Assembly: GCA_034664395.1 (NCBI GenBank)
Contig: JAXDHQ010000015.1
Coordinates: 705-64,704, forward strand
Length of the DNA: 64,000 bases
Origin: Solirubrobacteraceae bacterium
GTDB taxonomy: Bacteria; Actinomycetota; Thermoleophilia; Solirubrobacterales; Solirubrobacteraceae
Reading direction: 5' to 3'
A program made the translations under genes and the position numbers. Of the stretch, positions 1 to 64,000 are shown piece by piece. The notes under the pieces are model-generated. The model had not been told where the DNA came from. It ran no database searches and saw nothing but the letters and a program-made list of their open reading frames with translations. Every line of letters starts with the position of its first letter. Position 1 is the first letter of the stretch.

Positions 1-466
1 GGCCGAGGTGGCCGACACCGTCGCGGTGATCGTGCAGCCCGGCGCGGGCGACGTGCTGCAGTTCCTCAAGGCGGGCATCATGGAGATCCCCGACGTGCTC
101 GTGGTCACCAAGGCCGACCTGGGCGACGTCGCGCTGCGGGCGCGGCGCGACCTCAACGCGGCGCTGCGCTCGCTCGGGTCGCGCTCGACGGCGGTGGTGA
201 CGGTGTCGTCGATCGCGCCGGTGGCGGGCATCGACGCGCTGATGGCGGCGCTCGACGAGCACCGCGCGGGGCTGGACGTGGGCGCGCGGCGGCTGGCGGC
301 ACGGCGGGCGAGCGCGCTGGCGGACTTCGCCGCCGAGCACGGCGAGCGCGGCCTGCGCGCGCTGGGCGGCCGGCGGGCGGCCGAGCGGACGCTGGGCGCG
401 GTGGACCCGGGCGCCGACGTCCCGGCGCTGGTGGCGGCCCTCGAGGCGGAGGCGTCGCGGACGTGA
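1..466 (+). CDS. meaB: MeaB/ArgK-family G-protein (methylmalonyl-CoA mutase accessory GTPase), C-terminal part; 5' end lies outside the window
   Basis: The frame of ORF 8..466 stays open to the window edge. The translation has ...PDVLVVTKADLG... (NKxD-type G4 box) followed by the Ala/Arg-rich C-terminal helix typical of ArgK/MeaB. Stop TGA 464-466. Confidence 0.75.
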   Translation, partial: AEVADTVAVIVQPGAGDVLQFLKAGIMEIPDVLVVTKADLGDVALRARRDLNAALRSLGSRSTAVVTVSSIAPVAGIDALMAALDEHRAGLDVGARRLAARRASALADFAAEHGERGLRALGGRRAAERTLGAVDPGADVPALVAALEAEASRT

Positions 467-621
467 GGCGCGGGATCGACCTCCTGCTGCTGCTGGCCGC
501 GTTCGCCTCGGCGACCGCGGTGGCGGAGCTGCTCGGCGCTCGGGACCTCGGGACGGCGCTGACGTTCGGGCAGCTCGCGTTCGCGGCGGCGCTGGTGTGG
601 GTGCTGCTGCGGCGTCGGTAG
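463..621 (+). CDS. Small hydrophobic protein (52 aa, two predicted TM helices), hypothetical
   Basis: Read by hand; it is below the ORF-track length cutoff. GTG 463 overlaps the meaB stop (GTGA). Translation: VRRGIDLLLLLAAFASATAVAELLGARDLGTALTFGQLAFAAALVWVLLRRR, stop TAG 619-621. Almost every third codon position is G/C, as in the real genes here. Confidence 0.4.
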   Translation: MRRGIDLLLLLAAFASATAVAELLGARDLGTALTFGQLAFAAALVWVLLRRR

Positions 622-671
622 GTTCGCGCGGCCCCGCAGGCCGGCTCGACGTGCAGGGTAGGCTTGACGCA

Positions 672-1661
672 ATGGCCATCGATCCTCTCGTCGACGGACA
701 CGGCCGGCGGATCGCGGATCTGCGGGTCTCGGTCACCGACCGGTGCAACTTCCGCTGCCAGTACTGCATGCCGGCCGAGGGGCTGCCGTGGCTCGAGCGC
801 GAGGCGGTCCTGCACTTCGAGGAGATCGAGCGCCTGGTGACCGTCATGGCGCGCATGGGCGTCACCGACCTGCGCCTCACCGGCGGCGAGCCGCTCGTGC
901 GCCGGGACTTCCCCAAGCTCGTCTCGATGCTGTCGCCGCTGGTCGACGACCTCAGCGTCACCACCAACGGCTTCCTGCTCGAACGCGACGCCGAGGCGCT
1001 CGTGCGTGCCGGCGTCACGCGCTTCAACGTCTCGATCGACTCGCTCCAGCGCGACCGCTTCTTCGAGATGACGCGCCGCGACGCGCTCCCGCGGGTGCTG
1101 CGCGGCATCGAGGTCCTCGCCGGCTTTCCCGAGGCGCACCCGATCAAGATCAACGCGGTGGCGATGCGCGGCTTCACCGAGGACGAGGTCCTCCCGTTCG
1201 CGCGCTTCGCTCGCACGCACCCCTACGAGGTGCGCTTCATCGAGTTCATGCCGCTCGACGCCGACCACGCGTGGACGCCGGACAGCGTCCTCAGCGGCGA
1301 CGAGATCCGCGCGATCATCGAGGAGCGCTACCCGCTCGAGGCCCAGCCCCGCGAGGCCCACAGCACGGCCCGCGTCTACCGCTTCGCCGACAGCCTTGGA
1401 TCGATCGGGTTCATCAACCCGGTCTCCGAGCCGTTCTGCGGCGACTGCAACCGCATCCGCCTGACCGCCGACGGCAAGCTGCGCACCTGCCTGTTCTCGC
1501 TCAACGAGACCGACCTGCGCGCGCCTCTGCGCGCCGGCGCGAGCGACGCCGACATCGAGCTGATCATCCGCGAGGCCGTGTGGCGCAAGGAGCTCAAGCA
1601 CCACGTCAACGAGCCTGGCTTCGTCCAGCCGATGCGGACGATGAGCGCGATCGGCGGCTAG
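672..1661 (+). CDS. moaA: GTP 3',8-cyclase MoaA (radical SAM, molybdenum cofactor biosynthesis)
   Basis: ORF 597..1661; I chose ATG 672 (MAIDPLVDGHGRRIADLRVSVTDRCNFRCQYCMP). Radical-SAM CxxxCxxC motif, a second Cys cluster (CGDCNRIR) and the C-terminal ...AIGG double glycine of MoaA. Confidence 0.93.
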   Translation: MAIDPLVDGHGRRIADLRVSVTDRCNFRCQYCMPAEGLPWLEREAVLHFEEIERLVTVMARMGVTDLRLTGGEPLVRRDFPKLVSMLSPLVDDLSVTTNGFLLERDAEALVRAGVTRFNVSIDSLQRDRFFEMTRRDALPRVLRGIEVLAGFPEAHPIKINAVAMRGFTEDEVLPFARFARTHPYEVRFIEFMPLDADHAWTPDSVLSGDEIRAIIEERYPLEAQPREAHSTARVYRFADSLGSIGFINPVSEPFCGDCNRIRLTADGKLRTCLFSLNETDLRAPLRAGASDADIELIIREAVWRKELKHHVNEPGFVQPMRTMSAIGG

Positions 1662-2260
1662 ACCGGACGGCTCGGCGCGGGACGCCCGGCGAGCAGCGCC
1701 GAGGCGTGCAGCAGGTCCTCGGGCCGGTTGACGTTCAGGAACGGGTCGTCCTCGGGCCAGTCGAGGATCCGCGGGTGCAGCGCCTCGACCGCCTCGGTCA
1801 CGGACATGCTGGGATCGAAGCCGGCGAGCGCCGCCAGCGCCGCCGGCTCGTAGCGGGCGCACAGCGGCTGCAGCCGGCCCGCCGCGAACGGCACCACCGC
1901 CGCCGCGCCGCGGGGGCGCTCGCGCGCGAGGGCCTCCAGCAGCTCGCGCGTCAGCAGCGGCATGTCGCCGGCGACGACGATCACCGGGCCCGGCTCGGCG
2001 CCGCGCAGCGCCCGCACGACGCCGGTCAGCGGGTGCCGGGGCTCGTCGTCCTCGAGCCAGATGGGGACGTCGTCCTCCAGGTGCGGCAGCGCCGTGGCGC
2101 GCTTGGCCACGACCGCGGTCTGGCCCAGGGCCGCGCGCACCGCGGCCACCGGGTACTGCAGCAGCGGCCGGCCGTCGAGCTCGACGGTGGCCTTGTCGCC
2201 ACCGATCCGCCGGCCCTCCCCGCCGGCCAGCACCGCCCCGATCGTCCGGCGACCGACCAC
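1658..2260 (-). CDS. mobA: Molybdenum cofactor guanylyltransferase MobA
   Basis: ORF 1658..2260 (GTG start). N-terminus GAVLAGGEGRRIGGDKA and ...VAGDMPL... of MobA-like NTP transferases. Convergent 4-nt overlap with moaA. Confidence 0.85.
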   Translation of the reverse strand: MVGRRTIGAVLAGGEGRRIGGDKATVELDGRPLLQYPVAAVRAALGQTAVVAKRATALPHLEDDVPIWLEDDEPRHPLTGVVRALRGAEPGPVIVVAGDMPLLTRELLEALARERPRGAAAVVPFAAGRLQPLCARYEPAALAALAGFDPSMSVTEAVEALHPRILDWPEDDPFLNVNRPEDLLHASALLAGRPAPSRPV

Positions 2261-2336
2261 GCGCTCAGATCACCCGCGATCCGAGCCGCTCGACGTCAGC
2301 CGCGTGCACGACGCTCTCGGCCATCACGCGCAGCCT

Positions 2337-2912
2337 ATGCTGTGCGGGATGGAGTCCGTGGAAACCAAGGCCTGGTTGCGCTGCTACCGCTGCTGGTCGA
2401 CCGACCTGGAGGTCCAGGTCCACTACGAGGGCATCCACAAGATCGACCCCGAGAGCGGCGAGCGCGGCGAGGTCGTCGACGAGCTCCAGGAGGCCGTCGT
2501 GCAGTGCCTGGACTGCATGCACGACCAGCCCCACCTGGGCTTCCGCGACGGCCGCGTGGAGCCGATCGAGGACCGCTGGGAGCGCATGATCGCCGGCACC
2601 CCGTGGGTCGCCTCCTGCACGGTGACCGTCGACGCCGACGAGGTCGAGACGTGCTCGGGCCCCGAGGCGGGCGATGCGCTCAGCTACGCGGCGTTCGGCG
2701 ACCACGGCACCCGCGAGTTCTTCACCCACGTGCGCTTCCACAAGCACGACGACGACGCGACGATCACCGTCCACCTGCTGGTCGAGCTCTACGCCCGCTC
2801 GATGGAAGAGGCGTCCGACGTGCTCGAGGAGGCCGCGCGCGGGCGCCTGGCCCTGACCTCGCTCGCCGAGGAGTCGCGGCCCCCCGCCGCCACCGGCGAG
2901 GACCCGCACTAG
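2337..2912 (+). CDS. Hypothetical protein with N-terminal CxxC...CxxC (zinc-ribbon-like) motif
   Basis: Only the part of ORF 1962..2912 downstream of mobA is plausible. I chose ATG 2337 (alternatives GTG 2304, ATG 2349). The composition is acidic and not Arg/Ala-biased (..ETKAWLRCYRCWSTDLEVQVHYEGIHKIDPESGE..VVQCLDCMHDQ..). I recognise no family. Confidence 0.55.
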   Translation: MLCGMESVETKAWLRCYRCWSTDLEVQVHYEGIHKIDPESGERGEVVDELQEAVVQCLDCMHDQPHLGFRDGRVEPIEDRWERMIAGTPWVASCTVTVDADEVETCSGPEAGDALSYAAFGDHGTREFFTHVRFHKHDDDATITVHLLVELYARSMEEASDVLEEAARGRLALTSLAEESRPPAATGEDPH

Positions 2913-5900
2913 CCCGCCAGCGTCCGGAGCTGGCGGACCATCAGGGTCAGCCCGGCCAGGTCGGCGCCGCCCTCCACCGCCAGCGTCCGCGCCAAACTCT
3001 CCAGCCGCCGGATCGCCTCGCCGTGCGCCTCGACGAACCGGTCAACGGCCTCCTCCACGGGCACGTCCGGCGCGTCCTGGAGCGCGCGCTGGGCCAGGTC
3101 GCGGCGCGCGCGCCACAGGTCGTCGCGCAGCGCCTGCAGCGCCCACCGCTGGGTGCGCGTGCTCACCGGCAGCTCGCTGAGGTGCTGCTCGACCCAGGCG
3201 AGCGCGACGCGCTCCTCCAGCAGCGAGAAGGCGCGGCCGACGTCCTCGACCGAGCGCCCGACCGCCTGGGCGGCGGCGATGACGTCGGGCGCGTGGGCGA
3301 GCGCCGCCAGGTAGGCGTGCGATCGCGCGATCGCCTCGGGCACGCCGCGCTCGACCAGCGCCGCCGCGTCGCGCTCGCGCCGCTCGCGCGCCGCGTCGGT
3401 GCCGAGCTCGGGCAGGACGGTGGCCAGCCGCCCGGCGCCCTCGCGCGCGGTCGCGATCGCGGTGCCGAGGTCGGCGCCGGGCGCGTTGGCCAGGTACCAG
3501 CGCGCGGTCGCCTCGACGAGGTCGTCGACGCCGGCCATGAGCGTCCACTGCGCCTCGCGGTCGACGCGGCCCTGCAGCCCCTCGATCGCCGCCCAGCGCT
3601 CGTGCGCGCCGATGGCGTCGCGGGCCACGCGGTACGCGCGCACCACGTCGGCCGGCTCGACGCCGTGCTCGGCCACCAGCCGCGACACGAACGTCGGGCC
3701 CAGCGCGTCGACGACGTGGTTGGCCACGATCGTCGCCACCAGCTCGCGGCGCAGCGGGTGCTCGGCCAGCAGGTCGCCGAAGCGCTCGACCACCGGCGGC
3801 GGGAAGTAGTCGCGCAGGTCGCGGTCGAGGTAGGGGTCGTCGGGCACCGACGATCGCAGCAGCGCGCCGATGAGGCTGCGCTTGGCGTAGGCGAGCAGCA
3901 CGGCCAGCTCCGGACGCTCGAGCCCGCGCCCGGCGCGCCGGCGCTCGGCCATCTCCTCGGTCGAGGGCAGGAACTCGTTCTCGCGCCGCAGCAGCCCCTC
4001 GGCCTCGAGCGCGCTCATGAGGTCCTCGTAGGCGAACATGCGCGCGGCCGACCCCGGCACCTCCTGGGCGAGGATCTGGGCCTGCAGGAACGAGTCGTAG
4101 AGCACGTGCGCGGCGACGTCGTCGGTCACGTCGGCCAGCAGCGTGTCGCGCTCGTCGCCGGTGAGCTCGCCGCGGCGCACCGCGAGGTCGAGCAGGACCT
4201 TGAGGTTCACCTCGTGGTCGGAGCAGTCGACGCCGGCCGAGTTGTCGATGAAGTCGGCGTTGATCAGGCCGCCTTCGCGGGCGAGCTCGATCCGCGCGCG
4301 CTGGGTGAAGCCGAGGTTGCCGCCCTCGGCGACCACGCGGCAATGAAGGTCGGACGCGTCGACGCGGATGGCGTCGCTCGAGCGGTCCAGCGCGTCGGCG
4401 TCGGTCTCGGTCGACGCCTTGACGACGGTGCCGATGCCGCCGTTCCAGAGCACGTCGACCGGCGCGCGCAGGATCGCGCGGATGACGTCGGTCGGCGCCA
4501 GGACCTCGTCCTCGATCCCCAGCGCCGCGCGCGCCTGCTCGGAGAGCTCGATGCGCTTGGCGCTGCGCGGCCAGACGCCGCCGCCGGCCGAGATCGCGTC
4601 GCGGTCGTAGTCGTCCCACGACGAGGCGGGGAGCTCGAACAGCCGCCGGCGCTCGGCGAAGCTCCGCGCCGCGTCGGGATCGGGGTCGATGAAGATGTGG
4701 CGGTGGTCGTAGGCGGCGACCAGGCGGATGCGGTCGCTGAGCAGCATCCCGTTGCCGAACACGTCGCCGGACATGTCGCCGATGCCCACCGCGGTGAACT
4801 CGTCCACGGCCGGGTCGAGGTCGAGCTCGCGGAAGTGGCGCTTGAGCGACTCCCACGCGCCGCGCGCGGTGATGCCCAGCGCCTTGTGGTCGTAGCCCTT
4901 CGAGCCGCCCGAGGCGAACGCGTCGCCGAGCCAGAAGCCGTACCGCGCGGCGATCCGGTTGGCGGCGTCGGAGAACGTTGCCGTCCCCTTGTCGGCCGCG
5001 ACGACGAGGTAGGTGTCGTCGTCGTCGAGCACGCGCACGCCCTCGGGGTGGACGACCTCGCCGTCGACGAGGTTGTCGGTGACGTCGAGCAGCCCGCTGA
5101 TGTAGGTGACGTACCCGCGCTCGACCTCGGCCTTCAGCCTCGCCGGGTCCTCGGGCCGGCGGCGCAGGTAGAAGCCGCCCTTGGCGCCCTCGGGGACGAT
5201 GACCGCGTTCTTCGTCATCTGCGCGCGCATGAGGCCGAAGACCTCGGTGCGGTAGTCCATGCGATCCGACCAGCGGATGCCGCCGCGCGCGATCCGCCCG
5301 CCGCGCAGGTGGATCCCCTCGACCTCGGGCGCGTAGACGTAGATCTCGAACAGCGGCGGCGGCTGCGGGATCGCCGGTACCTCGGCCGAGCGCAGCTTGA
5401 AGGCGATCGAGCGGCGGCCGCGGCGGTAGAGGTTCGTGCGGACGGTCGCGTCGATCATCCCGAGCTGGTTGCGCAGGATGCGGTCGTGGTCGAGCGACGG
5501 CACGGCCTCGAGGTCGACGAGGATGTCCTCGCGCAGCGCCGCCTCGGCCTCCTCGTCGTGCGCCACCGACGGGTCGAAGCGCAGCTCGAACAGCCGGATG
5601 AGCTTGGCCGTGATGTGCGGGTTGGCCGCGATTACGTCGTTCTGGTAGCCCTCGGTGAAGCGCGAGCCGATGCGCTGACGGTAGGAGCGGTAGGCGCGCA
5701 GGATCGCCACGCGCCGCCAGTCCAGGCCGCCGCTGACGACCAGGCGGTTCAGCGAGTCCGACTCGGCCTCGCCGCGCCAGACGGCGGCGATGCACTCCGC
5801 CACGCGCTCGCCGCACTCGTCGAGGTCGAGCGGCAGGTCGGTCGGCCCCAGCACGCCGAAGTCCTGCAGCCACGTCTCGCCGTCGCCGCCGAGCAGGCGC

Positions 5901-7690
5901 GTCGGGCGCTCCTCGACCACCCGCAGCCCCAGGTGCTCGAGCAGCGGCATCGCCTGCGACAGCTCGACCTTGCCGCCGATCCGGTAGAGCCCGATGCGCG
6001 TCAGCCCGCCGGGCTCGTTGCGCAGGCCGACGCGGAACGGCTCGCCCGAGGTGAACAGCCGCTCGAAGCACTCGACGTCGGCCGCGGCCGCCGCCGGCTC
6101 GACCGCCGCCTTGTAGGACTCGGGCAGTCGCCGGCACCAGCGCTTGGCCAGGACCCGGCCGCGCTCCTCCCCGTGCCGCGCGACGAGCGCCTCGCGGGCC
6201 CGGTCGTCCCAGGTTCGGGCCAGGTCGAGGACCTCGGCCTCCAGGGCGCGGAAGGCGACGTCGGGCAGGCCCCCCTCGGGCCGGTGCACGGTGAAGTGCA
6301 CGCGGACGTGGTCCTCCTCCCCCAGCACCTCGTGGGCCGCGACCGAGCGCGCGTCGAAGCGGGCGGCCAGCAGTGCGCGCAGGCGCTCGAGCAGCGCGGC
6401 GTCGTAGCGCGCCTTGGGCAGGGCGAGGATGATCGACGCCGAGCGCCCGTCGGCGTCGCGGCGGCCCAGCAGCCGGCCCTGCTCGGCCGGCAGCCCCAGC
6501 AGCGCCACGACCGCGCGGCGCAGGTCCTCGACCGGCGCCACGAACAGCTCGTCCTTGGGGAACGAGTCGAAGAGCGAGACCGCCGCCTTGTAGTCGTGCG
6601 AGCCCTCGATCAGGTCCTCCGCCGCCACGATCTGCCGCAGCTTGCGATGCAGGACCGGCGTCGCCGACGCCGGCTCGGCGTAGGCCTTGGTCGTGAACAG
6701 GCCGATCATCCGCGACTCGCCGACGACGCGGCCGTCCGCGTCCACGCGGCGGATGCCGACGTAGTCCATCCGCGCGCGACGGTGCACGGGCGACAGGCGG
6801 TTCGTCCGCGAGATCAGCAGCAGGTCGCCGACCTGCACGCGCTTGCGCAGTCCGGCCTCGAGCTCGGCCAGCGCGACCGGCTTGGCGTAGGCCGAGCGGC
6901 CCTCCTCCGAGAGCAGCCCCAGCCCCGAGCCCGCCACGACCCCCAGCGCGTCGTCGCGCAGGTCGTACTGGCGGGCGCCGAGGAGGATGAAGTTGTCGGC
7001 GCGCAGCCAGTCCAGGAAGGCGACGACCTCCTCGATCTCGTCCTCGTCGTAGCGCTCGGCCGCGGCGCGGGCGACGTCGGCCATGGCGTCGATGCGCGCG
7101 CGCATGGCGTCGAAGTCGCGCACGACGCGGCGCACGTCGGCGAGCACCGCGCGCACCGCGTCCTCGAGGTCGGCGAGCTCCTCGGGCGACAGCCTCCGGT
7201 CGAGCTCGAAGTGCATGACCGACTCGGTCGCGGTCGCGCCGCCGGGGTGCAGCACCCGGGCGATGCCGCCGTCGGGGCCGCGCTCGGTGCCGACGATCGG
7301 GTGCAGCACGCGGACGATGCCCAGGCCGCGGGCCTGCAGCTCGGCGGTGACGGAGTCGACGAGGAACGGCAGGTCCGCGGTGTTGGTCTCCAGCACCGAG
7401 CCGGCGGTGCGATAGCCGTGCTCGGCCGCGGTCGGGTTGATCGCCCGCACCGCCATCGGCGCCCCGTCGCGCGACGCGGCGAGCTCGAAGGCGCCCAGCA
7501 GCTCGTGGAAGAGCGCCTCGGCGTCGGGCGCGGCGTCGCCGTCGTCGGCGGTCCCGGCTGAGCGCCGGCGCAGGTAGGCGCGGGCAAACTCCAGCACGGC
7601 CTCGGCCCGCTCCGGCGGCAGCCGCTCTGAGACGAGCTGCTCGACGTCCGTCACGCAGCCATCATGGCGCTCCCGGGGGGCGGTTGTCAT
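2909..7690 (-). CDS. gdh: NAD-specific glutamate dehydrogenase, large (~180 kDa, Bac_GDH) class
   Basis: ORF 2909..7990. ATG 7690 gives 1593 aa (alternative GTG 36 nt downstream). Catalytic-core motifs ..RGGIRWSDR.., ..PEGAKGGFY.., ..GIGDMSGDVFGNGML.. are embedded in long N- and C-terminal extensions, as in the large bacterial NAD-GDH family. Confidence 0.92.
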   Translation of the reverse strand: MTTAPRERHDGCVTDVEQLVSERLPPERAEAVLEFARAYLRRRSAGTADDGDAAPDAEALFHELLGAFELAASRDGAPMAVRAINPTAAEHGYRTAGSVLETNTADLPFLVDSVTAELQARGLGIVRVLHPIVGTERGPDGGIARVLHPGGATATESVMHFELDRRLSPEELADLEDAVRAVLADVRRVVRDFDAMRARIDAMADVARAAAERYDEDEIEEVVAFLDWLRADNFILLGARQYDLRDDALGVVAGSGLGLLSEEGRSAYAKPVALAELEAGLRKRVQVGDLLLISRTNRLSPVHRRARMDYVGIRRVDADGRVVGESRMIGLFTTKAYAEPASATPVLHRKLRQIVAAEDLIEGSHDYKAAVSLFDSFPKDELFVAPVEDLRRAVVALLGLPAEQGRLLGRRDADGRSASIILALPKARYDAALLERLRALLAARFDARSVAAHEVLGEEDHVRVHFTVHRPEGGLPDVAFRALEAEVLDLARTWDDRAREALVARHGEERGRVLAKRWCRRLPESYKAAVEPAAAAADVECFERLFTSGEPFRVGLRNEPGGLTRIGLYRIGGKVELSQAMPLLEHLGLRVVEERPTRLLGGDGETWLQDFGVLGPTDLPLDLDECGERVAECIAAVWRGEAESDSLNRLVVSGGLDWRRVAILRAYRSYRQRIGSRFTEGYQNDVIAANPHITAKLIRLFELRFDPSVAHDEEAEAALREDILVDLEAVPSLDHDRILRNQLGMIDATVRTNLYRRGRRSIAFKLRSAEVPAIPQPPPLFEIYVYAPEVEGIHLRGGRIARGGIRWSDRMDYRTEVFGLMRAQMTKNAVIVPEGAKGGFYLRRRPEDPARLKAEVERGYVTYISGLLDVTDNLVDGEVVHPEGVRVLDDDDTYLVVAADKGTATFSDAANRIAARYGFWLGDAFASGGSKGYDHKALGITARGAWESLKRHFRELDLDPAVDEFTAVGIGDMSGDVFGNGMLLSDRIRLVAAYDHRHIFIDPDPDAARSFAERRRLFELPASSWDDYDRDAISAGGGVWPRSAKRIELSEQARAALGIEDEVLAPTDVIRAILRAPVDVLWNGGIGTVVKASTETDADALDRSSDAIRVDASDLHCRVVAEGGNLGFTQRARIELAREGGLINADFIDNSAGVDCSDHEVNLKVLLDLAVRRGELTGDERDTLLADVTDDVAAHVLYDSFLQAQILAQEVPGSAARMFAYEDLMSALEAEGLLRRENEFLPSTEEMAERRRAGRGLERPELAVLLAYAKRSLIGALLRSSVPDDPYLDRDLRDYFPPPVVERFGDLLAEHPLRRELVATIVANHVVDALGPTFVSRLVAEHGVEPADVVRAYRVARDAIGAHERWAAIEGLQGRVDREAQWTLMAGVDDLVEATARWYLANAPGADLGTAIATAREGAGRLATVLPELGTDAARERRERDAAALVERGVPEAIARSHAYLAALAHAPDVIAAAQAVGRSVEDVGRAFSLLEERVALAWVEQHLSELPVSTRTQRWALQALRDDLWRARRDLAQRALQDAPDVPVEEAVDRFVEAHGEAIRRLESLARTLAVEGGADLAGLTLMVRQLRTLAG

Positions 7691-7691
7691 C

Positions 7692-8212
7692 CGAGTTGGG
7701 GTTTGTCGGGCCGTCTGCAACGTGGCGTGCCGGCGGCGGGCGTGGCGGCGCCGTGCGCGGGCGGCCCCGGGGCGGCCTGCCGCGAGCGCTCGGCGGAACC
7801 GCGCGGCCAGGGCAATGAGGGGTGAGCGCCTGCGCACTCTCCCGACGTTCGTGGCGTGCGCCTTCGCGGGTGGCGCCCGCGTCGCGGTGATGGGTCGAGA
7901 AAGCGACGGAGGATGTCGCAAGATCTCCCCAGCGGCCCGGGACCGCCCGCATCGGGCGTCACGCGTCGCAGTCCTGCCGCGATGTCGCAACAGACCGCGC
8001 GAGCGCCGATGCAGTTCCAGGCACCCCGTGGGGGGTGTGCGCTCTTTTGCCCCCTAGAACGAGGGTTAGAGCGCACACCCCCCACCCCCAGGCGCCAAGA
8101 GCGACGGCGGAGCCGCGAAACGTCACGAAACGCCGCGAGATCGCTTCCCCTCGGTGCCCTGTCCGCCACGAACGCGCGCGGCGAGAGCGCCCACGGTGCG
8201 AGTTGGAGGACG
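7692..8212 (+). repeat. Dispersed intergenic multi-block repeat, copy A (boundaries approximate)
   Basis: Colinear sequence blocks are shared with 40960-41370 and 47751-48122. The 62-nt core 8121-8182 differs at one position from 47957-48018. No credible ORF. Confidence 0.8.
8030..8083. repeat. 16-bp perfect inverted repeat (hairpin) inside repeat copy A
   Basis: GGGGGGTGTGCGCTCT (8030-8045) pairs with AGAGCGCACACCCCCC (8068-8083) around a 22-nt loop. The loop contains a small CCCT/AGGG stem. The T-run CTCTTTTG directly follows the 5' arm. Confidence 0.85.
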
Positions 8213-8232
8213 GCGACGTATCATGCAACCCC

Positions 8233-8499
8233 ATGGTTGCGCGTGACATCGTCCTCCCGGTCGACCCCGAGGAGGCCTGGGAGGCGCTGACCGACCCCGA
8301 GCTGCTCGAGCAGTGGCTCGGCGGCGAGCGCGAGGCGGTCCTCGAGGAGGCCGAGCCGGGCGAGCGCCTCGTGTTCTGGTGGTGGGAGGAGGGCGAGCCC
8401 GGGTCGCGCGTCGAGCTGCGACTCGTCCCGGTGGACGGCGGCACCCGGGTCTCGGTCACCGAGGCGCCGGTCGGGCCGTTCGCGCTCGCGACGGCATGA
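8233..8499 (+). CDS. Small SRPBCC/AHSA1-like domain protein
   Basis: ATG 8233 within ORF 8035..8499 (88 aa): MVARDIVLPVDPEEAWEALTDPELLEQWLG... ATGA overlap with the downstream ArsR gene, a common gene pairing. Confidence 0.7.
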   Translation: MVARDIVLPVDPEEAWEALTDPELLEQWLGGEREAVLEEAEPGERLVFWWWEEGEPGSRVELRLVPVDGGTRVSVTEAPVGPFALATA

Positions 8500-8822
8500 C
8501 GCCCGGCACCGATGTCTTCGCCGCGCTGGCCGACCCCACGCGCCGCACGGTCATGCACGAGGTCTCCACCCGCGGCAGCGCCACCGCCACCGAGCTCGCC
8601 ACGCCGCTGGGCGTCACGCGCCAGGCGGTGGCCAAGCACCTCGGCGTGCTCGCCGACGCCGGGCTCGTCGACGCCCGCCGCGAGGGCCGCGAGACCCGCT
8701 ACCGCCCCACCCCGGCGCCGCTGGGCGAGGCGATCTCCTGGATGGCCCAGGTCGGCGGCGCCTGGGACGACCGACTGGCCGCGCTGGAGCGCCAGGTGGC
8801 TCGCAGGCGCGCTCGCGGGTAG
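8496..8822 (+). CDS. ArsR/SmtB-family winged-helix transcriptional regulator
   Basis: ATG 8496 within ORF 8313..8822: ..DVFAALADPTRRTVMHEV..ATELATPLGVTRQAVAKHLGVLADAGLV.. Confidence 0.85.
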   Translation: MTPGTDVFAALADPTRRTVMHEVSTRGSATATELATPLGVTRQAVAKHLGVLADAGLVDARREGRETRYRPTPAPLGEAISWMAQVGGAWDDRLAALERQVARRRARG

Positions 8823-8832
8823 ACCTCCACCC

Positions 8833-9216
8833 ATGAGCCTCTCTCCCAGCCCGAACGCCAGCGCCATCCACATCGAGGATCTGTCGGCCTGGCGCGGACA
8901 GGACGTCATCGACGAGCGCAGCGACAAGCTGGGCAAGCTCGAGGACGTGTACTACGACGGCGAGAGCGACGACCCCGCCTTCGCCGCGGTCAAGTCCGGG
9001 ACGCTGAGCAAGCGCGTGACCCTCGTCCCGCTCGCTGCCGCATCGGTGGGGCGCGACTACGTGCGCGTCCGCGCCGACAAGAACGCGTTCAAGGACGCGC
9101 CGAGCTTCGACCCCGACGCGCAGCTCTCGATCGACGACGAGGCGGCGGTCTACCGCCACTTCGCCATGGACTACGCGCCGACGGCCCAGGGGGGCCGCCG
9201 GCTGGCCAAGCGCTAG
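8833..9216 (+). CDS. PRC-barrel domain protein
   Basis: ATG 8833 within ORF 8512..9216 (127 aa): ..[39 protein letters not shown].., a typical PRC-barrel N-terminal pattern. Confidence 0.65.
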
Positions 9217-11036
9217 CCCTCGTCCTGCAGGCGGCGCTCGAGCGCCGCGAGCTGGGCCTGGACCTCGTCCGGCAGGCGGTCGCCGAACATCGCCAGGTGC
9301 TCCTTGACCTGCGGGAGCTGGGCGCGCAGGTCCTGGGCGTCGACGGTGAGCAGCGCGTCGAGCGCGTCGTCGGAGATGTCGAGGCCGTCGGTGTAGAGGT
9401 CCGCGGGGGTGGGGACGAGGCCGATCGGCGTCTCGCGCGCCTCGCCCTCGCCCTCGCAGCGGCGGAAGACCCACTCCAGCACGCGCGAGTTCTCGCCGAA
9501 CCCGGGCCACAGGAAGTTGCCGTCGTCGTCCTTGCGGAACCAGTTGACGACGAAGATCTTCGGCAGCGCGCCCGGCTTGGCGCGGCGGCCGATCTCCAGC
9601 CAGTAGCCCATGTAGTCGGCCATGTTGTAGCCGCAGAAGGGCAGCATCGCGAACGGGTCGAAGCGCAGCTTGCCGACCTGCCCGGCGGCGGCCGCGGTCG
9701 TCTCCGAGCTCATCGTGGCTCCGAGGAAGACGCCGTGCTCCCAGTCGAACGCCTCGTGCACGAGCGGGATGACGGTCGAGCGCCGTCCGCCGAAGAGCAT
9801 GGCGTCGATCGGCACGCCGGCCGGGTCCTCCCACTCCGGCGCGATCGCCGGGTCCTGCGCGGCGGGCGTGGTGAAGCGGGCGTTGGGATGGGCGGCGGGC
9901 GAGTCGGACTCCGCCGTCCAGTCCTCGCCGTGCCAGTCGATGGCGTGCGCCGGCGGCTGCTTGGTCATCCCCTCCCACCACACGTCGCCGTCGTCGGTGA
10001 GGGCGCAGTTGGTGAAGACGGAGTTGGACTCGATCGTGCGCATCGCGTTGGGGTTGGTGGCCTCCCCCGTCCCCGGCGCGACGCCGAAGAAGCCGGCCTC
10101 GGGGTTGATCGCGTACAGGCGCCCGTCCTCGCCGAACTTCATCCACGCGATGTCGTCGCCGATCGTCTCGACCGTCCAGTCGTCGAGCGTCGGGATGAGC
10201 ATGGCGAGGTTGGTCTTGCCGCAGGCGCTGGGGAAGGCGCCGGTGAGGTACTTCACGCGGCCGTCGGGCGAGGTGAGCTTGAGGATGAGCATGTGCTCGG
10301 CCATCCAGCCCTCGTCGCGGGCCATGACCGAGGCGATCCGCAGGGCGAAGCACTTCTTGCCCAGCAGGGCGTTGCCGCCGTAGCCCGAGCCGTAGGACCA
10401 GATCTCGCGGGTCTCGGGGAAGTGGACGATGTACTTGTTGTCGGCGTTGCACGGCCACGGGACGTCCTGGACCCCGTCGGTGAGCGGCATGCCGACCGAG
10501 TGCAGGCAGGGCACGAACTCGCCGTCGGCGCCGAGGACGTCGAGCGCGCGCGTGCCCATCCGGGTCATGATCCGCATCGAGACCGCGACGTAGGCCGAGT
10601 CGGTGCACTGCACCCCGATGTGGCTCTTGTCCGACCCGAGCGGGCCCATCGAGAACGGCACCACGTACATCGTGCGCCCGCGCATGCAGCCGCGGAACAG
10701 GCCGTCGAGGTGCTCGCGCATCTCGCCCGGCTCGCGCCAGTTGTTCGTCGGGCCGGCGTCCTCCTCGCGCTCGGAGCAGATGAAGGTCCGGTCCTCGACC
10801 CGGGCGACGTCGCCGGGGTCGGAGAGCGCGAGGTAGGAGTTGGGCCGCTTGGCCTCCGACAGCCGCTGGAACGTGCCCGCGTCGACGAGCTGCTGGGCGA
10901 GCTGGTCGTACTCGTCCGCCGTCCCGTCGCACCAGTGCACCGCCGCCGGCTCGGTGAGCGCCGCTACGTCCTCGACCCAGGCGAGCAGCTTCGCGTGCTT
11001 GGTCGGGACGGTCGCTTGGCTCACGGGATGCGTCAA
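9213..11036 (-). CDS. pckG: Phosphoenolpyruvate carboxykinase (GTP)
   Basis: 607-aa ORF with TTG 11036 (alternative GTG 11024). Motifs ..[17 protein letters not shown].. and ..[13 protein letters not shown].. of GTP-dependent PEPCK. Confidence 0.95.
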
Positions 11037-11087
11037 CTCCTCTGGGGTTCTTCAGGAAAGGGCGGCATTCTGTCGTACGGAATCCTG

Positions 11088-11120
11088 CGGCGCGGCGCGC
11101 CGCGTGCGGCCCGGGGCCGC
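11088..11120 (-). terminator. GC-rich palindromes immediately downstream of the MaoC-like gene (possible U-tail-less terminator)
   Basis: CGCGGCGCGCCGCG (11091-11104) is a perfect palindrome. GCGGCCC-G-GGGCCGC (11106-20) abuts the stop codon at 11121. No T-run follows. Confidence 0.3.
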
Positions 11121-11681
11121 CTACTCGACGTTACCCTCAGCCGCGTCGGTCGACGACGTCCCGCCCGCCTGGCGCCGGGGCACCAGCACGAGGCGCTTGA
11201 ACTCGGCCACCAGCACGCCGTCCTGGTTGTGGACGCGGGTGTGCACCCTGACCGTCCCGCGGTCGGGCTTGGACTGCGACTCGCGCTTCTCGAGCACCTC
11301 GGACTCGACGAACAGCGTGTCGCCGTGGAAGACTGGGGCCGGGTGCTTGAGCTCGTCGGTGGCGAGGTTGGCGATGGCCTTGCCCGAGACGTCGGAGACG
11401 CTCATGCCCAGGGCGAGCGAGTAGACCAGCGGGCCGACGACGACGTTGCGACCCTGCTGCGACCGCGACGCGTACACGTCGTTGATGTGCAGCGGGTGGT
11501 GGTTCATCGTGATGAGGCAGAAGAGGTGGTCGTCGGCCTCGGTCACCGTCTTGGCCGGCCAGTGCTTGTAGACCGCGCCGACGTCGAACTCCTCGAGGTA
11601 GCGGCCGTAGGCGTGGGCCCCGGAGGCCTCGCGTGCCGCCTGGTCGGTCTCGATCGCGGCCGTACCGGTCGTGTCGGACAT
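11121..11681 (-). CDS. MaoC-like (R)-specific enoyl-CoA hydratase/dehydratase, single hot-dog domain
   Basis: ATG 11681 is preceded by AAGGGAG (186 aa). ..FCLITMNHHPLHINDVYA..GPLVYSLALG.. is a typical MaoC dehydratase pattern. Confidence 0.8.
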   Translation of the reverse strand: MSDTTGTAAIETDQAAREASGAHAYGRYLEEFDVGAVYKHWPAKTVTEADDHLFCLITMNHHPLHINDVYASRSQQGRNVVVGPLVYSLALGMSVSDVSGKAIANLATDELKHPAPVFHGDTLFVESEVLEKRESQSKPDRGTVRVHTRVHNQDGVLVAEFKRLVLVPRRQAGGTSSTDAAEGNVE

Positions 11682-11758
11682 GCTTCGCTCCCTTGGTCCT
11701 GTCTGGGGGCGGGAGTCAATCACGCCCGCGGCGGCGAGGCCGTCCGCCGCGCCCGCCG

Positions 11759-11776
11759 GTTGACTCGGCAGTCAAC
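11759..11776. promoter_or_regulatory. Palindromic site GTTGAC-TCGGCA-GTCAAC in the MaoC/Mcl divergent gap
   Basis: Perfect 6+6 (7+7 with the flanking T/A) inverted repeat, ending 12 nt before ATG 11789. It has the same TTGAC-N6-GTCAA architecture as 14113-14130. TAAGGT (11777-11782) could be a -10 box for a leaderless transcript. Confidence 0.5.
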
Positions 11777-11788
11777 TAAGGTCCGGCG

Positions 11789-12853
11789 ATGCGCAACCCC
11801 CGCGACTTCCTCAAGCCGCTGGCCATCGGGGCGCCGGCGCCGCTGACCGAGATCCAGGTCACGCCCGCCCGGATGATCCACTTCCTGGACTTCTCCAACG
11901 AGAAGATGGTGGCCAAGGCCGCCGACATCGCCACGAAGACCGACATCCTGCTCGGCAACCTCGAGGACGCCGTGCCGGTCGACCGCAAGGAGGCCGCGCG
12001 CGAGGGGCTCATCCGCGTCGGGCGCGAGATGGACCTCGGCTCGACGGCGCTGTGGACGCGGGTCAACGCGCTCGAGTCGCCGTGGGTGCTCGACGACCTC
12101 ACCCGGATCGTGAGCGAGATCGGCGACCGACTCGACGTGATCATGGTGCCCAAGGTCGAGGGCCCGTGGGACATCCACTACGTCGACCGCCTGCTGGCCC
12201 AGCTCGAGGCCCGCGCCGGCCTGGAGCGCCCGATCCTCGTGCACGCGATCCTCGAGACCGCGCAGGGCGTGACCAACCTCGAGGAGATCGCCGCCGCCAG
12301 CCCGCGCATGCAGGGCATGAGCTTCGGCCCGGCCGACCTCGCCGCGTCGCGGCGGATGAAGACGACCCGCGTCGGCGGCGGCCACCCCGGCTATCGCGTG
12401 ATCGAGGACCCCGACCCCACCGACCCCGAGGCGCCGCGCGCCAGCGCCCAGCAGGACCCGTGGCACTACTCGCTCGCCCGCATGGTCGACGCCTGCGCGG
12501 CCGTCGGGATCCTGCCCTTCTACGGCCCCTACGGCGACATCAAGGACGTCCTCGGCTGCGAGACGCAGTTCCGCGCCGCCTTCCTGCTCGGCTGCGTCGG
12601 CGCCTGGTCGCTGCACCCGGTCCAGATCGAGATCGCCAAGAAGGTCTTCTCCCCCGATCCCGACGAGGTGATCTTCGCCAAGAAGGTCATCGAGGCCATC
12701 CCGGACGGGCGCGGAGTCCACATGATCGACGGCAAGATGCAGGACGACGCCACCTGGAAGCAGTGCCGCGTGATGGTCGACCTGGCGGAGATGCTCGCGG
12801 CGAAGGACCTGGAGCTGGCGGAGGCCTACGGGTTCACCGGCGCGGCGGCGTAG
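11789..12853 (+). CDS. Malyl-CoA/beta-methylmalyl-CoA/citramalyl-CoA lyase-type enzyme (Mcl-like, HpcH/CitE superfamily)
   Basis: 354 aa: ..[75 protein letters not shown].. Length and motifs fit the long Mcl-type lyases rather than the short CitE. Confidence 0.75.
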
Positions 12854-12928
12854 CCGCGCCGCGCGGCGGCTCGCCGGGGGACACGATCGATCCTGGTCGC
12901 GCGGCTTGTCCGGTGATTCGATCTCCGG

Positions 12929-14083
12929 GTGCTCGTCGCGTTCGACCCGCTCGTCCAGGACGAGCCCTACGACGCCTACCGCGTCCTGCGCGACCGCTTC
13001 CCGGTCTACCGCAACGACGCCCGCGACTTCTGGGCGCTGAGCCGGTTCGACGACGTGCAGGCGGCTGCGCGCGAGTGGACGCGCTGGTCGAGCGCCGAGG
13101 GCGTCAACCTCGACGACACGCTGTCGCTGACCGGCGCGGGCAACTTCATCGCCGCCGACCCGCCCGACCACGACCGCCTGCGACGGGTCGTCCGCGGGCG
13201 CTTCACGCCCGCGACCGTGACGGCGATGGAGCCCGAGATCCGGGCCGACGTCCGCCACACCCTGAGCGCCGCCGCCGCCGACGGCGGCTTCGACGCCGCG
13301 GCGCTGCTGGCCTGGGCGATCCCGGTGCGCACGATCTCGCGGCTGCTCGGCCTGCCGCTGGAGGACGAGCCCGCGCTCGGCGCATGGCTGCGGGCCGCCA
13401 TCCGTCGCGACCCCGAGCGGGATCGCCTGCCGGCCGGCGCCCGCGCCGCGGCCGGCGACCTGCGCTCGTACTTCGATCTCCACGTCGCCCGGCGCCGGGA
13501 CGCCCCCGGCGACGACCTGCTCTCCGACGTCGTCGCCGCCGCGGGACGCGGCGAGCTCGACGGCGAGGAGATCGTCGGCCTCTGCATCCTGCTCTACATC
13601 GCCGGAACCGAGACGGTGGCCGACTTCATCGGCAATGCGCTCGTCGTCCTCGCCGAGCACCCCGACCAGCGAGCGCTGCTCGCCGCCGAGCCGGGCCGCG
13701 CGCCCGCCGCGGTCGAGGAGCTGCTGCGCTTCGAGTCGCCGGTGCAGTACCAGGTGCGCACGGCCACCGCGGACCGCGAGCTGCACGGCGTCACGGTCCC
13801 GCGCGGTGCGCGCGTCGCGCTGCTCTGGGGCGCCGCCAACCGCGACGAGCGACGCTGGGCCCGCCCCGACGAGCTCGACGTCACCCGCGAGGCGCGGCGC
13901 CACCTCGCCTTCGGCGAGGGCATCCACCACTGCCTCGGAGCGCCGCTGGCGCGGCTGCAGGGCCGCATCGTGCTCGAGGAGGTCCTGCGGGCCATGCCGG
14001 GCTACCGGCTCGACGGTCCGGTGGTGCGCATCGCGACGCACAACACGCGGGGCGTGGCGCGGCTGCCGCTCGCGATCGCCTGA
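12929..14083 (+). CDS. Cytochrome P450
   Basis: GTG 12929, 384 aa. ExxR motif (EELLRFE) and heme-thiolate loop FGEGIHHCLGAPLA. Confidence 0.92.
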   Translation: MLVAFDPLVQDEPYDAYRVLRDRFPVYRNDARDFWALSRFDDVQAAAREWTRWSSAEGVNLDDTLSLTGAGNFIAADPPDHDRLRRVVRGRFTPATVTAMEPEIRADVRHTLSAAAADGGFDAAALLAWAIPVRTISRLLGLPLEDEPALGAWLRAAIRRDPERDRLPAGARAAAGDLRSYFDLHVARRRDAPGDDLLSDVVAAAGRGELDGEEIVGLCILLYIAGTETVADFIGNALVVLAEHPDQRALLAAEPGRAPAAVEELLRFESPVQYQVRTATADRELHGVTVPRGARVALLWGAANRDERRWARPDELDVTREARRHLAFGEGIHHCLGAPLARLQGRIVLEEVLRAMPGYRLDGPVVRIATHNTRGVARLPLAIA

Positions 14084-14112
14084 CGGGCCGCCGAGCCGGG
14101 CGCCGCGACAGC

Positions 14113-14130
14113 ATTGACTGAACGGTCAAT
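14113..14130. promoter_or_regulatory. Palindromic site ATTGAC-TGAACG-GTCAAT upstream of the SucC-like gene
   Basis: Perfect 6+6 inverted repeat with the same spacing as 11759-11776, ending 21 nt before ATG 14152. TTGAC may also serve as a -35 for TAGGGT (14135-14140). Confidence 0.45.
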
Positions 14131-14151
14131 CGCATAGGGTTCCGCGAACCC

Positions 14152-15366
14152 ATGAGGTTCTTCGAGTACGAGGCGCGGGAGATCGTCAAGCGCGCGGGCA
14201 TCCCCGTCACCGAGTTCGGCTTCGCGACGACGCCGCAGGAGGCCCACGAGGTCGCCGCCCGGATCGGCGGACCGGTCGTCATCAAGTCCCAGGTCCTGAC
14301 CGGGGGCCGGATGAAGGCGGGCGGCGTGCAGTTCGCCGACACGCCCGACGAGGCCGCCGAGAAGGCCGAGCACGTCCTCGGCCTGGAGATCAACGGCCAC
14401 GTGCCCCGCGGCGTGCTGGTCGATCCCAAGGCCACGGTGAAGCAGGAGTACTACGCCGGCGTCGTCTGGGACGGCACCCGCAAGCGGCCGGTGATGCTCT
14501 TCAGCGACATGGGCGGCATCGACATCGAGGAGGTCGCCGCCAGCCATCCCGACCACGTCGGGCGCGGGCACGTCTCCAACCTCCTGCCGCTGAGCGAGTT
14601 CCAGGCCAAGCAGGTCATCGCCTCGGTCGGGATCACCGGCTCGCGGCTGAACCGGCTCGTGCCGATCCTCACCCGACTGGCGCGCCTGTTCGCCGAGCAC
14701 GACATGACGCTCGCCGAGATCAACCCCCTCGTCGAGCTCGAGGACGGCTCGTTCGTCGCCCTCGACGCGCACATGGAGATGGAGAACGAGGCGCGGGGCC
14801 GCCAGCACGAGCTCCTGGCCGACCTCGGCGTCGGCGAGGAGGAGACGCGCCAGGCCCGCGAGGCCACCCCGTTCGAGCTGGCCGGCGAGGAGGTCGACAG
14901 CACCGACCACCGCGGCGTGGCCGGCAACGTCACCGAGTTCGACGGAGACCTCGGCCTCGTCATCGGCGCCGGCGGCGGCTCGCTCACGCTGTTCGACGCG
15001 GTCCGCGCGCACGGTGGCCGGCCCGCCAACTACTGCGAGATCGGCGGCAACCCGAGCGTCAGCAAGACGTGCGGGCTGGCCAAGCTCGTCCTGCAGAAGC
15101 CGGGCGTGGACAAGATCGCGGTGATGATGTCGATCGTCTCCAACACCCGCGTGGACATCGTCGCCCGGGGCGTGATCAAGGCGTGCCTGGAGCTCGGCTA
15201 CGACCCGGCCGAGAAGATCTCGATCTTCCGCATCCCCGGGGCGTGGGAGGAGGAGGGCTTCAAGATCCTCGAGCGCTACGGCGTCCGCTACGCCGACCGC
15301 TCGGTGTCGATGCACGAGGCGGCGCGGATGGCCGTGCACGGCGCCGCGGAGGTGACCCCCCGATGA
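14152..15366 (+). CDS. Dicarboxylate-CoA ligase (NDP-forming), beta subunit, SucC/MtkA-like ATP-grasp
   Basis: 404 aa: MRFFEYEAREIVKRAGIPV..VVIKSQVLTGGRMKAGGVQF.. is an ATP-grasp N-terminus like the succinyl-CoA synthetase or malate thiokinase beta subunit. Confidence 0.8.
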   Translation: MRFFEYEAREIVKRAGIPVTEFGFATTPQEAHEVAARIGGPVVIKSQVLTGGRMKAGGVQFADTPDEAAEKAEHVLGLEINGHVPRGVLVDPKATVKQEYYAGVVWDGTRKRPVMLFSDMGGIDIEEVAASHPDHVGRGHVSNLLPLSEFQAKQVIASVGITGSRLNRLVPILTRLARLFAEHDMTLAEINPLVELEDGSFVALDAHMEMENEARGRQHELLADLGVGEEETRQAREATPFELAGEEVDSTDHRGVAGNVTEFDGDLGLVIGAGGGSLTLFDAVRAHGGRPANYCEIGGNPSVSKTCGLAKLVLQKPGVDKIAVMMSIVSNTRVDIVARGVIKACLELGYDPAEKISIFRIPGAWEEEGFKILERYGVRYADRSVSMHEAARMAVHGAAEVTPR

Positions 15367-16286
15367 GCATCCTCGTCGACGAGACCACCACCTTCATCGT
15401 CCAGGGCATCACCGGGCGCGAGGCGGTCAACCTCACGCGCGAGTGCCTGGACTACGGCAAGGGCGCGCGGATCGTGGGCGGCGTCACGCCCGGGCGCAAG
15501 GGCCGCGAGGTGCACGGCGTGCCGGTGTTCGACAGCGTCGACCAGGCCGTCGCCCACCACGGCGCGCCGATCGACGGCGCGGTCGTCACCGTCCCCCCCG
15601 CCTTCACCAAGGACGCCGTCTTCGAGGCGATCGAGAACGCCATCAAGCTCATCGTGATCGTCACCGAGCGCATCCCGCGCCGCGACGTGGCCGAGATGGT
15701 CGAGCTCGCCGCGCTGCGCGGCGCGCGCATCATCGGGCCCAACTGCCTGGGGATCATCGTGCCGGACGTCATCAAGATGGGCGGCATCGGCGGCCCCGCT
15801 CGCGACGCGGCCAAGGCCTACACCCGCGGGCCGATCGGCGTCATCTCCCGCTCGGGCGGCATGACGACCGAGATGTCGTCCACGCTCAGCGCCGCCGGGC
15901 TGGGCCAGTCGACGGCGGTGTCGATCGGCGGCGACGCGATCATCGGCTCGTCCTACGCCGAGCTGATGCCGCTGTTCGAGGCCGACGAGGAGACCGAGGG
16001 CATCGTCATCTACACCGAGCCGGGGGGACGCATGGAGGCCGAGCTCGCCCGCTGGGTGACCGAGAACGACTCGCGGCTGCCGATCGTCGCCTTCATGGCC
16101 GGGCGCTTCATGGACGAGATGCCGGGCATGAGCTTCGGCCACGCCGGGACGATCGTCGAGGGCAAGGAGGACACGGCCGCCGAGAAGATCGCCCGCCTCG
16201 CCGAGGCGGGGATCACGGTCGCCGAGGAGATCTCCCAGATCCCGGAGATCATGCGTGACCGCCTGGCCGCCCGGAGCGCGGCATGA
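15363..16286 (+). CDS. Dicarboxylate-CoA ligase (NDP-forming), alpha subunit, SucD/MtkB-like
   Basis: ATG 15363 (ATGA overlap) within ORF 15069..16286. CoA-binding ..VQGITGREA.., ..SRSGGMTTE.. and phosphohistidine loop ..MSFGHAGTIVEG.. Confidence 0.85.
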   Translation: MSILVDETTTFIVQGITGREAVNLTRECLDYGKGARIVGGVTPGRKGREVHGVPVFDSVDQAVAHHGAPIDGAVVTVPPAFTKDAVFEAIENAIKLIVIVTERIPRRDVAEMVELAALRGARIIGPNCLGIIVPDVIKMGGIGGPARDAAKAYTRGPIGVISRSGGMTTEMSSTLSAAGLGQSTAVSIGGDAIIGSSYAELMPLFEADEETEGIVIYTEPGGRMEAELARWVTENDSRLPIVAFMAGRFMDEMPGMSFGHAGTIVEGKEDTAAEKIARLAEAGITVAEEISQIPEIMRDRLAARSAA

Positions 16287-16531
16287 GGGCCGACGCGATC
16301 TTCATCGGCGTCGAGGTCGACGACGCCGCGGCCGCCGACCGGGCCCTCGCCGCCAAGCTGACCGAGGTCTGCCCGGTCGACATCTACGCCGTGGCCGACC
16401 ACCACCTCGCGATCGTCGAGGACAACCTCGACGAGTGCGTGCTGTGTGGGCTGTGTCTCGACGCCGCGCCCGCGGGCGCGGTGCGCGTGCTCAAGCTCTA
16501 CGACGAGGGCGCGCCGCTGGCCCGCCGATAG
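16283..16531 (+). CDS. Small ferredoxin-like protein, probably one [4Fe-4S] cluster (degenerate dicluster fold)
   Basis: 82 aa, ATGA overlap with the SucD-like gene. Only ..CP (C30) survives from the first Cys motif. The second motif is CVLCGLC but ends in AP instead of CP. Confidence 0.6.
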   Translation: MRADAIFIGVEVDDAAAADRALAAKLTEVCPVDIYAVADHHLAIVEDNLDECVLCGLCLDAAPAGAVRVLKLYDEGAPLARR

Positions 16532-16538
16532 CGGAGCG

Positions 16539-17291
16539 GTGCCCGAGCTTCCAGAGGCCGAGCGGGCCCGCGCCGCCATCGAGGCGGGTGCGCTCGGCAG
16601 GCGCATCGTCTCCGTCGACGACAGCGACACCTACATCTGCCGCCCGCACGGCCCGGGCGAGATCGCCGACGCGCTCGTCGGCCGCGAGCTGACCGCCGCC
16701 CACCGGCGCGGCAAGTCGATGTGGTGCGAGACCTCCGGCGACGGGCCGATCCTCGGGCTGCACCTCGGCATGGCGGGGCGCATCGCGATCGACGAGGACC
16801 CCGCCCCCGGGGCGTGGGACCGCTTCGTCGTGCGCTTCGAGGACGGCGGCACGCTGGCCCTGCGCGACAAGCGCCGGCTCAGCCGCGCGCGGCTGGAGCC
16901 CGACCTCGATCTCCTGGGCCCGGACGCGACCGAGATCGGGCGCGCCGAGCTGCACGCCCGCGTCGGGCGCGGCAGCGCGCCGGTGAAGGCGCGTCTGATG
17001 GACCAGTCGGTCGTGTCGGGCGTGGGCAACCTGCTCGCCGACGAGACGCTGTGGCGCGCCCGCCTGCACCCGCGGCGACCGGCCGGCGAGCTGACCGACG
17101 ACGAGCTCTACCGCCTGTGGCGGGAGCTGCGGGCCGCGATGCGCTCGGCGCTGCGCAAGGGCGGCGCCCACACGGGTCACATCATCGCCGCGCGCCAGGC
17201 CGGCGCGCGCTGTCCGCGGTGCGGCGCGGAGATGGCGCGCGGCAAGGTCGGCGGACGCACCACCTACTGGTGCCCGGCCGAGCAGACCTAG
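16539..17291 (+). CDS. Fpg/Nei-family DNA glycosylase / AP lyase
   Basis: GTG 16539 within ORF 16446..17291 gives the N-terminus (M)PELPEAE.. with catalytic Pro2/Glu3. H2TH region, and C-terminal zinc finger CPRCG..(17)..YWCP. Confidence 0.85.
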   Translation: MPELPEAERARAAIEAGALGRRIVSVDDSDTYICRPHGPGEIADALVGRELTAAHRRGKSMWCETSGDGPILGLHLGMAGRIAIDEDPAPGAWDRFVVRFEDGGTLALRDKRRLSRARLEPDLDLLGPDATEIGRAELHARVGRGSAPVKARLMDQSVVSGVGNLLADETLWRARLHPRRPAGELTDDELYRLWRELRAAMRSALRKGGAHTGHIIAARQAGARCPRCGAEMARGKVGGRTTYWCPAEQT

Positions 17292-17413
17292 CCGGCGATA
17301 CCCGACCCGGAATCGCCTGATCGGCGCGCGCCACGACGAAATGAACCGGAGCCCGGGCCGGCGTCGTACGCTATGAGAACGGCTACGTTCGGCGGACTCC
17401 CGGGAGGCGTCCC

Positions 17414-19612
17414 TTGCAGCGGCTTCGTCACCTCATGTCGGCCTCGTGCGACCACGACCGGCTCGCCAGCCCCGGCGCGCTCGAGCTCGCCGTGCGCGTC
17501 GGCGGCGTGCTGTGGCTGAGCGGCGCCGCGATGCTCCTGCTGATCCTCGCCCTGCCGGGGCGCGAGCTCCCGGACCAGTGGCTGATCGTGCTGCTGGCCG
17601 CGTTCGGCGTGGTCCTCGGCGCCGCCATGCTGCTGGTCGTCCGCGCCGGCCGCGCGTCGGTGTCCCTCGCCCACGTCGCACCCGTCCTCGGCCTCGCGAT
17701 GACGGCCGCGCTCGCGCCGCTCACCGGCGGGACCGACTCCCCCGCGCGCGAGTACGTGTGGTTCGCCGTCGTCTACGCCAGCCTGTTCTTCCCGCTCCGC
17801 CAAGCGGTCGGCTACTGGCTGGCGTGCGGCGTGGTGCACGCCCTGCCCCTCTTCTACGAGGGCGGCGCGACGGAGGCCAACCTGCTGCGCGAGCTGGCGA
17901 TCGTCGTGCCGATGTACGTGCTCGTGGGCAGCATCGTGATCGCCGGGCGCGAGCTCTTCGGCGGCGCGTCCCAGCGCGCGGCCGAGCTCGAGGCCGAGCA
18001 GCGGGCGATGGCCGAGGAGCAGTCCTCCCTGCGGCGCGTGGCCACCGCGGTCGCCGCCGGCTCGCCGCCGACCGGCACGTTCGCGCTCGTCTCCTCGGAG
18101 GCGGGACGCCTCCTGCGCGCCGACGCCGCCGCCATCGGTCGCTTCCAGGGCGACGACCGCTCGATCGCCCTCGGACGCTGGGCGCGCGAGGCGGCCGACC
18201 GCACCGAGCCCGGCGGCAGCCGCGCGCTGCATCCCGGAGACCTCCTGTACCGCCTCCGGCACGAGGGCGCCACCGTCCGCGAGGACGCCGGGCCGGGACG
18301 CCACCGCTCGCGCCTGGCCGCACCGGTCCACGTGGGCGCGTCGCTGTGGGGGGCGCTCGTGGTCGCCGCCCGCGACTCGGGCGCGTTCGGCGCGGACGCC
18401 GAGCGCCGCCTGCAGGACTACGCCGACCTCATCGCCACCGCCGTCGCCAACGCCGAGGACCGCGCCCGGCTGGAGACCCAGGCGGCGACCGACCCGCTCT
18501 CGGGGCTTCCCAACCACCGCGCCTTCCGCGAGCGCCTGGAGCACGAGGCCGCCCGCGCGCGGCGCCACCGGCGCCCGCTGACGATCGCGCTGTTCGACGT
18601 CGACGCCTTCGGCGAGCTCAACGACCGGGTCGGCCTCGAGGCGGCCGACACGACGCTGGTCGAGATCGGCGAGCTGCTGCGCGGCGCCGTGCGCGAGGAG
18701 GACGTCGTGGCGCGGATGGGCGGCGACGAGTTCGGGGTCATCCTCGTGGAGAGCGACCGCCATGACGCGCTGGTCATGGCCGACCGCGCCCGCCGCATCG
18801 TGGCCCAGGCGCCCCTGCGCCATCACCTGCGCGCGACGGTCTCGGTGGGCCTGTGCGACCTCGACTCGGCGGCGACGACCGACGAGCTGCTGTGCCGCGC
18901 CGAGGCGTCGCTGTCGTGGGCCAAGCAGCACGGGCGCGACCTGTGCTGGGTCTACGACCGCACGGTCGTGCGCGAGGTCGCCGGCAGCGTCCGCGACTCC
19001 TCGGTCGACCGCACGCACGCGCTGGTCGGGCTGCGCGCCCTGGCGCGCACGATCGACGCCAAGGACGCGGCCACGTGCGAGCACTCCGAGCGCGTCGCCG
19101 CGATGGCGGCGCGCCTGGCCGCCGCCCGCGGCTGGTCGCCGGACCGGGTCGCGCTCCTGCGCGAGGCGGCGATGCTGCACGACGTGGGCAAGATCGGCGT
19201 GCCCGACGCGATCCTGCTCAAGGAGGACCGCCTGACCCAGGAGGAGTTCTCCACCGTTCGCGAGCACCCGGTGCTCGGGGCGCGCATCGCCAGCGACGTC
19301 CTCGACGACGAGCAGGTCACCTGGATCGCGTGCCACCACGAGCGCCCCGACGGCCGCGGCTATCCGTCGGGACTGGGCGGCGCCGAGCTGTCCGAGGGCG
19401 CGGCGCTGCTCGCGCTGGCCGACGCGTGGGACGCGATGGTCTCGCGGCGCTCCTACAGCCCCGCGATGCGCGTGGCCGAGGCGCTGCACGAGGCGCGCGT
19501 GTGCGCCGGCTCGCAGTTCGACCGCGCGGCGGTCGACGCGCTGGAGACGGTCGCCGTCAGCCGCGAGCTGATGGTCACCGCCGCGCGGCTGCACCAGCCG
19601 ACGGCGGCGTAG
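17414..19612 (+). CDS. Membrane-anchored GAF-GGDEF-HD-GYP signalling protein (c-di-GMP synthesis and hydrolysis domains)
   Basis: 732 aa, TTG 17414 (alternative ATG 17435). Hydrophobic N-terminal ~190 aa, a GAF-like segment, ..RMGGDEFGVIL.. (GGDEF), then ..LHDVGKIGVPD.. and ..HHERPDGRGYPSGL.. (HD-GYP). Confidence 0.88.
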   Translation: MQRLRHLMSASCDHDRLASPGALELAVRVGGVLWLSGAAMLLLILALPGRELPDQWLIVLLAAFGVVLGAAMLLVVRAGRASVSLAHVAPVLGLAMTAALAPLTGGTDSPAREYVWFAVVYASLFFPLRQAVGYWLACGVVHALPLFYEGGATEANLLRELAIVVPMYVLVGSIVIAGRELFGGASQRAAELEAEQRAMAEEQSSLRRVATAVAAGSPPTGTFALVSSEAGRLLRADAAAIGRFQGDDRSIALGRWAREAADRTEPGGSRALHPGDLLYRLRHEGATVREDAGPGRHRSRLAAPVHVGASLWGALVVAARDSGAFGADAERRLQDYADLIATAVANAEDRARLETQAATDPLSGLPNHRAFRERLEHEAARARRHRRPLTIALFDVDAFGELNDRVGLEAADTTLVEIGELLRGAVREEDVVARMGGDEFGVILVESDRHDALVMADRARRIVAQAPLRHHLRATVSVGLCDLDSAATTDELLCRAEASLSWAKQHGRDLCWVYDRTVVREVAGSVRDSSVDRTHALVGLRALARTIDAKDAATCEHSERVAAMAARLAAARGWSPDRVALLREAAMLHDVGKIGVPDAILLKEDRLTQEEFSTVREHPVLGARIASDVLDDEQVTWIACHHERPDGRGYPSGLGGAELSEGAALLALADAWDAMVSRRSYSPAMRVAEALHEARVCAGSQFDRAAVDALETVAVSRELMVTAARLHQPTAA

Positions 19613-19618
19613 CGCGGG

Positions 19619-20614
19619 CTACTCCCCGCCGACGAGCGACCCGTACGCGTCGGGCCGTCGGGTGCTCAGGAACGGGAACAGCGTCAGCCAGTCGCGGCGC
19701 TGGTCGAGGTCGAGGTCGGCGACCAGGACGGTCGGGCGGTCGCGGGGTGCCTGGACGAGCTTGCGGCCGTAGGGATCGGACATGAACGAGGAGCCGTAGA
19801 AGGAGATCCTCGAGGGGGACCCACCTCCGGCGGCCACGTGGCCGCCGTCGGCACCCCCAGGGCCCTCCGTCCCGATCCGGTTCACGGCGACCATGAACGT
19901 CCCGTTGGCGATCCCGTTGGCGATGATCACCCGCTCCCAGAGCGGCTCGGTGTCGAAGTCGGGGTGATCGGGCTCGGAGCCGATCGCCGTCGGGTAGACG
20001 AGGACCTCGGCCCCGGCCAGCGAGTAGGCGCGCGCGAGCTCCGGGAACCACTGGTCCCAGCACGTCGGGAAGCCCAAGCGGGCCTCGCCCACGTCGACGA
20101 CCGGGAACGCGTCGTCGCCGGCCGGCCCGGGCCGGAAGTAGCGGTCCTCGTAGTAGCCGGCCGTGACCGGGATGTGGAGCTTGCGCGTGCGCGCGGCCAG
20201 CGCCCCGTCGGGGCCCATGACCACGGCGGTGTTGAACCCGAGGCCGTCGTCGGCGTCGGCGCGCTCGTAGAGCGACGCGTGCACGTGGATCCCCAGCTCG
20301 CGCGCGAGCTCGGCGGCGAACGCGCACGTCGGCCCGTCGGGCACCGGCTCGGGCTCCGCGCCGGCCGCCCGCGGGCCGTCGGCGGTGATGGCGAAGTACG
20401 GCGAGAGCGTCAGCTCCTGCAGGCACACGAGCGTCGCCCCCTGCTCGGCGGCCAGCCGCACGGCCGCGGTCAGCGCGGCGCGGTGCTCGTCGGGGTCGGG
20501 GTGCCAGCGGTGCTGCACGGCGCCGACGCGCAGCGGCGCGCGCGTCGGCTCCTCCACGCGCGCGTACGACGGCGGCGGGTCGCCGAGGGCGGTGACCAGC
20601 TCGAGCTCGCTCAC
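19619..20614 (-). CDS. aguB: N-carbamoylputrescine amidase (carbon-nitrogen hydrolase family)
   Basis: 331 aa, GTG start. CN-hydrolase pattern ..LVCLQELTLSPYF.. and catalytic Cys in ..LGFPTCWDQWFPE.. It lies in an operon with agmatine deiminase. Confidence 0.8.
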   Translation of the reverse strand: MSELELVTALGDPPPSYARVEEPTRAPLRVGAVQHRWHPDPDEHRAALTAAVRLAAEQGATLVCLQELTLSPYFAITADGPRAAGAEPEPVPDGPTCAFAAELARELGIHVHASLYERADADDGLGFNTAVVMGPDGALAARTRKLHIPVTAGYYEDRYFRPGPAGDDAFPVVDVGEARLGFPTCWDQWFPELARAYSLAGAEVLVYPTAIGSEPDHPDFDTEPLWERVIIANGIANGTFMVAVNRIGTEGPGGADGGHVAAGGGSPSRISFYGSSFMSDPYGRKLVQAPRDRPTVLVADLDLDQRRDWLTLFPFLSTRRPDAYGSLVGGE

Positions 20615-20624
20615 GGGCGCCAGT

Positions 20625-21674
20625 CTAGGACGGCACCCCCAGCTCGACCTTCTTGGCCTCGACGTCGATGCCGTGCAGGCGCGCGAGGTTCTCGCCGAGG
20701 ACCTTGCGCTTCGCCTGCTCGGTGAACTGCGGGTAGCCGCGCTCCTCGACGATGTCGCGCGGCAGCTCGAAGTTCCACAGCTCCTCGAGCGCCCACTGCG
20801 GGTGCCAGATCGGCGACTCGCCGCCGTAGAGGATCTTGTCCTCGCCGCACCACCAGAGCATCTTGCCCAGCATCTCGGCGAACACCCGCGGCTGGCGGGA
20901 GATGAAGTTCACCGTCGCCGCGATCGAGGCGTAGAGGTTGGGGAAGCGCACGATCTGCCAGAGCACCTCGTCCATCCACGGCAGCCCGACGTGGAAGATG
21001 ACGAAGTTGATGTCCGGGAAGTTCGCCGCGGCGCCGTCCATGTCGAACGTGCGGGTGTGCTCGACCGGCTGCGGGCCGAGCGGCACGCCCTTGTGGACGC
21101 CGATGAGGTTGATCCCGAGCTCCTGCGCGCGCTCGAACACCGGGAAGGCGATGCGCGGGTCGTCCATGCGCCACGGGAACGGCTGGCCGTAGTCGTAGCG
21201 CACGTTGTAGAACTTGAACGCGCGGGCGCCGTGGTCCTCGACCTGGCGGGTCATGAGGTCGAGCGCCTTCCTGCCCTCCAGCGGGTTGACCGATCCCCAG
21301 AAGACCGCGCGGTCGGGGTGCTTGGCCGCCATCTCGGCGCACTTCTCCCAGGGCGACAGGCCGTCGTGGAAGAGGTCGGTCAGCGGCAGCGGCTGGGCGA
21401 CGATCATGTCGGTGTCCGAGCCCTCGATGACCATGTCGTAGATCTCGTCGACGCTCCACTCGCGCATGAACTCCTCGCGCGACAGGATCGGCTCGCCCTC
21501 GCGGGTGAGGAGCTGGTGGAAGGCGTAGAGGTGCTCGTCGAACATCTCGCCGGGCGGCCCGATCGCGTTGGCCTTGTCGAAGTTGAAGACGTGGCAGACG
21601 CAGTCGAAGACGAAGGCCTTGACCTTGCGCTCGCGCGCGCCGCTCTCGGCGGCGGTGGTCTCGGTGGTGGCCAT
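20625..21674 (-). CDS. Amidohydrolase_2-type metal-dependent hydrolase (TIM barrel), substrate unknown
   Basis: ATG 21674 within ORF 20625..21887 (349 aa): ..KAFVFDCVCHVF.., ..GARAFKFY.., ..GVHKG.., ..FVIFHVG.., ..LYGGESP.. These resemble the ACMSD/amidohydrolase-2 strand-end motifs. Confidence 0.7.
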   Translation of the reverse strand: MATTETTAAESGARERKVKAFVFDCVCHVFNFDKANAIGPPGEMFDEHLYAFHQLLTREGEPILSREEFMREWSVDEIYDMVIEGSDTDMIVAQPLPLTDLFHDGLSPWEKCAEMAAKHPDRAVFWGSVNPLEGRKALDLMTRQVEDHGARAFKFYNVRYDYGQPFPWRMDDPRIAFPVFERAQELGINLIGVHKGVPLGPQPVEHTRTFDMDGAAANFPDINFVIFHVGLPWMDEVLWQIVRFPNLYASIAATVNFISRQPRVFAEMLGKMLWWCGEDKILYGGESPIWHPQWALEELWNFELPRDIVEERGYPQFTEQAKRKVLGENLARLHGIDVEAKKVELGVPS

Positions 21675-21676
21675 GG

Positions 21677-22057
21677 TCACGCTCCTTGGGACTCGTGCGC
21701 CAGCCGGCGCTCGCGATAGGGGATGAGCTCGTCGAGGGGCATCTCGAGCTCGGCGCGGGCCGCGTCGGAGAGCCGGTCGGTCGTCCAGACCGGGTCCCAC
21801 ACGACCTCGACGGCGACCGTCTCGACGCCGTCGACGCGGCGCAGGCGGTCGGGGATGGCGCTCGACATCGACGCCACGAACGGGCACCAGCCGGTGGTGA
21901 GGACGAGGTCGACCTCGACGTGCGAGCCGTCGACGCGCACGTCCTCGACTACGCCCATGTCGACGATGCTCAGGCCCCGGTCGGCGCAGCAGGGGTCGTA
22001 CACCTCCCCCAGCGCGGCCAGCACCGTCGCGCGGTCGGGGGCTCGGACGTGGGTCAT
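21677..22057 (-). CDS. DUF59 / MIP18-family (PaaD/SufT-like) protein
   Basis: ATG 22057 (126 aa): ..VLAALGEVYDPCCADRGLSIVDMGVV..VDLVLTTGWCPF.. is a typical DUF59 pattern. 4-nt overlap with the upstream gene. Confidence 0.75.
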   Translation of the reverse strand: MTHVRAPDRATVLAALGEVYDPCCADRGLSIVDMGVVEDVRVDGSHVEVDLVLTTGWCPFVASMSSAIPDRLRRVDGVETVAVEVVWDPVWTTDRLSDAARAELEMPLDELIPYRERRLAHESQGA

Positions 22058-22713
22058 GGCTGCCCTCCCTGGTCGTCGACGACCAGGCGGAACCCGGTCG
22101 TCGCGGTGGCGCGCCCGGGGTCGGCGGCGAGCGCCCGGGCGGCGCGCACCCCCCAGGCGTGGTCGAGGTAGGAGCCGCCGCGCACGGCGCGCCAGGCGCC
22201 GTCCTCGGTGCGGTCGGACACCCACTCCCAGACGTTGCCGGCGAGCTGCTCGGCGCCGCACGCGCTGGCGCCGGACGGATGCGCGGTCACCGGGGCGGTC
22301 CAGCCCCAGCCCGACTCCACGCACGCGCAGCGCTCGTGGTCGAACACGTCGCCCCACGGCCACGGCCGGTCGTCGTGCCCGCGCGCGGCGGCCTCCCACT
22401 CGTCGCCGTTCGGCAGGCGCCCGCCCGCCCACGCGCAGAAGTCGGCCGCCTCGTCGAACGTGACGTCGGTCGCGGGATGGTCGGCGAGCTGGGGCTCGGC
22501 CAGCTTGCGGGCGAGCACGCCGGACACGGTCCGGCCGGTCTCGGCCACGAAGCGCGCGACGTGGGCGTTGACCACCGGGTAGCGGCCGACGAGCAGCGCG
22601 GGCAGCGTGACGTCTCGCTGCACCCCGGCGTCGCCGAGCCGGTAGCGACCCGCCGCCAGCTCGACGCACTCGTCGAGCGGCGGTACCGCGCTCGCCAGGC
22701 TCCAGGTGGCCAC
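22054..22713 (-). CDS. FGE-sulfatase (SUMF1/EgtB/PvdO) domain protein, short, without the FGE cysteine pair
   Basis: 219 aa, GTG 22713: ..FCAWAGGRLPNGDEWEAAARG.., ..LAGNVWEWV.., ..RGGSYLDHAWGVRAAR..TGFRLVV.. No Cys is present where FGE carries its catalytic pair. Confidence 0.75.
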   Translation of the reverse strand: MATWSLASAVPPLDECVELAAGRYRLGDAGVQRDVTLPALLVGRYPVVNAHVARFVAETGRTVSGVLARKLAEPQLADHPATDVTFDEAADFCAWAGGRLPNGDEWEAAARGHDDRPWPWGDVFDHERCACVESGWGWTAPVTAHPSGASACGAEQLAGNVWEWVSDRTEDGAWRAVRGGSYLDHAWGVRAARALAADPGRATATTGFRLVVDDQGGQP

Positions 22714-22761
22714 CGTGCGCCGACGCTAACCCGCGCCGGGTGCCCACCGCAAGCACGATCG

Positions 22762-23733
22762 TCAGCCGGCCGCCGGGACCTGCTGGGTGATGCAGTGCGG
22801 GCCGCCGCCGCCGTAGGCGATGACGGCGCCCGGGACCCCGACCACCTGGCGGTCGGGATAGGCGGCCTCGATGCGCTCGAGCGCCTCGCCGTCGGTCTCG
22901 GCGCCGGCCATCGGCACCACGACCGCTCCGTTGCAGAGGTAGAAGTTCAGGTGCGAGACGGCCACGCGCTCGCCGGCGACCTCGGCCGTCGGGAGCAGCG
23001 GGAAGTCGACGACCTCCAGGCCGGCGGCCTGCAGGCGGGCGCGGTTGTCGGCCATGCGCTCGTGGCTGGGCTGCCCCGGCGCGACCGACTGCAGCAGCAC
23101 CTCGCCCGGCCGCGTGAACGCCGCGACGAGGTCGACGTGGCCGTCGGTGTCGCGATCCTCGGCCAGGCCCTGCCCGAGCCACACGACGGTCGTCGCGCCG
23201 AGGTGCTCGCGCAGTCCCTGCTCGAGCTCCTCGCGGGCCAGGCCCGGATTGCGGTTGGGGTTCAGCAGGCACTGCTCGGTGGTGAGCAGCGTCCCCTCGC
23301 CGTCGACGCAGACCGAGCCGCCCTCGAGCACGAACGGCGCGTCGTAGCGGCGGTCGCCGAGGCGGTCGACGAGCACGCGCCCGACGGCGGCGTCGCGCTC
23401 CCAGGAGTCGAACTTGCCGCCCCAGGCGTTGAAGCCGAAGTGCACGCCGGCGCGTCGCCCGTCGGCGTCGACGACGAAGATCGGGCCGTTGTCGCGCAGC
23501 CACGAGTCGTCGATCGGCAGCTCGACGATCTCGGCGCCGCCGGTGAGCGCCGCGCGCGCCTCGTCGGCGTCGGCGGCCGTCGCGCACACCATCGTCAGCG
23601 GCTCGAAGGCGAGGATCGCGTTGGCGGTCGCCGCGTAGTCCGCCTTGGCCCGCGCGAGCTGGTCGCCCCACAGCTCGCGCCGGCACGGCCAGGCCATCAG
23701 CGTGCGCTCGTGCGGCGCCCACTCGGCCGGCAT
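22762..23733 (-). CDS. aguA: Agmatine deiminase
   Basis: 323 aa: MPAEWAPHERTLMAWP.., ..WLRDNGPIFV.., C-terminal ..GGGPHCITQQ (catalytic Cys). Confidence 0.9.
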   Translation of the reverse strand: MPAEWAPHERTLMAWPCRRELWGDQLARAKADYAATANAILAFEPLTMVCATAADADEARAALTGGAEIVELPIDDSWLRDNGPIFVVDADGRRAGVHFGFNAWGGKFDSWERDAAVGRVLVDRLGDRRYDAPFVLEGGSVCVDGEGTLLTTEQCLLNPNRNPGLAREELEQGLREHLGATTVVWLGQGLAEDRDTDGHVDLVAAFTRPGEVLLQSVAPGQPSHERMADNRARLQAAGLEVVDFPLLPTAEVAGERVAVSHLNFYLCNGAVVVPMAGAETDGEALERIEAAYPDRQVVGVPGAVIAYGGGGPHCITQQVPAAG

Positions 23734-23759
23734 GCGGAAGCCGTCCGCGGCCGGGGTGC

Positions 23760-24131
23760 TCAGTGGCGCGCCTTCCGCGTCCGGTTGCGCTCCTCCTGGC
23801 GCTCGACCACGTTGATGATCAGGCGCATGTACTGCTCGACGCCGGTGGCCTTGGCGTGGCCGTTGATGAAGGCGTCGCGCCAGTCGGCGACGCGGGCGCC
23901 GTGCTCGACCATCGCGTTGAAGAACTCGCGGCGCATCTCGACCCGGATGCGGGCGTCGGCGCCGATGTCCTTGCGGACCTCGAGGTCGGGCATCTGCAGG
24001 CGGAACTGCTGCGTGTCGCCGCGTCCGTGCAGGTCGATGCCGACCACGAGCGTGAGCGGCTTGAGCGCCGGCACCTCGTCGAGGAACGTCCGGACCGCCT
24101 GGTCGATGAGCGTCTTCGCGTCCTCCGCCAT
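23760..24131 (-). CDS. SCP2 (sterol-carrier-like) domain protein
   Basis: ATG 24131 within ORF 23760..25136 (123 aa): ..FLDEVPALKPLTLVVGIDLHGRGDTQQFRLQMPD..VRKDIGADARIRVEMRREFFNAMVEHG..WRDAFINGHAKATG.. Confidence 0.65.
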   Translation of the reverse strand: MAEDAKTLIDQAVRTFLDEVPALKPLTLVVGIDLHGRGDTQQFRLQMPDLEVRKDIGADARIRVEMRREFFNAMVEHGARVADWRDAFINGHAKATGVEQYMRLIINVVERQEERNRTRKARH

Positions 24132-24155
24132 GGGCGGTGACTGTAGCGTGGAGCC
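24132..24155. promoter_or_regulatory. 24-bp divergent gap with back-to-back candidate -10 boxes (both genes probably leaderless)
   Basis: Sequence CAT-GGGCGGTGACTGTAGCGTGGAGCC-ATG. TAGCGT lies 6 nt before ATG 24156. On the other strand TACAGT lies 7 nt before ATG 24131. Both fit the TANNNT form. Confidence 0.4.
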
Positions 24156-24902
24156 ATGGAGCTCGGCCTGATCCGCCATGCCACGCTGCGCGTCGACGTC
24201 GCGGGGCTCGCGCTGCTCGTCGACCCGATGCTGGCTCCCGCCGGGGCGTACGACCCGGTGGCGGGCACGGCGAACCCGCGCCGCAACCCGCTGGTCGACC
24301 TGCCGGTGCCGGCGCGCGACGTCGTCGACCGCCTCGACGGCGTGCTCGTCACCCACCTGCACAACGACCACCTCGATCCGGTGGCGGTCGAGCTGCTCGA
24401 CCCCGGCCTGCCCGTCGCGTGCCAGCCCGGCGACGAGGCGGCGCTGCACGGTCGCGGCTTCAGGGACGTGCGTCCGGTCGACGGGGCGATCGACCTGGCG
24501 GGCGTCGGCGTGGCGCGCACCGGCGGGCGCCACGGCACCGGCGAGATCGGCGAGCGCATGGGCCCGGTCTCGGGCTTCGTCGTCCGCGCGCCCGGCGAGC
24601 CCGTCCTCTACGTCGCCGGCGACACGATCTGGTGCGACGAGGTCGAGCAGGCGCTGGCCGAGCACGACCCCGACGTCGTCGTGGTCAACTCCGGCGCCGC
24701 GCGCTTCCTGGAGGGCGACCCGATCACCATGGACGCCGACGACGTCATCGCCACCGCGCGCGCGGCCCGCGGCGTCGTGGTGGCCGTCCACATGGAGGCG
24801 ATGAACCACTGCGCGCTGACGCGCGCCGCGCTGCGCGACGCGGTCGCCGCGGCGGGGGTGGAGGTCCTGATCCCGGCGGATGGGGAGAGGTTGGAGCTGT
24901 GA
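24156..24902 (+). CDS. MBL-fold metallo-hydrolase
   Basis: 248 aa with the ..VLVTHLHNDHLD.. (HxHxDH) motif. Confidence 0.8.
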   Translation: MELGLIRHATLRVDVAGLALLVDPMLAPAGAYDPVAGTANPRRNPLVDLPVPARDVVDRLDGVLVTHLHNDHLDPVAVELLDPGLPVACQPGDEAALHGRGFRDVRPVDGAIDLAGVGVARTGGRHGTGEIGERMGPVSGFVVRAPGEPVLYVAGDTIWCDEVEQALAEHDPDVVVVNSGAARFLEGDPITMDADDVIATARAARGVVVAVHMEAMNHCALTRAALRDAVAAAGVEVLIPADGERLEL

Positions 24903-25005
24903 AGCGAGCCTGCGCAGAGTCGCGACGCTCGAGGTGTCCTCCGTCGCACGTGGCGCCCGCTCGCCGGGGGTGGGCTCGTTTGACCCCCGCAGAGCGAGAC
25001 GCCCC
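24903..25005 (-). repeat. Fragment of the dispersed intergenic repeat, inverted orientation (copy E)
   Basis: The reverse complement reads GGGGGCGTCTCG..CGAGCCCACCCCCGGCGAGCGGGCGCCACGTGCGACGGAGGACACCTCGAGCGTCGCGACTCTGCGCAGGCT. This is colinear with 41232-41300 (copy B) and 47925-47975 (copy C). Confidence 0.65.
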
Positions 25006-25638
25006 CTACCCCGTCGTCCCGAACACGCGGTCGCCCGCGTCGCCGAGGCCGGGGCGGATGTACCCGCGCTCGTCGAGCTGGCGGTCCAGCGCGGCGGTCC
25101 AGATCGGGACGTCGGGATGGGCGTCGTGCACCGCACGGACGCCCTCGGGCGCCGCCACGAGGCAGATGAGGCGCAGGCGCCGGGCGCCGTTGGCCTTCAG
25201 GCGGTCGAGCGACGCCACGGCGCTGCCGCCGGTGGCGAGCATCGGGTCGAGCAGGAACACGAGCCCCTCGCCCAGGCTCGGCGGCAGCCGCTCGAAGTAG
25301 CCGGTCGGCTCGAGCGTGTCCTCGTCGCGCGCCATCCCGAGGTGGCCCACGCGCGCGTCGGGCAGCAGCCGCAGGAACCCCTCGACCATCCCGAGACCGG
25401 CCCGCAGCACGGGGACGATCGTGATGTCCTCCTCCAGGCGCCGGGCGGTGAGCGGCTCCAGCGGCGTCTGGATCGGGCGCTCCACCGTCGGCAGGTCGCG
25501 CGTGGCCTCGATCGCGAGGATCGACGACGCCTCGTGCAGCGCGCGCCGGAACGCGCCGTGGGGCGTGCTCGCGTCGCGCAGGACGGCGAGGCGATCCTCG
25601 AGGATCGGGTGCGCCACGACCGTCAGCTCCTCGGGCAT
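25006..25638 (-). CDS. upp: Uracil phosphoribosyltransferase
   Basis: 210 aa: ..HPILEDRLAVLRD.., ..LLDPMLATGGSA.. (PRPP loop), ..YIRPGLGDAGDR.. Confidence 0.92.
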   Translation of the reverse strand: MPEELTVVAHPILEDRLAVLRDASTPHGAFRRALHEASSILAIEATRDLPTVERPIQTPLEPLTARRLEEDITIVPVLRAGLGMVEGFLRLLPDARVGHLGMARDEDTLEPTGYFERLPPSLGEGLVFLLDPMLATGGSAVASLDRLKANGARRLRLICLVAAPEGVRAVHDAHPDVPIWTAALDRQLDERGYIRPGLGDAGDRVFGTTG

Positions 25639-25678
25639 GAGGGCGCGATCCTCTCACGCACGTTAGGTTCCGCGGCGC

Positions 25679-26590
25679 GTGACCGAACCGCGCCGCAACG
25701 TGGAGGTCAAGGCCCGCGACGCCGAGCCCGGCCGGACGCTCGAGCGGGCGCTGGCCCTCGGCGCGTCCGACGAGGGCGTCCTGCGCCAGCGCGACACGTA
25801 CTTCGGCGACGCCCGCGGGCGCCTGAAGCTGCGCGAGCAGGACGGGCCCGACGGCCGCGAGGCGTGGCTGATCGCCTACGCCCGGCCCGACGGCGCGACC
25901 GCGCGCATCAGCGAGTACCGGCTCGCGCCCGTCGGCGACCCCGACGCGCTGCGCGAGGCGCTCGACGCCGCCCTGGGCACCGTCGTCGTCGTCGAGAAGC
26001 GCCGCCACCTCCTGCTCTTCGAGGACGTCCGCATCCACCTCGACGACGTCGAGGGCCTGGGCGCGTTCGTCGAGCTCGAGGGCGTCGCGCCGCCCGAGTC
26101 CGACCTGACGCGCGAGCACGAGCTCGTCGCGACGCTGAGCGAGGAGCTGGCGCTCGGCGAGCGCGTCGCCGGCTCGTACTCCGACCTGCTCCTCGACGGG
26201 CCGCAGGCGCTGCTGGCCGCCGCCGAGCGGGCGATGCGCCACGCCCACGCGCCCTACTCGCAGTTCCCGGTCGGGGCCGCGCTGCGCACGCCGTCGGGTG
26301 CCGTGTACGTCGGGGCCAACGTCGAGAACGTCGCCTTCCCCCAGGGCCAGTGCGCGGAGGCGTCGGCGATCGGCGCGCTGGTCGCCGCCGGCGACACCGA
26401 GATCGCCGCCGTCGCGGTCGTGGCCGAGAAGCTCGACATCTGCCCGCCGTGCGGCGGCTGCCGCCAGCGCCTGCGCGAGTTCGCGCGTCCCGACACGCCG
26501 GTGTACCTCGGACGGCCGGGCGGCCCGCTTCGGACGACCACGGTCGGAGAGCTGCTGCCGCTGGCGTTCGACGAGGAAGCGCTCGGGTGA
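25679..26590 (+). CDS. cdd: CYTH-domain (class IV adenylate cyclase / triphosphatase-like) - cytidine deaminase fusion protein
   Basis: A single 303-aa ORF (GTG 25679). The N-terminal ~175 aa, ..NVEVKARD..RQRDTYF..RGRLKLRE..LLFEDVRIHLDDVEGLGAFVELE.., is CYTH-like. The C-terminal ~125 aa, ..APYSQFPVGAAL..VENVAFPQGQCAEASAIGA..CPPCGGCRQ.., is a homotetrameric-type Cdd with CAE and PCxxC zinc ligands. There is no in-frame ATG/GTG at the junction. Confidence 0.8.
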   Translation: MTEPRRNVEVKARDAEPGRTLERALALGASDEGVLRQRDTYFGDARGRLKLREQDGPDGREAWLIAYARPDGATARISEYRLAPVGDPDALREALDAALGTVVVVEKRRHLLLFEDVRIHLDDVEGLGAFVELEGVAPPESDLTREHELVATLSEELALGERVAGSYSDLLLDGPQALLAAAERAMRHAHAPYSQFPVGAALRTPSGAVYVGANVENVAFPQGQCAEASAIGALVAAGDTEIAAVAVVAEKLDICPPCGGCRQRLREFARPDTPVYLGRPGGPLRTTTVGELLPLAFDEEALG

Positions 26591-27384
26591 GCGATGCCGG
26601 CGCCCTCCTGCGCGCGCACGGAGCCCCGCGCGTCGGGATCGTCCTCGGCTCGGGCCTGGGCGCGGTGGCCGACGCGGTGCAGGACGCGGTCGACGTCGGC
26701 TACGAGGAGCTGCCCGGCTTCCCCAGGCCGACGGTCGCCGGGCACGCCGGGCGCGCCGTGCTCGGCCGCCTGGGCGGCGTGCGGGTGTGCGTGCTGATGG
26801 GCCGCGCCCACCTCTACGAGGGCGGCGACCCGGCGCCGCGCGTGACGCCGATCCGCGCCCTGCGCGCCGCGGGCGCCGACACGCTGGTCCTCACCAACGC
26901 GGCCGGCTCGCTGCGCCCCGAGGTCGGGCCGGGGCGGCTGATGGCGATCGCCGACCACATCAACCTCACCGGCCACAACCCGCTCGTCGGGCCCAACGAC
27001 GACGCGGTCGGCCCGCGCTTCCCGAGCCTGCGCGACGCCTACGACCCCGAGCTGCGCGCGCGACTGCACGCCGCCGCCCGCCAGCACGGGATCGACCTCG
27101 CCGAGGGCGTCTACCTCGCCGTGAGCGGGCCGAGCTTCGAGACGCCGGCCGAGATCCGCGCCTTCCGCACGCTGGGCGCCGACGCGGTCGGCATGTCGAC
27201 CGTCCACGAGACGATCCTCGCCCGGCACGCCGGCCTGCGCGTCGCGGCCGTCTCGGCGATCTCCAACCTGGCCGAGGGCATGTCGGACGTCCCGCTCAGC
27301 CACGAGCAGACGCTGGCCGACGCCCAGCGCGCCGCCGGCGACCTCGCCACCCTCCTGGAGACGTTCGTGGGGGGCCTGGCCTAG
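26587..27384 (+). CDS. punA: Purine nucleoside phosphorylase (PunA/PNP-I type)
   Basis: GTG 26587 (GTGA overlap) within ORF 24880..27384: ..GIVLGSGLG.., ..GRAHLYEG.., ..VSGPSFETPAEIR.., ..GADAVGMSTVHE.. Confidence 0.9.
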   Translation: MSDAGALLRAHGAPRVGIVLGSGLGAVADAVQDAVDVGYEELPGFPRPTVAGHAGRAVLGRLGGVRVCVLMGRAHLYEGGDPAPRVTPIRALRAAGADTLVLTNAAGSLRPEVGPGRLMAIADHINLTGHNPLVGPNDDAVGPRFPSLRDAYDPELRARLHAAARQHGIDLAEGVYLAVSGPSFETPAEIRAFRTLGADAVGMSTVHETILARHAGLRVAAVSAISNLAEGMSDVPLSHEQTLADAQRAAGDLATLLETFVGGLA

Positions 27385-28676
27385 TGCTCGTCCAGGAGCT
27401 GCTGCGCCGCAAGCGCGACGGCCGCGCGCTCGGCGACGACGAGATCGCGTTCCTCGTGACCGGGATCGCCGACGGCTCGATGAGCGACGCCCAGGTCGGG
27501 GCGCTGGCGATGGCCGTCGTGACCCAGGGGATGACGGCGCAGGAGCGCGTCGCGCTGACCGGCGCGATGACCCGCTCGGGCGAGGTCCTGCGCTGGGACC
27601 TCGACCGCCCGGTGCTCGACAAGCACTCCACCGGCGGCGTCGGCGACAAGGTCTCGCTGCTGCTGGCCCCGATCGTCGCCGCCTGCGGCGGCGCGGTGCC
27701 GATGATCTCCGGCCGTGGCCTGGGCCACACCGGCGGGACGCTCGACAAGCTCGACGCCATCCCCGGCTACGACACCGCGCCGGACCGCGACCGGTTCGCC
27801 GCCACGGTGCGCGACGCGGGCTGCGCGATCATCGGCCAGACCGCCGACCTGGCGCCCGCCGATCGCCGCCTGTACGCCATCCGCGACGCGACGGGCACGG
27901 TCGAGTCGATCCCGCTGATCGTCGCCTCGATCCTCTCCAAGAAGCTCGCCGCGGGCCTCGACGCGCTGGTCATGGACGTCAAGGTCGGCTCCGGCGCGTT
28001 CCTGCCCGAGCTCGACCAGGCGCGCGAGCTGGCCGCGGCGATCGTCGAGGTCGCGGGCGGCAACGGCCTGCCGACGGCCGCCCTGCTCACCGACATGGAC
28101 TGCGTCCTCGGCCGCACGGCGGGCAACGCCGTCGAGGTCCGCGAGGCGATCGACCACCTCACCGGCGCGGCGAGCGACCCGCGGCTGGTCGACGTCACCG
28201 TGGCGCTAAGCGAGCGCCTGCTCGCGCTCGCCGGCCTCGACGGCGACCCGCGCGCGGCGCTCGAGACGGGCGCCGCGGCCGAGCGCTTCGCGCGGATGGT
28301 GTCGGCCCTCGGCGGCCCGGCGGACCTGCTCGAGCGCCCCGACGCCCACCTCCCCCGCGCCGCGGTCGTCCGCGAGGCGCACGCCGAGCGCGACGGCGTC
28401 GTCGCCGGGATCGACGTCCGCGCCGTCGGGCTGGCCGTCATCGACCTCGGCGGCGGGCGCCGGCGCGAGGACGACGCCATCGACCACGCCGTCGGCCTCA
28501 CCGACGTCGCCGCGCCCGGCGAGCGCGTCGGCCCGGGCACCCGTCCGCTGGCCGTCGTCCACGCCCGCAGCGACGAGGATGCCGGCCGGGCCGCGCTCGC
28601 CCTGCGCGAGGCGTTCCGGGTCGGCGACCGCGCCGGCGATCCCAACCCCGTCGTGCTCGAGACCCTGGGGGCCTGA
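27384..28676 (+). CDS. deoA: Thymidine (pyrimidine-nucleoside) phosphorylase
   Basis: GTG 27384 (overlaps the punA stop) within ORF 26298..28676, 430 aa: ..DKHSTGGVGDKVSL.., ..GRGLGHTGGTLDKL.. Confidence 0.92.
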   Translation: MLVQELLRRKRDGRALGDDEIAFLVTGIADGSMSDAQVGALAMAVVTQGMTAQERVALTGAMTRSGEVLRWDLDRPVLDKHSTGGVGDKVSLLLAPIVAACGGAVPMISGRGLGHTGGTLDKLDAIPGYDTAPDRDRFAATVRDAGCAIIGQTADLAPADRRLYAIRDATGTVESIPLIVASILSKKLAAGLDALVMDVKVGSGAFLPELDQARELAAAIVEVAGGNGLPTAALLTDMDCVLGRTAGNAVEVREAIDHLTGAASDPRLVDVTVALSERLLALAGLDGDPRAALETGAAAERFARMVSALGGPADLLERPDAHLPRAAVVREAHAERDGVVAGIDVRAVGLAVIDLGGGRRREDDAIDHAVGLTDVAAPGERVGPGTRPLAVVHARSDEDAGRAALALREAFRVGDRAGDPNPVVLETLGA

Positions 28677-28679
28677 GCC

Positions 28680-29669
28680 GTGGCCGTGCCCAAGGCCGAG
28701 CTGCACGTCCACCTCGAGGGCACCGCCACCCCCGACCTCGTGCGGCGGATCGCCGCGCGCAACGGCCTGAGCGTCCCCGACGGCGTCTTCGCCGCGCCCG
28801 ACCGCTTCGCCTGGCGCGACTTCCTGGACTTCCTGGCCACCTACGACCTCGCCGCGAGCGTCGTCCGCACGGGCGAGGACTACCGCGACATCGCCTATGA
28901 GTACCTGGCCGCCAGCGCACGCGACGGCGTGATCTACGCCGAGCTGACCGCCTCACTCGACCACGCGCGCCGGGCCGGCATGAGCGCGAACGAGCTGTGG
29001 GAGGGCGTCGCGGCCGGCATCGACGACGCCCGCCGCGACCACGGCATCGAGGCGCGCATCCTCAGCATCGCCGTGCGGCACTACGGCGTCGACGCCGCAC
29101 TGGCCGTCGCCGAGCACACCGCGTCGCGGCCGCATCCGTACGTCGTCGGCTTCTCGCTGGGCGGTGACGAGGCGGGCTACCCCCCGGGCCAGTTCGCCGA
29201 GGCCTACCGGATCGTGGTGGACGCCGGCCTCGGCGCCACCGTCCACGCCGGCGAGTGGGCGGGCGCCGAGTCCGTCCGCGCCGCGATCGCGCTGCCGGTG
29301 ACCCGCGTCAGCCACGGCGTGCGCGCGATCGAGGACCCCGAGCTGGTGGCCGAGCTGGCCCGCAGGCGGATCGTGCTCGAGGTGTGCCCGACGAGCAACG
29401 TCGCCCTCGGGATCTTCCCCAGCTTCGCCGAGCACCCGTTCCCCGCGCTGCGCGCGGCCGGCGTCCCGCTGACCCTCGGCTCCGACGATCCGCCCTACTT
29501 CGGGGCCAGCGTCGCCGGCGAGTACGAGGTGGCCAGCCGCCACTTCGGACTCGATGACGAGGGCCTCGTCGAGCTCACCGCAACGGCCGTCCAGGCGAGC
29601 TTCGCCGAGCCCGCGCTGCGCCACCGACTTATGACGGTCCTAACCAATGAGGTCGACCTGCCGCTATAG
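28680..29669 (+). CDS. add: Adenosine deaminase
   Basis: 329 aa, GTG start: ..KAELHVHLEGT.., ..HAGE.., ..TLGSDDPPYF.. Confidence 0.9.
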   Translation: MAVPKAELHVHLEGTATPDLVRRIAARNGLSVPDGVFAAPDRFAWRDFLDFLATYDLAASVVRTGEDYRDIAYEYLAASARDGVIYAELTASLDHARRAGMSANELWEGVAAGIDDARRDHGIEARILSIAVRHYGVDAALAVAEHTASRPHPYVVGFSLGGDEAGYPPGQFAEAYRIVVDAGLGATVHAGEWAGAESVRAAIALPVTRVSHGVRAIEDPELVAELARRRIVLEVCPTSNVALGIFPSFAEHPFPALRAAGVPLTLGSDDPPYFGASVAGEYEVASRHFGLDDEGLVELTATAVQASFAEPALRHRLMTVLTNEVDLPL

Positions 29670-29730
29670 ATTGCGGCGACCAGCCGGCACAGGGAGGCCG
29701 GGTTTCTGCGAGGAGCACGAAGGAGGAGCA

Positions 29731-30789
29731 GTGCACCGTAGGACCTCTCGGGCGACCGTGATCGCCCTCATCCTGGCCGTCGCCAGCTTCGCGGTGGCGG
29801 CCTGTGGCAGCAGCTGTTCCAGCAGCTCGAGCGGTACGAGCTCGAGCGCGTCCACGCCCGCGGCCGCCAAGAAGATCAAGGTCGGCCTCGTCACCGACAT
29901 CGGCGGCCTCAACGACCGCTCGTTCAACGCGCTGGCCAACAAGGGCCTGCAGGACGCCGAGAAGCAGCTCGGCATCCAGGGCCGCGTGCTGATCTCGAAG
30001 TCCAACGCCGACTACGTGCCCAACCTGAGCACGCTGGCCAACCAGAAGTACGACATGGTGATCGCGGTCGGGTTCCTGATGGCCGACGCCACCGAGAAGG
30101 TCGCCAAGAAGTTCCCCAACGTGAAGTTCGCGATCATCGACTCGTCGGCGGCGGCGATGAAGAGCAAGCCCACGAACGTCGAGGGCCTGCTGTTCAAGGA
30201 GCAGGAGGCCGGCTACCTCGTCGGGTACCTCTCGGGCCTGTACGCCAAGGACAACAAGGTGACGACGATCGGCAGCATCGGCGGGCTGAAGATCCCGCCG
30301 GTCGACCACTACATCGCCGGATACCAGGCGGGCGCCAAGGCCGCCGACCCGTCGATCAAGACGCTCAACGGCTACTCCCAGGACTTCGTCGACCAGGCGA
30401 AGTGCAAGGAGATCGCGCTCGACCAGATCTCCAAGGGCGCGAAGGTCGTCTTCCAGGTCGCGGGCCAGTGCGGCCTCGGCGTCCTCGACGCGGCCAAGGA
30501 GAAGAGCGTCCAGGGCATCGGCGTCGACGCCGACCAGGCCTACCTCGGCCCGCAGGTGTTCACCAGCGCGCTGAAGAAGGTCGACGTCGCCGTCCTCACC
30601 TCGATCAAGGGCGTCCAGGACGGCACGTACAAGGGCGGACAGGACGTCATCAACAGCGTCCAGTCCGGCGGCATCGGCTACGGCAAGCTCAACGCCGCCG
30701 CCCAGAAGTACGCCGCCCAGGTCAAGGCCGTCCAGGACAAGATCTCCAGCGGGTCGATCTCCAACATCCCGGACACGGTCAAGGGGTAG
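29731..30789 (+). CDS. BMP-family lipoprotein, nucleoside-binding component of ABC transporter (PnrA-like)
   Basis: GTG 29731 is preceded by AGGAGGAG. Signal peptide with lipobox ..FAVAAC-GSS, a Ser-rich linker, then a BMP-family body (..VGLVTDIGGLNDRSFN..). Confidence 0.85.
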   Translation: MHRRTSRATVIALILAVASFAVAACGSSCSSSSSGTSSSASTPAAAKKIKVGLVTDIGGLNDRSFNALANKGLQDAEKQLGIQGRVLISKSNADYVPNLSTLANQKYDMVIAVGFLMADATEKVAKKFPNVKFAIIDSSAAAMKSKPTNVEGLLFKEQEAGYLVGYLSGLYAKDNKVTTIGSIGGLKIPPVDHYIAGYQAGAKAADPSIKTLNGYSQDFVDQAKCKEIALDQISKGAKVVFQVAGQCGLGVLDAAKEKSVQGIGVDADQAYLGPQVFTSALKKVDVAVLTSIKGVQDGTYKGGQDVINSVQSGGIGYGKLNAAAQKYAAQVKAVQDKISSGSISNIPDTVKG

Positions 30790-30804
30790 GGAGCCGCCGC
30801 CGGA

Positions 30805-32346
30805 ATGCAGGCCAGTGCCCTCGAGCTGCGCGGGATCACGAAGCGCTTCGGGTCGATCGTCGCCAACGACGGCGTCGACTTCGACCTGAGGCCCGGCGAG
30901 GTCCACGCGCTGCTCGGGGAGAACGGCGCCGGCAAGTCGACGCTGATGAGCGTCCTCTACGGGCTCTACCGGCCCGACGAGGGCGAGATCCGCGTCGACG
31001 GCCGGCCCGTGACCATCGGATCGCCGCTCGAGGCCATCGAGCTCGGCATCGGGATGGTCCACCAGCACTTCATGCTCGTCCCGGTCATGACCGTGGCCGA
31101 GAACATCGTGCTGGCCAAGGAGCCGCGGCGCGGCGCCCTCCTGGACGTCGAGGGCGCCGCCGCGCGCGTGCGCGAGCTGTCGCAGCGCTATGGCCTCGTG
31201 GTCGACCCGGAGGCGCGGGTCGAGGACGTGAGCGTCGGCATGCAGCAGCGGGTCGAGATCCTGCGCGCCCTGTACCGCGGGGCGCGGATCCTCGTGCTCG
31301 ACGAGCCGACGGCGGTCCTGACCGCCCAGGAGGCGCGTGACCTCTTCCGGGTGCTGGAGGCGCTCAAGGCCGACGGCACCGGCATCGTCTTCATCTCGCA
31401 CAAGCTCAACGAGGTGCTGGAGATCGCCGACCGCGTGACCGTCCTGCGGCGCGGCAAGCGCATCGACACGGTCCCCGCGGAGGGCGCGACCGAGGAGTCC
31501 CTGGCCCGCCTGATGGTCGGCCGCGAGGTGCTCCTGCGCGTCGACAAGCCGCCGGCCCAGCCCAGGGAGCCGGTGCTCGAGGTTCGCGACCTCGCCGTGC
31601 GCGACGACCGCGACCTGCCCGCCGTGCGCGGCGCCTCGCTCACCGTCCACGCCGGCGAGATCGTGGCGCTGGCCGGCGTCGACGGCAACGGCCAGCGCGA
31701 GCTCGTCGAGGCGATCACCGGCCTGCGGCCCGCCGAGGCGGGCTCGATCGTCGTCGCCGGCACCGACCTGACCTCCGCCGGCGCGCGCGGGATGGTCCGC
31801 CACGGCGTGTCGCACATCGCCGAGGACCGCCAGCGCCGCGGCCTGATCCTGCACTTCACGCTGGCCGAGAACCTGGCGCTGCGCGAGTACAACACGCCGA
31901 CGATGTCCCGGCACGGCTGGCTGCTCACGAACCGCATGCGCGAGCGCGCCCGGACCCTGATCGCCGAGTACGACGTGCGCGGCGGCGGCCCGAGCTCGCT
32001 GGCAGCGTCGCTCTCGGGCGGCAACCAGCAGAAGGTCGTCATCGCGCGCGAGATCGCCTCCAACCCGCGCGTGCTCGTGGCCGCCCAGCCGACCCGCGGC
32101 CTCGACGTGGGGGCGATCGAGTTCGTCCACCGCCGCCTGGTCGCCGAGCGCGACGCCGGCCGCGGGATCCTGCTGGTGTCGCTGGAGTTCGACGAGGTGC
32201 GCTCGCTGGCCGACCGCATCCTCGTCATCTACGAGGGCGAGATCGTGGGCGAGTTCGGGCCCGACGTCTCCGAGGAGGAGCTCGGCATCGCGATGACCGG
32301 CGGCGGGCGGGGCCACCTGCGCGGCGCGTCGAGGACGGCGCCGTGA
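30805..32346 (+). CDS. ABC transporter ATP-binding protein, duplicated ATPase (nucleoside/simple-sugar type)
   Basis: 513 aa. Walker [10 protein letters not shown], signature LSGGNQQK, two ABC domains. Confidence 0.9.
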
Positions 32347-33608
32347 GCGACGACCTCGAGCCCCAGCCCGGCCAGGCGCTGGCCGGCGAGCCCGGCCCGG
32401 AGGCGGCGGCGACCACGCCGGCCGCCCGGCTGGCCGCCTACGTCCGCGCCGGCGGGGTGCTCGTGCCCGTCCTCACGGCGGGCCTGGCGTTCTTCATCGC
32501 CGGCCTGGTCATCTTCGTGACGGGCCACAACCCGTTCTCGACCTACAAGGCGATCTTCGACGGCACGGGCCTGAACTGGCTGCTGCCGTGGACCTCGAGC
32601 GCCGATCGGAGCACCGCGGCGCTCAACCTGCAGCAGACGCTGATCATCACGACGCCGCTGATCCTGGCCGGCCTGGCGGTCGCCTTCGCCTTCCGCTGCG
32701 GGCTGTTCAACATCGGCGGCCAGGGCCAGTACCTCGTCGGGTCCTACGTCGCGGTCTGGGTCGGCTCGTCGTTCGCCGGGATGCCGGCGGTGGCGCACAT
32801 CGTGCTGACGATCGTCGCCGCCACGGCGGCGGGCGCGGCGTGGGCAGCGATCGCCGGGCTGCTGAAGGCCACCGTCGGAGCCCACGAGGTCATCTCGACG
32901 ATCATGCTCAACTGGGTGGCGGTCTGGGTCGGCAGCTACCTGTTCGCGCTCCACGGGCCGCTGCAGAACAGCGACCCGACGCAGCAGTCGGTGCCCGTGT
33001 CCAGCGACGTCGCGGCCAGCGCCAAGCTGCCCGTCTTCTGGGGCGACCCCGAGCTCCAGGGCCTGCACGTCGGCCTCTTCATCGCGCTGGCGATGCTGAT
33101 CGTCTTCTGGGTGGTGCTGAACCGCTCGACCACCGGCTACGAGGTGCGCGCCGTCGGGCTCAACCCCGAGGCCGCGCGCTACGGCGGCATCAGCGTCGGG
33201 CGCAACTACGTGCTCGTCATGGCTGTGTGCGGCGCCTTCGCCGGCCTCGCCGGGTCGATGGACATCCTCGGCTGGGAGTTCCACGTCGCCACGAACGACA
33301 TCCAGGTCTCGCAGATCGGCTTCTTCGGCATCGCCGTGGCGCTCCTCGGGCGCAACACCGCGAGCGGGACGGCGGTGGCGGCGCTCTTGTTCGGCGCGCT
33401 GCTGAGCGGCACGTCGCAGCGCAACCTCGACCCGTCGATCTTCCAGCCCGAGCTGGCCTCGAACCTGACGCTCATCATCCAGGGGCTCGTCGTGCTGATC
33501 GTGAGCGCCGACGTCCTCGTGCTCGGCCTCGTACGCCGCGGGCGCGGGCTGCTGCGGCCGCGCCGGGGCGCCGCCGCCGCCGCGCCGCAGGAGGCCGAGG
33601 CCGCATGA
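32343..33608 (+). CDS. ABC transporter permease
   Basis: 421 aa, GTGA overlap with the ATPase gene. Multi-TM protein typical of BMP-associated permeases. Confidence 0.85.
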
Positions 33609-34807
33609 GCACGGCCGTCGCCGCCGCGACGCCCCTGCGCGCGGTGCCGCCGCGCCGGGCCGGCTGGGCCGGCATCGCGCTCGGCGCCGTCGCCTGGTTC
33701 ATCGCGCTGCCGCCCGTCCTGCTGCGCACGCCGGTGCCGTCGATCCTCGTCGCCGCGCTGGCCGTGGCCGCCGGCGCGTGGGCGCTGCGCGGCGGGGAGC
33801 GGCGCCTCGGATGGGGCGCGATCGCCGCCGGCGCCGTCGGCGCCCTCGGCGCGGTGGCGGCGACGCAGTCGGGGACCGGGAACCTCGAGGCGGTGGTCAC
33901 GTGGTCGGCGCTCGTCGCGGCGACGCTGCGCTACGCCACCCCGCTGACCTTCGCGGCGCTCGGCGGGATCCTGTCCGAGCGCAGCGGCGTCATCAACGTC
34001 GGCCTCGAGGGCATGATGCTGATGGGCGCGTTCTTCGGGATCCTCGGCGCCGACCTGCTGGACTCGTGGTTCCTGGGCCTGCTCGTCGCCATGGCCGCGG
34101 GCGGCGCCCTGGCGCTCATCCACGCGTTCTTCGCCATCAACCTGCGCGCCGACCAGGTCGTGAGCGGCATGGCGCTGAACTTCCTGGCGCTCGGCGTCAC
34201 CGGCTACGTGTTCCTCGACCACTACGGCGACCAGGGCACGCCCGACAACGTGCCGCGCGTGCCCGACGTCTCGCTGCCGGGGATCAAGTCGATCGGCTTC
34301 GTCGGCGACGCGATCGGCAAGGCGAACCTGCTCACGTGGATCGCGCTGATCGGCGTCGTCGCGCTGGCCGTCTTCCTCTTCCGCACGCCGCGCGGCCTGC
34401 GCCTGCGCGCGGTCGGCGAGCATCCGCGGGCGGCGGAGACGGTCGGCATCTCCGTCCGCCGGACGCGCTACCTGGCGGTCGTGGCGTCGGGCGTCCTGGC
34501 CGCGATGGGCGGCGCCTACCTGTCGATCGCGTTCGTCGGCTCGTTCAACCAGGGCATGACCGCCGGACGCGGGTTCATCGCGCTCGCCGCCGTCATCTTC
34601 GGCAACTGGCGGCCCGGCGGGGCGCTGGCCGCGGCGCTGCTGTTCGGCTTCTCCAGCGCGCTCGCCCAGCGCCTGCCCGCCTTCTCGCCCTCGGGCGCCG
34701 TGCTGTTCCAGGCGCTGCCCTACGTCCTCACGCTGATCGCCGTCGCCGGCGTCATCGGGCGCTCGCGCCCGCCGGCCGCGGTGGGCCAGCCCTACGTCAA
34801 GGAATAA
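33605..34807 (+). CDS. ABC transporter permease (second subunit)
   Basis: ATG 33605 (ATGA overlap) within ORF 32588..34807, 400 aa, multi-TM. Confidence 0.85.
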   Translation: MSTAVAAATPLRAVPPRRAGWAGIALGAVAWFIALPPVLLRTPVPSILVAALAVAAGAWALRGGERRLGWGAIAAGAVGALGAVAATQSGTGNLEAVVTWSALVAATLRYATPLTFAALGGILSERSGVINVGLEGMMLMGAFFGILGADLLDSWFLGLLVAMAAGGALALIHAFFAINLRADQVVSGMALNFLALGVTGYVFLDHYGDQGTPDNVPRVPDVSLPGIKSIGFVGDAIGKANLLTWIALIGVVALAVFLFRTPRGLRLRAVGEHPRAAETVGISVRRTRYLAVVASGVLAAMGGAYLSIAFVGSFNQGMTAGRGFIALAAVIFGNWRPGGALAAALLFGFSSALAQRLPAFSPSGAVLFQALPYVLTLIAVAGVIGRSRPPAAVGQPYVKE

Positions 34808-34818
34808 CGTCCAGGACT

Positions 34819-36579
34819 GTGGCCGTCGCTCGCCTCACCGTCACCCAGCCTGGTCCCTCCCACGCCGCGCCCTCGAACCTCTCCGACGAGGTCGAGCTCT
34901 ACCAGCGCACGTACACGACCCTCCTGCGCTCCAGCGGCGAGACCCGCCTGCGCGTTCTGGAGTCGATGCACATGGCGATGGGGTCGTCGCTGCACCCGCT
35001 CGCCGACAGCGACGAGCTCGACCTGGGCGCCTTCATCTACGCCATCCGCCGCCTCCCGGACTCGATCGTCCGGACCACGGTCGTCGTCATGGGCCAGGAC
35101 GCGGCGGCGTTCACGCGCGCCGGCGTCGGCCCGCTGGAGGAGTGGGAGTCGGTCGAGGCGCCCGCGCGGCGCCGGCGCTGGTACGACGGCGGCGACGAGG
35201 TGCTCGCGGTCCTGCTCGCCTCGGAGTCCGACGTCGACGACCTCATCCCCACCCTGGTCGCCTTCCAGATCGAGTGGAACAAGATCCGCCGGCGCATGCG
35301 CGCCGCGGGCTGGCCGCCGGCCGAAGGGGTGACGCCGGAGGCGTGCGCGGCGGCCCTGGGCGGCTCGCCCGACGACTGGGCGCGGCTGGCCCAGGCGTGG
35401 GGCGACGCCTTCGAGGACCGCCTGGCGGTCATGGCCGAGCACGGCAAGTCGCTGCGCGTGCGGATGCTCGGCGGCACGCAGGTCGGCTACCAGCGCATGA
35501 CGCGGCGCTGGTGGTCGCCGGTGCGCGAGGCGCTCAACGAGCGCCGCGTGGGCGACGCGCCGCTGTACTTCGTCTCCTCGAACACCCACGCGCTCTCCAA
35601 CCTCGTGACCGGGCTGGCCCGCGAACGCGAGGACGAGCTCGTCGACTTCGTCGAGCGCGGCGACGACGAGGACCTCAAGGAGGAGCTGGCGCGCTTCCGC
35701 GACGGCCGCACCGAGGGCTCGTGGGAGAACTTCATGTACTTCGTCGCCCGCGACTTCTTCGACGCCGGCGGCCCGGAGCTGCGGCGCAAGCGCCACGAGG
35801 CCGAGGTCGCCGCCGGCGTCGAGCACCTGCGCTCGAAGACGGCGATGCGGGTCGCCGCCCAGGTCATCCCGCTTGCGCGGCTGGACCCCAAGCGCCTGGA
35901 CCCGCGGCTGGGCCCGGTCGACGCCGACCGCCTGCTGCGCAGCGAGGCCGCGATCGTCAACGTCGACTACCCCCTCGGCCTGGCCGCCTACAACCTGCTG
36001 CGCGAGGTCGCGATCGACTCGGCCGACCTGCGCGGGGTCTACGTCCTGGGCAAGGCCGCGACCCTCAACGCCGACGTCGGCGACGTGATGATCTCCTCGG
36101 TCATCCACGACGAGCACTCGGGCACGACGTACTGGCTCGACAACGCCTTCACCGTCAACGACATCGCGCCCGACCTCATGTTCGGCACGGGCCTGGACAA
36201 CCAGCGCGCGGTGACGGTCAAGAGCACCTTCCTGCAGAACCGCGCCTACCTGGACTTCTACTACCGCGAGGCGTTCACGGTCGTCGAGATGGAGGCCGGC
36301 CCGTACTGCAACGCGGTGTACGAGATCGCCGACGCCGAGCGCTACCCGGTCGGCGAGGCGGTCAACTTCTCCAAGCTGCCGATCGACTTCGGGATCATCC
36401 ACTACGCGTCCGACACGCCCTACACCCAGGCGCGCACCCTCGGCGCCCGCGGGCTGTCGTACTACGGAATGGACTCGACCTACGCCTCCTCGCTGGCGAT
36501 CCTGCGCCGCGTGCTGCGCCTCGAGGGCGCGCTGGGCGAGGAGGAGGGTCAGCCGGGTCCTGGCAATCCGGCCAGATAG
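34819..36579 (+). CDS. Uncharacterised 586-aa protein with C-terminal nucleoside phosphorylase / AMP-nucleosidase-like (PNP_UDP superfamily) domain
   Basis: GTG 34819 within ORF 33778..36579; the start is uncertain. The C-terminal ~230 aa, ..AIVNVDYPLGLAAYNLL..GVYVLGKAATLNADVGDVMISSVIHDE..AFTVVEMEAGPY.., matches the strand-Gly, GD and E-M-E signature order of PNP/UDP/MTAN/Amn enzymes. I do not recognise the N-terminal ~330 aa. Confidence 0.6.
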   Translation: MAVARLTVTQPGPSHAAPSNLSDEVELYQRTYTTLLRSSGETRLRVLESMHMAMGSSLHPLADSDELDLGAFIYAIRRLPDSIVRTTVVVMGQDAAAFTRAGVGPLEEWESVEAPARRRRWYDGGDEVLAVLLASESDVDDLIPTLVAFQIEWNKIRRRMRAAGWPPAEGVTPEACAAALGGSPDDWARLAQAWGDAFEDRLAVMAEHGKSLRVRMLGGTQVGYQRMTRRWWSPVREALNERRVGDAPLYFVSSNTHALSNLVTGLAREREDELVDFVERGDDEDLKEELARFRDGRTEGSWENFMYFVARDFFDAGGPELRRKRHEAEVAAGVEHLRSKTAMRVAAQVIPLARLDPKRLDPRLGPVDADRLLRSEAAIVNVDYPLGLAAYNLLREVAIDSADLRGVYVLGKAATLNADVGDVMISSVIHDEHSGTTYWLDNAFTVNDIAPDLMFGTGLDNQRAVTVKSTFLQNRAYLDFYYREAFTVVEMEAGPYCNAVYEIADAERYPVGEAVNFSKLPIDFGIIHYASDTPYTQARTLGARGLSYYGMDSTYASSLAILRRVLRLEGALGEEEGQPGPGNPAR

Positions 36580-37727
36580 CGGCGCAGGAGCGGGTCGCCG
36601 ATCGCCCAGTCGCCGCGCTGCTGGCCGCGCTCGACGACGCCGGCGTCGCGCAAGCGCTCGAGCGTGCGCGACGCCGTGCGGGGGTTGAGATCGGCGTAGA
36701 CGGGCGCGCCACGCGCGACCCGCTCGGCCATCCGCTGGGCGTGGCGGTTGATCGAGCGGATGCGGGCCAGGGTCTGCTCGTGCTTGAGGCGCTCGGCGCG
36801 CATGGCGCGCGCGAGCCCCGCCACCACGGCTGCGTCGTCGACGCGGCGACGCAGCTCCGCCACGGAGGCGGCGTGCGCGTGCTGAGCGACGAGCATCGTC
36901 GCGCGCGGATGACCCTCGCTCGCGCCCAGCACGCGGTCGAGGGCCGACTCGTCGATCGTGCAGCGGTCGAGCGCCAGCCGCGCCCGCAGGCCCTCGCGCC
37001 AGTCCTCGGCGGCGATCGGCTCGAGCTCGTGGAGGCCGCCGAACTGGCTCAGGGCGCGATCGGAGGGAGCGAAGAGGTCGCGCATCACGTGCTCGATCGA
37101 GCCCGCGAAGAGGACGCTGACGTGCGGCGATCGCTGGAGGACCGCGCGGATCTGGCGGGTGAGGACCCCGGGGTCGCCGTAGAGGCCGCTGGCGATCTCC
37201 TGGAACTCGTCGAGGAAGAGGACGAGGCGCCGATCGCCCGCGGCCGCGATGCGCTCGGCCAGCTCCCAGGCGATGGCGAGGGCGCGGCGCTCGTCGCCGC
37301 GCGCCGACACGGTCAGCGCGATCTCGAGATCGTCGCCTAGGTCCTGGCGGGCGCGGTAGGCGACTGTCGTGCTCAGCGCCTCGACGACGCGGCCCGCCCG
37401 CGCGGTCGCGGTCCCCAGCGCCCGCCGCAGCGCCGGGCGGTTGGCGAGCAGCCGCAGCGTGAGCGTCTCCGCCAGCTCGGCCGCGTCCGCGATGCGGAAG
37501 AGATCGACGGCGGCCGTGTAGCACCCCTCGCGCCGGCACACCGCGAGCGCGGCGTCGCAGACGCTCGTCTTGCCGGTCCGTCGCGGGCCCGCAACGACGA
37601 GGTTCGCGCCACCGGCCAGCGCCGAGGCCACCGCCTCGACGTCGTCGTCGCGCCCGATCATCGTCTCGGCGGCGATCGGCTCATCGGTCGGGAAGAGCTC
37701 GGCGCTCCCCGGACGCTTCTTGCTCAT
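36549..37727 (-). CDS. AAA-type ATPase with C-terminal winged-helix region (archaeal-ATPase/DUF234-like), function unknown
   Basis: 392 aa. Walker A GPRRTGKTS, Walker B LVLFLDEFQE, C-terminal ..ASRTLERLRDAGVVERG.. Its 3' end overlaps the convergent 586-aa gene by 31 nt. Confidence 0.75.
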   Translation of the reverse strand: MSKKRPGSAELFPTDEPIAAETMIGRDDDVEAVASALAGGANLVVAGPRRTGKTSVCDAALAVCRREGCYTAAVDLFRIADAAELAETLTLRLLANRPALRRALGTATARAGRVVEALSTTVAYRARQDLGDDLEIALTVSARGDERRALAIAWELAERIAAAGDRRLVLFLDEFQEIASGLYGDPGVLTRQIRAVLQRSPHVSVLFAGSIEHVMRDLFAPSDRALSQFGGLHELEPIAAEDWREGLRARLALDRCTIDESALDRVLGASEGHPRATMLVAQHAHAASVAELRRRVDDAAVVAGLARAMRAERLKHEQTLARIRSINRHAQRMAERVARGAPVYADLNPRTASRTLERLRDAGVVERGQQRGDWAIGDPLLRRYLAGLPGPG

Positions 37728-37728
37728 G

Positions 37729-37759
37729 GCGCAATACTATATTGCGCTATATGCAATAT
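37729..37759. promoter_or_regulatory. AT-rich overlapping palindromes built from three GCAATA units; probable leaderless promoter/operator of the ATPase gene
   Basis: GCGCAATA-cta-TATTGCGC (37729-37747) overlaps ATATTGC-gctatat-GCAATAT (37739-37759). On the minus strand TAGTAT lies 6 nt before ATG 37727. This is the only strongly AT-rich patch I saw in the window. It fills the 36-bp gap to the upstream gene's stop at 37764. Confidence 0.5.
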
Positions 37760-37763
37760 GGCA

Positions 37764-38591
37764 TCAGGCGCCGACCGGGTGCCAGGCCGTCTTCAGCTCG
37801 GTGACCGCCTCCAGGCGCGACAGGGCGTCGGCGGTCGCAGCCTCGTAGGTGGCGGCGGCCGGCGCGTGGCGGGCTCGCTTGACCGTCTCGGCGGCCAGGC
37901 GATCGAGCTCGGCGGCGAGCTCGTCGTCGCCGGCGGCGTCGACGATCGCGTTGAGGTCGCGGTGGGCGCCTAGCGCGGGCGCCAGCTCCGAGCGCCGCCC
38001 GCTCAGGACGTTCACCACGCCACCCGGCAGGTCGGAGACGCCGAGGACCTCGCCGAGGTCCAGGGCCGGCAGCGGCCAGCGCTCGGACACCACGGCGACG
38101 ACGGTGTTGCCGGCGGCCAGCGCCGGCGCGAGCTCGGCCATCAGGCCCAGCAGCGGCGGCTCGTCGGGCGCGACGACCCCGACGACGCCGGTCGGCTCGG
38201 GCAGCGAGAACGACAGGAACGGCGCCGCGACGGGGTTGACGCCGCCCAGGACGACGGGCAGCTTGTCGGTCCAGCCCGCGTAGTGGACGAGCACGTCCAC
38301 CGCGGCGGCCAGCTCGTCGGGACCGGCGAGCGCCTCGCCGCGCGACTCCAGCGCCTCGGCGGCGCGATAGAGGATCTGCCCGCGGTTGTACGCGGTCCGC
38401 GCGGCCCACGGGCCCGCGGCCTTGCGCGCCGCCGTCATCGCGTCGCGGACGTCCTTGCGCGAGGCGCGCGGGACGTTGGCCACGTGCTCGTCGTCGGCGC
38501 CCAGCGCACGGTCGTAGCGGCCGGACTCCGAGCGCACGAACGCCCCTCCCACGTAGAGCTTGTAGGTCTTGCGGACGCGCAGGCGGGTCAT
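37764..38591 (-). CDS. Truncated aldehyde-dehydrogenase-like protein (N-terminal/NAD-binding half only, no catalytic domain)
   Basis: ATG 38591 (ATGA overlap) within ORF 37764..39521, 275 aa. ALDH-like N-terminus ..YKLYVGGAFVRSESG..VPRASRKDVRDAMTAARKA.. The PWNFP and FTGS equivalents are degenerate (PDEPP, VDAAG). The protein ends before the ELGG and catalytic Cys region. Confidence 0.65.
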   Translation of the reverse strand: MTRLRVRKTYKLYVGGAFVRSESGRYDRALGADDEHVANVPRASRKDVRDAMTAARKAAGPWAARTAYNRGQILYRAAEALESRGEALAGPDELAAAVDVLVHYAGWTDKLPVVLGGVNPVAAPFLSFSLPEPTGVVGVVAPDEPPLLGLMAELAPALAAGNTVVAVVSERWPLPALDLGEVLGVSDLPGGVVNVLSGRRSELAPALGAHRDLNAIVDAAGDDELAAELDRLAAETVKRARHAPAAATYEAATADALSRLEAVTELKTAWHPVGA

Positions 38592-40048
38592 GAGACGCGC
38601 AGGTAGGGGCGCACGCCGGCGGCGCCGCCCTCGCGGCCGAAGCCCGATTCCTTGTAGCCGCCGAACGCGGCCGTCGGGTCGAACTTGTTGTACGTGTTCT
38701 GCCACACGACCCCGGCCTGCAGCGCCCGGGCGACCTCGAACGCCTTGGCGCCCTTGTCGGTCCACACGCCGGCGGCCAGGCCGTAGCGCGAGTTGTTGGC
38801 CTTCTCGATCGCCTCGGCCTGGGTGCGGAAGGTCAGCACCGAGACCACCGGGCCGAAGATCTCCTCGACGGCGATGCGGTGGGCGGGCGCGACGTCGGTG
38901 AACAGCGTCGGCGCGAACCAGTAGCCGCGCTCGGGCAGCTCGCAGGCGACGGTGCGCCGCACGGCGCCCTCCTCCTCGCCCGCCGCCACCAGCGCCTCGA
39001 TCCGCTGGAGCTGCTCGGCCGAGTTGACGGCGCCGACGTCGGTGTTCTTGTCCAGCGGGTCGCCGACGCGCAGCAGGCGCATGCGGTCCCACAGCTTGGC
39101 CACGACCTCGTCGGCCACCGACTCCTGGATGAGCAGCCGCGAGCCGGCGCAGCACACGTGGCCCTGGTTGAAGAAGATCCCCTGGACGATCCCCTCGACG
39201 GCCTGGTCGAGCGCGGCGTCCTCGAAGACGATGTTGGCCGACTTGCCGCCCAGCTCGAGCGTGAGCGCCACGCCGCGGCCGGCGAGCGCGGCCTGGATCT
39301 CCTTGCCCACCGCGGTCGAGCCGGTGAACGCCACCTTGTCGACCGGCGCGCGCACGAGCGCCGCGCCGGCGGCGCCGTCGCCCGGCACGATGTTGACCAC
39401 GCCCGCGGGGACCTCGGCCTCCTGGCAGATCTCGGCCAGCAGCAGCGCGGTGAGCGGCGTCGTCTCGGCCGGCTTGAGGACGGCGGCGTTGCCGCACGCC
39501 AGCGCCGGGGCGAGCTTCCACGCCGCCATCAGCAGCGGGAAGTTCCAGGGCACGACCTGGCCGACGACGCCGTGCGGCCGCGCGTCGCGCCCGTTGACGG
39601 CGTAGCGGAGCTTGTCGGCCCAGCCGGCGTAGTGGAAGAAGTGCGCCGCGGCGAGCGGGACGTCGACGTCGCGCGACTCGCGGATCGGCTTGCCGCCGTC
39701 CATCGACTCGACGACCGCCAGCTCGCGCGCGCGCTCCTGGATCAGGCGGGCGACGCGGAACAGGTACTTGGCCCGCTCGCGGCCGGGCAGGGCCGCCCAG
39801 GCGGGCTGGGCCGCGCGGGCGGCGTCGACGGCGGCGGCGACGTCGGCCGCTCCGGCGAACGCGACCTCGGCGATCGGCTCCTCGGTCGCCGGGTTGATCG
39901 TCGGGACGCGGCGGCCGTCGCGCGGGTCGACGAAGGCGCCGCCCACGAACAGCCCGTAGGCGTCGCGCAGGCGGACGTGGTCGGCGGACTCGGGCGCGGG
40001 CGCGTAGTCCCAGGTGAGCCGCGTGCGGGGCGTGTCGGTGGCGGCCAT
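38588..40048 (-). CDS. NAD(P)-dependent aldehyde dehydrogenase
   Basis: ATG 40048 within ORF 38588..41110, 486 aa: ..VVPWNFPLLMAAWKLAPALACGN.., ..FTGSTAVG.., ..LELGGKSANIVF.., ..NQGHVCCAGSRL.. Confidence 0.9.
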   Translation of the reverse strand: MAATDTPRTRLTWDYAPAPESADHVRLRDAYGLFVGGAFVDPRDGRRVPTINPATEEPIAEVAFAGAADVAAAVDAARAAQPAWAALPGRERAKYLFRVARLIQERARELAVVESMDGGKPIRESRDVDVPLAAAHFFHYAGWADKLRYAVNGRDARPHGVVGQVVPWNFPLLMAAWKLAPALACGNAAVLKPAETTPLTALLLAEICQEAEVPAGVVNIVPGDGAAGAALVRAPVDKVAFTGSTAVGKEIQAALAGRGVALTLELGGKSANIVFEDAALDQAVEGIVQGIFFNQGHVCCAGSRLLIQESVADEVVAKLWDRMRLLRVGDPLDKNTDVGAVNSAEQLQRIEALVAAGEEEGAVRRTVACELPERGYWFAPTLFTDVAPAHRIAVEEIFGPVVSVLTFRTQAEAIEKANNSRYGLAAGVWTDKGAKAFEVARALQAGVVWQNTYNKFDPTAAFGGYKESGFGREGGAAGVRPYLRVS

Positions 40049-40053
40049 CGCGC

Positions 40054-40941
40054 CTACTCCTTCGAGAAGTCCTCGGAGCGGCCGTAGCGGCCGTCCCGGA
40101 GCTTGGCGTACTGCATCAGCAGGTCGTTGAGCAGCGACGACGCGCCGATGCGGAAGCGGTCGGGCGTCAGCCACTCGTCGCCCAGCGTCTCCTTGACCAG
40201 CACGAGCCGGTGCAGCGCCGCCTTCGAGGTCGAGACGCCGCCGGCGGCCTTCATCCCCACCGGGCGCCCGGTCCGCTGCACGTAGTCGCGGATCGCCTCG
40301 AGCATGACGAGCGTGACGCCGGGCGTGGCGCCGCTGGCGGCCTTGCCGGTCGAGGTCTTGACGAAGTCGGCGCCGGCCTCCATCGCCAGCATCGAGGCGT
40401 GGCGCACGTGGTCGTAGGAGCCCAGCTCGGCCGTCTCGATGATGACCTTCAGGTGGGCGTCCCCGCAGGCCTCCTTGATGCGGACGATCTCCTCCATGAC
40501 GCGCGCGTCGTCGCCCGTTAGGAACGCCTCGCGCGAGATGACCATGTCGATCTCGTCGGCGCCGGCGGCGACGGTCTCCTCGGTCTCGGCGAGCTTGATC
40601 GCCAGCGACGTCTGGCCGGCCGGGAAGCCGGTCGAGACGGCGGCGGTGCGCACGCCGGTCCCGGCGAGGGCGGCGTGGACCGTGGGCACGAGCGCCGGGT
40701 AGACGCAGACGGCCGCGACGCTCGGGATCTCCGGCATCGTCGGCGCCGGGCAGACGGCCTTGGCCGAGAGCTGGCGCACCTTGCCCGCGGTGTCCTGGCC
40801 CTCGAGCGTGGTGAGGTCGACCATCGACACGGCCAGGCGGATCCCCTGGGCCTTGGCGGTCGTCTTGATCGAGCGCTTGCCCAGCCAGGCGGCGCGCTCC
40901 TCGATCCCGACGCGATCGACGTGGGGCAGGCGGCGGAGCAT
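40054..40941 (-). CDS. deoC: Deoxyribose-phosphate aldolase, long (DERA-like) form
   Basis: 295 aa: ..MVDLTTLEGQDT.., ..AAVCVYPALV.., ..STGFPAGQT.., ..ADFVKTSTGK.. (Schiff-base Lys), ..LGDEWLTPDRFRIGASSLL.. Confidence 0.9.
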   Translation of the reverse strand: MLRRLPHVDRVGIEERAAWLGKRSIKTTAKAQGIRLAVSMVDLTTLEGQDTAGKVRQLSAKAVCPAPTMPEIPSVAAVCVYPALVPTVHAALAGTGVRTAAVSTGFPAGQTSLAIKLAETEETVAAGADEIDMVISREAFLTGDDARVMEEIVRIKEACGDAHLKVIIETAELGSYDHVRHASMLAMEAGADFVKTSTGKAASGATPGVTLVMLEAIRDYVQRTGRPVGMKAAGGVSTSKAALHRLVLVKETLGDEWLTPDRFRIGASSLLNDLLMQYAKLRDGRYGRSEDFSKE

Positions 40942-40959
40942 CGCCGCCTAGTGTGACTG

Positions 40960-41370
40960 ATCGGCGCGGGCCCGACGCGGCGCGCAACGCGGCGCCCGAT
41001 CGCGCACGTCGGCGGCCCTGCGCGGCGAGGGCATCGAGGGGAAGCGGAGTCTGTGGCGCTGCGGGGCGCGGGCGGTCGTCCTCCGGGGGCGCGGGGGGTG
41101 TGGTCTGCAACGGCGAGCACCATGACCGTCACGACTCCGCGCAGGCTCTGCGTGCCCTTCGCGCCGTGGGCACGCGGCGGGCGCGGGCGCTGGAGGGGTG
41201 GGCTCTTTTTCTTTCGCTATGCGAAACAAGGAGAGCCCACCCCCCGGCGAGCCCGGCCATTCGCGACGGAAGACGCCCAGAGCGTCACGACACTCCGCGA
41301 CTCTGCTTCCCCTCGGTGCCCTGCGCCACGAAGACGAACACTGGGGCGAAGCCGTGAGGCGGATCGGGTG
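40960..41370 (+). repeat. Dispersed intergenic multi-block repeat, copy B (boundaries approximate)
   Basis: It fills the 464-bp deoC/acyl-CoA dehydrogenase gap. It shares GCGCGGCGAGG(G)CA(T/C)CGAGGG(G)AAGCG, the CGTCACGACTC.GCGCAG.CTCTGC box, a hairpin, GCGACGGAAGAC and a diverged core (41283-41335) with copies A and C. Confidence 0.75.
41195..41243. repeat. 12-bp perfect inverted repeat with nested inner stem (hairpin) inside repeat copy B
   Basis: GGGGTGGGCTCT (41195-41206) pairs with AGAGCCCACCCC (41232-41243). Inner stem TTTCGC-tat-GCGAAA (41212-41226). The T-run CTCTTTTTCTTTC follows the 5' arm. Confidence 0.85.
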
Positions 41371-41405
41371 ACCCGGCCCCACCCGACCACCGACGCATCG
41401 CCGAG

Positions 41406-42617
41406 CTAGATCTTGTTGCGCTGCAGCAGCTTCTTGCCGATGACCATGCGCTGGATCTCGGAGGTCCCCTCCCCGATCAGCAGCAGCGGCGCATCGCGGT
41501 ACAGGCGCTCGATCTCGTACTCCTTGGAGTAGCCGTAGCCGCCGTGGATGCGCAGACACTCCTCGACGCAGAAGCGCCCCGCCTCCGACGCGAAGAGCTT
41601 GGCCATGCCGGCCTCGAGGTCCGAGCGCTCGCCGGCGTCCTTCAGCCGCGCCGCGCGCAGCGTCAGCAGGCGGGCGGCCTCGACCTGGGTCGCCATGTCG
41701 GCGAGCTTGAACTGGATCGCCTGGTGCTCGGCGATCGGCTTGCCGAACGCCTTGCGCTCCTGCGAGTAGCGCAGCGCCAGCTCGAGCGCGCGCTGGGCGA
41801 TGCCGACGCCACGGGCGGCGACGTTGACGCGGCCGACCTCGAGCGCGTCCATCATCTGCCCGAAGCCCTTGTTGAGCCCGGCGTCCTCGCCACCGAGGAC
41901 GTTCTCGGCCGGGCAGCGGTAGCCGTCGAAGACGAGCTCGGTCGACTCGACGCCCTTGTAGCCGAGCTTCTTGATCTTGGGGGGAACGACCAAGCCGGCG
42001 TACTCGCCGGTGTTCTCGCTCACGCCCGGCTCCTTCTCCGCGATGAAGCACGTCATCCCGCGGTGGCGGGGGTCGGCCTCCGGATCGGTCTTGACGAGGA
42101 CGAAGACGAGGCTCGAGAGCAGGCCGTTGGTCACCCACATCTTCTGGCCGTTGATCTCCCAGGCGCCGTCGTCGAGCTTCTTGCCCGAGGTCTTGATCGC
42201 CTGGACGTCGGAGCCGAGCTCGGGCTCGGACAGGCTGAACGCCGCCCGGATCTCGCCCGTCGCCATCCGCGGCAGGTACTTCTGCTTCTGCTCCTCGGTC
42301 CCGTACTTCATGAGCAGGTAGGACCCGATGAAGTGCGTGTTGACGATGCCCGAGATCGAGATCCACCCGCGCGAGAGCTCCTCGACGATCATCGCGTAGG
42401 TGGTGAGGTCGAGCCCCATCCCCCCGTGCTCCTCGGGGATCGTGACGCCGAAGAGGCCGAGCTCCTTCATCTGCTCGACGATCGGCCCGGGGAACTCGTC
42501 GACCGCGTCGTAGTGCTCGGCGTTGGGCAGGATCTGCTCGTCCGCGAACTGCCGGACCATCTCGCAGATCGCCTTCTGCTCATCGGTCTTCTCGGTGAAG
42601 GGAGTCTCCACGGCCAT
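41406..42617 (-). CDS. Acyl-CoA dehydrogenase
   Basis: ATG 42617 is preceded by AGGAGACG, within ORF 41406..43070, 403 aa: ..GLFGVTIPEEHGGMG.., ..FSLSEPELGSD.., ..IHGGYGYSKEYEIERLYRDA.. Confidence 0.9.
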   Translation of the reverse strand: MAVETPFTEKTDEQKAICEMVRQFADEQILPNAEHYDAVDEFPGPIVEQMKELGLFGVTIPEEHGGMGLDLTTYAMIVEELSRGWISISGIVNTHFIGSYLLMKYGTEEQKQKYLPRMATGEIRAAFSLSEPELGSDVQAIKTSGKKLDDGAWEINGQKMWVTNGLLSSLVFVLVKTDPEADPRHRGMTCFIAEKEPGVSENTGEYAGLVVPPKIKKLGYKGVESTELVFDGYRCPAENVLGGEDAGLNKGFGQMMDALEVGRVNVAARGVGIAQRALELALRYSQERKAFGKPIAEHQAIQFKLADMATQVEAARLLTLRAARLKDAGERSDLEAGMAKLFASEAGRFCVEECLRIHGGYGYSKEYEIERLYRDAPLLLIGEGTSEIQRMVIGKKLLQRNKI

Positions 42618-42701
42618 CGTCGTCTCCTGCTGGTCGAGGTGGGCGCAGGATACCGGCGGGCGCTGGCTGACCGACCAGTCGATACGCTCGCGCCCGGCAC
42701 C

Positions 42702-43073
42702 ATGACCCTCTGGGACGGCATCCGCTGGCTGCACCTCCTGGCCGTCGCCTTCTTCGTCGGCGGCCAGCTCTTCCTGGCCGCCTGCGTGGTGCCGGTCGTG
42801 CGCGACGACCGCGCCCGCATGCAGGCGGTTGCCCGGCGCTTCGGCTACGGCACGCTGATCGCGCTCGCGGTCCTGCTCGTCACCGGCGCGGCGATGGCCT
42901 CGCACTTCGGCGACTGGAGCCGCCCGACGCTGCACGTCAAGCTCGCGCTCGTCGCACTCGCCGGCGTGCTCGTCGTCGTCCACATGCGCCGGCCGCGCGA
43001 CCACTGGATGGAGGGCCTGGTCTTCGTGGTCTCGCTGGCGATCGTGTGGCTCGGCGTGGCTTTGGCCCACTAG
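42702..43073 (+). CDS. Small integral membrane protein (about 4 TM helices), hypothetical
   Basis: ATG 42702 within ORF 41544..43073, 123 aa: MTLWDGIRWLHLLAVAFFVGGQLFLAACVVP.. Hydrophobic segments alternate with short basic loops. Confidence 0.6.
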   Translation: MTLWDGIRWLHLLAVAFFVGGQLFLAACVVPVVRDDRARMQAVARRFGYGTLIALAVLLVTGAAMASHFGDWSRPTLHVKLALVALAGVLVVVHMRRPRDHWMEGLVFVVSLAIVWLGVALAH

Positions 43074-43099
43074 ATGACTGATTCCACGACCCCCGCCCC

Positions 43100-44527
43100 G
43101 TGAACTTCGCCCGCGACGTCGTCGAGGCCGGCCACCCCCAGCGCCTCGCGCTGATCGAGCGCGCGCGCGACGGCACGCGGCGCGAGTGGAGCTTCGGCGA
43201 GGTCGCCCGCGCGTCGGTGCGGCTCGCCGCCCACCTCGACGGCCTCGGCGTGCGTCGCGGCGACGTCGTCCTGACGCTCGTCGGCAACCGCCCCGAGTGG
43301 GTGATCGCCATGGTCGCCTGCTTCCGCCAGGGGTTCGTCGTGCTGCCGTGCACCGAGCAGCTTCGGCCCAAGGACCTGCGCCTGCGCCTGGACGCGACGA
43401 GCCCGGCGGTGGTCGTCTGCGACGAGCGCAACGCCGGCGTCCTCGCCGACGCGGGCTGGGACGGACCGACCGTCCCGGTCCCGTGGGGCGAGCTGCCCGA
43501 AGGCCCCTCGCCCGCCGCGGCCGAGCTCGCGCCCGAGGACCCGTGCCTGATCACGTTCACCAGCGGGACGGCGGGCGAGCCCAAGGCCGTCGTCCACGCC
43601 CAGCGCTACCTGACCGGCCAGCGGCTCCAGGCCGAGCACTGGCTCGACGCGCGCGCGGGCGAGCTCGTCTGGTGCACCGCGGCCAGCGGCTGGAGCAAGT
43701 CGGCGCGCAACGTGTTCATCGCGCCGTGGATCCGCGGCGCCGCCGCGCTGCTGCACGACGCCCGCTTCGACGCCCACGAGCGCCTGGAGGTGCTCGCCGA
43801 GGAGCCGGTCGCCGTGCTGTGCATGGCGCCGACCGAGTACCGCGTCATCGCCAAGCGCGCCGAGCCGCGGCCGACCGCCGCGCTGCGCGGGCTCGTGGCC
43901 GCGGGCGAGGCGCTCAACCCCGAGGTGCTGCGCGCCTGGCGCGAGGCGACGGGCCTGTGGGTTCGCGACGGCTACGGGCAGACCGAGACCGGCCAGATCA
44001 CCGGGATGCCGCTGGACACCGAGGCGGTCCCCGGTTCGATGGGCCGCCCGCTGCCCGGCATCCGCGCGTGGGTGGACGACGGCGAGCTGGTCGTCGACCC
44101 CGCGACGGTGCCCACGTTCTTCCGCGGCTACCTGGGCGAGGACGCGCCGGGCGGCGAGTGGCGCACGGGCGACCGCGTGACCCGCGACGAGCGCGGCCTC
44201 CTGTTCTTCGAGGGGCGCACCGACGACGTCATCATCTCGGCCGGCTACCGCATCGGCCCCTTCGAGGTCGAGTCGGCGCTGGTCGAGCACCCCGCCGTCC
44301 AGGAGGCGGCGGTCGTCGCGGCACCCGACGACGAGCGCGGCGCCGTCGTGCGCGCGGTCGTCGTCCTGCGCGACGGCCACGTCCCCTCCGACGCGCTCGC
44401 CCGCGAGCTGCAGGACCACGTCAAGGAGCAGACGGCGCCCTACAAGTACCCGCGCATCGTCGACTTCGCGGACGACCTGCCCAAGACGCCCAGCGGGAAG
44501 ATCCGCCGGGCGGCGCTGCGCGGCTAG
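43100..44527 (+). CDS. AMP-forming acyl-CoA synthetase (medium-chain type)
   Basis: 475 aa, GTG start: ..ITFTSGTAGEPK.., ..DGYGQTETG.., ..TGDRV..DERGLLFFEGRTDD.., ..LPKTPSGKIRR.. Confidence 0.9.
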   Translation: MNFARDVVEAGHPQRLALIERARDGTRREWSFGEVARASVRLAAHLDGLGVRRGDVVLTLVGNRPEWVIAMVACFRQGFVVLPCTEQLRPKDLRLRLDATSPAVVVCDERNAGVLADAGWDGPTVPVPWGELPEGPSPAAAELAPEDPCLITFTSGTAGEPKAVVHAQRYLTGQRLQAEHWLDARAGELVWCTAASGWSKSARNVFIAPWIRGAAALLHDARFDAHERLEVLAEEPVAVLCMAPTEYRVIAKRAEPRPTAALRGLVAAGEALNPEVLRAWREATGLWVRDGYGQTETGQITGMPLDTEAVPGSMGRPLPGIRAWVDDGELVVDPATVPTFFRGYLGEDAPGGEWRTGDRVTRDERGLLFFEGRTDDVIISAGYRIGPFEVESALVEHPAVQEAAVVAAPDDERGAVVRAVVVLRDGHVPSDALARELQDHVKEQTAPYKYPRIVDFADDLPKTPSGKIRRAALRG

Positions 44528-45264
44528 ACGGACGCGCCCGGGCAGCCCGACGGCAGCCCCGGCCGGTACGGCAGGCGAACCACGCGCTCGGAGACGTTGT
44601 TGGTCTCGTCGGACTCGATCACGTGGCGCTCGGGGTCGACGCGCTGGACGATCGCGAAGCAGCCGCGCAGGCCGGTCACGTCGATCCAGTTGCCCGGGTA
44701 GGAGGCCGGGTAGATGTCGGCCCAGCCCACCGACGTCCCGAGCCTGACCTCGCGCTTGGTGGCGCGCTGGTTGCAGGCGCCGAAGGCCTGCTCGCGGTCG
44801 ACCTCGCCGCCGAAGCGCACCCGCTCGAGGTCGCGGAAGCAGTAGTTGCGCTTGGGCCCCACCCGCACGAGCGCGACCCGCGCGCCCGTGGGATCCACGG
44901 TCCACAGCTCGAAGCGCGCGGCGTCCTGGAACTTCCAGTAGGAGCCGCCGCGGCTGGGCACGGAGGTGTAGTAGAGCTCGGCCCCCGTGGTCACCCGATA
45001 GCGGCCGCCGGCGGCGTCGGTCAGGACCTGGCGGGCGACCATCTCGCGCCGCGACACGCGCTGCCCGACGAACTCCAGCGGGCCCGAGCCGACGTTGACG
45101 ATGCGGTTCGCCATGCGCAGCACGACGCGGCGCCCCGACGGCGTGCGCTCGGCGCGGAGCTGCGTCGCCGGCGCGATGACGAGGTCCGGGCACTGCAGGG
45201 GCCCTGCCGGGTCCTGGCAGGAGGTCGCGGCGGCCAGGGCCGCCAGCGCTGCTACACCGATCAC
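44524..45264 (-). CDS. Secreted lysyl-oxidase-fold protein lacking the His-rich copper motif
   Basis: 246 aa, GTG start, hydrophobic N-terminus ..AALAALAAATSC.. The C-terminal ..GWADIYPASYPGNWIDVTGLRGCFAIVQRVDPERHVIESDETNNV.. parallels animal LOX ..[40 protein letters not shown].. (recalled from memory). ..GPKRNYCFRD.. parallels ..GHKASFCLED.. Confidence 0.65.
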   Translation of the reverse strand: MIGVAALAALAAATSCQDPAGPLQCPDLVIAPATQLRAERTPSGRRVVLRMANRIVNVGSGPLEFVGQRVSRREMVARQVLTDAAGGRYRVTTGAELYYTSVPSRGGSYWKFQDAARFELWTVDPTGARVALVRVGPKRNYCFRDLERVRFGGEVDREQAFGACNQRATKREVRLGTSVGWADIYPASYPGNWIDVTGLRGCFAIVQRVDPERHVIESDETNNVSERVVRLPYRPGLPSGCPGASV

Positions 45265-45273
45265 AGGCCCGAG

Positions 45274-46656
45274 TCAGGCGGTGAGGTCGTGGGCCATCTC
45301 GTCGAACACTGCCACGTAGCGGTCGACGGACTCGTCGGTATGGGTGACCGACAGCGTCCACTCCTCTTCGCGCCCCGGCGTCATGAAGATGCCGCGGTTC
45401 ATGTTGAACAGCCACGCCAGGTCGGCGAGCGCGGCGTCCTGGTTGGCCTTGAACGTCTCGTAGTCGATGATCTCAACCGGCGAGAAGGTCACGCACCCCT
45501 TCGAGCCCACGCCGACCGCGTAGCCCGGCAGGTCGTACGTGCGGATGACCTCGCTGCAGCCGCGCAGGATGCGGTCGTTGAGCGCGTCGAGGCGGTCGTA
45601 GGCCTCGGGCGTCAGGACCTCGAGCAGGTTGGCCCGGGCGGCCGCCATGCCCAGCGGGTTGCCGTTGTAGGTGCCGACCTGGAAGACGGAGCCGTCCTCG
45701 ACGACCGACATGACCTCCTCGCTGCCGCCGATCGCCCCGGTCGGCATGCCGCCGCCCAGCGCCTTGGCGAGCGTGACCATGTCGGGCATGACGCCCCAGC
45801 GCTCGACGGCGCCGCCGGCCGCGATGCACAGGCCGGTCTTGACCTCGTCGAAGATGAGCACGACGCCGTGGCGGCGCGTGATGTCGCGCACGGCCTCGAG
45901 ATAGCCGTCCTGCGGGAGGACGACGCCGAGGTTCATCATCGCCGCCTCCATGATCACGCAGGCGGGCTTGCGGCCCTCGCGATCGAGGGCGACGATGCGC
46001 CGCTCGAGCGACTCGGCGTCGTTGAAGTGCACCGCGAAGACCTGGTCGACCGTCGACTGCGGGATGCCGGCGCCGTAGGGAAGCGACGCGGGAGCGTCGT
46101 GCGGGCCTATGCGGTCGTACTCGACGCCGATCGACACCATCGCGGTGTCGTGGTGGCCGTGGTAGGAGCCGAAGATCTTCATCACCGTGTCGCGCTTGGT
46201 GTACGCCCGCGCGATGCGGATGGCGTCCATCGTCGACTCCGAGCCGGAGTTCGTGTAGCGCCAGCGGTGGATGTCCCAGCGGCGCGCCAGCTCCTCGCCG
46301 ACGACGATCGCGTCCTCGGTCGGGGCGGCGAAGTGCGTGCCGCGGACGTAGCGCTCGCCGATGGCCTTGCCGATCGCGGGGTGGGCGTGGCCCTGGATCA
46401 TCGAGCCGAAGCCGTTGTGGAAGTCGTACATCTCGTTGCCGTCGACGTCCCACACGCGGGGGCCCTCGCCGTGCTCGAGGTAGATCGGCCACGGCTCCCG
46501 GAGCTGGTAGGACGAGGCGACGCCGCCGGTGAGCACCTCGCGGGCGCGGTCGTACATGCGCTGCGAGCCCTGGGTGCGCTCGTTGAGGCGCTGCTCCTCG
46601 CGCTCGGTCAGCTCCGCGATGCGCTGGCGGTCGAGCTGGATCGGGGTGGTGGCCAT
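45274..46656 (-). CDS. Class III (GSA-aminomutase-like) PLP-dependent aminotransferase
   Basis: 460 aa: ..DVDGNEMYDFHNGFGS.., ..YTNSGSESTM.., ..LIFDEVKTG.. (PLP Lys follows in ..TLAKALGGG..). Confidence 0.88.
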   Translation of the reverse strand: MATTPIQLDRQRIAELTEREEQRLNERTQGSQRMYDRAREVLTGGVASSYQLREPWPIYLEHGEGPRVWDVDGNEMYDFHNGFGSMIQGHAHPAIGKAIGERYVRGTHFAAPTEDAIVVGEELARRWDIHRWRYTNSGSESTMDAIRIARAYTKRDTVMKIFGSYHGHHDTAMVSIGVEYDRIGPHDAPASLPYGAGIPQSTVDQVFAVHFNDAESLERRIVALDREGRKPACVIMEAAMMNLGVVLPQDGYLEAVRDITRRHGVVLIFDEVKTGLCIAAGGAVERWGVMPDMVTLAKALGGGMPTGAIGGSEEVMSVVEDGSVFQVGTYNGNPLGMAAARANLLEVLTPEAYDRLDALNDRILRGCSEVIRTYDLPGYAVGVGSKGCVTFSPVEIIDYETFKANQDAALADLAWLFNMNRGIFMTPGREEEWTLSVTHTDESVDRYVAVFDEMAHDLTA

Positions 46657-46693
46657 GGAGCCAGTGTAAGCGGCCCCCGGTGCAGCGAGACGG

Positions 46694-46903
46694 CTAATCC
46701 AGCGTGCGCAGATCGTACGACCCGCACACCGAGCAGGTCCCGCTGACGGTGTGGCCGACCCACGCCGTGACGTGGGCGCCGCACTCCGTGCACGCGCAGC
46801 GCACGTCGCGCAACTCGGGCGCCGCGGCCGGCGCGGGGGGTGCGGCGGACGGCGGCGCGGACACGCCGAGGGGTGTGAACGAGGCCTTCACTGGACCGTT
46901 CAT
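46694..46903 (-). CDS. Small zinc-ribbon protein (69 aa), hypothetical
   Basis: ATG 46903 within ORF 46694..47854: MNGPVKASFTPLG..(Pro/Ala linker)..LRDVRCACTECGAHVTAWVGHTVSGTCSVCGSYDL. It has CxxC x17 CxxC and is the first gene of the aminotransferase operon. Confidence 0.5.
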   Translation of the reverse strand: MNGPVKASFTPLGVSAPPSAAPPAPAAAPELRDVRCACTECGAHVTAWVGHTVSGTCSVCGSYDLRTLD

Positions 46904-47026
46904 CGGCACGTCTGCCTCGAACGCACACGAACTGCAGGAAAACTGGACATATGCGCGGCAAAAGGCGCGGCGGCGCTCTTTTGCACCCGGCCCCGCGGCT
47001 CGCACCGCAGCGGTACGGTGTCGTCC

Positions 47027-47752
47027 ATGGCGCACGACGCGGCCGTGGCCGCCGTCTTCGAGCCTGTGGCGCCCCCGACGACCTTCGAGGAGACCGTCGA
47101 GCGCCTCGGGAGCGCGATCCGGCTGGGGATCCTCGGGCCCGGGACGCGGCTGCCGTCCGAGCGCGAGCTCGCCGACCAGCTCGGTATCTCGCGCTCGACG
47201 CTGCGCCAGGCGATCACCACGCTCGTGCAGTCCGGCCACATCACGTCGGTGCGGGGACGCGGCGGCGGCACCTTCGTCGTCCAGGAGCCGCCGCTGGCCG
47301 AGGGCAGCCCCGCCGGCGCGGTCCGCCCGGACTGGCGCCTGGTGCTGGACCTGCGCGTGGCCATCGAGATCGGCGCCGCCACGCTCGCCGCCGAACGCGC
47401 CGGCGACGACGACCTCGCGCTCATGCGCGGGTGCGTGGAGCGGATGAACGCGGCCACCGAGTTCGACGACTACCGGCGCGCCGACGTGGGCTTCCACATG
47501 GCCATCGCCCAGGCCAGCGGCGTGCCGCGCCTGGTCGCGCTCATGACCGAGGTGCATTCCGACGTGGCGGAGCTCATCGCCCACATCGCCCACCCGCCCG
47601 AGGTCCTCGCCCACTCCAACCTCGAGCACGCCAAGATCGTCGACGCGTGGGCCCGCGGCGAGGGCGCCCGCGGCATCACGCTCCTGCGCCGCCACCTCGA
47701 GGGCACCGAGCACATCCTCGGCGGCCTGTTCCCGGCGGGGGCGCCGGCCTGA
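47027..47752 (+). CDS. GntR-family (FadR/FCD subfamily) transcriptional regulator
   Basis: ATG 47027 within ORF 46751..47752, 241 aa: ..LPSERELADQLGISRSTLRQAITTLVQSGHITSVRGRGGGTFV.. plus a helical FCD-like C-terminal domain. Confidence 0.88.
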   Translation: MAHDAAVAAVFEPVAPPTTFEETVERLGSAIRLGILGPGTRLPSERELADQLGISRSTLRQAITTLVQSGHITSVRGRGGGTFVVQEPPLAEGSPAGAVRPDWRLVLDLRVAIEIGAATLAAERAGDDDLALMRGCVERMNAATEFDDYRRADVGFHMAIAQASGVPRLVALMTEVHSDVAELIAHIAHPPEVLAHSNLEHAKIVDAWARGEGARGITLLRRHLEGTEHILGGLFPAGAPA

Positions 47753-48122
47753 GGTTGGTGGTGGCGCGGGCGGTGGCGGCGCCGCGCGCGCTCCGCGTCG
47801 CGTGGGCGGCGCCGCGCGGCGAGGCACCGAGGGAAAGCGACGCGATCCCCGCATCCGTCACGACTCTGCGCAGCCTCTGCCTTCCCTTCGCGCCCCGGGC
47901 GGGCGGCGTCGCCCGCGCGGCCCCGGGGCGCCACCTGCGACGGCGGAGGCCCGAAGCGTCACGAAACGCCGCGAGATCGCTTCCCCTCGGTGCCCTGTCG
48001 GCCACGAACGCGCGCGGCAGACGAACGGCGCCGCGACCTGGAGGGCGGCGGCCTGGGCGAGAACTGCGAAAGCGGGCCTGGGCGAGAGCCGCGAGGCGGC
48101 GCTGCGCGGTGAGCGACGAAGG
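47751..48122 (+). repeat. Dispersed intergenic multi-block repeat, copy C (boundaries approximate)
   Basis: It fills the 377-bp gap between two convergent GntR genes. It lacks the hairpin block. It contains both CGTCACGA boxes (47856-47900 and 47957-48000) and the 62-nt core 47957-48018. Confidence 0.8.
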
Positions 48123-48129
48123 ACGTCCG

Positions 48130-48801
48130 CTAGGTAGAGCCGCGCCGCCGCGGCACGCGCACGAGCGGCGCCCACGCCAGCGGGTGCTCGCCGGCGCCCT
48201 CCTGGGCCAGGAGCAGCCGCGCCGTGTTCAGCAGGTGCGCGCGCATCCGCTCGGCCGCCGCGGGGGCGTCGCGCGCGCGCAGTGCCGCCATCACCTCCAC
48301 GTGCTCGGCGTGGATGGCGCGCAGGTCGCGGCTGCGCCCCACCGTCGACGCGCCGCGGAAGCGCACGAGGTCGCGGAGCTGGCCGACGAGCGCGGCGAGG
48401 CGGCGGTTGCCGGCCGCCATGAGCAGGATCTCGTGGAAGCGCGTGTCGTGGGCCATGAACGCCGCCTCGTCGCCGGCGTCGGCCAGGCCCTCCATCGCCT
48501 CGAGCTCGCGGGCCAGGTCGGCGAGGTCGTCATCGGTCAGCAGCCCGCACGCCCGCTCGGTGGCGGGGACCTCGAGCAGCAGCCGCAGGGTGAAGACCTC
48601 CTCGAGGTCGTGCGCCGAGGTCTGCAGCACCCGCACGCCGCGGTTGCGCTCGAAGCGCACCACGCCCTGGCGCTCGAGCAGGAGCAGCGCCTCGCGCACC
48701 GGGGTGCGCGAGACGCCGAACTGCTCGGCCAGCCTGGCCACCGAGTAGCGCTCGCCCGCGGCCAGGCGGCCGTCGACGATCGCCGCGCGGATGGCGTCCA
48801 A
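48130..48801 (-). CDS. GntR-family (FadR/FCD subfamily) transcriptional regulator; start codon uncertain
   Basis: C-terminal part of ORF 48130..49647: ..YSVARLAEQFGVSRTPVREALLLLERQGVV.. plus an FCD-like domain. The first canonical in-frame start after the upstream gene's stop is TTG 48801. An in-frame CTG at 48882 overlaps that stop (CTGA). Confidence 0.8.
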   Translation of the reverse strand: MDAIRAAIVDGRLAAGERYSVARLAEQFGVSRTPVREALLLLERQGVVRFERNRGVRVLQTSAHDLEEVFTLRLLLEVPATERACGLLTDDDLADLARELEAMEGLADAGDEAAFMAHDTRFHEILLMAAGNRRLAALVGQLRDLVRFRGASTVGRSRDLRAIHAEHVEVMAALRARDAPAAAERMRAHLLNTARLLLAQEGAGEHPLAWAPLVRVPRRRGST

Positions 48802-48878
48802 CGCCCGCGCGGTGAGCGTCGAGCGCTCGAGCGCGAGGCTCTCGAGCGCCCGCTCGCCGCCGTTGGCGCCGACCGCGC

Positions 48879-49679
48879 TCAGTCGTAGTACTCCGGGACG
48901 TGCTTGAAGCGGGGCCAGGCGTCCGGGTCGTGGCCGGTGACCACCGTCGAGCCCGACCGCTCGGCGATGCGATGCAGCTTGCGCACCGAGCGCACGGTGT
49001 CCACGGTCGAGGCGAGGAAGCCCGGCAGCGCCTGCTCGTTCCAGTGGTCCATCGTGTACGCAGCGTCCACGGTGAGCAGGACGGAACCGGTGTTGGGCAG
49101 CGTGATCTCGAACGACTGGTGGCCCGGGGCGTGGCCGGGCGACTGCCACATGCGGATCGTGCCGTCGCCGTAGAGGTCGTAGCCGTCGTCGGTGCCCTCG
49201 AGCAGCACCCACTCGATGCCCGGCTTGTTGAAGTCGGCCTGGATGTAGCCGCCGGCGGCGAACCAGTCGGGCGCGTGGCCGTACTCGAACTCGGTGCGCG
49301 TGGCGAACACCTTGGCATTGGGGAACTGGTCGATCGCGGCCAGCGCGCCCGTGTGGTCGAGGTGCAGGTGCGACTGCAGGACGTAGCTGACGCTGGCCGG
49401 GTCGAAGCCGGCGGCCTGCAGCGCCGGGACGCACGCCTGCTCGGGCGTCATGACCGGGTCGTACACGTCGACCACCTCGCCCCAGTGGCCGCGCGGGTCG
49501 GTGGCGCACTCGGCCGCGTTGCCGCCGTCGATGACGACGTTGCCGCGCGGGTGGGCGATCAGGAACCACGGCACGGGGATCTCGTACTCCTCCCCCAGCC
49601 CCTGGTTCATCTTGATGTTCTCGACGTGGCACTTCAGCGTGCCGCACTCGAACATGTACAGCCGGACGTCGTCGGGCAT
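48879..49679 (-). CDS. MBL-fold lactonase (N-acyl-homoserine-lactonase-like family)
   Basis: ATG 49679 is preceded by AGGAGGAG, 266 aa: ..YMFECGTLKC.., ..VLQSHLHLDHTG.., ..SPGHAPGH.., ..VVTGHDPD.. Confidence 0.8.
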   Translation of the reverse strand: MPDDVRLYMFECGTLKCHVENIKMNQGLGEEYEIPVPWFLIAHPRGNVVIDGGNAAECATDPRGHWGEVVDVYDPVMTPEQACVPALQAAGFDPASVSYVLQSHLHLDHTGALAAIDQFPNAKVFATRTEFEYGHAPDWFAAGGYIQADFNKPGIEWVLLEGTDDGYDLYGDGTIRMWQSPGHAPGHQSFEITLPNTGSVLLTVDAAYTMDHWNEQALPGFLASTVDTVRSVRKLHRIAERSGSTVVTGHDPDAWPRFKHVPEYYD

Positions 49680-49693
49680 GGGCTCTCCTCCTG

Positions 49694-50974
49694 TCACCAG
49701 TTGGTCATGGACGCGTTCAGGATGTGGCCGAGGTCGGTGTCGGTGACCTCGCGCGGGCTGACGACCAGCAGCCGCTGCTGCTTGAGCGCCCCCTCCACGA
49801 GGGCGGGGACGTCGTCCTCGGTGTAGCCCAGCTCGGCGATCCCGCGCGGCGCGTCGACGTCGCGCATGAGCTGGCGCAGGATGTCGGGCAGCGTGTCCGG
49901 GCCGGGGTTCTCGATCGGCTCGCCGGCGAGGAGCTCGGCCACGTGGTGGTGGCGCTCGGGCATCGCCTCGTAGGTGAAGCGGAACGCCGCCGGCGCGGTG
50001 ACGATGACCGAGTGCCCGTGCGGGACGAACGGGTGGTCGTCGGGATATCCGGGCGGCTGATAGGTGTGCTTGAGCCCGGCGATCGGATACGCGCACGCGT
50101 GCGGGACGTGCACGCCGGCCGAGCCGAAGCCGACGCCGGCCATGGTGGCGGCCAGCATCATCAGCCCGCGCGCCTCGAGGTCGTCGGGGTCGGCGACGGC
50201 GCGGCGCAGGTAGCGCCCGCCGTACTCCAGGGCCTTGGCCGACCACACGTCGGCCACCGGGTTGGACCCCTGATAGGGCGGGCGGTCGTCGGGCGACGCC
50301 GGCCGCTCGCGGTGGTCGTAGGGCCGCGAGAGATAGGACTCGGCCGCGTGGCAGATGACGTCCAGCCCGCTCGACGAGGTGACCTCGGCGGGCAGCGTGC
50401 GCACGAGCTCGGGGTCGACGATCCCCTGCGCGGGGCGCAGGTAGCGGTGCGAGATGCCCGTCTTGACCTTGAGGTCGGGGATGTCGAGCACCGCGACGGT
50501 GGTGGCCTCGGCGCCGGTGCCCGAGCTCGTGGGTATCGCCAGGTGCGGGCGCAGCGGCGACGGCGGCTTGCGCCCCTCGCCGACCGGCGGGTTGACGTAG
50601 TCCATGACCGGCGCCGGGTGCGTGGTGATGAGGTCGGCGACCTTGGCGGTGTCGATGCTCGAGCCGCCGCCCACCGACACGAAGCCGTCCACCCCGGCCT
50701 CCAGGGCGAAGTCGGCCGCGTCCTGCAAGGACTCCAGCGTGGGCTCGACGCGGGCGCGGTCGTAGACCACGACCTCGATGCCCTCGGCCTCGATCGCCTC
50801 GCGGATGCGGTCGGGATGGCCGATCGCGGCCACGCCGGGGTCGGTCACGAGCATGGCGCGGGTGACGCCCAGGCGCTTGAGCTCCCAGCCGGCGTCGGCG
50901 GAGGCGCCGGGCCCGAACTTGATGGGCGTCGCCTCCAGGGTGAAGATCGTCTCGTGGTCGCGGCCGGACGTCAT
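49694..50974 (-). CDS. Iron-containing alcohol dehydrogenase of the hydroxyacid-oxoacid transhydrogenase (ADHFE1/HOT) type
   Basis: ATG 50974 with GGAGGAG 6 nt upstream (alternative ATG 50980), 426 aa: ..[13 protein letters not shown].., and the HOT-like insert ..[29 protein letters not shown].. Confidence 0.75.
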
Positions 50975-50992
50975 CGCCATCTCCTCCGAACT

Positions 50993-51032
50993 CGTGTCGC
51001 TGGACGGTAGCATGCTACATGTGACCGACACG
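50993..51032. promoter_or_regulatory. Nested palindrome in the HOT / FAD-oxidase divergent gap (candidate GntR operator)
   Basis: CGTGTCG (50993-50999) pairs with CGACACG (51026-51032). They are centred exactly on the perfect 12-mer GTAGCATGCTAC (51007-51018). The candidate start ATG 51012 lies inside the 12-mer. Confidence 0.5.
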
Positions 51033-52391
51033 TTGCTCGCAGCGTTGTCCGATGCCGTCGGCGATCGCCACGTCCTGACCGACGACGACGTCCGCGCCCC
51101 GTACGAGACCGACTGGACCGGCCGCTTCCACGGCCGCGCGCTCGCCGTGGTCCGCCCCGGCGACACCGCCGAGGTCGTCGCCGTCCTCGCCGCGTGCCGC
51201 GCGCACGGCGTCGCGCTCGTCCCCCAGGGCGGCAACACCGGCATGGTCGGCGGCGGCGTTCCCGAGCGCGGCGAGGTCGTCCTCAGCCTGACGCGCCTGC
51301 GCGACCTCGGCGAGGTCGATCGCGCGGCGGCGACCGTCGAGGTCGGCGCCGGCGTGACCCTGGGCGAGCTGCAGGCGCATGCGCGCGCCGCCCGCCTCGA
51401 CGCCGCGGTCGACTTCGCGGCACGCGACAGCGCCACCGTCGGCGGGATGGTCGCGACCGACGCGGGCGGCCTGCGCGCCCTGCGCCACGGCACCGTGCGC
51501 GCCCGCGTCGCGGGCGTCGAGGCGGTGCTGGCCGACGGCAGCGTCGTCGACCGCCGCTCGTCCCTGCTCAAGGACAACGCCGGCTACGACCTCTCCGCCC
51601 TGCTCGTCGGCAGCGAGGGCACGCTCGGCGTGATCACCCGCGTCCGCTGGCGCCTGGTCCCGTTGCTCGCCGCGCGGGTCGCCGCGCTGGTGCCGCTGGA
51701 GTCGCTCGAGCACGCGGCCGAGCTGCTGGCGGAGCTGCGCCCGCGCCTGCCGTCGCTGGAGGCGGCCGAGTTCTTCCTCGACGAGGGCCTGCAGCTCGTC
51801 CTCGACCACGAGGGCCGCGACCAGCCGCCGTTCCGGCGCGCGCCGGTCTACGTGCTGCTCGAGTGCGCCGCGCGCGCCGACCCGACCGAGGAGCTCGCCG
51901 AGGCCCTGGGCGAGGTCGGCATCGAGGAGGCCTTCGTCGCCGACACCACCGAGGAGCGCGAGCGCCTGTGGCGCTTTCGCGAGGGCCACTCCGAGGCCAT
52001 CGGCGCCGCGGGCGTGCCGCACAAGCTCGACGTCGGCGTGCCGCTCGCGCGCCTGCCCGAGTTCGCGCGGCGCGCGCGCGAGGAGGTCGCCGCGCTCGCC
52101 CCCGAGGCGCGCGTCGTGCTCTTCGGCCACCTCGCCGACGGGAACGTCCACGTCAACGTCCTCGGCCCCGACCCCGACGACGACCGCGTCGACGAGGCGA
52201 TCCTGCGCCTGACCGCGGCGTGCGACGGGACGATCAGCGCCGAGCACGGCGTCGGCCGGGCCAAGGCGCGCTGGCTCGGCCTCGTGCGCGGACCCGGAGA
52301 GCTGCGCGCGATGGCCGCCATCAAGCGCGCGCTCGACCCCGACGGGATGCTCAATCCCGGCGCGGTGCTGCCGACGCCGGACGCCGGCTGA
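51012..52391 (+). CDS. FAD-linked oxidase/dehydrogenase (GlcD / D-2-hydroxyacid dehydrogenase family)
   Basis: ATG 51012 (alternative in-frame GTG 51021) within ORF 50778..52391, 459 aa: ..VVRPGDTAEVVAVLAACRAHGVALVPQGGNTGMVGG.. (PCMH-type FAD-binding domain), ..ISAEHGVGRAK.. Confidence 0.85.
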   Translation: MLHVTDTLLAALSDAVGDRHVLTDDDVRAPYETDWTGRFHGRALAVVRPGDTAEVVAVLAACRAHGVALVPQGGNTGMVGGGVPERGEVVLSLTRLRDLGEVDRAAATVEVGAGVTLGELQAHARAARLDAAVDFAARDSATVGGMVATDAGGLRALRHGTVRARVAGVEAVLADGSVVDRRSSLLKDNAGYDLSALLVGSEGTLGVITRVRWRLVPLLAARVAALVPLESLEHAAELLAELRPRLPSLEAAEFFLDEGLQLVLDHEGRDQPPFRRAPVYVLLECAARADPTEELAEALGEVGIEEAFVADTTEERERLWRFREGHSEAIGAAGVPHKLDVGVPLARLPEFARRAREEVAALAPEARVVLFGHLADGNVHVNVLGPDPDDDRVDEAILRLTAACDGTISAEHGVGRAKARWLGLVRGPGELRAMAAIKRALDPDGMLNPGAVLPTPDAG

Positions 52392-53589
52392 GCGCCTCCG
52401 GACGGCGCACGCTGGCCACCGCTGCGGCGACGATCGCGACGAGGCCGACCGCGTAGGCGACCATGTCCAGCGCCCAGACGCCGACCCACCGCCACGACTC
52501 CCACGCCAGCCCCGGCACGTAGCCGCCCAGCGCGCCGGCGAGGTAATAGGCGCTGAAGTAGACGCTGCTGGCCAGCCCGCGGTCGGTGTCGGTGGCGCTG
52601 GCGACGCCGAGCTGCGCCGCCACGACGGCCGTGAAGTTGCCCAGGGTCACCAGCGCGAGGCCGATGACCACGAGCGGGAGCACCGGCGCGAGCGACAGCG
52701 TCAGGCCGCCGGCGCACGCGAACAGGCCGCCGAGCGCGACGCGGCGCCAGCCGTGGCGGTCGACGAGCCGCCCGGCGTGCGGCCCGACCGCGCCCATGAG
52801 CCAGAGCAGGAACACGAGCCCGATGACGGCCGGCGGCAGCGAGAACGGCGGCCGCTCCAGGCGGAAGTCGATGTACGAGAACGCGCCCATGAAGGCGAAG
52901 AACAGCGCGCTGCCGGCGAGGGTGGCGCCGACCAGCGTGCGGTTGCGCAGGAGCCCGAGCAGCGTCCCCGCCGACAGGCCGGCCGAGCGCGGCGCCTGCG
53001 GCTCGGGCGGCAGCCGGCGGCGCATGACGAGCGTGGCCGCGAGCGGCAGCGCCGCCACCGCGGCCAGCGCCGGGCGCCAGCCGACGAGCGAGGTCAGGAG
53101 CGCCACGCCGACGCGCCCGACGAGCCCGCCCAGGACGAGCGACGAGACGTACAGCCCCATCGCCCGCGCACCGATGCGCGCGCCGAACGCCTCGGTGACG
53201 TACGGGACGCCGACGGTGAGCAGGCCGGGCATGCACAGCCCCTGCAGGGCGCGCATGGCCAGGAGCACGCCGAAGCTCGGCGCCAGGGCGAGTCCGAGCG
53301 AGGGCACGACGAGCAGCGCGCTGGCGAGCACCAGCGACGCGCGCCGGCCGATGCGGTCGGAGAGCGGCCCCCAGAACCACGCGCCGAGCGCCAGCGCCCC
53401 CACCGCCAGGGAGACGGTCAGCCCCGTCTGGGCCGGCGAGACGTGGAAGGCCCGACCGAGCTGGGGCAGGATCGCCTGCGTCGAGTACATGACCGTGAAC
53501 ATCGCCGCGGCGGCGAACAGGAACGGCCCCATGCCGCCGAGCCCGCTCGATCGGGCGGGTGCTGGAGCGGCGATCGACACCGCCCGCAC
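52351..53589 (-). CDS. MFS transporter
   Basis: 412 aa, GTG start. 12-TM pattern with ..GPLSDRIGRR.. (MFS loop 2-3 motif). The 3' end overlaps the convergent FAD-oxidase gene by 41 nt. Confidence 0.85.
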   Translation of the reverse strand: MRAVSIAAPAPARSSGLGGMGPFLFAAAAMFTVMYSTQAILPQLGRAFHVSPAQTGLTVSLAVGALALGAWFWGPLSDRIGRRASLVLASALLVVPSLGLALAPSFGVLLAMRALQGLCMPGLLTVGVPYVTEAFGARIGARAMGLYVSSLVLGGLVGRVGVALLTSLVGWRPALAAVAALPLAATLVMRRRLPPEPQAPRSAGLSAGTLLGLLRNRTLVGATLAGSALFFAFMGAFSYIDFRLERPPFSLPPAVIGLVFLLWLMGAVGPHAGRLVDRHGWRRVALGGLFACAGGLTLSLAPVLPLVVIGLALVTLGNFTAVVAAQLGVASATDTDRGLASSVYFSAYYLAGALGGYVPGLAWESWRWVGVWALDMVAYAVGLVAIVAAAVASVRRPEALSRRPASAAPRRD

Positions 53590-53699
53590 GGTAGCGGCCG
53601 GCCGCCGGGGTCAGCCCGGCGGCGGCCCGCTGACTCATTGGTTCGCCCTCCGGACCATTTTCTCCACGCCCGCGGCGCCGCGCGATACGTTGCCCGGCC

Positions 53700-55031
53700 A
53701 TGACCCTCGACGAGCTGAAGGCCGACGTCCTCGCGGGCGGCGTCGACACGGTCCTCCTCGCGATGACCGACATGCAGGGCCGGCTGCAGGGCAAGCGCCT
53801 GACCGCGCCGTGGTTCCTGGACTCGGTCGTCGACCACGGCGCCGAGGCGTGCAACTACCTGCTGGCCGTGGACGTCGACATGAACACGGTCGGCGGCTAC
53901 GGGATGTCCGGCTGGGAGCGCGGCTACGGCGACTTCGAGCTCGTGCCCGACCTGGCCACGCTGTGCCGGACGCCGTGGCTGGAGGGCACCGCGATGTGCC
54001 TGGCCGACGTCCACTGGGCCGACCACTCGCCGGTCGTCGCCTCGCCGCGCCAGATCCTGCGCGCGCAGCTCGACCGCCTCGCCGAGCACGGCTACGCCGC
54101 CTACGCCGGCACCGAGCTCGAGTTCATGGTCTTCGACGACAGCTACGAGCAGGCGTGGGACAGCGCCTACCGCAACCTGACGCCGGCCAACCGCTACAAC
54201 GTCGACTACTCGCTGCTGGGCACCGCTCGGGTCGAGCCGCTCCTGCGCCGCATCCGCAACGCGATGATGGAGGCGGGGATGGTCGTCGAGGACTCCAAGG
54301 GCGAGTGCAACTACGGCCAGCACGAGATCAACTTCCTGTTCAGCGACGCGCTGCGCGCCGCCGACCAGCACGTGATCTACAAGAACGGGGCCAAGGAGAT
54401 CGCCGCCCAGGAGGGCAAGGCGATCACGTTCATGGCCAAGTACGACGAGCGCGAGGGCAACTCGTGCCACATCCACCTGTCGCTGCGCGGCACGGACGGA
54501 TCGATCGTCTTCGATGAGCAGGACGGGCTCTTCGACCGCTTCGTGGCCGGCATGCTCGCCGGCCTGCGCGAGCTGACGCTGTTCCTGGCCCCGAACATCA
54601 ACTCCTACAAGCGCTACGCGGCGCTGTCGTTCGCCCCGACGACGGTGGCGTGGGGCCACGACAACCGCACGTGCGCGCTGCGCGTCGTCGGCCACGGCGC
54701 CGGGCGGCGCGTCGAGTGCCGCGTGCCGGGCGCCGACGTCAACCCCTACCTCGCGCTCAGCGCCCTCATCGCCGCGGGCCTGCACGGGATCGACGCCGGC
54801 CTCGAGCTCGAGCCCGCCCTGGAGGGCAACGCCTACGAGGCGTCCGAGCGCCCGCAGGTGCCGAGCACGCTGCGCGACGCGCGCGACCTCTTCGCCGGCA
54901 GCGCGATCGCCCGCGACGCGTTCGGCCCCGACGTCGTCGAGCACTACCTCAACAATGCCCGGATCGAGCTCGAGGCCTACGACGCCGCGGTCACCGACTG
55001 GGAGCGCTTCCGCGGCTTCGAGCGCCTGTAG
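53700..55031 (+). CDS. Glutamine-synthetase-family gamma-glutamyl-amine ligase (GlnA3/GlnA4/PuuA-like)
   Basis: 443 aa: ..VDTVLLAMTDMQGRLQGKR.., ..GTELEFMVFD.., ..KGECNYGQHEINF.., ..FMAKY..GNSCHIHLSL.., ..NSYKRY.. Confidence 0.85.
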   Translation: MTLDELKADVLAGGVDTVLLAMTDMQGRLQGKRLTAPWFLDSVVDHGAEACNYLLAVDVDMNTVGGYGMSGWERGYGDFELVPDLATLCRTPWLEGTAMCLADVHWADHSPVVASPRQILRAQLDRLAEHGYAAYAGTELEFMVFDDSYEQAWDSAYRNLTPANRYNVDYSLLGTARVEPLLRRIRNAMMEAGMVVEDSKGECNYGQHEINFLFSDALRAADQHVIYKNGAKEIAAQEGKAITFMAKYDEREGNSCHIHLSLRGTDGSIVFDEQDGLFDRFVAGMLAGLRELTLFLAPNINSYKRYAALSFAPTTVAWGHDNRTCALRVVGHGAGRRVECRVPGADVNPYLALSALIAAGLHGIDAGLELEPALEGNAYEASERPQVPSTLRDARDLFAGSAIARDAFGPDVVEHYLNNARIELEAYDAAVTDWERFRGFERL

Positions 55032-55098
55032 CGCAGGTTGACTTCCGTCCTACGGGCCGCGTAAGGTCCGATGAGCAGTCCTTTACGAGGAGGAACGC

Positions 55099-56709
55099 AT
55101 GGCCGCTGACGTGATCGTGGACCGCGACGAGCGCCGCCTCGCGGAGCTCGGCTACAAGCAGGAGCTCAGCCGAAGCTGGAGCGGCTTCCAGAACTTCGCC
55201 ATCTCGTTCACGATCATCTCGATCCTCGCCGGCTGCTTCACGACCTACTTCCAGGCCTGGAACAACGGCGGCCCGATCGCGATCTCCATCGGCTGGCCGC
55301 TGATCTCGATCCCGATCCTGATCATCGGCTTCTGCATGTCCGAGCTCGTGTCGGCCTATCCGACGGCGGGCGGCATCTACTGGTGGGCGTCGAAGCTCGG
55401 CGGCGCCGCGTGGGGCTGGTTCACGGGGTGGTTCAACCTCATCGGCCTGATCGCGGTCACCGCGTCGGTGGACTACGGCTGCGCGACGTTCATGAACACG
55501 GTGTTCGGCCTGTACGACTTCGGCCTCTTCAAGGGCAACTCGCCGGACCTGACGACCTTCCTGCGCGGGACGTTCGTGCTCTTCCTCGTCATCCTCGCGC
55601 TGCACGCCGTCGTCAACATCTTCACGAGCCACCTCGTCGCGATGTTCAACTCGATCTCGGTCTGGTGGCACGTCGCGGGCGTGGCGGCGATCCTCGCCGT
55701 CCTCGTCTTCGTCCCCGAGCACCACGCCAGCGCCTCCTTCGTCTTCACCGAGCGCCTGAACAACTCGGGCTTCGGCGATGGCATGTTCTGGGTCTACATC
55801 CTGCCGCTCGGCTTCCTGCTGACGCAGTACACGATCACCGGCTTCGACTCGTGCGCCCACATCTCCGAGGAGACGCACGGCGCCGCCGAGAACGCGGCAA
55901 AGGGCGTCTGGCGCTCGATCTTCTACTCCGCGCTGATCGGCTGGATCCTGCTGCTCGCCATCACGTTCGCCGCGGCCGACCCCGCCGCGGTCACCAAGGG
56001 CGGTGGCTCCTCGATCGCGGTCCTGGAAAGCGCGATGGGCAGCCCGTGGGTGAAGCTGGTCCTCATCATCTCGACGGTCGGCCAGCTCTTCTGCGGCATG
56101 GCGTGCCTCACCAGCGCCTCGCGCATGTGCTACGCGTTCAGCCGCGACGGGGCCATCCCCGGGTGGCGCATCTGGAGCCGCGTCAACGCCAAGCGCCTGC
56201 CGTTCAACGCCGTCATCTTCATGGCGATCTGCGCGGCGATCATCACCGTCCCCGCGTACTTCCCCAACAGCAAGGGCATCACGGTCGCCTTCGGCGCGGT
56301 CGTCTCGATCGCCGTCATCGGGCTGTACATCGCCTACGTCATCCCGATCTACCTGCGCTGGCGCATGGGCGACCGGTTCGAGGCGGGGCCGTGGAACAAC
56401 GGGCGCAAGTACCGCTGGATGAACCCGTTCGCCACGATCTGGGTGGCCCTGATCACGATCGTCTTCATCCTCCCCTCGACGCCCGCCGGCGTGCCGTGGC
56501 GCAAGGAGTTCACGTGGTCGTCGGTCAACTACGCGCCGCTGGTGACCGGCGGCGTCATCCTCGCCGTCGGGATCTGGTGGCTGGTCAGCGCCCGCAAGTC
56601 GTTCACCGGCCCGCGCCACACGATCAGCGAGCTCGAGGCCGAGCTCGGCGGGCCGCGCGACGGCGACGACGGCGTCGGTGGTCAGGCGCTCGCGCCGCAG
56701 ACGTCGTAG
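55099..56709 (+). CDS. APC-superfamily amino acid/amine permease
   Basis: 536 aa, RBS GAGGAGG. About 12 TM helices, ..ELVSAYPTAGGIYWW.. motif. Confidence 0.88.
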   Translation: MAADVIVDRDERRLAELGYKQELSRSWSGFQNFAISFTIISILAGCFTTYFQAWNNGGPIAISIGWPLISIPILIIGFCMSELVSAYPTAGGIYWWASKLGGAAWGWFTGWFNLIGLIAVTASVDYGCATFMNTVFGLYDFGLFKGNSPDLTTFLRGTFVLFLVILALHAVVNIFTSHLVAMFNSISVWWHVAGVAAILAVLVFVPEHHASASFVFTERLNNSGFGDGMFWVYILPLGFLLTQYTITGFDSCAHISEETHGAAENAAKGVWRSIFYSALIGWILLLAITFAAADPAAVTKGGGSSIAVLESAMGSPWVKLVLIISTVGQLFCGMACLTSASRMCYAFSRDGAIPGWRIWSRVNAKRLPFNAVIFMAICAAIITVPAYFPNSKGITVAFGAVVSIAVIGLYIAYVIPIYLRWRMGDRFEAGPWNNGRKYRWMNPFATIWVALITIVFILPSTPAGVPWRKEFTWSSVNYAPLVTGGVILAVGIWWLVSARKSFTGPRHTISELEAELGGPRDGDDGVGGQALAPQTS

Positions 56710-58079
56710 TGGCGTCCACGCTCAAGGTCATCGAGCCGGCGACCGAGGGGGTCCTCGCCGAGATCCCGCGAGCGACGGCCGACGACGTCGACGCGGCGGT
56801 GGCCCGCGCCCGCGCCGCCTTTCCGGCGTGGCGCGCGGTGGCGCCCGCCGACCGCGCCCGGCTCCTGCACCGCCTGGCGAACGTGCTCGAGGAGCACCTC
56901 GAGGAGCTGGCGGTGCTCGAGGCCCGCAACGCGGGCAAGCCGATCGGCGACGCCCGCGGCGAGATGGGCATGGTCGTCGACACCTTCCGCTACTACGCGG
57001 GGGCGCCCGAGCGCCTGCTCGGCGACACGATCCCCGTCGCCGGCGGCCTGGGCTTCACCGTGCGCGAGGCGCTGGGCGTCGTCGGGCTCATCACGCCGTG
57101 GAACTTCCCGCTGGCGATCGCGTCGTGGAAGCTCGCGCCCGCGCTCGCCGCCGGCAACGCGGTCGTCCTCAAGCCGGCCGAGCTGACGCCGCTGACCGCG
57201 CTGCGCTTCGCCGAGCTCGTGCTCGAGGCGGGGCTGCCGGAGGGGGTCGTCGAGGTCGTGGCGGGGCCGGGCTCGGAGTGCGGCCGGCGGCTGGTCGAGC
57301 ACCCCGACGTGGCCAAGATCGCCTTCACCGGATCGACCGCGGTCGGCCGCTCGATCGCCGCGGGCGCCGCGGCGACGATCAAGCGCGTGACGCTCGAGCT
57401 CGGCGGCAAGAGCGCGAACATCGTCTTCGCCGACGCCGACCTCGAGCAGGCGGCGGCGACGGCGCCGATGGCCGTGTTCGGCAACGCCGGGCAGGACTGC
57501 TGCGCGCGCTCGCGCATCCTCGTCGAGCGCAGCGCGCTGGACCGCTTCATGGAGGCGCTGGAGGAGTCGGTCGCCGCCGTGCGGGTGGGCGATCCGCTCG
57601 ACGAGGCCACCCAGATGGGGCCGCTCATCAGCGCCGCCCAGCGCGAGCAGGTCGCCTCGTACACCGACGGCGACGCGCCGATCGCCATCCGCGGGCAGGC
57701 GCCCGACGGGCCGGGGTTCTGGTTCGCTCCCACCGTGCTCTGCCCGGTCTCCAACGACGACCGCGCCGCCCGCGAGGAGATCTTCGGCCCGGTGGCCGCC
57801 GTGATCCCGTTCCGCGACGAGGCCGAGGCGGTCGCGCTCGCGAACGACACGATCTACGGCCTGTCGGGATCGATCTGGACGCGCAACGGCGCCAAGGCCC
57901 TGCGGGTCGCGCGCGCCGTGGAGAGCGGCGTCCTGTCGGTGAACTCCAACACCTCGGTGCGCGTCTCGACGCCGTTCGGGGGCTTCAAGCAGTCCGGCTA
58001 CGGCCGCGAGCTTGGTCCGCACGCCCTCGACGCCTACACCGAGGTCAAGACCGTCTACTACGCGACGGAGTCGACGTAG
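56709..58079 (+). CDS. NAD-dependent aldehyde dehydrogenase (gamma-glutamyl-aminoaldehyde / aminobutyraldehyde dehydrogenase-like)
   Basis: GTG 56709 (overlaps the permease stop) within ORF 55383..58079, 456 aa: ..ITPWNFPLAIASWKLAPALAAGN.., ..FTGSTAVG.., ..LELGGKSANIVF.., ..NAGQDCCARSRI.. Confidence 0.88.
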   Translation: MASTLKVIEPATEGVLAEIPRATADDVDAAVARARAAFPAWRAVAPADRARLLHRLANVLEEHLEELAVLEARNAGKPIGDARGEMGMVVDTFRYYAGAPERLLGDTIPVAGGLGFTVREALGVVGLITPWNFPLAIASWKLAPALAAGNAVVLKPAELTPLTALRFAELVLEAGLPEGVVEVVAGPGSECGRRLVEHPDVAKIAFTGSTAVGRSIAAGAAATIKRVTLELGGKSANIVFADADLEQAAATAPMAVFGNAGQDCCARSRILVERSALDRFMEALEESVAAVRVGDPLDEATQMGPLISAAQREQVASYTDGDAPIAIRGQAPDGPGFWFAPTVLCPVSNDDRAAREEIFGPVAAVIPFRDEAEAVALANDTIYGLSGSIWTRNGAKALRVARAVESGVLSVNSNTSVRVSTPFGGFKQSGYGRELGPHALDAYTEVKTVYYATEST

Positions 58080-58823
58080 ATGCGCCTGGAGGGCAAGGTC
58101 TGCGTCATCACCGGCGCCCGCGGCGGCATCGGCAGCGCCTCGGCGGAGGCGTTCGCGCGCGAGGGCGCGACCGTGGTCGGCGTCGACCTCGAGGCGGGCT
58201 CGCCGGGCGACCTGGCGCTGACCTGCGACGTCACCGACGAGGACGCGGTCCGGGACCTGTACGCGCGCGTGCGCGAGGAGTACGGGCACATCGACGTGCT
58301 GTTCAACAACGCCGGCATCTCGCCGCCCGACGACGCCTCGGTGCTCGACACGACCTACGAAGCGTGGCGTCGCGTGCAGGACGTCAACCTGGCCTCGGTC
58401 TTCTTCTGCTGCAAGCACGGCATCCCCCACCTGCTCGACAACGAGCGCGGCGGCTCGGTCATCAACACCGCCTCGTTCGTCGCCGTCATGGGCGCGGCGA
58501 CGTCGCAGGTGTCCTACACGGCCTCCAAGGGCGGCGTGCTGGCCATGTCGCGCGAGCTCGGCGTGCAGTTCGCCCGCAGCGGCGTGCGCGTCAACGCCCT
58601 GTGCCCCGGCCCGGTCGACACGCCGCTGCTGCGCGAGCTCTTCGCCAAGGACCCCGAGCAGGCCGCGCGGCGCCTGGTGCACGTCCCGATGGGCCGCTTC
58701 GCGCGCGCCGAGGAGATCGCCTCGGCGGCACTGTTCCTGGCCAGCGACGAGTCGTCCTTCGTCACCGCCGCGAGCTTCCTCGTCGACGGTGGGCTCAGCG
58801 GCGCGTACGTGACGCCGGAGTAG
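58080..58823 (+). CDS. Short-chain dehydrogenase/reductase (SDR)
   Basis: 247 aa: ..VITGARGGIGSA.. (TGxxxGxG), ..NNAG.., ..YTASKGG.. (YxxxK). Confidence 0.9.
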   Translation: MRLEGKVCVITGARGGIGSASAEAFAREGATVVGVDLEAGSPGDLALTCDVTDEDAVRDLYARVREEYGHIDVLFNNAGISPPDDASVLDTTYEAWRRVQDVNLASVFFCCKHGIPHLLDNERGGSVINTASFVAVMGAATSQVSYTASKGGVLAMSRELGVQFARSGVRVNALCPGPVDTPLLRELFAKDPEQAARRLVHVPMGRFARAEEIASAALFLASDESSFVTAASFLVDGGLSGAYVTPE

Positions 58824-58829
58824 TCCGGC

Positions 58830-60059
58830 TCAGCGGACGACGCGGGCCTCGTAGCCCGCGTCGCCGATCTGGCGCAGCACGTCCTCGGCGTGGTCGCGCC
58901 CGCGAGTCTCGAGGACGAGCTGCACCGCGGTCTCGCGGACGTGGAGGTCGAGGCCCTCGCGAAGGTGCTCGACGTCGACGAGGTTCGCGCCCGCCTCGCC
59001 CACGAGCGAGAGCAGGCGGGCCAGCGAGCCGGGGCGGTCGGGCACGCGCGTGAACACCACCAGGCGCCGGCCGGCCTCGCTCTCGTGGCGGCGCGCGATC
59101 GAGGCCAGGAGCCCGGCGTCGACGTTGCCGCCGCTGAGGATGACGGCCGTCGTCCCGCTCGGCGCCGTCGTGGCCTGGCCGCCGAGCAGGGCCGCGACGC
59201 CCACGGCGCCCGCGCCCTCGACGACGAGCTTGGCCTTCTCCATCAGCAGGACCATGGCCTCGGCCACGTCGTCCTCGGGCACGACGACGACGTCGTCGAG
59301 CCAGTGGCGCACGAGCGCGAGCGTCAGCTCGCCGGGGCGCTTGACCGCGATGCCGTCGGCGATCGTGAGCCGGGCCGTCGCCTCGACCGGCACGCCGCGG
59401 CGCAGCGACTCCGGGAAGGCGGCGACGCTGTCGACCTGGACGCCGATGACCTCGACGCCGGGGCGCGCCGACTTCACCGCGATCGCGACGCCGCTCGCCA
59501 GCCCGCCGCCACCGACCGGGACGATGACCCGGGCCAGGTCGTCGACGTCCTCGAGCAGCTCGAGGCCCAGCGTGCCCTGGCCCGCGACGACGTCGGGGTC
59601 GTCGAAGGGGTGCACGAACGCCATGCCGGCCTCGTCGGCGCGCGCCCGCGCCGCCGCGACGCACTCGTCGACCGACGCGCCGCCGACGCGGACGGTCGCG
59701 CCCAGCGCGCTGCAGCCCTCGAGCTTGGACAGCGACGCCTCGCTGGGCATGAAGACCTCGCACGGCACGCCGCGCACCTGCGCCGCCTGCGCCAGCGCCC
59801 ACGCGTGGTTGCCGGCGCTGCCGGCGACGACCCCGCGGGTGCACCCGTCTCCCAGCGCCGCCAGCTTGTTCAGCGCGCCGCGGAGCTTGAACGAGCCGGT
59901 GCGCTGCAGGTTCTCGGCCTTGAGCACCACCTTGCCCCCACAGCGCTCGCTGAGGGTGATCGACGGCAGCACCGGCGTGTGCTTGGCCACGTCGGCGATG
60001 GCCGCGCGGGCGGCCGTCACGTCGGCGGCGGTGACCGCGCTGTGGACCGTGTCGGACAT
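58830..60059 (-). CDS. ilvA: Threonine ammonia-lyase (threonine dehydratase) with C-terminal ACT-like domain
   Basis: 409 aa: ..[12 protein letters not shown].. (PLP Lys), ..GSAGNHA.., ..[11 protein letters not shown].. Confidence 0.9.
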
Positions 60060-60071
60060 GGCGGCGGGCGC

Positions 60072-60464
60072 TCAGCCGGCGAGCGCCACGACGGCATCGA
60101 TCTCCACCTGGGCGCCGAGCGGCAGCGCCGCCACCCCGATCGTGCTGCGCGCCGGGGGCTCGTCGCCGAAGAAGGCGCCGTAGGCCTCGTTGACCTGCGC
60201 GAAGGTGCTGATGTCGGTGACGTAGATGCCCATGCGCACCGCGTCGTCGAGCGTGGCGCCGGCCTCGGCGCACACGAGCTTCAGGTTCTCCAGGCAGCGG
60301 CGCGTCTGGTCGCCGATCGACCCATCGACGAGCGTGCCGGTGGCCGGGTCCAGCGGGACCTGACCCGAGCAGAAGAGCAGTCCGCCCGCCCGCACCGCGT
60401 GGCTGTACGGACCGGCGGCGTCGGGCGCGCCGGGCGCGGTGACGACGTGGCGGTGGTGGGTCAT
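60072..60464 (-). CDS. ridA: RidA/YjgF-family reactive-intermediate (enamine/imine) deaminase
   Basis: ATG 60464 within ORF 60072..60551, 130 aa: ..[55 protein letters not shown].. It lies directly downstream of ilvA. Confidence 0.88.
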
Positions 60465-60534
60465 CGCGCGGACAGTAGAGGATCGGCTCGTGGCGCCCCG
60501 CCCTCCACGGGGTCCGCTACCGTCCGCGCAGCCC

Positions 60535-62450
60535 ATGCGCGTCCGGTTCACTCTCGCCGCTCTGGCGGCGGCCCTCGGAACCCTCGTCCTCGCGTCCTCG
60601 GCGGGCGCGCAGATCGCCTACGCCGCGTGCCAGCCGCTGGGCTTCCAGTGCGGTCAGCTCCCCGTGCCGATCGACCGCACCGGCGCGGTGCCCGGCACGC
60701 TCACGCTGAACGTCAAGCGCGTCGTCGCGGCGTCGAACCCGACGGCGACCGCGATCGTCGCGCTGGCCGGCGGCCCGGGTCAGCCCGCCCTGCCCGCGGT
60801 GACCGACTTCGCCGCCATCCTCGGCCCGGCGCTGGCCACGCGCGACCTCGTCGTCTTCGACCAGCGCGGCACCGGCACGTCCAATCGCCTGGACTGCGCG
60901 GCGCTCCACGATCCGACCGCGTCGATCCAGGACACGGCGAAGTCGTGCGCCGAGCAGCTCGGGCCCATCCGCGGCCTCTACCGGACGGCCGACTCGGTCG
61001 ACGACATCGAGGCCATCCGCGTCGAGTCCGGCTACCAGAAGCTGGTCCTGTTCGGCGTGTCCTACGGCACCAAGGTCGCCGAGGACTACGCCGCCAAGTA
61101 CCCGGCCAACGTCGAGTCGCTCGTGCTCGACTCCGTGGTGCCGCCCGAGGGCTCGGACGTCCTCAACGTCTCGACGTTCCATGCGATGGGCCGCGCGCTG
61201 GCCGAGCTGTGCGCCAACGGCGCATGCAACGGCATCACCAACAACCCGCTGCGCGACCTGGCGACGCTCGCGGCCAAGACGGCCAAGAGCCCGCTGATCG
61301 GCCCGGTCACCACGCCCGCCGGGCGCAAGCTGCGGGTCCGCGTCGACGCGCGCGGGCTCTACGGCGTCCTCCTGGCGGGCGACCTCAACCCCACCCTGCG
61401 CGCCGAGCTGCCCGGCGCGATGCGCAGCGCGATCAAGAAGGACGTCCGCCCGCTGCTGCGCCTCTACGTGCGCGCCGCCGGACTGACCGGCATCCCCGGC
61501 ACGCGGCTGCAGAGCGCCCTCGACGCGACCGACTCCGATGCGCTGTTCCTGGCCACGCGCTGCGAGGAGTCGGTGTTCCCATGGGACCGCGCCGCCGACC
61601 CGACCACCCGCGCCGCTCAGGCGGTCGCGGCGGCGAAGGCGCACCCGGCCGGCGACTTCTTCCCGTTCGACTACCAGGTGGCGCTCAACAGCGAGGCGAT
61701 CCCGGTGTGCCTGAGCTGGCCCGACGCGAGCCCGCCGCCCGTCCCGCCGACGCCGCTGCCGACGGTCCCCACGCTCGTCATCTCCGGGGACGCCGACCTG
61801 CGCACGCCACTCGAGGACGGCCAGGTCGTGGCGTCGCGCATCGCCGGCGCCCAGATCCTCGGCGTGCCCTACACCGGCCACTCGGTGCTCGGGAGCGACC
61901 TCAGCGGCTGCGCCCAGGCAGCGGTGACCGCGTTCTTCGCCGCCCAGCCGGTGGCCCCGTGCGCCAACGTCAGGCAGATCTTCACCCCCACGCCGGTGGC
62001 GCCGACGCGTCTGAGCCGGGTGCCCGGGCGCACCACCGCGCTCAAGACGGTCGCCGCGGTCGCCGCCACGATCACCGACGTCCGCCGGCAGTTCCTCGGC
62101 GACGCGATCGCCGCCGGACGCTCGACGCCCGTCGGCGCCCGGGTGGTCGGCCTGCGCTCCGGCCGCGCGACGGCGGTGCCGGGCGCCTTCAGCCTGCGCG
62201 ACGTCGAGTACGTCCCCGGCGTGACCGTCAGCGGGCGCGTGGGACGCAGCGGCGTCTTCGGCACGCTCACGGTCCGCGGCCCGGCCGCGCCGGGCGGGCG
62301 GCTGACGTTCCGGGCCGACGGGATCGTGACCGGCAGCCTCGGCGGTCGCAGGGTGAGGACGCGCACGGCAGGCGCGGCGCAGGCGATGAGCGCGACGACC
62401 GGCTGGCCCGCGGCGCTCCCGCCCCACCCGGGACTCGTAGGCTTGGGCTG

Positions 62451-62451
<1 letters not shown>
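60535..62451 (+). CDS. Secreted alpha/beta hydrolase (S33 tripeptidyl/prolyl aminopeptidase-like with TAP-like C-terminal region)
   Basis: ATG 60535 within ORF 60439..62451, 638 aa. Signal peptide ..[12 protein letters not shown].., ..[10 protein letters not shown].., nucleophile elbow ..LFGVSYGTK.. Confidence 0.8.

Positions 62452-64000
<1,549 letters not shown>

Follow-up and report, generated by a model that had tools for sequence, protein, structure and literature searches.

A family of mosaic palindromic repeats in intergenic DNA of Thermoleophilia (Solirubrobacterales)

Introduction

In a stretch of 64,000 nucleotides from a Solirubrobacteraceae bacterium (contig JAXDHQ010000015.1; referred to here as the window), with a G+C content of 73.4%, the divergent gdh and SRPBCC genes are separated by an unusually long spacer, and this raises the question of what kind of DNA the spacer contains. 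A reading made from the nucleotide sequence alone (the sequence-only reading) had proposed that it holds one copy of a dispersed multi-block repeat, for which a MITE/REP-like selfish element, a family of small RNAs or arrays of protein-binding sites were put forward as candidate explanations. Here the coding status, architecture, distribution, turnover and folding of this repeat are described and the candidate explanations are weighed.

Results

Repeat copies in the three longest spacers

The gdh start codon (CAT, minus strand) ends at position 7690 and the ATG of the SRPBCC gene lies at 8233, confirming the spacer of 542 nt that had been reported. Genuine genes of the window have a GC3 of at least 0.93 and a GC2 of approximately 0.5. 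When a coding-composition test was applied (GC3 of at least 0.87 over 30-codon windows, with non-coding stretches of at least 150 nt being kept), four non-coding-type stretches were obtained from the 64 kb, at 7685-8220, 40949-41408, 47750-48132 and 46684-46960. No non-coding stretches of the window are longer than the first three, each of which contains one plus-strand copy of the repeat, designated A, B and C, respectively. Open reading frames within these three gaps are flat in composition (GC1 = GC2 = GC3, approximately 0.72-0.8 each), unlike genuine genes, and the earlier judgement that the gdh/SRPBCC gap holds no credible ORF was therefore right. A hidden small protein was considered on the minus strand of the right core, where translation of A, C and B gives QGTEGK(R/Q)SRGVS*, the differences appearing synonymous by eye; this candidate was rejected because further upstream the peptides are unlike one another (ARVRGG versus VFVFVA) and GC3 reaches just about 60%. 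No tRNA or tmRNA was found in the 64-kb window. The three longest spacers of the window are accounted for by the repeat, and the Arg/Pro-rich shadow ORFs present there should not be annotated as genes.

Pairwise BLAST confirmed the proposed colinearity of the three long gaps, returning blocks at 73-85% identity. Positions 8085-8215 of A and 47921-48050 of C are 84% identical over 131 nt, the identity between A 8081-8172 and B 41236-41332 is 73%, and copies B and C have three blocks in common at 80-85% identity. The blocks listed in the sequence-only reading were all found, namely GAG(T)TTGG, 7736-7760/47766-47790, GAGAAAGCGACG, CGCATC..GTCACG, GCGACGGCGGAG and the core, as were its three full copies and one fragment in 64 kb, the latter at 24901-24990 on the minus strand. 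All three copies contain the 19-mer GCTTCCCCTCGGTGCCCTG without a mismatch, at 8143 in A, 41305 in B and 47979 in C. At up to three mismatches it has five matches in the window versus 0.08 expected, the two additional matches lying on the opposite strand and corresponding to the left arms of B (41027-41045) and C (47820-47838) described below. Such similarity could simply reflect coincidence between G+C-rich spacers or a recent duplication within this region, as 73% G+C makes short matches common and many weak BLAST matches were seen in coding DNA. Chance is contradicted by the excess of 19-mer matches and by the A/C identity over 131 nt, whilst local duplication, also raised as an alternative in the earlier reading, is ruled out by the unrelated flanking genes and by homologous copies in other genomes and metagenomes. 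We consider an explanation of this kind extremely improbable.

Palindromic architecture and modules

Each copy is a non-coding, long imperfect palindrome of 150-450 bp. The 19-mer represents its right arm, and the left arm CAGGGCAnnGAGGGG, located 160-335 nt upstream, is the inverted partner of GCTTCCCCTCGGTGCCCTG; the base of the resulting rod is formed by left arm CAGGGCAYCGAGGGGAAG together with the complementary right arm, and complementarity extends approximately 25-60 nt outside and inside each arm. In the arm helix 91% of cells are paired, versus 38-55% with the partner slid, and all of the copies folded (12/12) gave a long rod with paired 5' and 3' ends in MFE folds. A profile of the right half also matches the left half on the opposite strand. 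The interior modules are optional and comprise a degenerate second right-hand module, the block GCGACGGCGGAG and a near-perfect apical hairpin of approximately 50 nt, each variably present or missing from copy to copy. The description of the family as dispersed, non-coding and multi-block is upheld by these data, whilst its foldback build, the degenerate second right-hand module and the apical hairpin had been overlooked.

Terminal inverted repeats of the type expected of a MITE are present as the paired arms, those of B being 24 nt long and 92% complementary, with outer stems paired in the folds; the small size and the flat-composition ORFs are likewise those of a MITE without coding capacity. 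The right arm is identical in window copies A, B and C and their left arms differ from one another, an asymmetry that is not predicted by a simple two-TIR model.

Copy A can be divided into a series of parts, all given for the plus strand. Its outer left segment (7692-7782) is, within the window, common only to C (47766-47816), the BLAST identity of A 7736-7784 to this part of C being 77%, and it includes a tandem repeat of 21 nt x 2.1 identified by TRF at 7721-7763. The 5' strand of the outer stem, GAGCGCTCGGCGGAACCGCGCGGC (7783-7807), pairs with 8162-8190 in MFE folds and is homologous to the outer stem GCGCTCTCCG..CGGAGAGCG of copies L032, L033, L037 and L038, which are described below. This is followed by the left arm CAGGGCAATGAGGGGTGAGC (7808-7827), the inverted partner of the 19-mer, at which sister strain L048 has CAGGGCACCGAGGGG, perfectly complementary to that part of the right arm. 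Another block resembling the left arm, GTCGAGAAAGCGACGG (7894-7909), is colinear with GGGAAAGCGACG at the inner end of the C left arm (47830-47841) and is the G(A/G)GAAAGCGACG block of the earlier reading. The middle module CGCATCGGGCGTCACGCGTCGCAGTCCTGCC (7948-7978) is a degenerate direct copy of the right-hand module and has clearer counterparts in B (41126-41179) and C (47855-47908), with a mutual identity of 85%. The apical hairpin, assigned from folding and covariation, consists of GGGGGGTGTGCGCTCT...AGAGCGCACACCCCCC with an A+T-rich tip (8030-8083). Block GCGACGGCGGAG (8101-8112) is also present in C, in B as GCGACGGAAGA, and in L032, L037 and L038. The right-hand core (8121-8161) contains CGTCACGAAACGCCGCGAGATC and then the 19-mer (8143-8161), after which the 3' strand of the outer stem and the right outer segment, TCCGCCACGAACGCGCGCGGCGAGAGCGC...GAGTTGGAGGACGGCG (8162-8215), were delineated by the folds and the match to C.

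Copy B as a whole extends over 40964-41400 of the plus strand and, beyond the left arm located above, contains a middle module (41128-41166), an apical hairpin (41195-41245), the block GCGACGGAAGA (41263-41273) and a right core (41283-41323). Copy C (47753-48135, plus strand) is without the apical hairpin; its left arm is preceded by a tandem repeat of 14 nt x 2.9 identified by TRF at 47775-47818 and followed by a middle module (47855-47893), the block GCGACGGCGGAG (47937-47948), a right core (47957-47997) and two 25-nt repeats (48050-48099), all on the plus strand. The fragment represents an incomplete fourth copy lying between convergent genes 103 nt apart. Preserved in it are the hairpin's 3' half, GCGACGGAGGA and the beginning of the right core, the copy being truncated at GCTTC by the adjacent gene's stop codon.

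Copies outside the window and their gene neighbours

To identify further copies, 185,579 species genomes and the JGI metagenomes were scanned for the exact 19-mer, a requirement that leads to an undercount and makes the 19-mer invariant outside the window by construction. Twenty exact loci were obtained from species genomes and 15 from metagenomes, mostly chance matches in unrelated taxa, and 11 of these loci represent true family copies, in all of which the 19-mer is embedded in further family sequence. Three are from species genomes, comprising a Paraconexibacteraceae MAG (L003) and two MAGs of uncultured Actinomycetes (L010 and L017), and approximately eight are from metagenomes, all on soil contigs (L025, L028, L030, L032, L033, L034, L037 and L038). 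The inverted left arm was seen in 9 of the 11, L025 being cut by a contig end and L030 interrupted by an IS, and lengths range from approximately 180 nt (L003, L028 and L010) up to approximately 390 nt. The family looks rare in the scanned collections, in which the 19-mer requirement undercounts it. The source sample was in neither scan, since locus L022 carries the 19-mer yet is missing from the metagenome matches; DNA identical or 98.9% identical to the window is found in JGI sample 3300044840 and MAG GCA_034664585.1. Homologues of the window DeoC carry the name Solirubrobacteraceae, and approximately 95 kb from relatives with 85-86% identical DeoC (L039-L044) contained no family copy.

The gene neighbours of the copies are varied. 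Copy A occupies the divergent gap between gdh and SRPBCC, B lies antisense inside a likely operon of AcdH (acyl-CoA dehydrogenase) and deoC, and C is flanked by a GntR-family gene and a gene convergent with it. Outside the window the neighbours include infB (L028), ArsR and PEPCK (L010), a PHP-domain protein (L003) and another GntR-family gene (L017). Conserved synteny was considered and rejected, as a common neighbour was found only for L025 and L038 (90%) and the GntR proteins of C and L017 are just 28% identical. The orientation of the copies relative to neighbouring genes is not fixed, so that a role as leader or riboswitch is unlikely.

Copies C, L010, L017, L038/L025 and the fragment are situated in convergent gaps and, together with L028, make up the many copies found at gene 3' ends or in such gaps. 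This distribution would fit a host cis-element spread by recombination, acting either as a bidirectional factor-independent terminator or 3' end stabiliser, or through protein sites TGC-N2-CGAGGGG in each arm. Consistent with such a function, the rods are very stable on both strands and left arms, for which no exact match was required in choosing the copies, retain the motif GCAnYGAGGG. Also in its favour, the site corresponding to C in relative L044 is occupied by a different 150-nt palindrome. However, A, in a divergent gap, and B, inside a likely operon, are not consistently positioned at 3' ends; no U-tract was found after the rods, close relatives manage without the element at the position of B, and 400 nt with several modules far exceed the needs of a terminator. 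A host cis-element is thus rather improbable.

Gain, exchange and assembly breaks

Comparison with relatives L045 and L044 showed that copy B is missing from the same AcdH-deoC site in both. The AcdH-deoC gap measures 465 nt with copy B versus 69-72 nt in these relatives, whose DeoC proteins are 92% (L045) and 86% (L044) identical to that of the window and in which the order AcdH-deoC-aldehyde dehydrogenase is kept. Most simply, copy B is an insertion of approximately 390 nt beside a small pre-existing hairpin. Comparison of B with the empty sites yielded CCCGA as a candidate target-site duplication that is short and ambiguous, the spacers being too diverged to place the ends. GAGTTGG is present at both edges of A and is not duplicated in strain L048. 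The L010 contig is syntenic with window positions 7360-12524 at approximately 80% and is without a copy upstream of SRPBCC; its own copy separates ArsR from PEPCK, a position taken by a PRC-barrel gene in the window. An interpretation of the copies as att sites of islands was rejected, as relatives without B have the same genes in the same order around its site.

Comparison of copy B between the window and the 98.9% identical strain L021 showed three indels, of 9, 24 and 23 nt, and approximately 12 substitutions, with a right core that is almost unchanged. In strain L048 the left 110 nt or so of A (7678-7795) are approximately 60% identical to the window, the right 400 nt approximately 99% identical and the flanks identical. 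As judged from these alignments, this suggests that the left part of A was exchanged between copies, the window version resembling copy C. The first base of three contigs (L047, L049 and L050) falls within A, and L021 stops after 49 nt of C. Assemblers break in such fashion at repeats, and metagenome assemblies of this lineage break at the element. Copies L038 and L032 are flanked on both sides, outside the rod, by tandem arrays that are roughly inverted to each other, with units of 41 and 44 nt in L038 and of 24 and 73-75 nt in L032; the tandem repeats of A and C are small versions of these.

Search for a partner enzyme

In the DNA examined around the copies no transposase was found besides an IS30-family gene in L030, directly beside the copy. 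This IS was considered as the autonomous parent of the family and rejected on two grounds: its homology starts approximately 14 nt inside the L030 right arm, and related IS copies (L051-L053) are present at other sites without a 19-mer-like sequence within 3 kb. As it starts inside the right arm and its relatives are without the family arms, the IS of L030 represents an insertion into a copy rather than its parent. The CGTCACG-containing module is not itself palindromic, and neither a GTAG/CGTC-headed REP unit nor a RAYT gene was seen in the sequences examined. A plasmid, phage or viral origin was rejected, as BLAST comparisons of B with plasmids and of A with phages gave no match and the 19-mer was not found in viral contigs.

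Covariation in the apical hairpin

The hairpin is present in A and B and missing from C, and consists of approximately 50 nt with a G6/C6 clamp and an A+T-rich tip. That of A contains 20 Watson-Crick pairs and one G-U and is equally stable on both strands, and across copies the pairs are almost all Watson-Crick, with 0-3 G-U pairs. In an analysis of seven copies, two-sided changes that keep the pair were found in 13 of 20 pairs, a value reached by none of 500 shuffles. The pattern is confined to family copies (53 loci plus the window were examined), and an independent mobile hairpin nested in the element was rejected on this basis. The covariation, the near-pure Watson-Crick pairing and the equal stability on both strands indicate that palindromy as such is maintained at short range, and only the apical hairpin keeps it. 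Its upkeep could be caused by template-switch correction of quasipalindromes, or by selection on the hairpin in single-stranded DNA or RNA. Quasipalindrome correction by replication template switching is known from E. coli genetics.

Evidence for and against an RNA

The covariation of the hairpin would also fit a selected RNA, and a further explanation is that the copies are multi-copy genes for a family of rod-shaped structured non-coding RNAs of 150-450 nt. In such an RNA the C-rich 19-mer CUUCCCCUCGGUGCCCUG would serve as a seed for G-rich Shine-Dalgarno-like sequences or as a protein-binding site and would be masked by the left arm. In line with this, all three full window copies are on one strand, and the 19-mer does not vary between A, B and C though the 98-nt core is just 61% identical in A and B; outside the window its invariance is an artefact of the way in which copies were ascertained. 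Fold z-scores versus dinucleotide shuffles of -7.6 for B and -4.4 for A also speak for structure, the value of -1.3 for C against it. Of the 22 changes seen in the left arm, 14 are C-to-U or A-to-G, by which pairing on the plus strand is preserved as G-U, a weak hint at RNA drawn from few and related sequences.

Strand preference is mixed. The better-folding strand is the plus strand in eight copies and the minus strand in three, including A and C, and the numbers of arm mismatches that would be G-U on the plus and minus strands (otherwise A-C mismatches) are similar, at 95 and 86, respectively. The long arms are also without an excess of compensatory change: in comparisons of homologous copies, arm substitutions kept pairing no more often than with partners slid 1-2 columns, the right side of the arm being fixed by ascertainment and hence unable to covary. 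Between L037 and L038, for example, eight one-sided arm changes keep the pair and 21 break it, with 11-16 and 18-30, respectively, in slid controls. Four consecutive compensatory pairs between L003 and L028 were seen by eye and were rejected when an automatic pairwise count did not reproduce them.

With cmscan, Rfam 15 covariance models, among them 6S, HEARO and raiA, gave zero matches at gathering thresholds in the whole window, and even at E <= 5 the 10 copy-bearing loci gave chance matches only, none of them to 6S; the earlier statement that the repeat matches no described RNA family holds on this evidence. No conserved promoter or terminator was found either. A consensus scan of the A gap gave a single promoter-like site and a single terminator-like site, both away from the element's edges, and an ECF-type promoter, GGAAG-N15/16-CGTGA, seen in A, B, C and the L032-L038 left arms, was rejected as a family feature as it is missing from other copies. 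Together with the absence of a fixed neighbour relation and of B from the same site in close relatives, these results make a family of non-coding RNAs unlikely.

Discussion

On balance, we lean towards the interpretation that the repeat is non-autonomous mosaic foldback (MITE/ERIC/BIME-like) selfish DNA of an uncultured Solirubrobacterales lineage rather than a new RNA gene, and hold it to be somewhat probable. Among the candidates originally put forward, the MITE/REP-like selfish element fits best, given the sites empty of B, the exchange of modules, the assembly breaks inside copies and the lack of a strand-specific RNA signal. For selfish DNA of this type the data are consistent with a scheme in which copies would be gained at intergenic sites, as judged from the absence of B in relatives (its loss there being the alternative), and may swap segments, as the replaced left part of A between strains implies. 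The long arms would then decay without compensation, a behaviour seen at the power of the pairwise test, and spread would presumably be brought about by a trans-acting enzyme recognising the conserved arms or the hairpin. The element appears useful for comparing two kinds of palindrome, a short hairpin that keeps its symmetry and long-range arms that decay.

Effects on the host may also be envisaged. A read-through transcript would contain a very stable rod that could terminate transcription or stop 3' exonucleases. Were a copy transcribed, it could alter termination or mRNA stability of neighbouring genes, for example gdh, deoC or a GntR-family regulator. It is doubtful that the repeat is more than selfish, that is, a new class of multi-copy rod-shaped RNA or single-stranded DNA structure in which the 19-mer and the apical hairpin are under selection. 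Were this so, the copies might represent, for example, regulatory RNAs in which the left arm hides the seed, or a "giant REPIN" whose movement depends on a hairpin-specific enzyme not yet recognised.

Several known systems are similar in part. 6S RNA is a rod-shaped regulatory RNA, and the shortest copies (150-200 nt) resemble it in the pairing of distant 5' and 3' ends; unlike 6S RNA, the family is multi-copy at non-conserved loci, has no strand preference and gives no Rfam match. Foldback (FB) transposons are eukaryotic elements with long inverted arms, consisting partly of short tandem sub-repeats, and a variable middle. The tandem sub-repeats of L038 and L032 and the variable middle of the present element are FB-like, whereas the element is bacterial, ten times smaller and without an associated coding unit. 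REPINs are REP doublets that form hairpins and are mobilised by RAYT tyrosine transposases. As in REPINs, a hairpin is formed by two inverted halves, and in the apical hairpin palindromy is kept despite sequence change; the copies differ in being four to five times longer, in having long arms without compensatory evolution and in that no RAYT was found.

Mosaic intergenic elements include the NIMEs of Neisseria and the SNR repeats of Deinococcus. The BIMEs of E. coli are also mosaic intergenic elements (PMC3184786). The repeat is like all three in that a few blocks are combined, omitted or repeated, palindromic units alternate in orientation and only spacers are occupied, and is unlike BIMEs in that its units are not REP palindromes of 20-40 nt and have neither a GTAG/CGTC head nor a RAYT that could be seen. 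Bacterial MITEs that fold into long stem-loops comprise ERIC/IRU of enterobacteria, Correia of Neisseria and MaeMITE of Microcystis, the last of 150-435 bp (PMC3184786). In comparison with MITEs, no parent IS was found and no target-site duplication demonstrated here, inverted similarity extends beyond the ends over most of the length, conservation is higher in the right arm than in the left and the host lineage is Thermoleophilia, Solirubrobacterales. Like ERIC, Correia and MaeMITE, the copies are small, ORF-less and intergenic, with terminal inverted repeats that form a rod and variants with internal insertions; like MITEs in general, their abundance is specific to strain or lineage and they are often located at gene 3' ends. 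In the literature searched there was no described mosaic palindromic repeat family for Thermoleophilia or Solirubrobacterales, and the present data add one to this lineage, of a kind that is itself ordinary in bacterial genomes.

In addition to the three copies A, B and C of the foldback repeat, a truncated fourth copy was present on the minus strand at 24901-24990, within a 103-nt convergent gap. This copy ends exactly at the expected start of the 19-mer that forms the invariant right arm of the family, being cut there by the stop codon of the neighbouring gene, which ends at 24900-24902. A family copy on soil metagenome contig L030 is interrupted approximately 14 nt inside its right arm by an IS30-family insertion sequence (L030 922-1632; N-terminal 200 amino acids of its transposase). 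Related IS copies were found at unrelated sites in three further loci (L051-L053).

At one edge of copy A, the window (7678-7795) and a sister strain (L048, about 100-330) have diverged strongly: a stretch of about 110 nt shows approximately 60% identity, and the flanks are identical. The gdh start codon lies inside this diverged stretch and is ATG in the window but GTG in L048; the window version of the stretch is similar to copy C. Beyond the other edge of copy A, and upstream of an ArsR-family gene, an inverted repeat, GCAACC-N4-GGTTGC (8226-8243), overlaps the start codon of SRPBCC, and two inverted repeats of this type were observed at about 4490-4560 of L010, a contig from an Actinomycetes MAG. 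This inverted repeat is probably an ArsR operator.

Tandem arrays were present on both sides of the family copies on two soil metagenome contigs, L038 (1584-1732 and 2119-2262) and L032 (1235-1303 and 1731-1955). These minisatellite-like arrays have units of 41, 44, 24 and 73-75 nt in 2.8-3.7 copies and are roughly inverted to each other; in L032 the contig ends within the array. Copy C has at its right edge a pair of adjoining 25-nt repeats (48050-48099), with the sequence GGCCTGGGCGAGA(A/G)C(T/C)GCGA(A/G)(A/G)CG, which score below the TRF threshold used. Separately, a 45-nt tandem repeat (9218-9310; 2.1 copies, 77% matches) lies within the 3' end of the minus-strand PEPCK gene.

The sole other stretch of at least 150 nt in the window without coding-type composition, at 46684-46960, is the A+T-richer spacer that separates the GntR-family gene from a divergently oriented aminotransferase gene, and no repeat copy was present in this spacer. 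In a relative lacking copy B (L044), a different palindromic element of approximately 150 nt (L044 2878-3037) follows the ortholog of this GntR-family gene, at the site that in the window holds copy C. It reads GTGGTCCCGTACGCAATTACGGTC ... GACCGTAATTGCGGGAGGGACCAC, and its inner hairpin is CCCTTTTGC..GCAAAGGGG; this element may represent another family of foldback repeats, the second in this group.

Follow-up and report, generated by a model that had tools for sequence, protein, structure and literature searches.

Two-box terminal arms define a family of mosaic intergenic repeats in a Solirubrobacterales genome

Three repeat elements in the window

The DNA analysed here (the window) is a stretch of 64,000 nucleotides, corresponding to C15:705-64704 of the assembly of an uncultured soil actinobacterium of the order Solirubrobacterales (a MAG of 3.99 Mb in 325 contigs with 73.6% GC, referred to below as the host). 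Three of its intergenic regions were found to be filled by repeat elements, designated A, B and C (Table 1). Element A fills the divergent gap between a large glutamate dehydrogenase gene (gdh) and an SRPBCC-family gene, while the genes that border the other two elements are given in the table. All three elements consist of an outward-facing inverted pair of arms, of which the right arm corresponds to a 62-nt sequence (the core) that had drawn attention in the first-pass annotation, and the left arm is degenerate.

Table 1. Positions of elements A, B and C and their component parts, in window coordinates
Feature	Position	Strand	Remarks
Core A, right terminal arm of element A	8121..8182	+	Box 1, spacer, box 2 and outer tail
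Core A, box 1 CGTCACGA	8121-8128	+	
Core A, spacer	8129-8146	+	18 nt, up to the 15-nt box
Core A, box 2 CCCCTCGGTGCCCTG	8147-8161	+	
Core A, outer tail	8162-8182	+	
Element A, left arm	7800..7847	-	Degenerate inverted copy of the core; pairs with the core in the predicted fold
Element A, left-arm box 2 CAGGGCAATGAGGGG	7808-7822		
Element A, left-arm box-1 remnant TCCCGACG	7840-7847		
Copy A, entire repeat-filled stretch	7715..8218	.	From the repeat depth profile and synteny with five relatives
Element A, interior hairpin module GGGGGGTG...CACCCCCC	8030..8083	.	Outer stem of 16 bp, inner part copy-variable
Core C, right terminal arm of element C	47957..48018	+	Box 2 at 47983-47997
Element C, left arm	47806..47840	-	Degenerate box 2 CGAGGCACCGAGGGAAAG at 47820-47837
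Element C, internal degenerate direct copy of the unit	47856..47894	+	CGTCACGA followed by CTCTGCGCAGCCTCTGCCTTCCCTTCGCGCC; internal unit also present in the type-3 subfamily
Element C, gap	47753..48129	.	377 nt between two convergent genes
Element B, right arm	41283..41335	+	Type-3 subfamily; box 1 at 41283-41290, box 2 at 41309-41323
Element B, left-arm box 2	41027..41044	-	Reads GAGGGCATCGAGGGGAAG on the + strand
Element B, gap	40942..41405	.	464 nt between the deoC and acyl-CoA dehydrogenase genes

The 62-mer, with S at its variable position, was shown to match the window exactly twice, at the cores of elements A and C, and none of 100 shuffled controls produced a match. The two cores are equal at 61 of 62 bases, the sole difference being at the C/G position. 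When both intergenic regions were aligned globally, identity dropped to 75% (24/32) in the 32 nt upstream of the core and to 61% (25/41) in the 41 nt downstream, and did not exceed 54% beyond these flanks, in agreement with the previously reported near-identity of 62 nt amid diverged surroundings. The remainder of the two elements is made from different modules, and identity falls abruptly at the edges of the core; a similarly abrupt change was observed at the arm edges of several other pairs. The arms of A and C are each other's nearest relatives (98%), the next nearest arms being 89-90% identical. This pair is not unique: an identity of 61/62 is reached by five of 3916 arm pairs genome-wide, A-C included, against a median arm identity of 74%, and the ties include the pair on contigs C173 and C175, whose full elements are ~92% identical. 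The copy in element B was confirmed as a related arm that belongs to another subfamily and carries the 2-nt gap after CCCTG described earlier.

The identity of the A and C cores is explained in part by family-wide constraint on two invariant boxes (see below). At the core positions that vary within the family (15 spacer and 21 outer nucleotides), A and C differ at one of 36 positions, compared with 24 of 73 in the flanks (Fisher p = 2e-4). Recent gene conversion, as proposed in the first-pass annotation, or recent copying is still needed to account for the agreement at 35 of these 36 unconstrained positions. Since the identity covers family-variable positions while the flanks differ, we infer from the alignments that the arm was copied recently between both loci, or that both loci drew it from one source arm. 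Likely routes would be gene conversion or ectopic recombination between the two elements, which lie 40 kb apart, or the assembly of chimeric elements from a single source arm.

Arm anatomy, element architecture and genomic distribution

The conservation profile of the arm across its genome-wide copies was strongly uneven, with no sign of uniform decay. Two boxes, CGTCACGA (8 nt) and TTCCCCTCGGTGCCCTG (15-17 nt), are near-invariant and have their centres ~30 nt apart, separated by a spacer that is variable in sequence and 17-20 nt in length (18-20 nt in 59 of 60 cases). Moderate conservation extends for ~30 nt inward of the boxes (GCGCCAC.TGCGACGGCGGAC), and outward of them conservation reaches background by about +25 nt. 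A terminal motif, GGACGAS and its variants, peaks 10-29 nt beyond box 2 (39 occurrences, compared with two in the inward control), which places the end of the arm close to the end of the 62-mer, i.e. ~20-35 nt beyond box 2. Three arm subtypes, assigned by simple patterns, differ chiefly in the spacer. The family is defined by the CGTCACGA/CCCCTCGGTGCCCTG arm and has the signature CGTCACGA-N18-20-CCCTCGGTGCC, the latter part being box 2 minus its first C. The exact two-box pattern has 51 matches in the host genome, and the signature is usable for masking or annotating ~150 sites.

An nhmmer search iterated from the core retrieved 102 copies of a 46-nt unit at 70 loci of the 4 Mb genome, a sequence-only covariance model (R1) identified 129 units, and box 2 was counted 148 times in 86 intergenic regions. 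No overlap with a predicted gene was seen for any of the 102 units, the gene calls being those of a codon-usage model built for this analysis. Furthermore, the 15-nt box CCCCTCGGTGCCCTG with up to two mismatches was found at 131 intergenic and 36 genic positions, where intergenic DNA represents 8% of the genome (p = 1e-108), and with zero or one mismatch at 94 intergenic positions and a single genic one. Box-bearing gaps have a median length of 479 nt, compared with a genome median of 22 nt, and boxes are present in 48 of the 228 gaps of at least 300 nt. Convergent gaps represent 31 of 66 cases, against a background of 14% (3.3-fold enrichment; p = 1.6e-10), and divergent gaps are not depleted of elements; convergent enrichment without divergent depletion is the usual pattern of tolerated insertions.

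Many contigs of the assembly (C1, C14, C28, C46, C59, C72, C102, C173, C175, C210, C318 and others) end 50-300 nt from an arm, with the interior of an element running off the contig end. The repeats are one of the main reasons for the fragmented state of this MAG, and the family accounts for its unusually long intergenic gaps as well as for much of the broken assembly.

The earlier description of the core as a distinct module was borne out, although it had missed that the core represents one arm of an inverted pair, within a family of ~150 arms. The outward-facing inverted pair is the dominant arrangement among the 86 boxed regions: 37 of them contain outward-facing inverted box pairs, and no region has the opposite arrangement alone (sign test p = 1.5e-11). 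Paired boxes lie 60-430 bp apart and enclose hairpins, and the two arms can be aligned over ~60-100 nt. The resulting elements of ~150-500 bp are composed of two outward arms around optional hairpin modules. Many of them combine one type 1 arm with one type 2 arm, their interior modules being arranged in a fixed order relative to the arms, and shorter type 1/type 2 elements lack one or both hairpin modules, giving a size range of 155-421 bp. A third subfamily (type-3), to which copy B belongs, contains an extra internal degenerate unit. Overall, arms of three subtypes are combined in various ways with hairpin modules of at least three kinds, and the elements are mosaics of a few modules and not uniform deletion derivatives. 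The best full-length element pairs are ~92% identical, and no pair reaches 95% beyond 133 bp, so that there is no sign of a very recent burst.

The interior hairpins (e.g. at 8030-8083 and 41195-41243 of the window, and at many other host loci) have long stems that differ between copies while pairing is kept, often with T-rich and A-rich shoulders and with small loops such as TATG, ATAG or CATAG.

Coding potential and RNA folding of the core

Two GTG-started open reading frames on the minus strand, at 7687-8169 and 47676-48005, both begin with MADRAPRGSDLAAFRD and diverge right after the shared arm. These 16 common residues, together with the fact that the single difference between copies A and C is synonymous in that frame, could be taken to mean that small proteins encoded on the minus strand have their N-terminus, MADRAPRGSDLAAFRD, in the core. 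However, the two frames diverge completely past the arm, neither was called by the codon-usage gene model, neither has a match in Pfam, members of the family differ from each other by indels of 1-3 nt, and ~150 copies lie in intergenic DNA in either orientation, by which the N-terminal coding reading is effectively refuted. The core is non-coding: it lies outside genes, its copies differ by indels whose lengths are not divisible by three, it shows no codon usage typical of coding DNA, and its frame has no match in Pfam. With no unit inside a gene and a box spacing of 17-20 nt that does not keep to multiples of three, the minus-strand frames are shadows, as had been proposed from the window alone, and searches of Rfam and Pfam assigned the core to no known RNA or protein family.

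At the Rfam gathering level no match was obtained anywhere in the window, and at E values of up to 5 copies A and B returned only microRNA-like or generic hairpin noise. RNAalifold detected zero consensus pairs in an arm alignment of 57 units, and the 62-mer folded no better than its shuffles on either strand (z = +0.6 and +1.2). A self-contained RNA motif was rejected on these grounds. Among differences between the two arms around box 2 (22 polarity-assigned of 46 pairs), transversions (34) were as frequent as transitions, and transitions that would give G-U pairs showed no strand bias (16 versus 19), indicating that pairing between arms does not appear to be under selection. An RNA stem kept by compensation between arms was therefore discarded as well, as was membership in a structured non-coding RNA family, given the lack of a gathering-level Rfam match, of an arm consensus structure and of inter-arm compensation.

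The folding of complete elements bears on a further possibility, namely that the repeats act at the RNA level as 3' untranslated regions, in which a stem formed by the two arms around the hairpins would terminate transcription or block 3' exonucleases, and the core would be conserved as one strand of a long closing stem. The predicted single-strand fold of the whole element A, in which the core is paired to the left arm, is considerably more stable than that of its shuffles (z = -5.9), the stems of the interior hairpins are long and copy-variable yet still paired, and the 3.3-fold enrichment in convergent gaps would fit such a role. Conversely, the predicted fold of element C exceeds that of its shuffles in stability by a small margin only (z = -1.6), the core alone adopts no fold, the arm-arm substitutions argue that pairing is not maintained, copy A is located between divergent gene starts, the boxes are kept as sequence across species, and no Rfam family is matched. 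We regard an RNA-level function as unlikely.

No sigma-70 promoter or intrinsic terminator was found in the core. Its reverse strand contains GGAAG-N16-CGTG, which can be read as ECF-sigma-like; this candidate was set aside, as the best-conserved bases lie outside the motif and such a promoter would fire into the element.

The conserved property of the arm is its sequence and spacing, not base-pairing, which points to DNA recognition by a protein. The suggestion that the core is a functional module holds for two of the three forms that had been offered, a transposition end or a protein-binding site, which fit best; the third, an RNA motif, finds neither a conserved fold nor compensation.

Occurrence in relatives, mobility and likeness to known repeats

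Model R1 produced weaker matches in 17 of 25 genomes of the same genus, at roughly 5-25 per genome, and across the genus the copy number ranges from zero to ~150 per genome. The elements of the relatives were shown to consist of outward pairs of ...GCGGCCAGGGCACCGAGGG... placed 100-330 bp apart around a common hairpin, GGGGGTGGGCTC...GAGCCCACCCCC. The exact two-box pattern was not found in any of 40 relatives, and in the JGI metagenomes the full pattern had only two matches, both in coding regions and attributable to chance. The complete two-box arm was seen in the host genome alone, with relatives sharing box 2 and the hairpin module. A 20-nt box pattern gave multiple matches only in related Solirubrobacterales MAGs and single matches in other taxa, which are probably due to chance.

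Insertion polymorphism was observed at orthologous sites, elements A, B and C being absent in relatives. At the copy C locus, relatives G005, G017 and G002 keep the convergent gene pair with gaps of 5, 11 and 12 nt, respectively, compared with 377 nt in the host, and at the copy B locus G022 has a gap of 45 nt where that of the host measures 464 nt. The converse case is represented by G002, in which a 219-bp element is situated between stop codons that are 4 nt apart in the host. Of eight distinct element loci of relatives with flanks conserved in the host, five are empty and three occupied in the host. As several sites without an element in the host are occupied by a related one in relatives, the family is or was mobile. 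No target-site duplication was readable in three comparisons of filled and empty sites, in which the species are too diverged for such a reading (flanks ~80-86% identical) and the termini not sharply defined.

In a further relative (G018, locus L078), the orthologue of the copy C gap contains a stand-alone long hairpin, CGAACGTCC..GGACGTACCAAC-AGG-GTTGGTACGTC..GGACGTTCG, without boxes, and hairpin modules may accordingly move independently of arms.

At the copy A locus, the region from gdh to the SRPBCC/ArsR genes contains clpP and a short gap with an operator in five relatives. In the host the element occupies the clpP space and homology resumes ~5 nt before the SRPBCC start codon. Comparison of window positions 7655-8223 with the corresponding loci (L017 and L019-L022) identified a ClpP-family protease gene in these five same-genus relatives, a paralogue that is absent in the host, which keeps two other clpP paralogues on C322 (70% identity) and C223 (65%). 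A probable ArsR-type operator, the palindrome GCAACC-N4-GGTTGC, overlaps the SRPBCC start codon at window positions 8224-8241 and is kept in relatives. Relatives have a further palindrome upstream, TGCAACCGTTTGGTTGCA, which disappeared from the host when the element replaced the upstream DNA, and owing to this replacement the promoter of the SRPBCC/ArsR operon must lie within or beyond the element. The elements have thus reshaped loci, one of them having replaced a clpP paralogue together with upstream regulatory DNA of an ArsR-type operon.

No gene encoding a mobilising enzyme was identified. Searches for Y1_Tnp (PF01797)/RAYT returned no match in the host or in 25 genomes of the genus, with control genomes being positive. 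Within the host assembly, boxes spaced by 0.7-6 kb were not encountered, nor was any gene with boxes on both sides inside 4 kb; this search covered a 325-contig MAG often broken inside elements, from which an autonomous parent could be absent. The host has one locus each for DDE_Tnp_1 and rve, and neither has arms in its vicinity. An autonomous parent element was likewise not present among the box positions listed for seven contiguous relatives, in which the listed box pairs are 100-330 bp apart.

A box pair 1.7 kb apart in one relative was considered as a candidate parent and rejected, as it represents an element into which an IS1182-like insertion sequence, with ends of its own, has inserted. 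This insertion sequence (L066, positions 3540-5250; MAG MFD04944.bin.2.197) encodes a 444-aa transposase, has its own inverted ends and sits in the loop of the hairpin GTCGACTTTGTC...GACAAAGTCGAC inside the box-bounded element, which suggests that the hairpins are insertion targets.

That no transposase is detectable would be in keeping with binding of the boxes by a protein of the host (e.g. a nucleoid-associated protein or global regulator), the repeat being kept through host use (exaptation) and not through transposition. The fixed distance of ~30 nt between the centres of the two boxes could reflect such binding, as could the conservation of box 2 across a genus in which proteins are only ~75-93% identical. 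The sites are, however, located mostly at gene 3' ends and always as outward pairs 60-430 bp apart with hairpins between them, the copy number varies from zero to ~150 per genome, and elements A, B and C are absent at the orthologous loci of relatives, unlike a conserved regulon. Exaptation of this kind is considered very unlikely.

The failure to find an enzyme, the mosaic module content and the abrupt change in identity at the arm edges of several pairs could also be reconciled with spread and homogenisation solely by homologous recombination, gene conversion or replication slippage, with no dedicated enzyme, in which case the boxes would seem conserved merely through conversion tracts centred on them. 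Yet recombining copies cannot fill a formerly empty gap of 4-12 nt between stop codons, and conversion alone leaves unexplained why box 2 is equal in species whose elements differ in their other parts. This explanation is deemed highly improbable.

The reading that we consider fairly probable, from the sequence comparisons presented here, is that the core is a terminal inverted-repeat arm with a two-part protein recognition site, that the elements are mobilised in trans, and that the arm shared by A and C was recently copied. The two-box arm would be the recognition site of a putative trans-acting DNA enzyme, a transposase or recombinase, by which the elements are, or formerly were, mobilised. 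The modules in the interior would either be carried along as passengers or serve as structures that let a single-stranded form fold. Recognition by such an enzyme would explain why the boxes remain constant while the rest of the element decays or recombines. A more far-reaching proposal, that a putative host-encoded DNA enzyme other than RAYT maintains a vertically inherited population of elements across the whole Solirubrobacterales genus, is distinctly unlikely; if true, it would constitute an actinobacterial counterpart of the REPIN-RAYT partnership with a different enzyme class.

Among known systems, the family resembles MITEs (e.g. Correia of Neisseria and Nezha of cyanobacteria) in being short and non-coding with terminal inverted repeats as its best-conserved part, in its dispersed intergenic positions, often at gene 3' ends, in its long stem-loops and in its presence or absence between related genomes. 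It differs from MITEs in that no parent insertion sequence with the same ends was found in this fragmented MAG, in its unusually long, two-part arms (boxes of 8 nt and 15-17 nt, 18-20 nt apart), and in copies that are mosaics of interchangeable modules; a target-site duplication was not readable at the divergence of the species compared.

With the enterobacterial BIMEs and the BOX elements of Streptococcus pneumoniae, the family shares conserved end modules and interior modules that are variable in number and kind, as well as a strictly extragenic location, the capacity to form hairpins and the absence of a known dedicated transposase inside. There is no sequence relationship to either, the present host is a high-GC actinobacterium, and the end module lacks a palindrome of its own, whereas the REP units in BIMEs are palindromic.

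Similarities to REP/REPIN sequences include inverted doublets of a conserved unit, long persistence within a lineage and very different copy numbers between species. However, none of the 25 genomes of the genus has the defining RAYT gene, the unit does not fold back on itself as a palindrome, and the two members of a doublet are separated by 60-430 bp that contain other modules. A REP/RAYT system was rejected on the basis of the missing Y1 transposase, in the host as well as in the 25 genomes, and of the non-palindromic unit. The family works like MITEs and looks like mosaic BIME/BOX repeats. It falls within an ordinary class of selfish bacterial repeats, of which it is an undescribed member, and does not constitute a novel type of system; no paper on such repeats in the Solirubrobacterales lineage was found.

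Other short repeats accompany the elements. A third hairpin type, CGACGAAAATGTCACCT-CCC-AGGTGACATTTTCGTCG, occurs within or just outside them. Just outside element B (~41335-41396), a 62-nt stretch is 98% identical to a stretch in a gap on contig C75 and represents another short module conserved above its surroundings. Finally, a second non-coding repeat family of ~250-370 bp, which starts with CGGGCACCTGTCGCCGCCCGTGGGCGGCGGCTGGCCCGCAAC and contains no open reading frame, was found in eight copies in the host genome (C46:141, C56:15003, C75:782, C216:109, C252:19035 and on C1, C147 and C229), most of which directly border type-3 elements, or the hairpin module that flanks these, on the outside.
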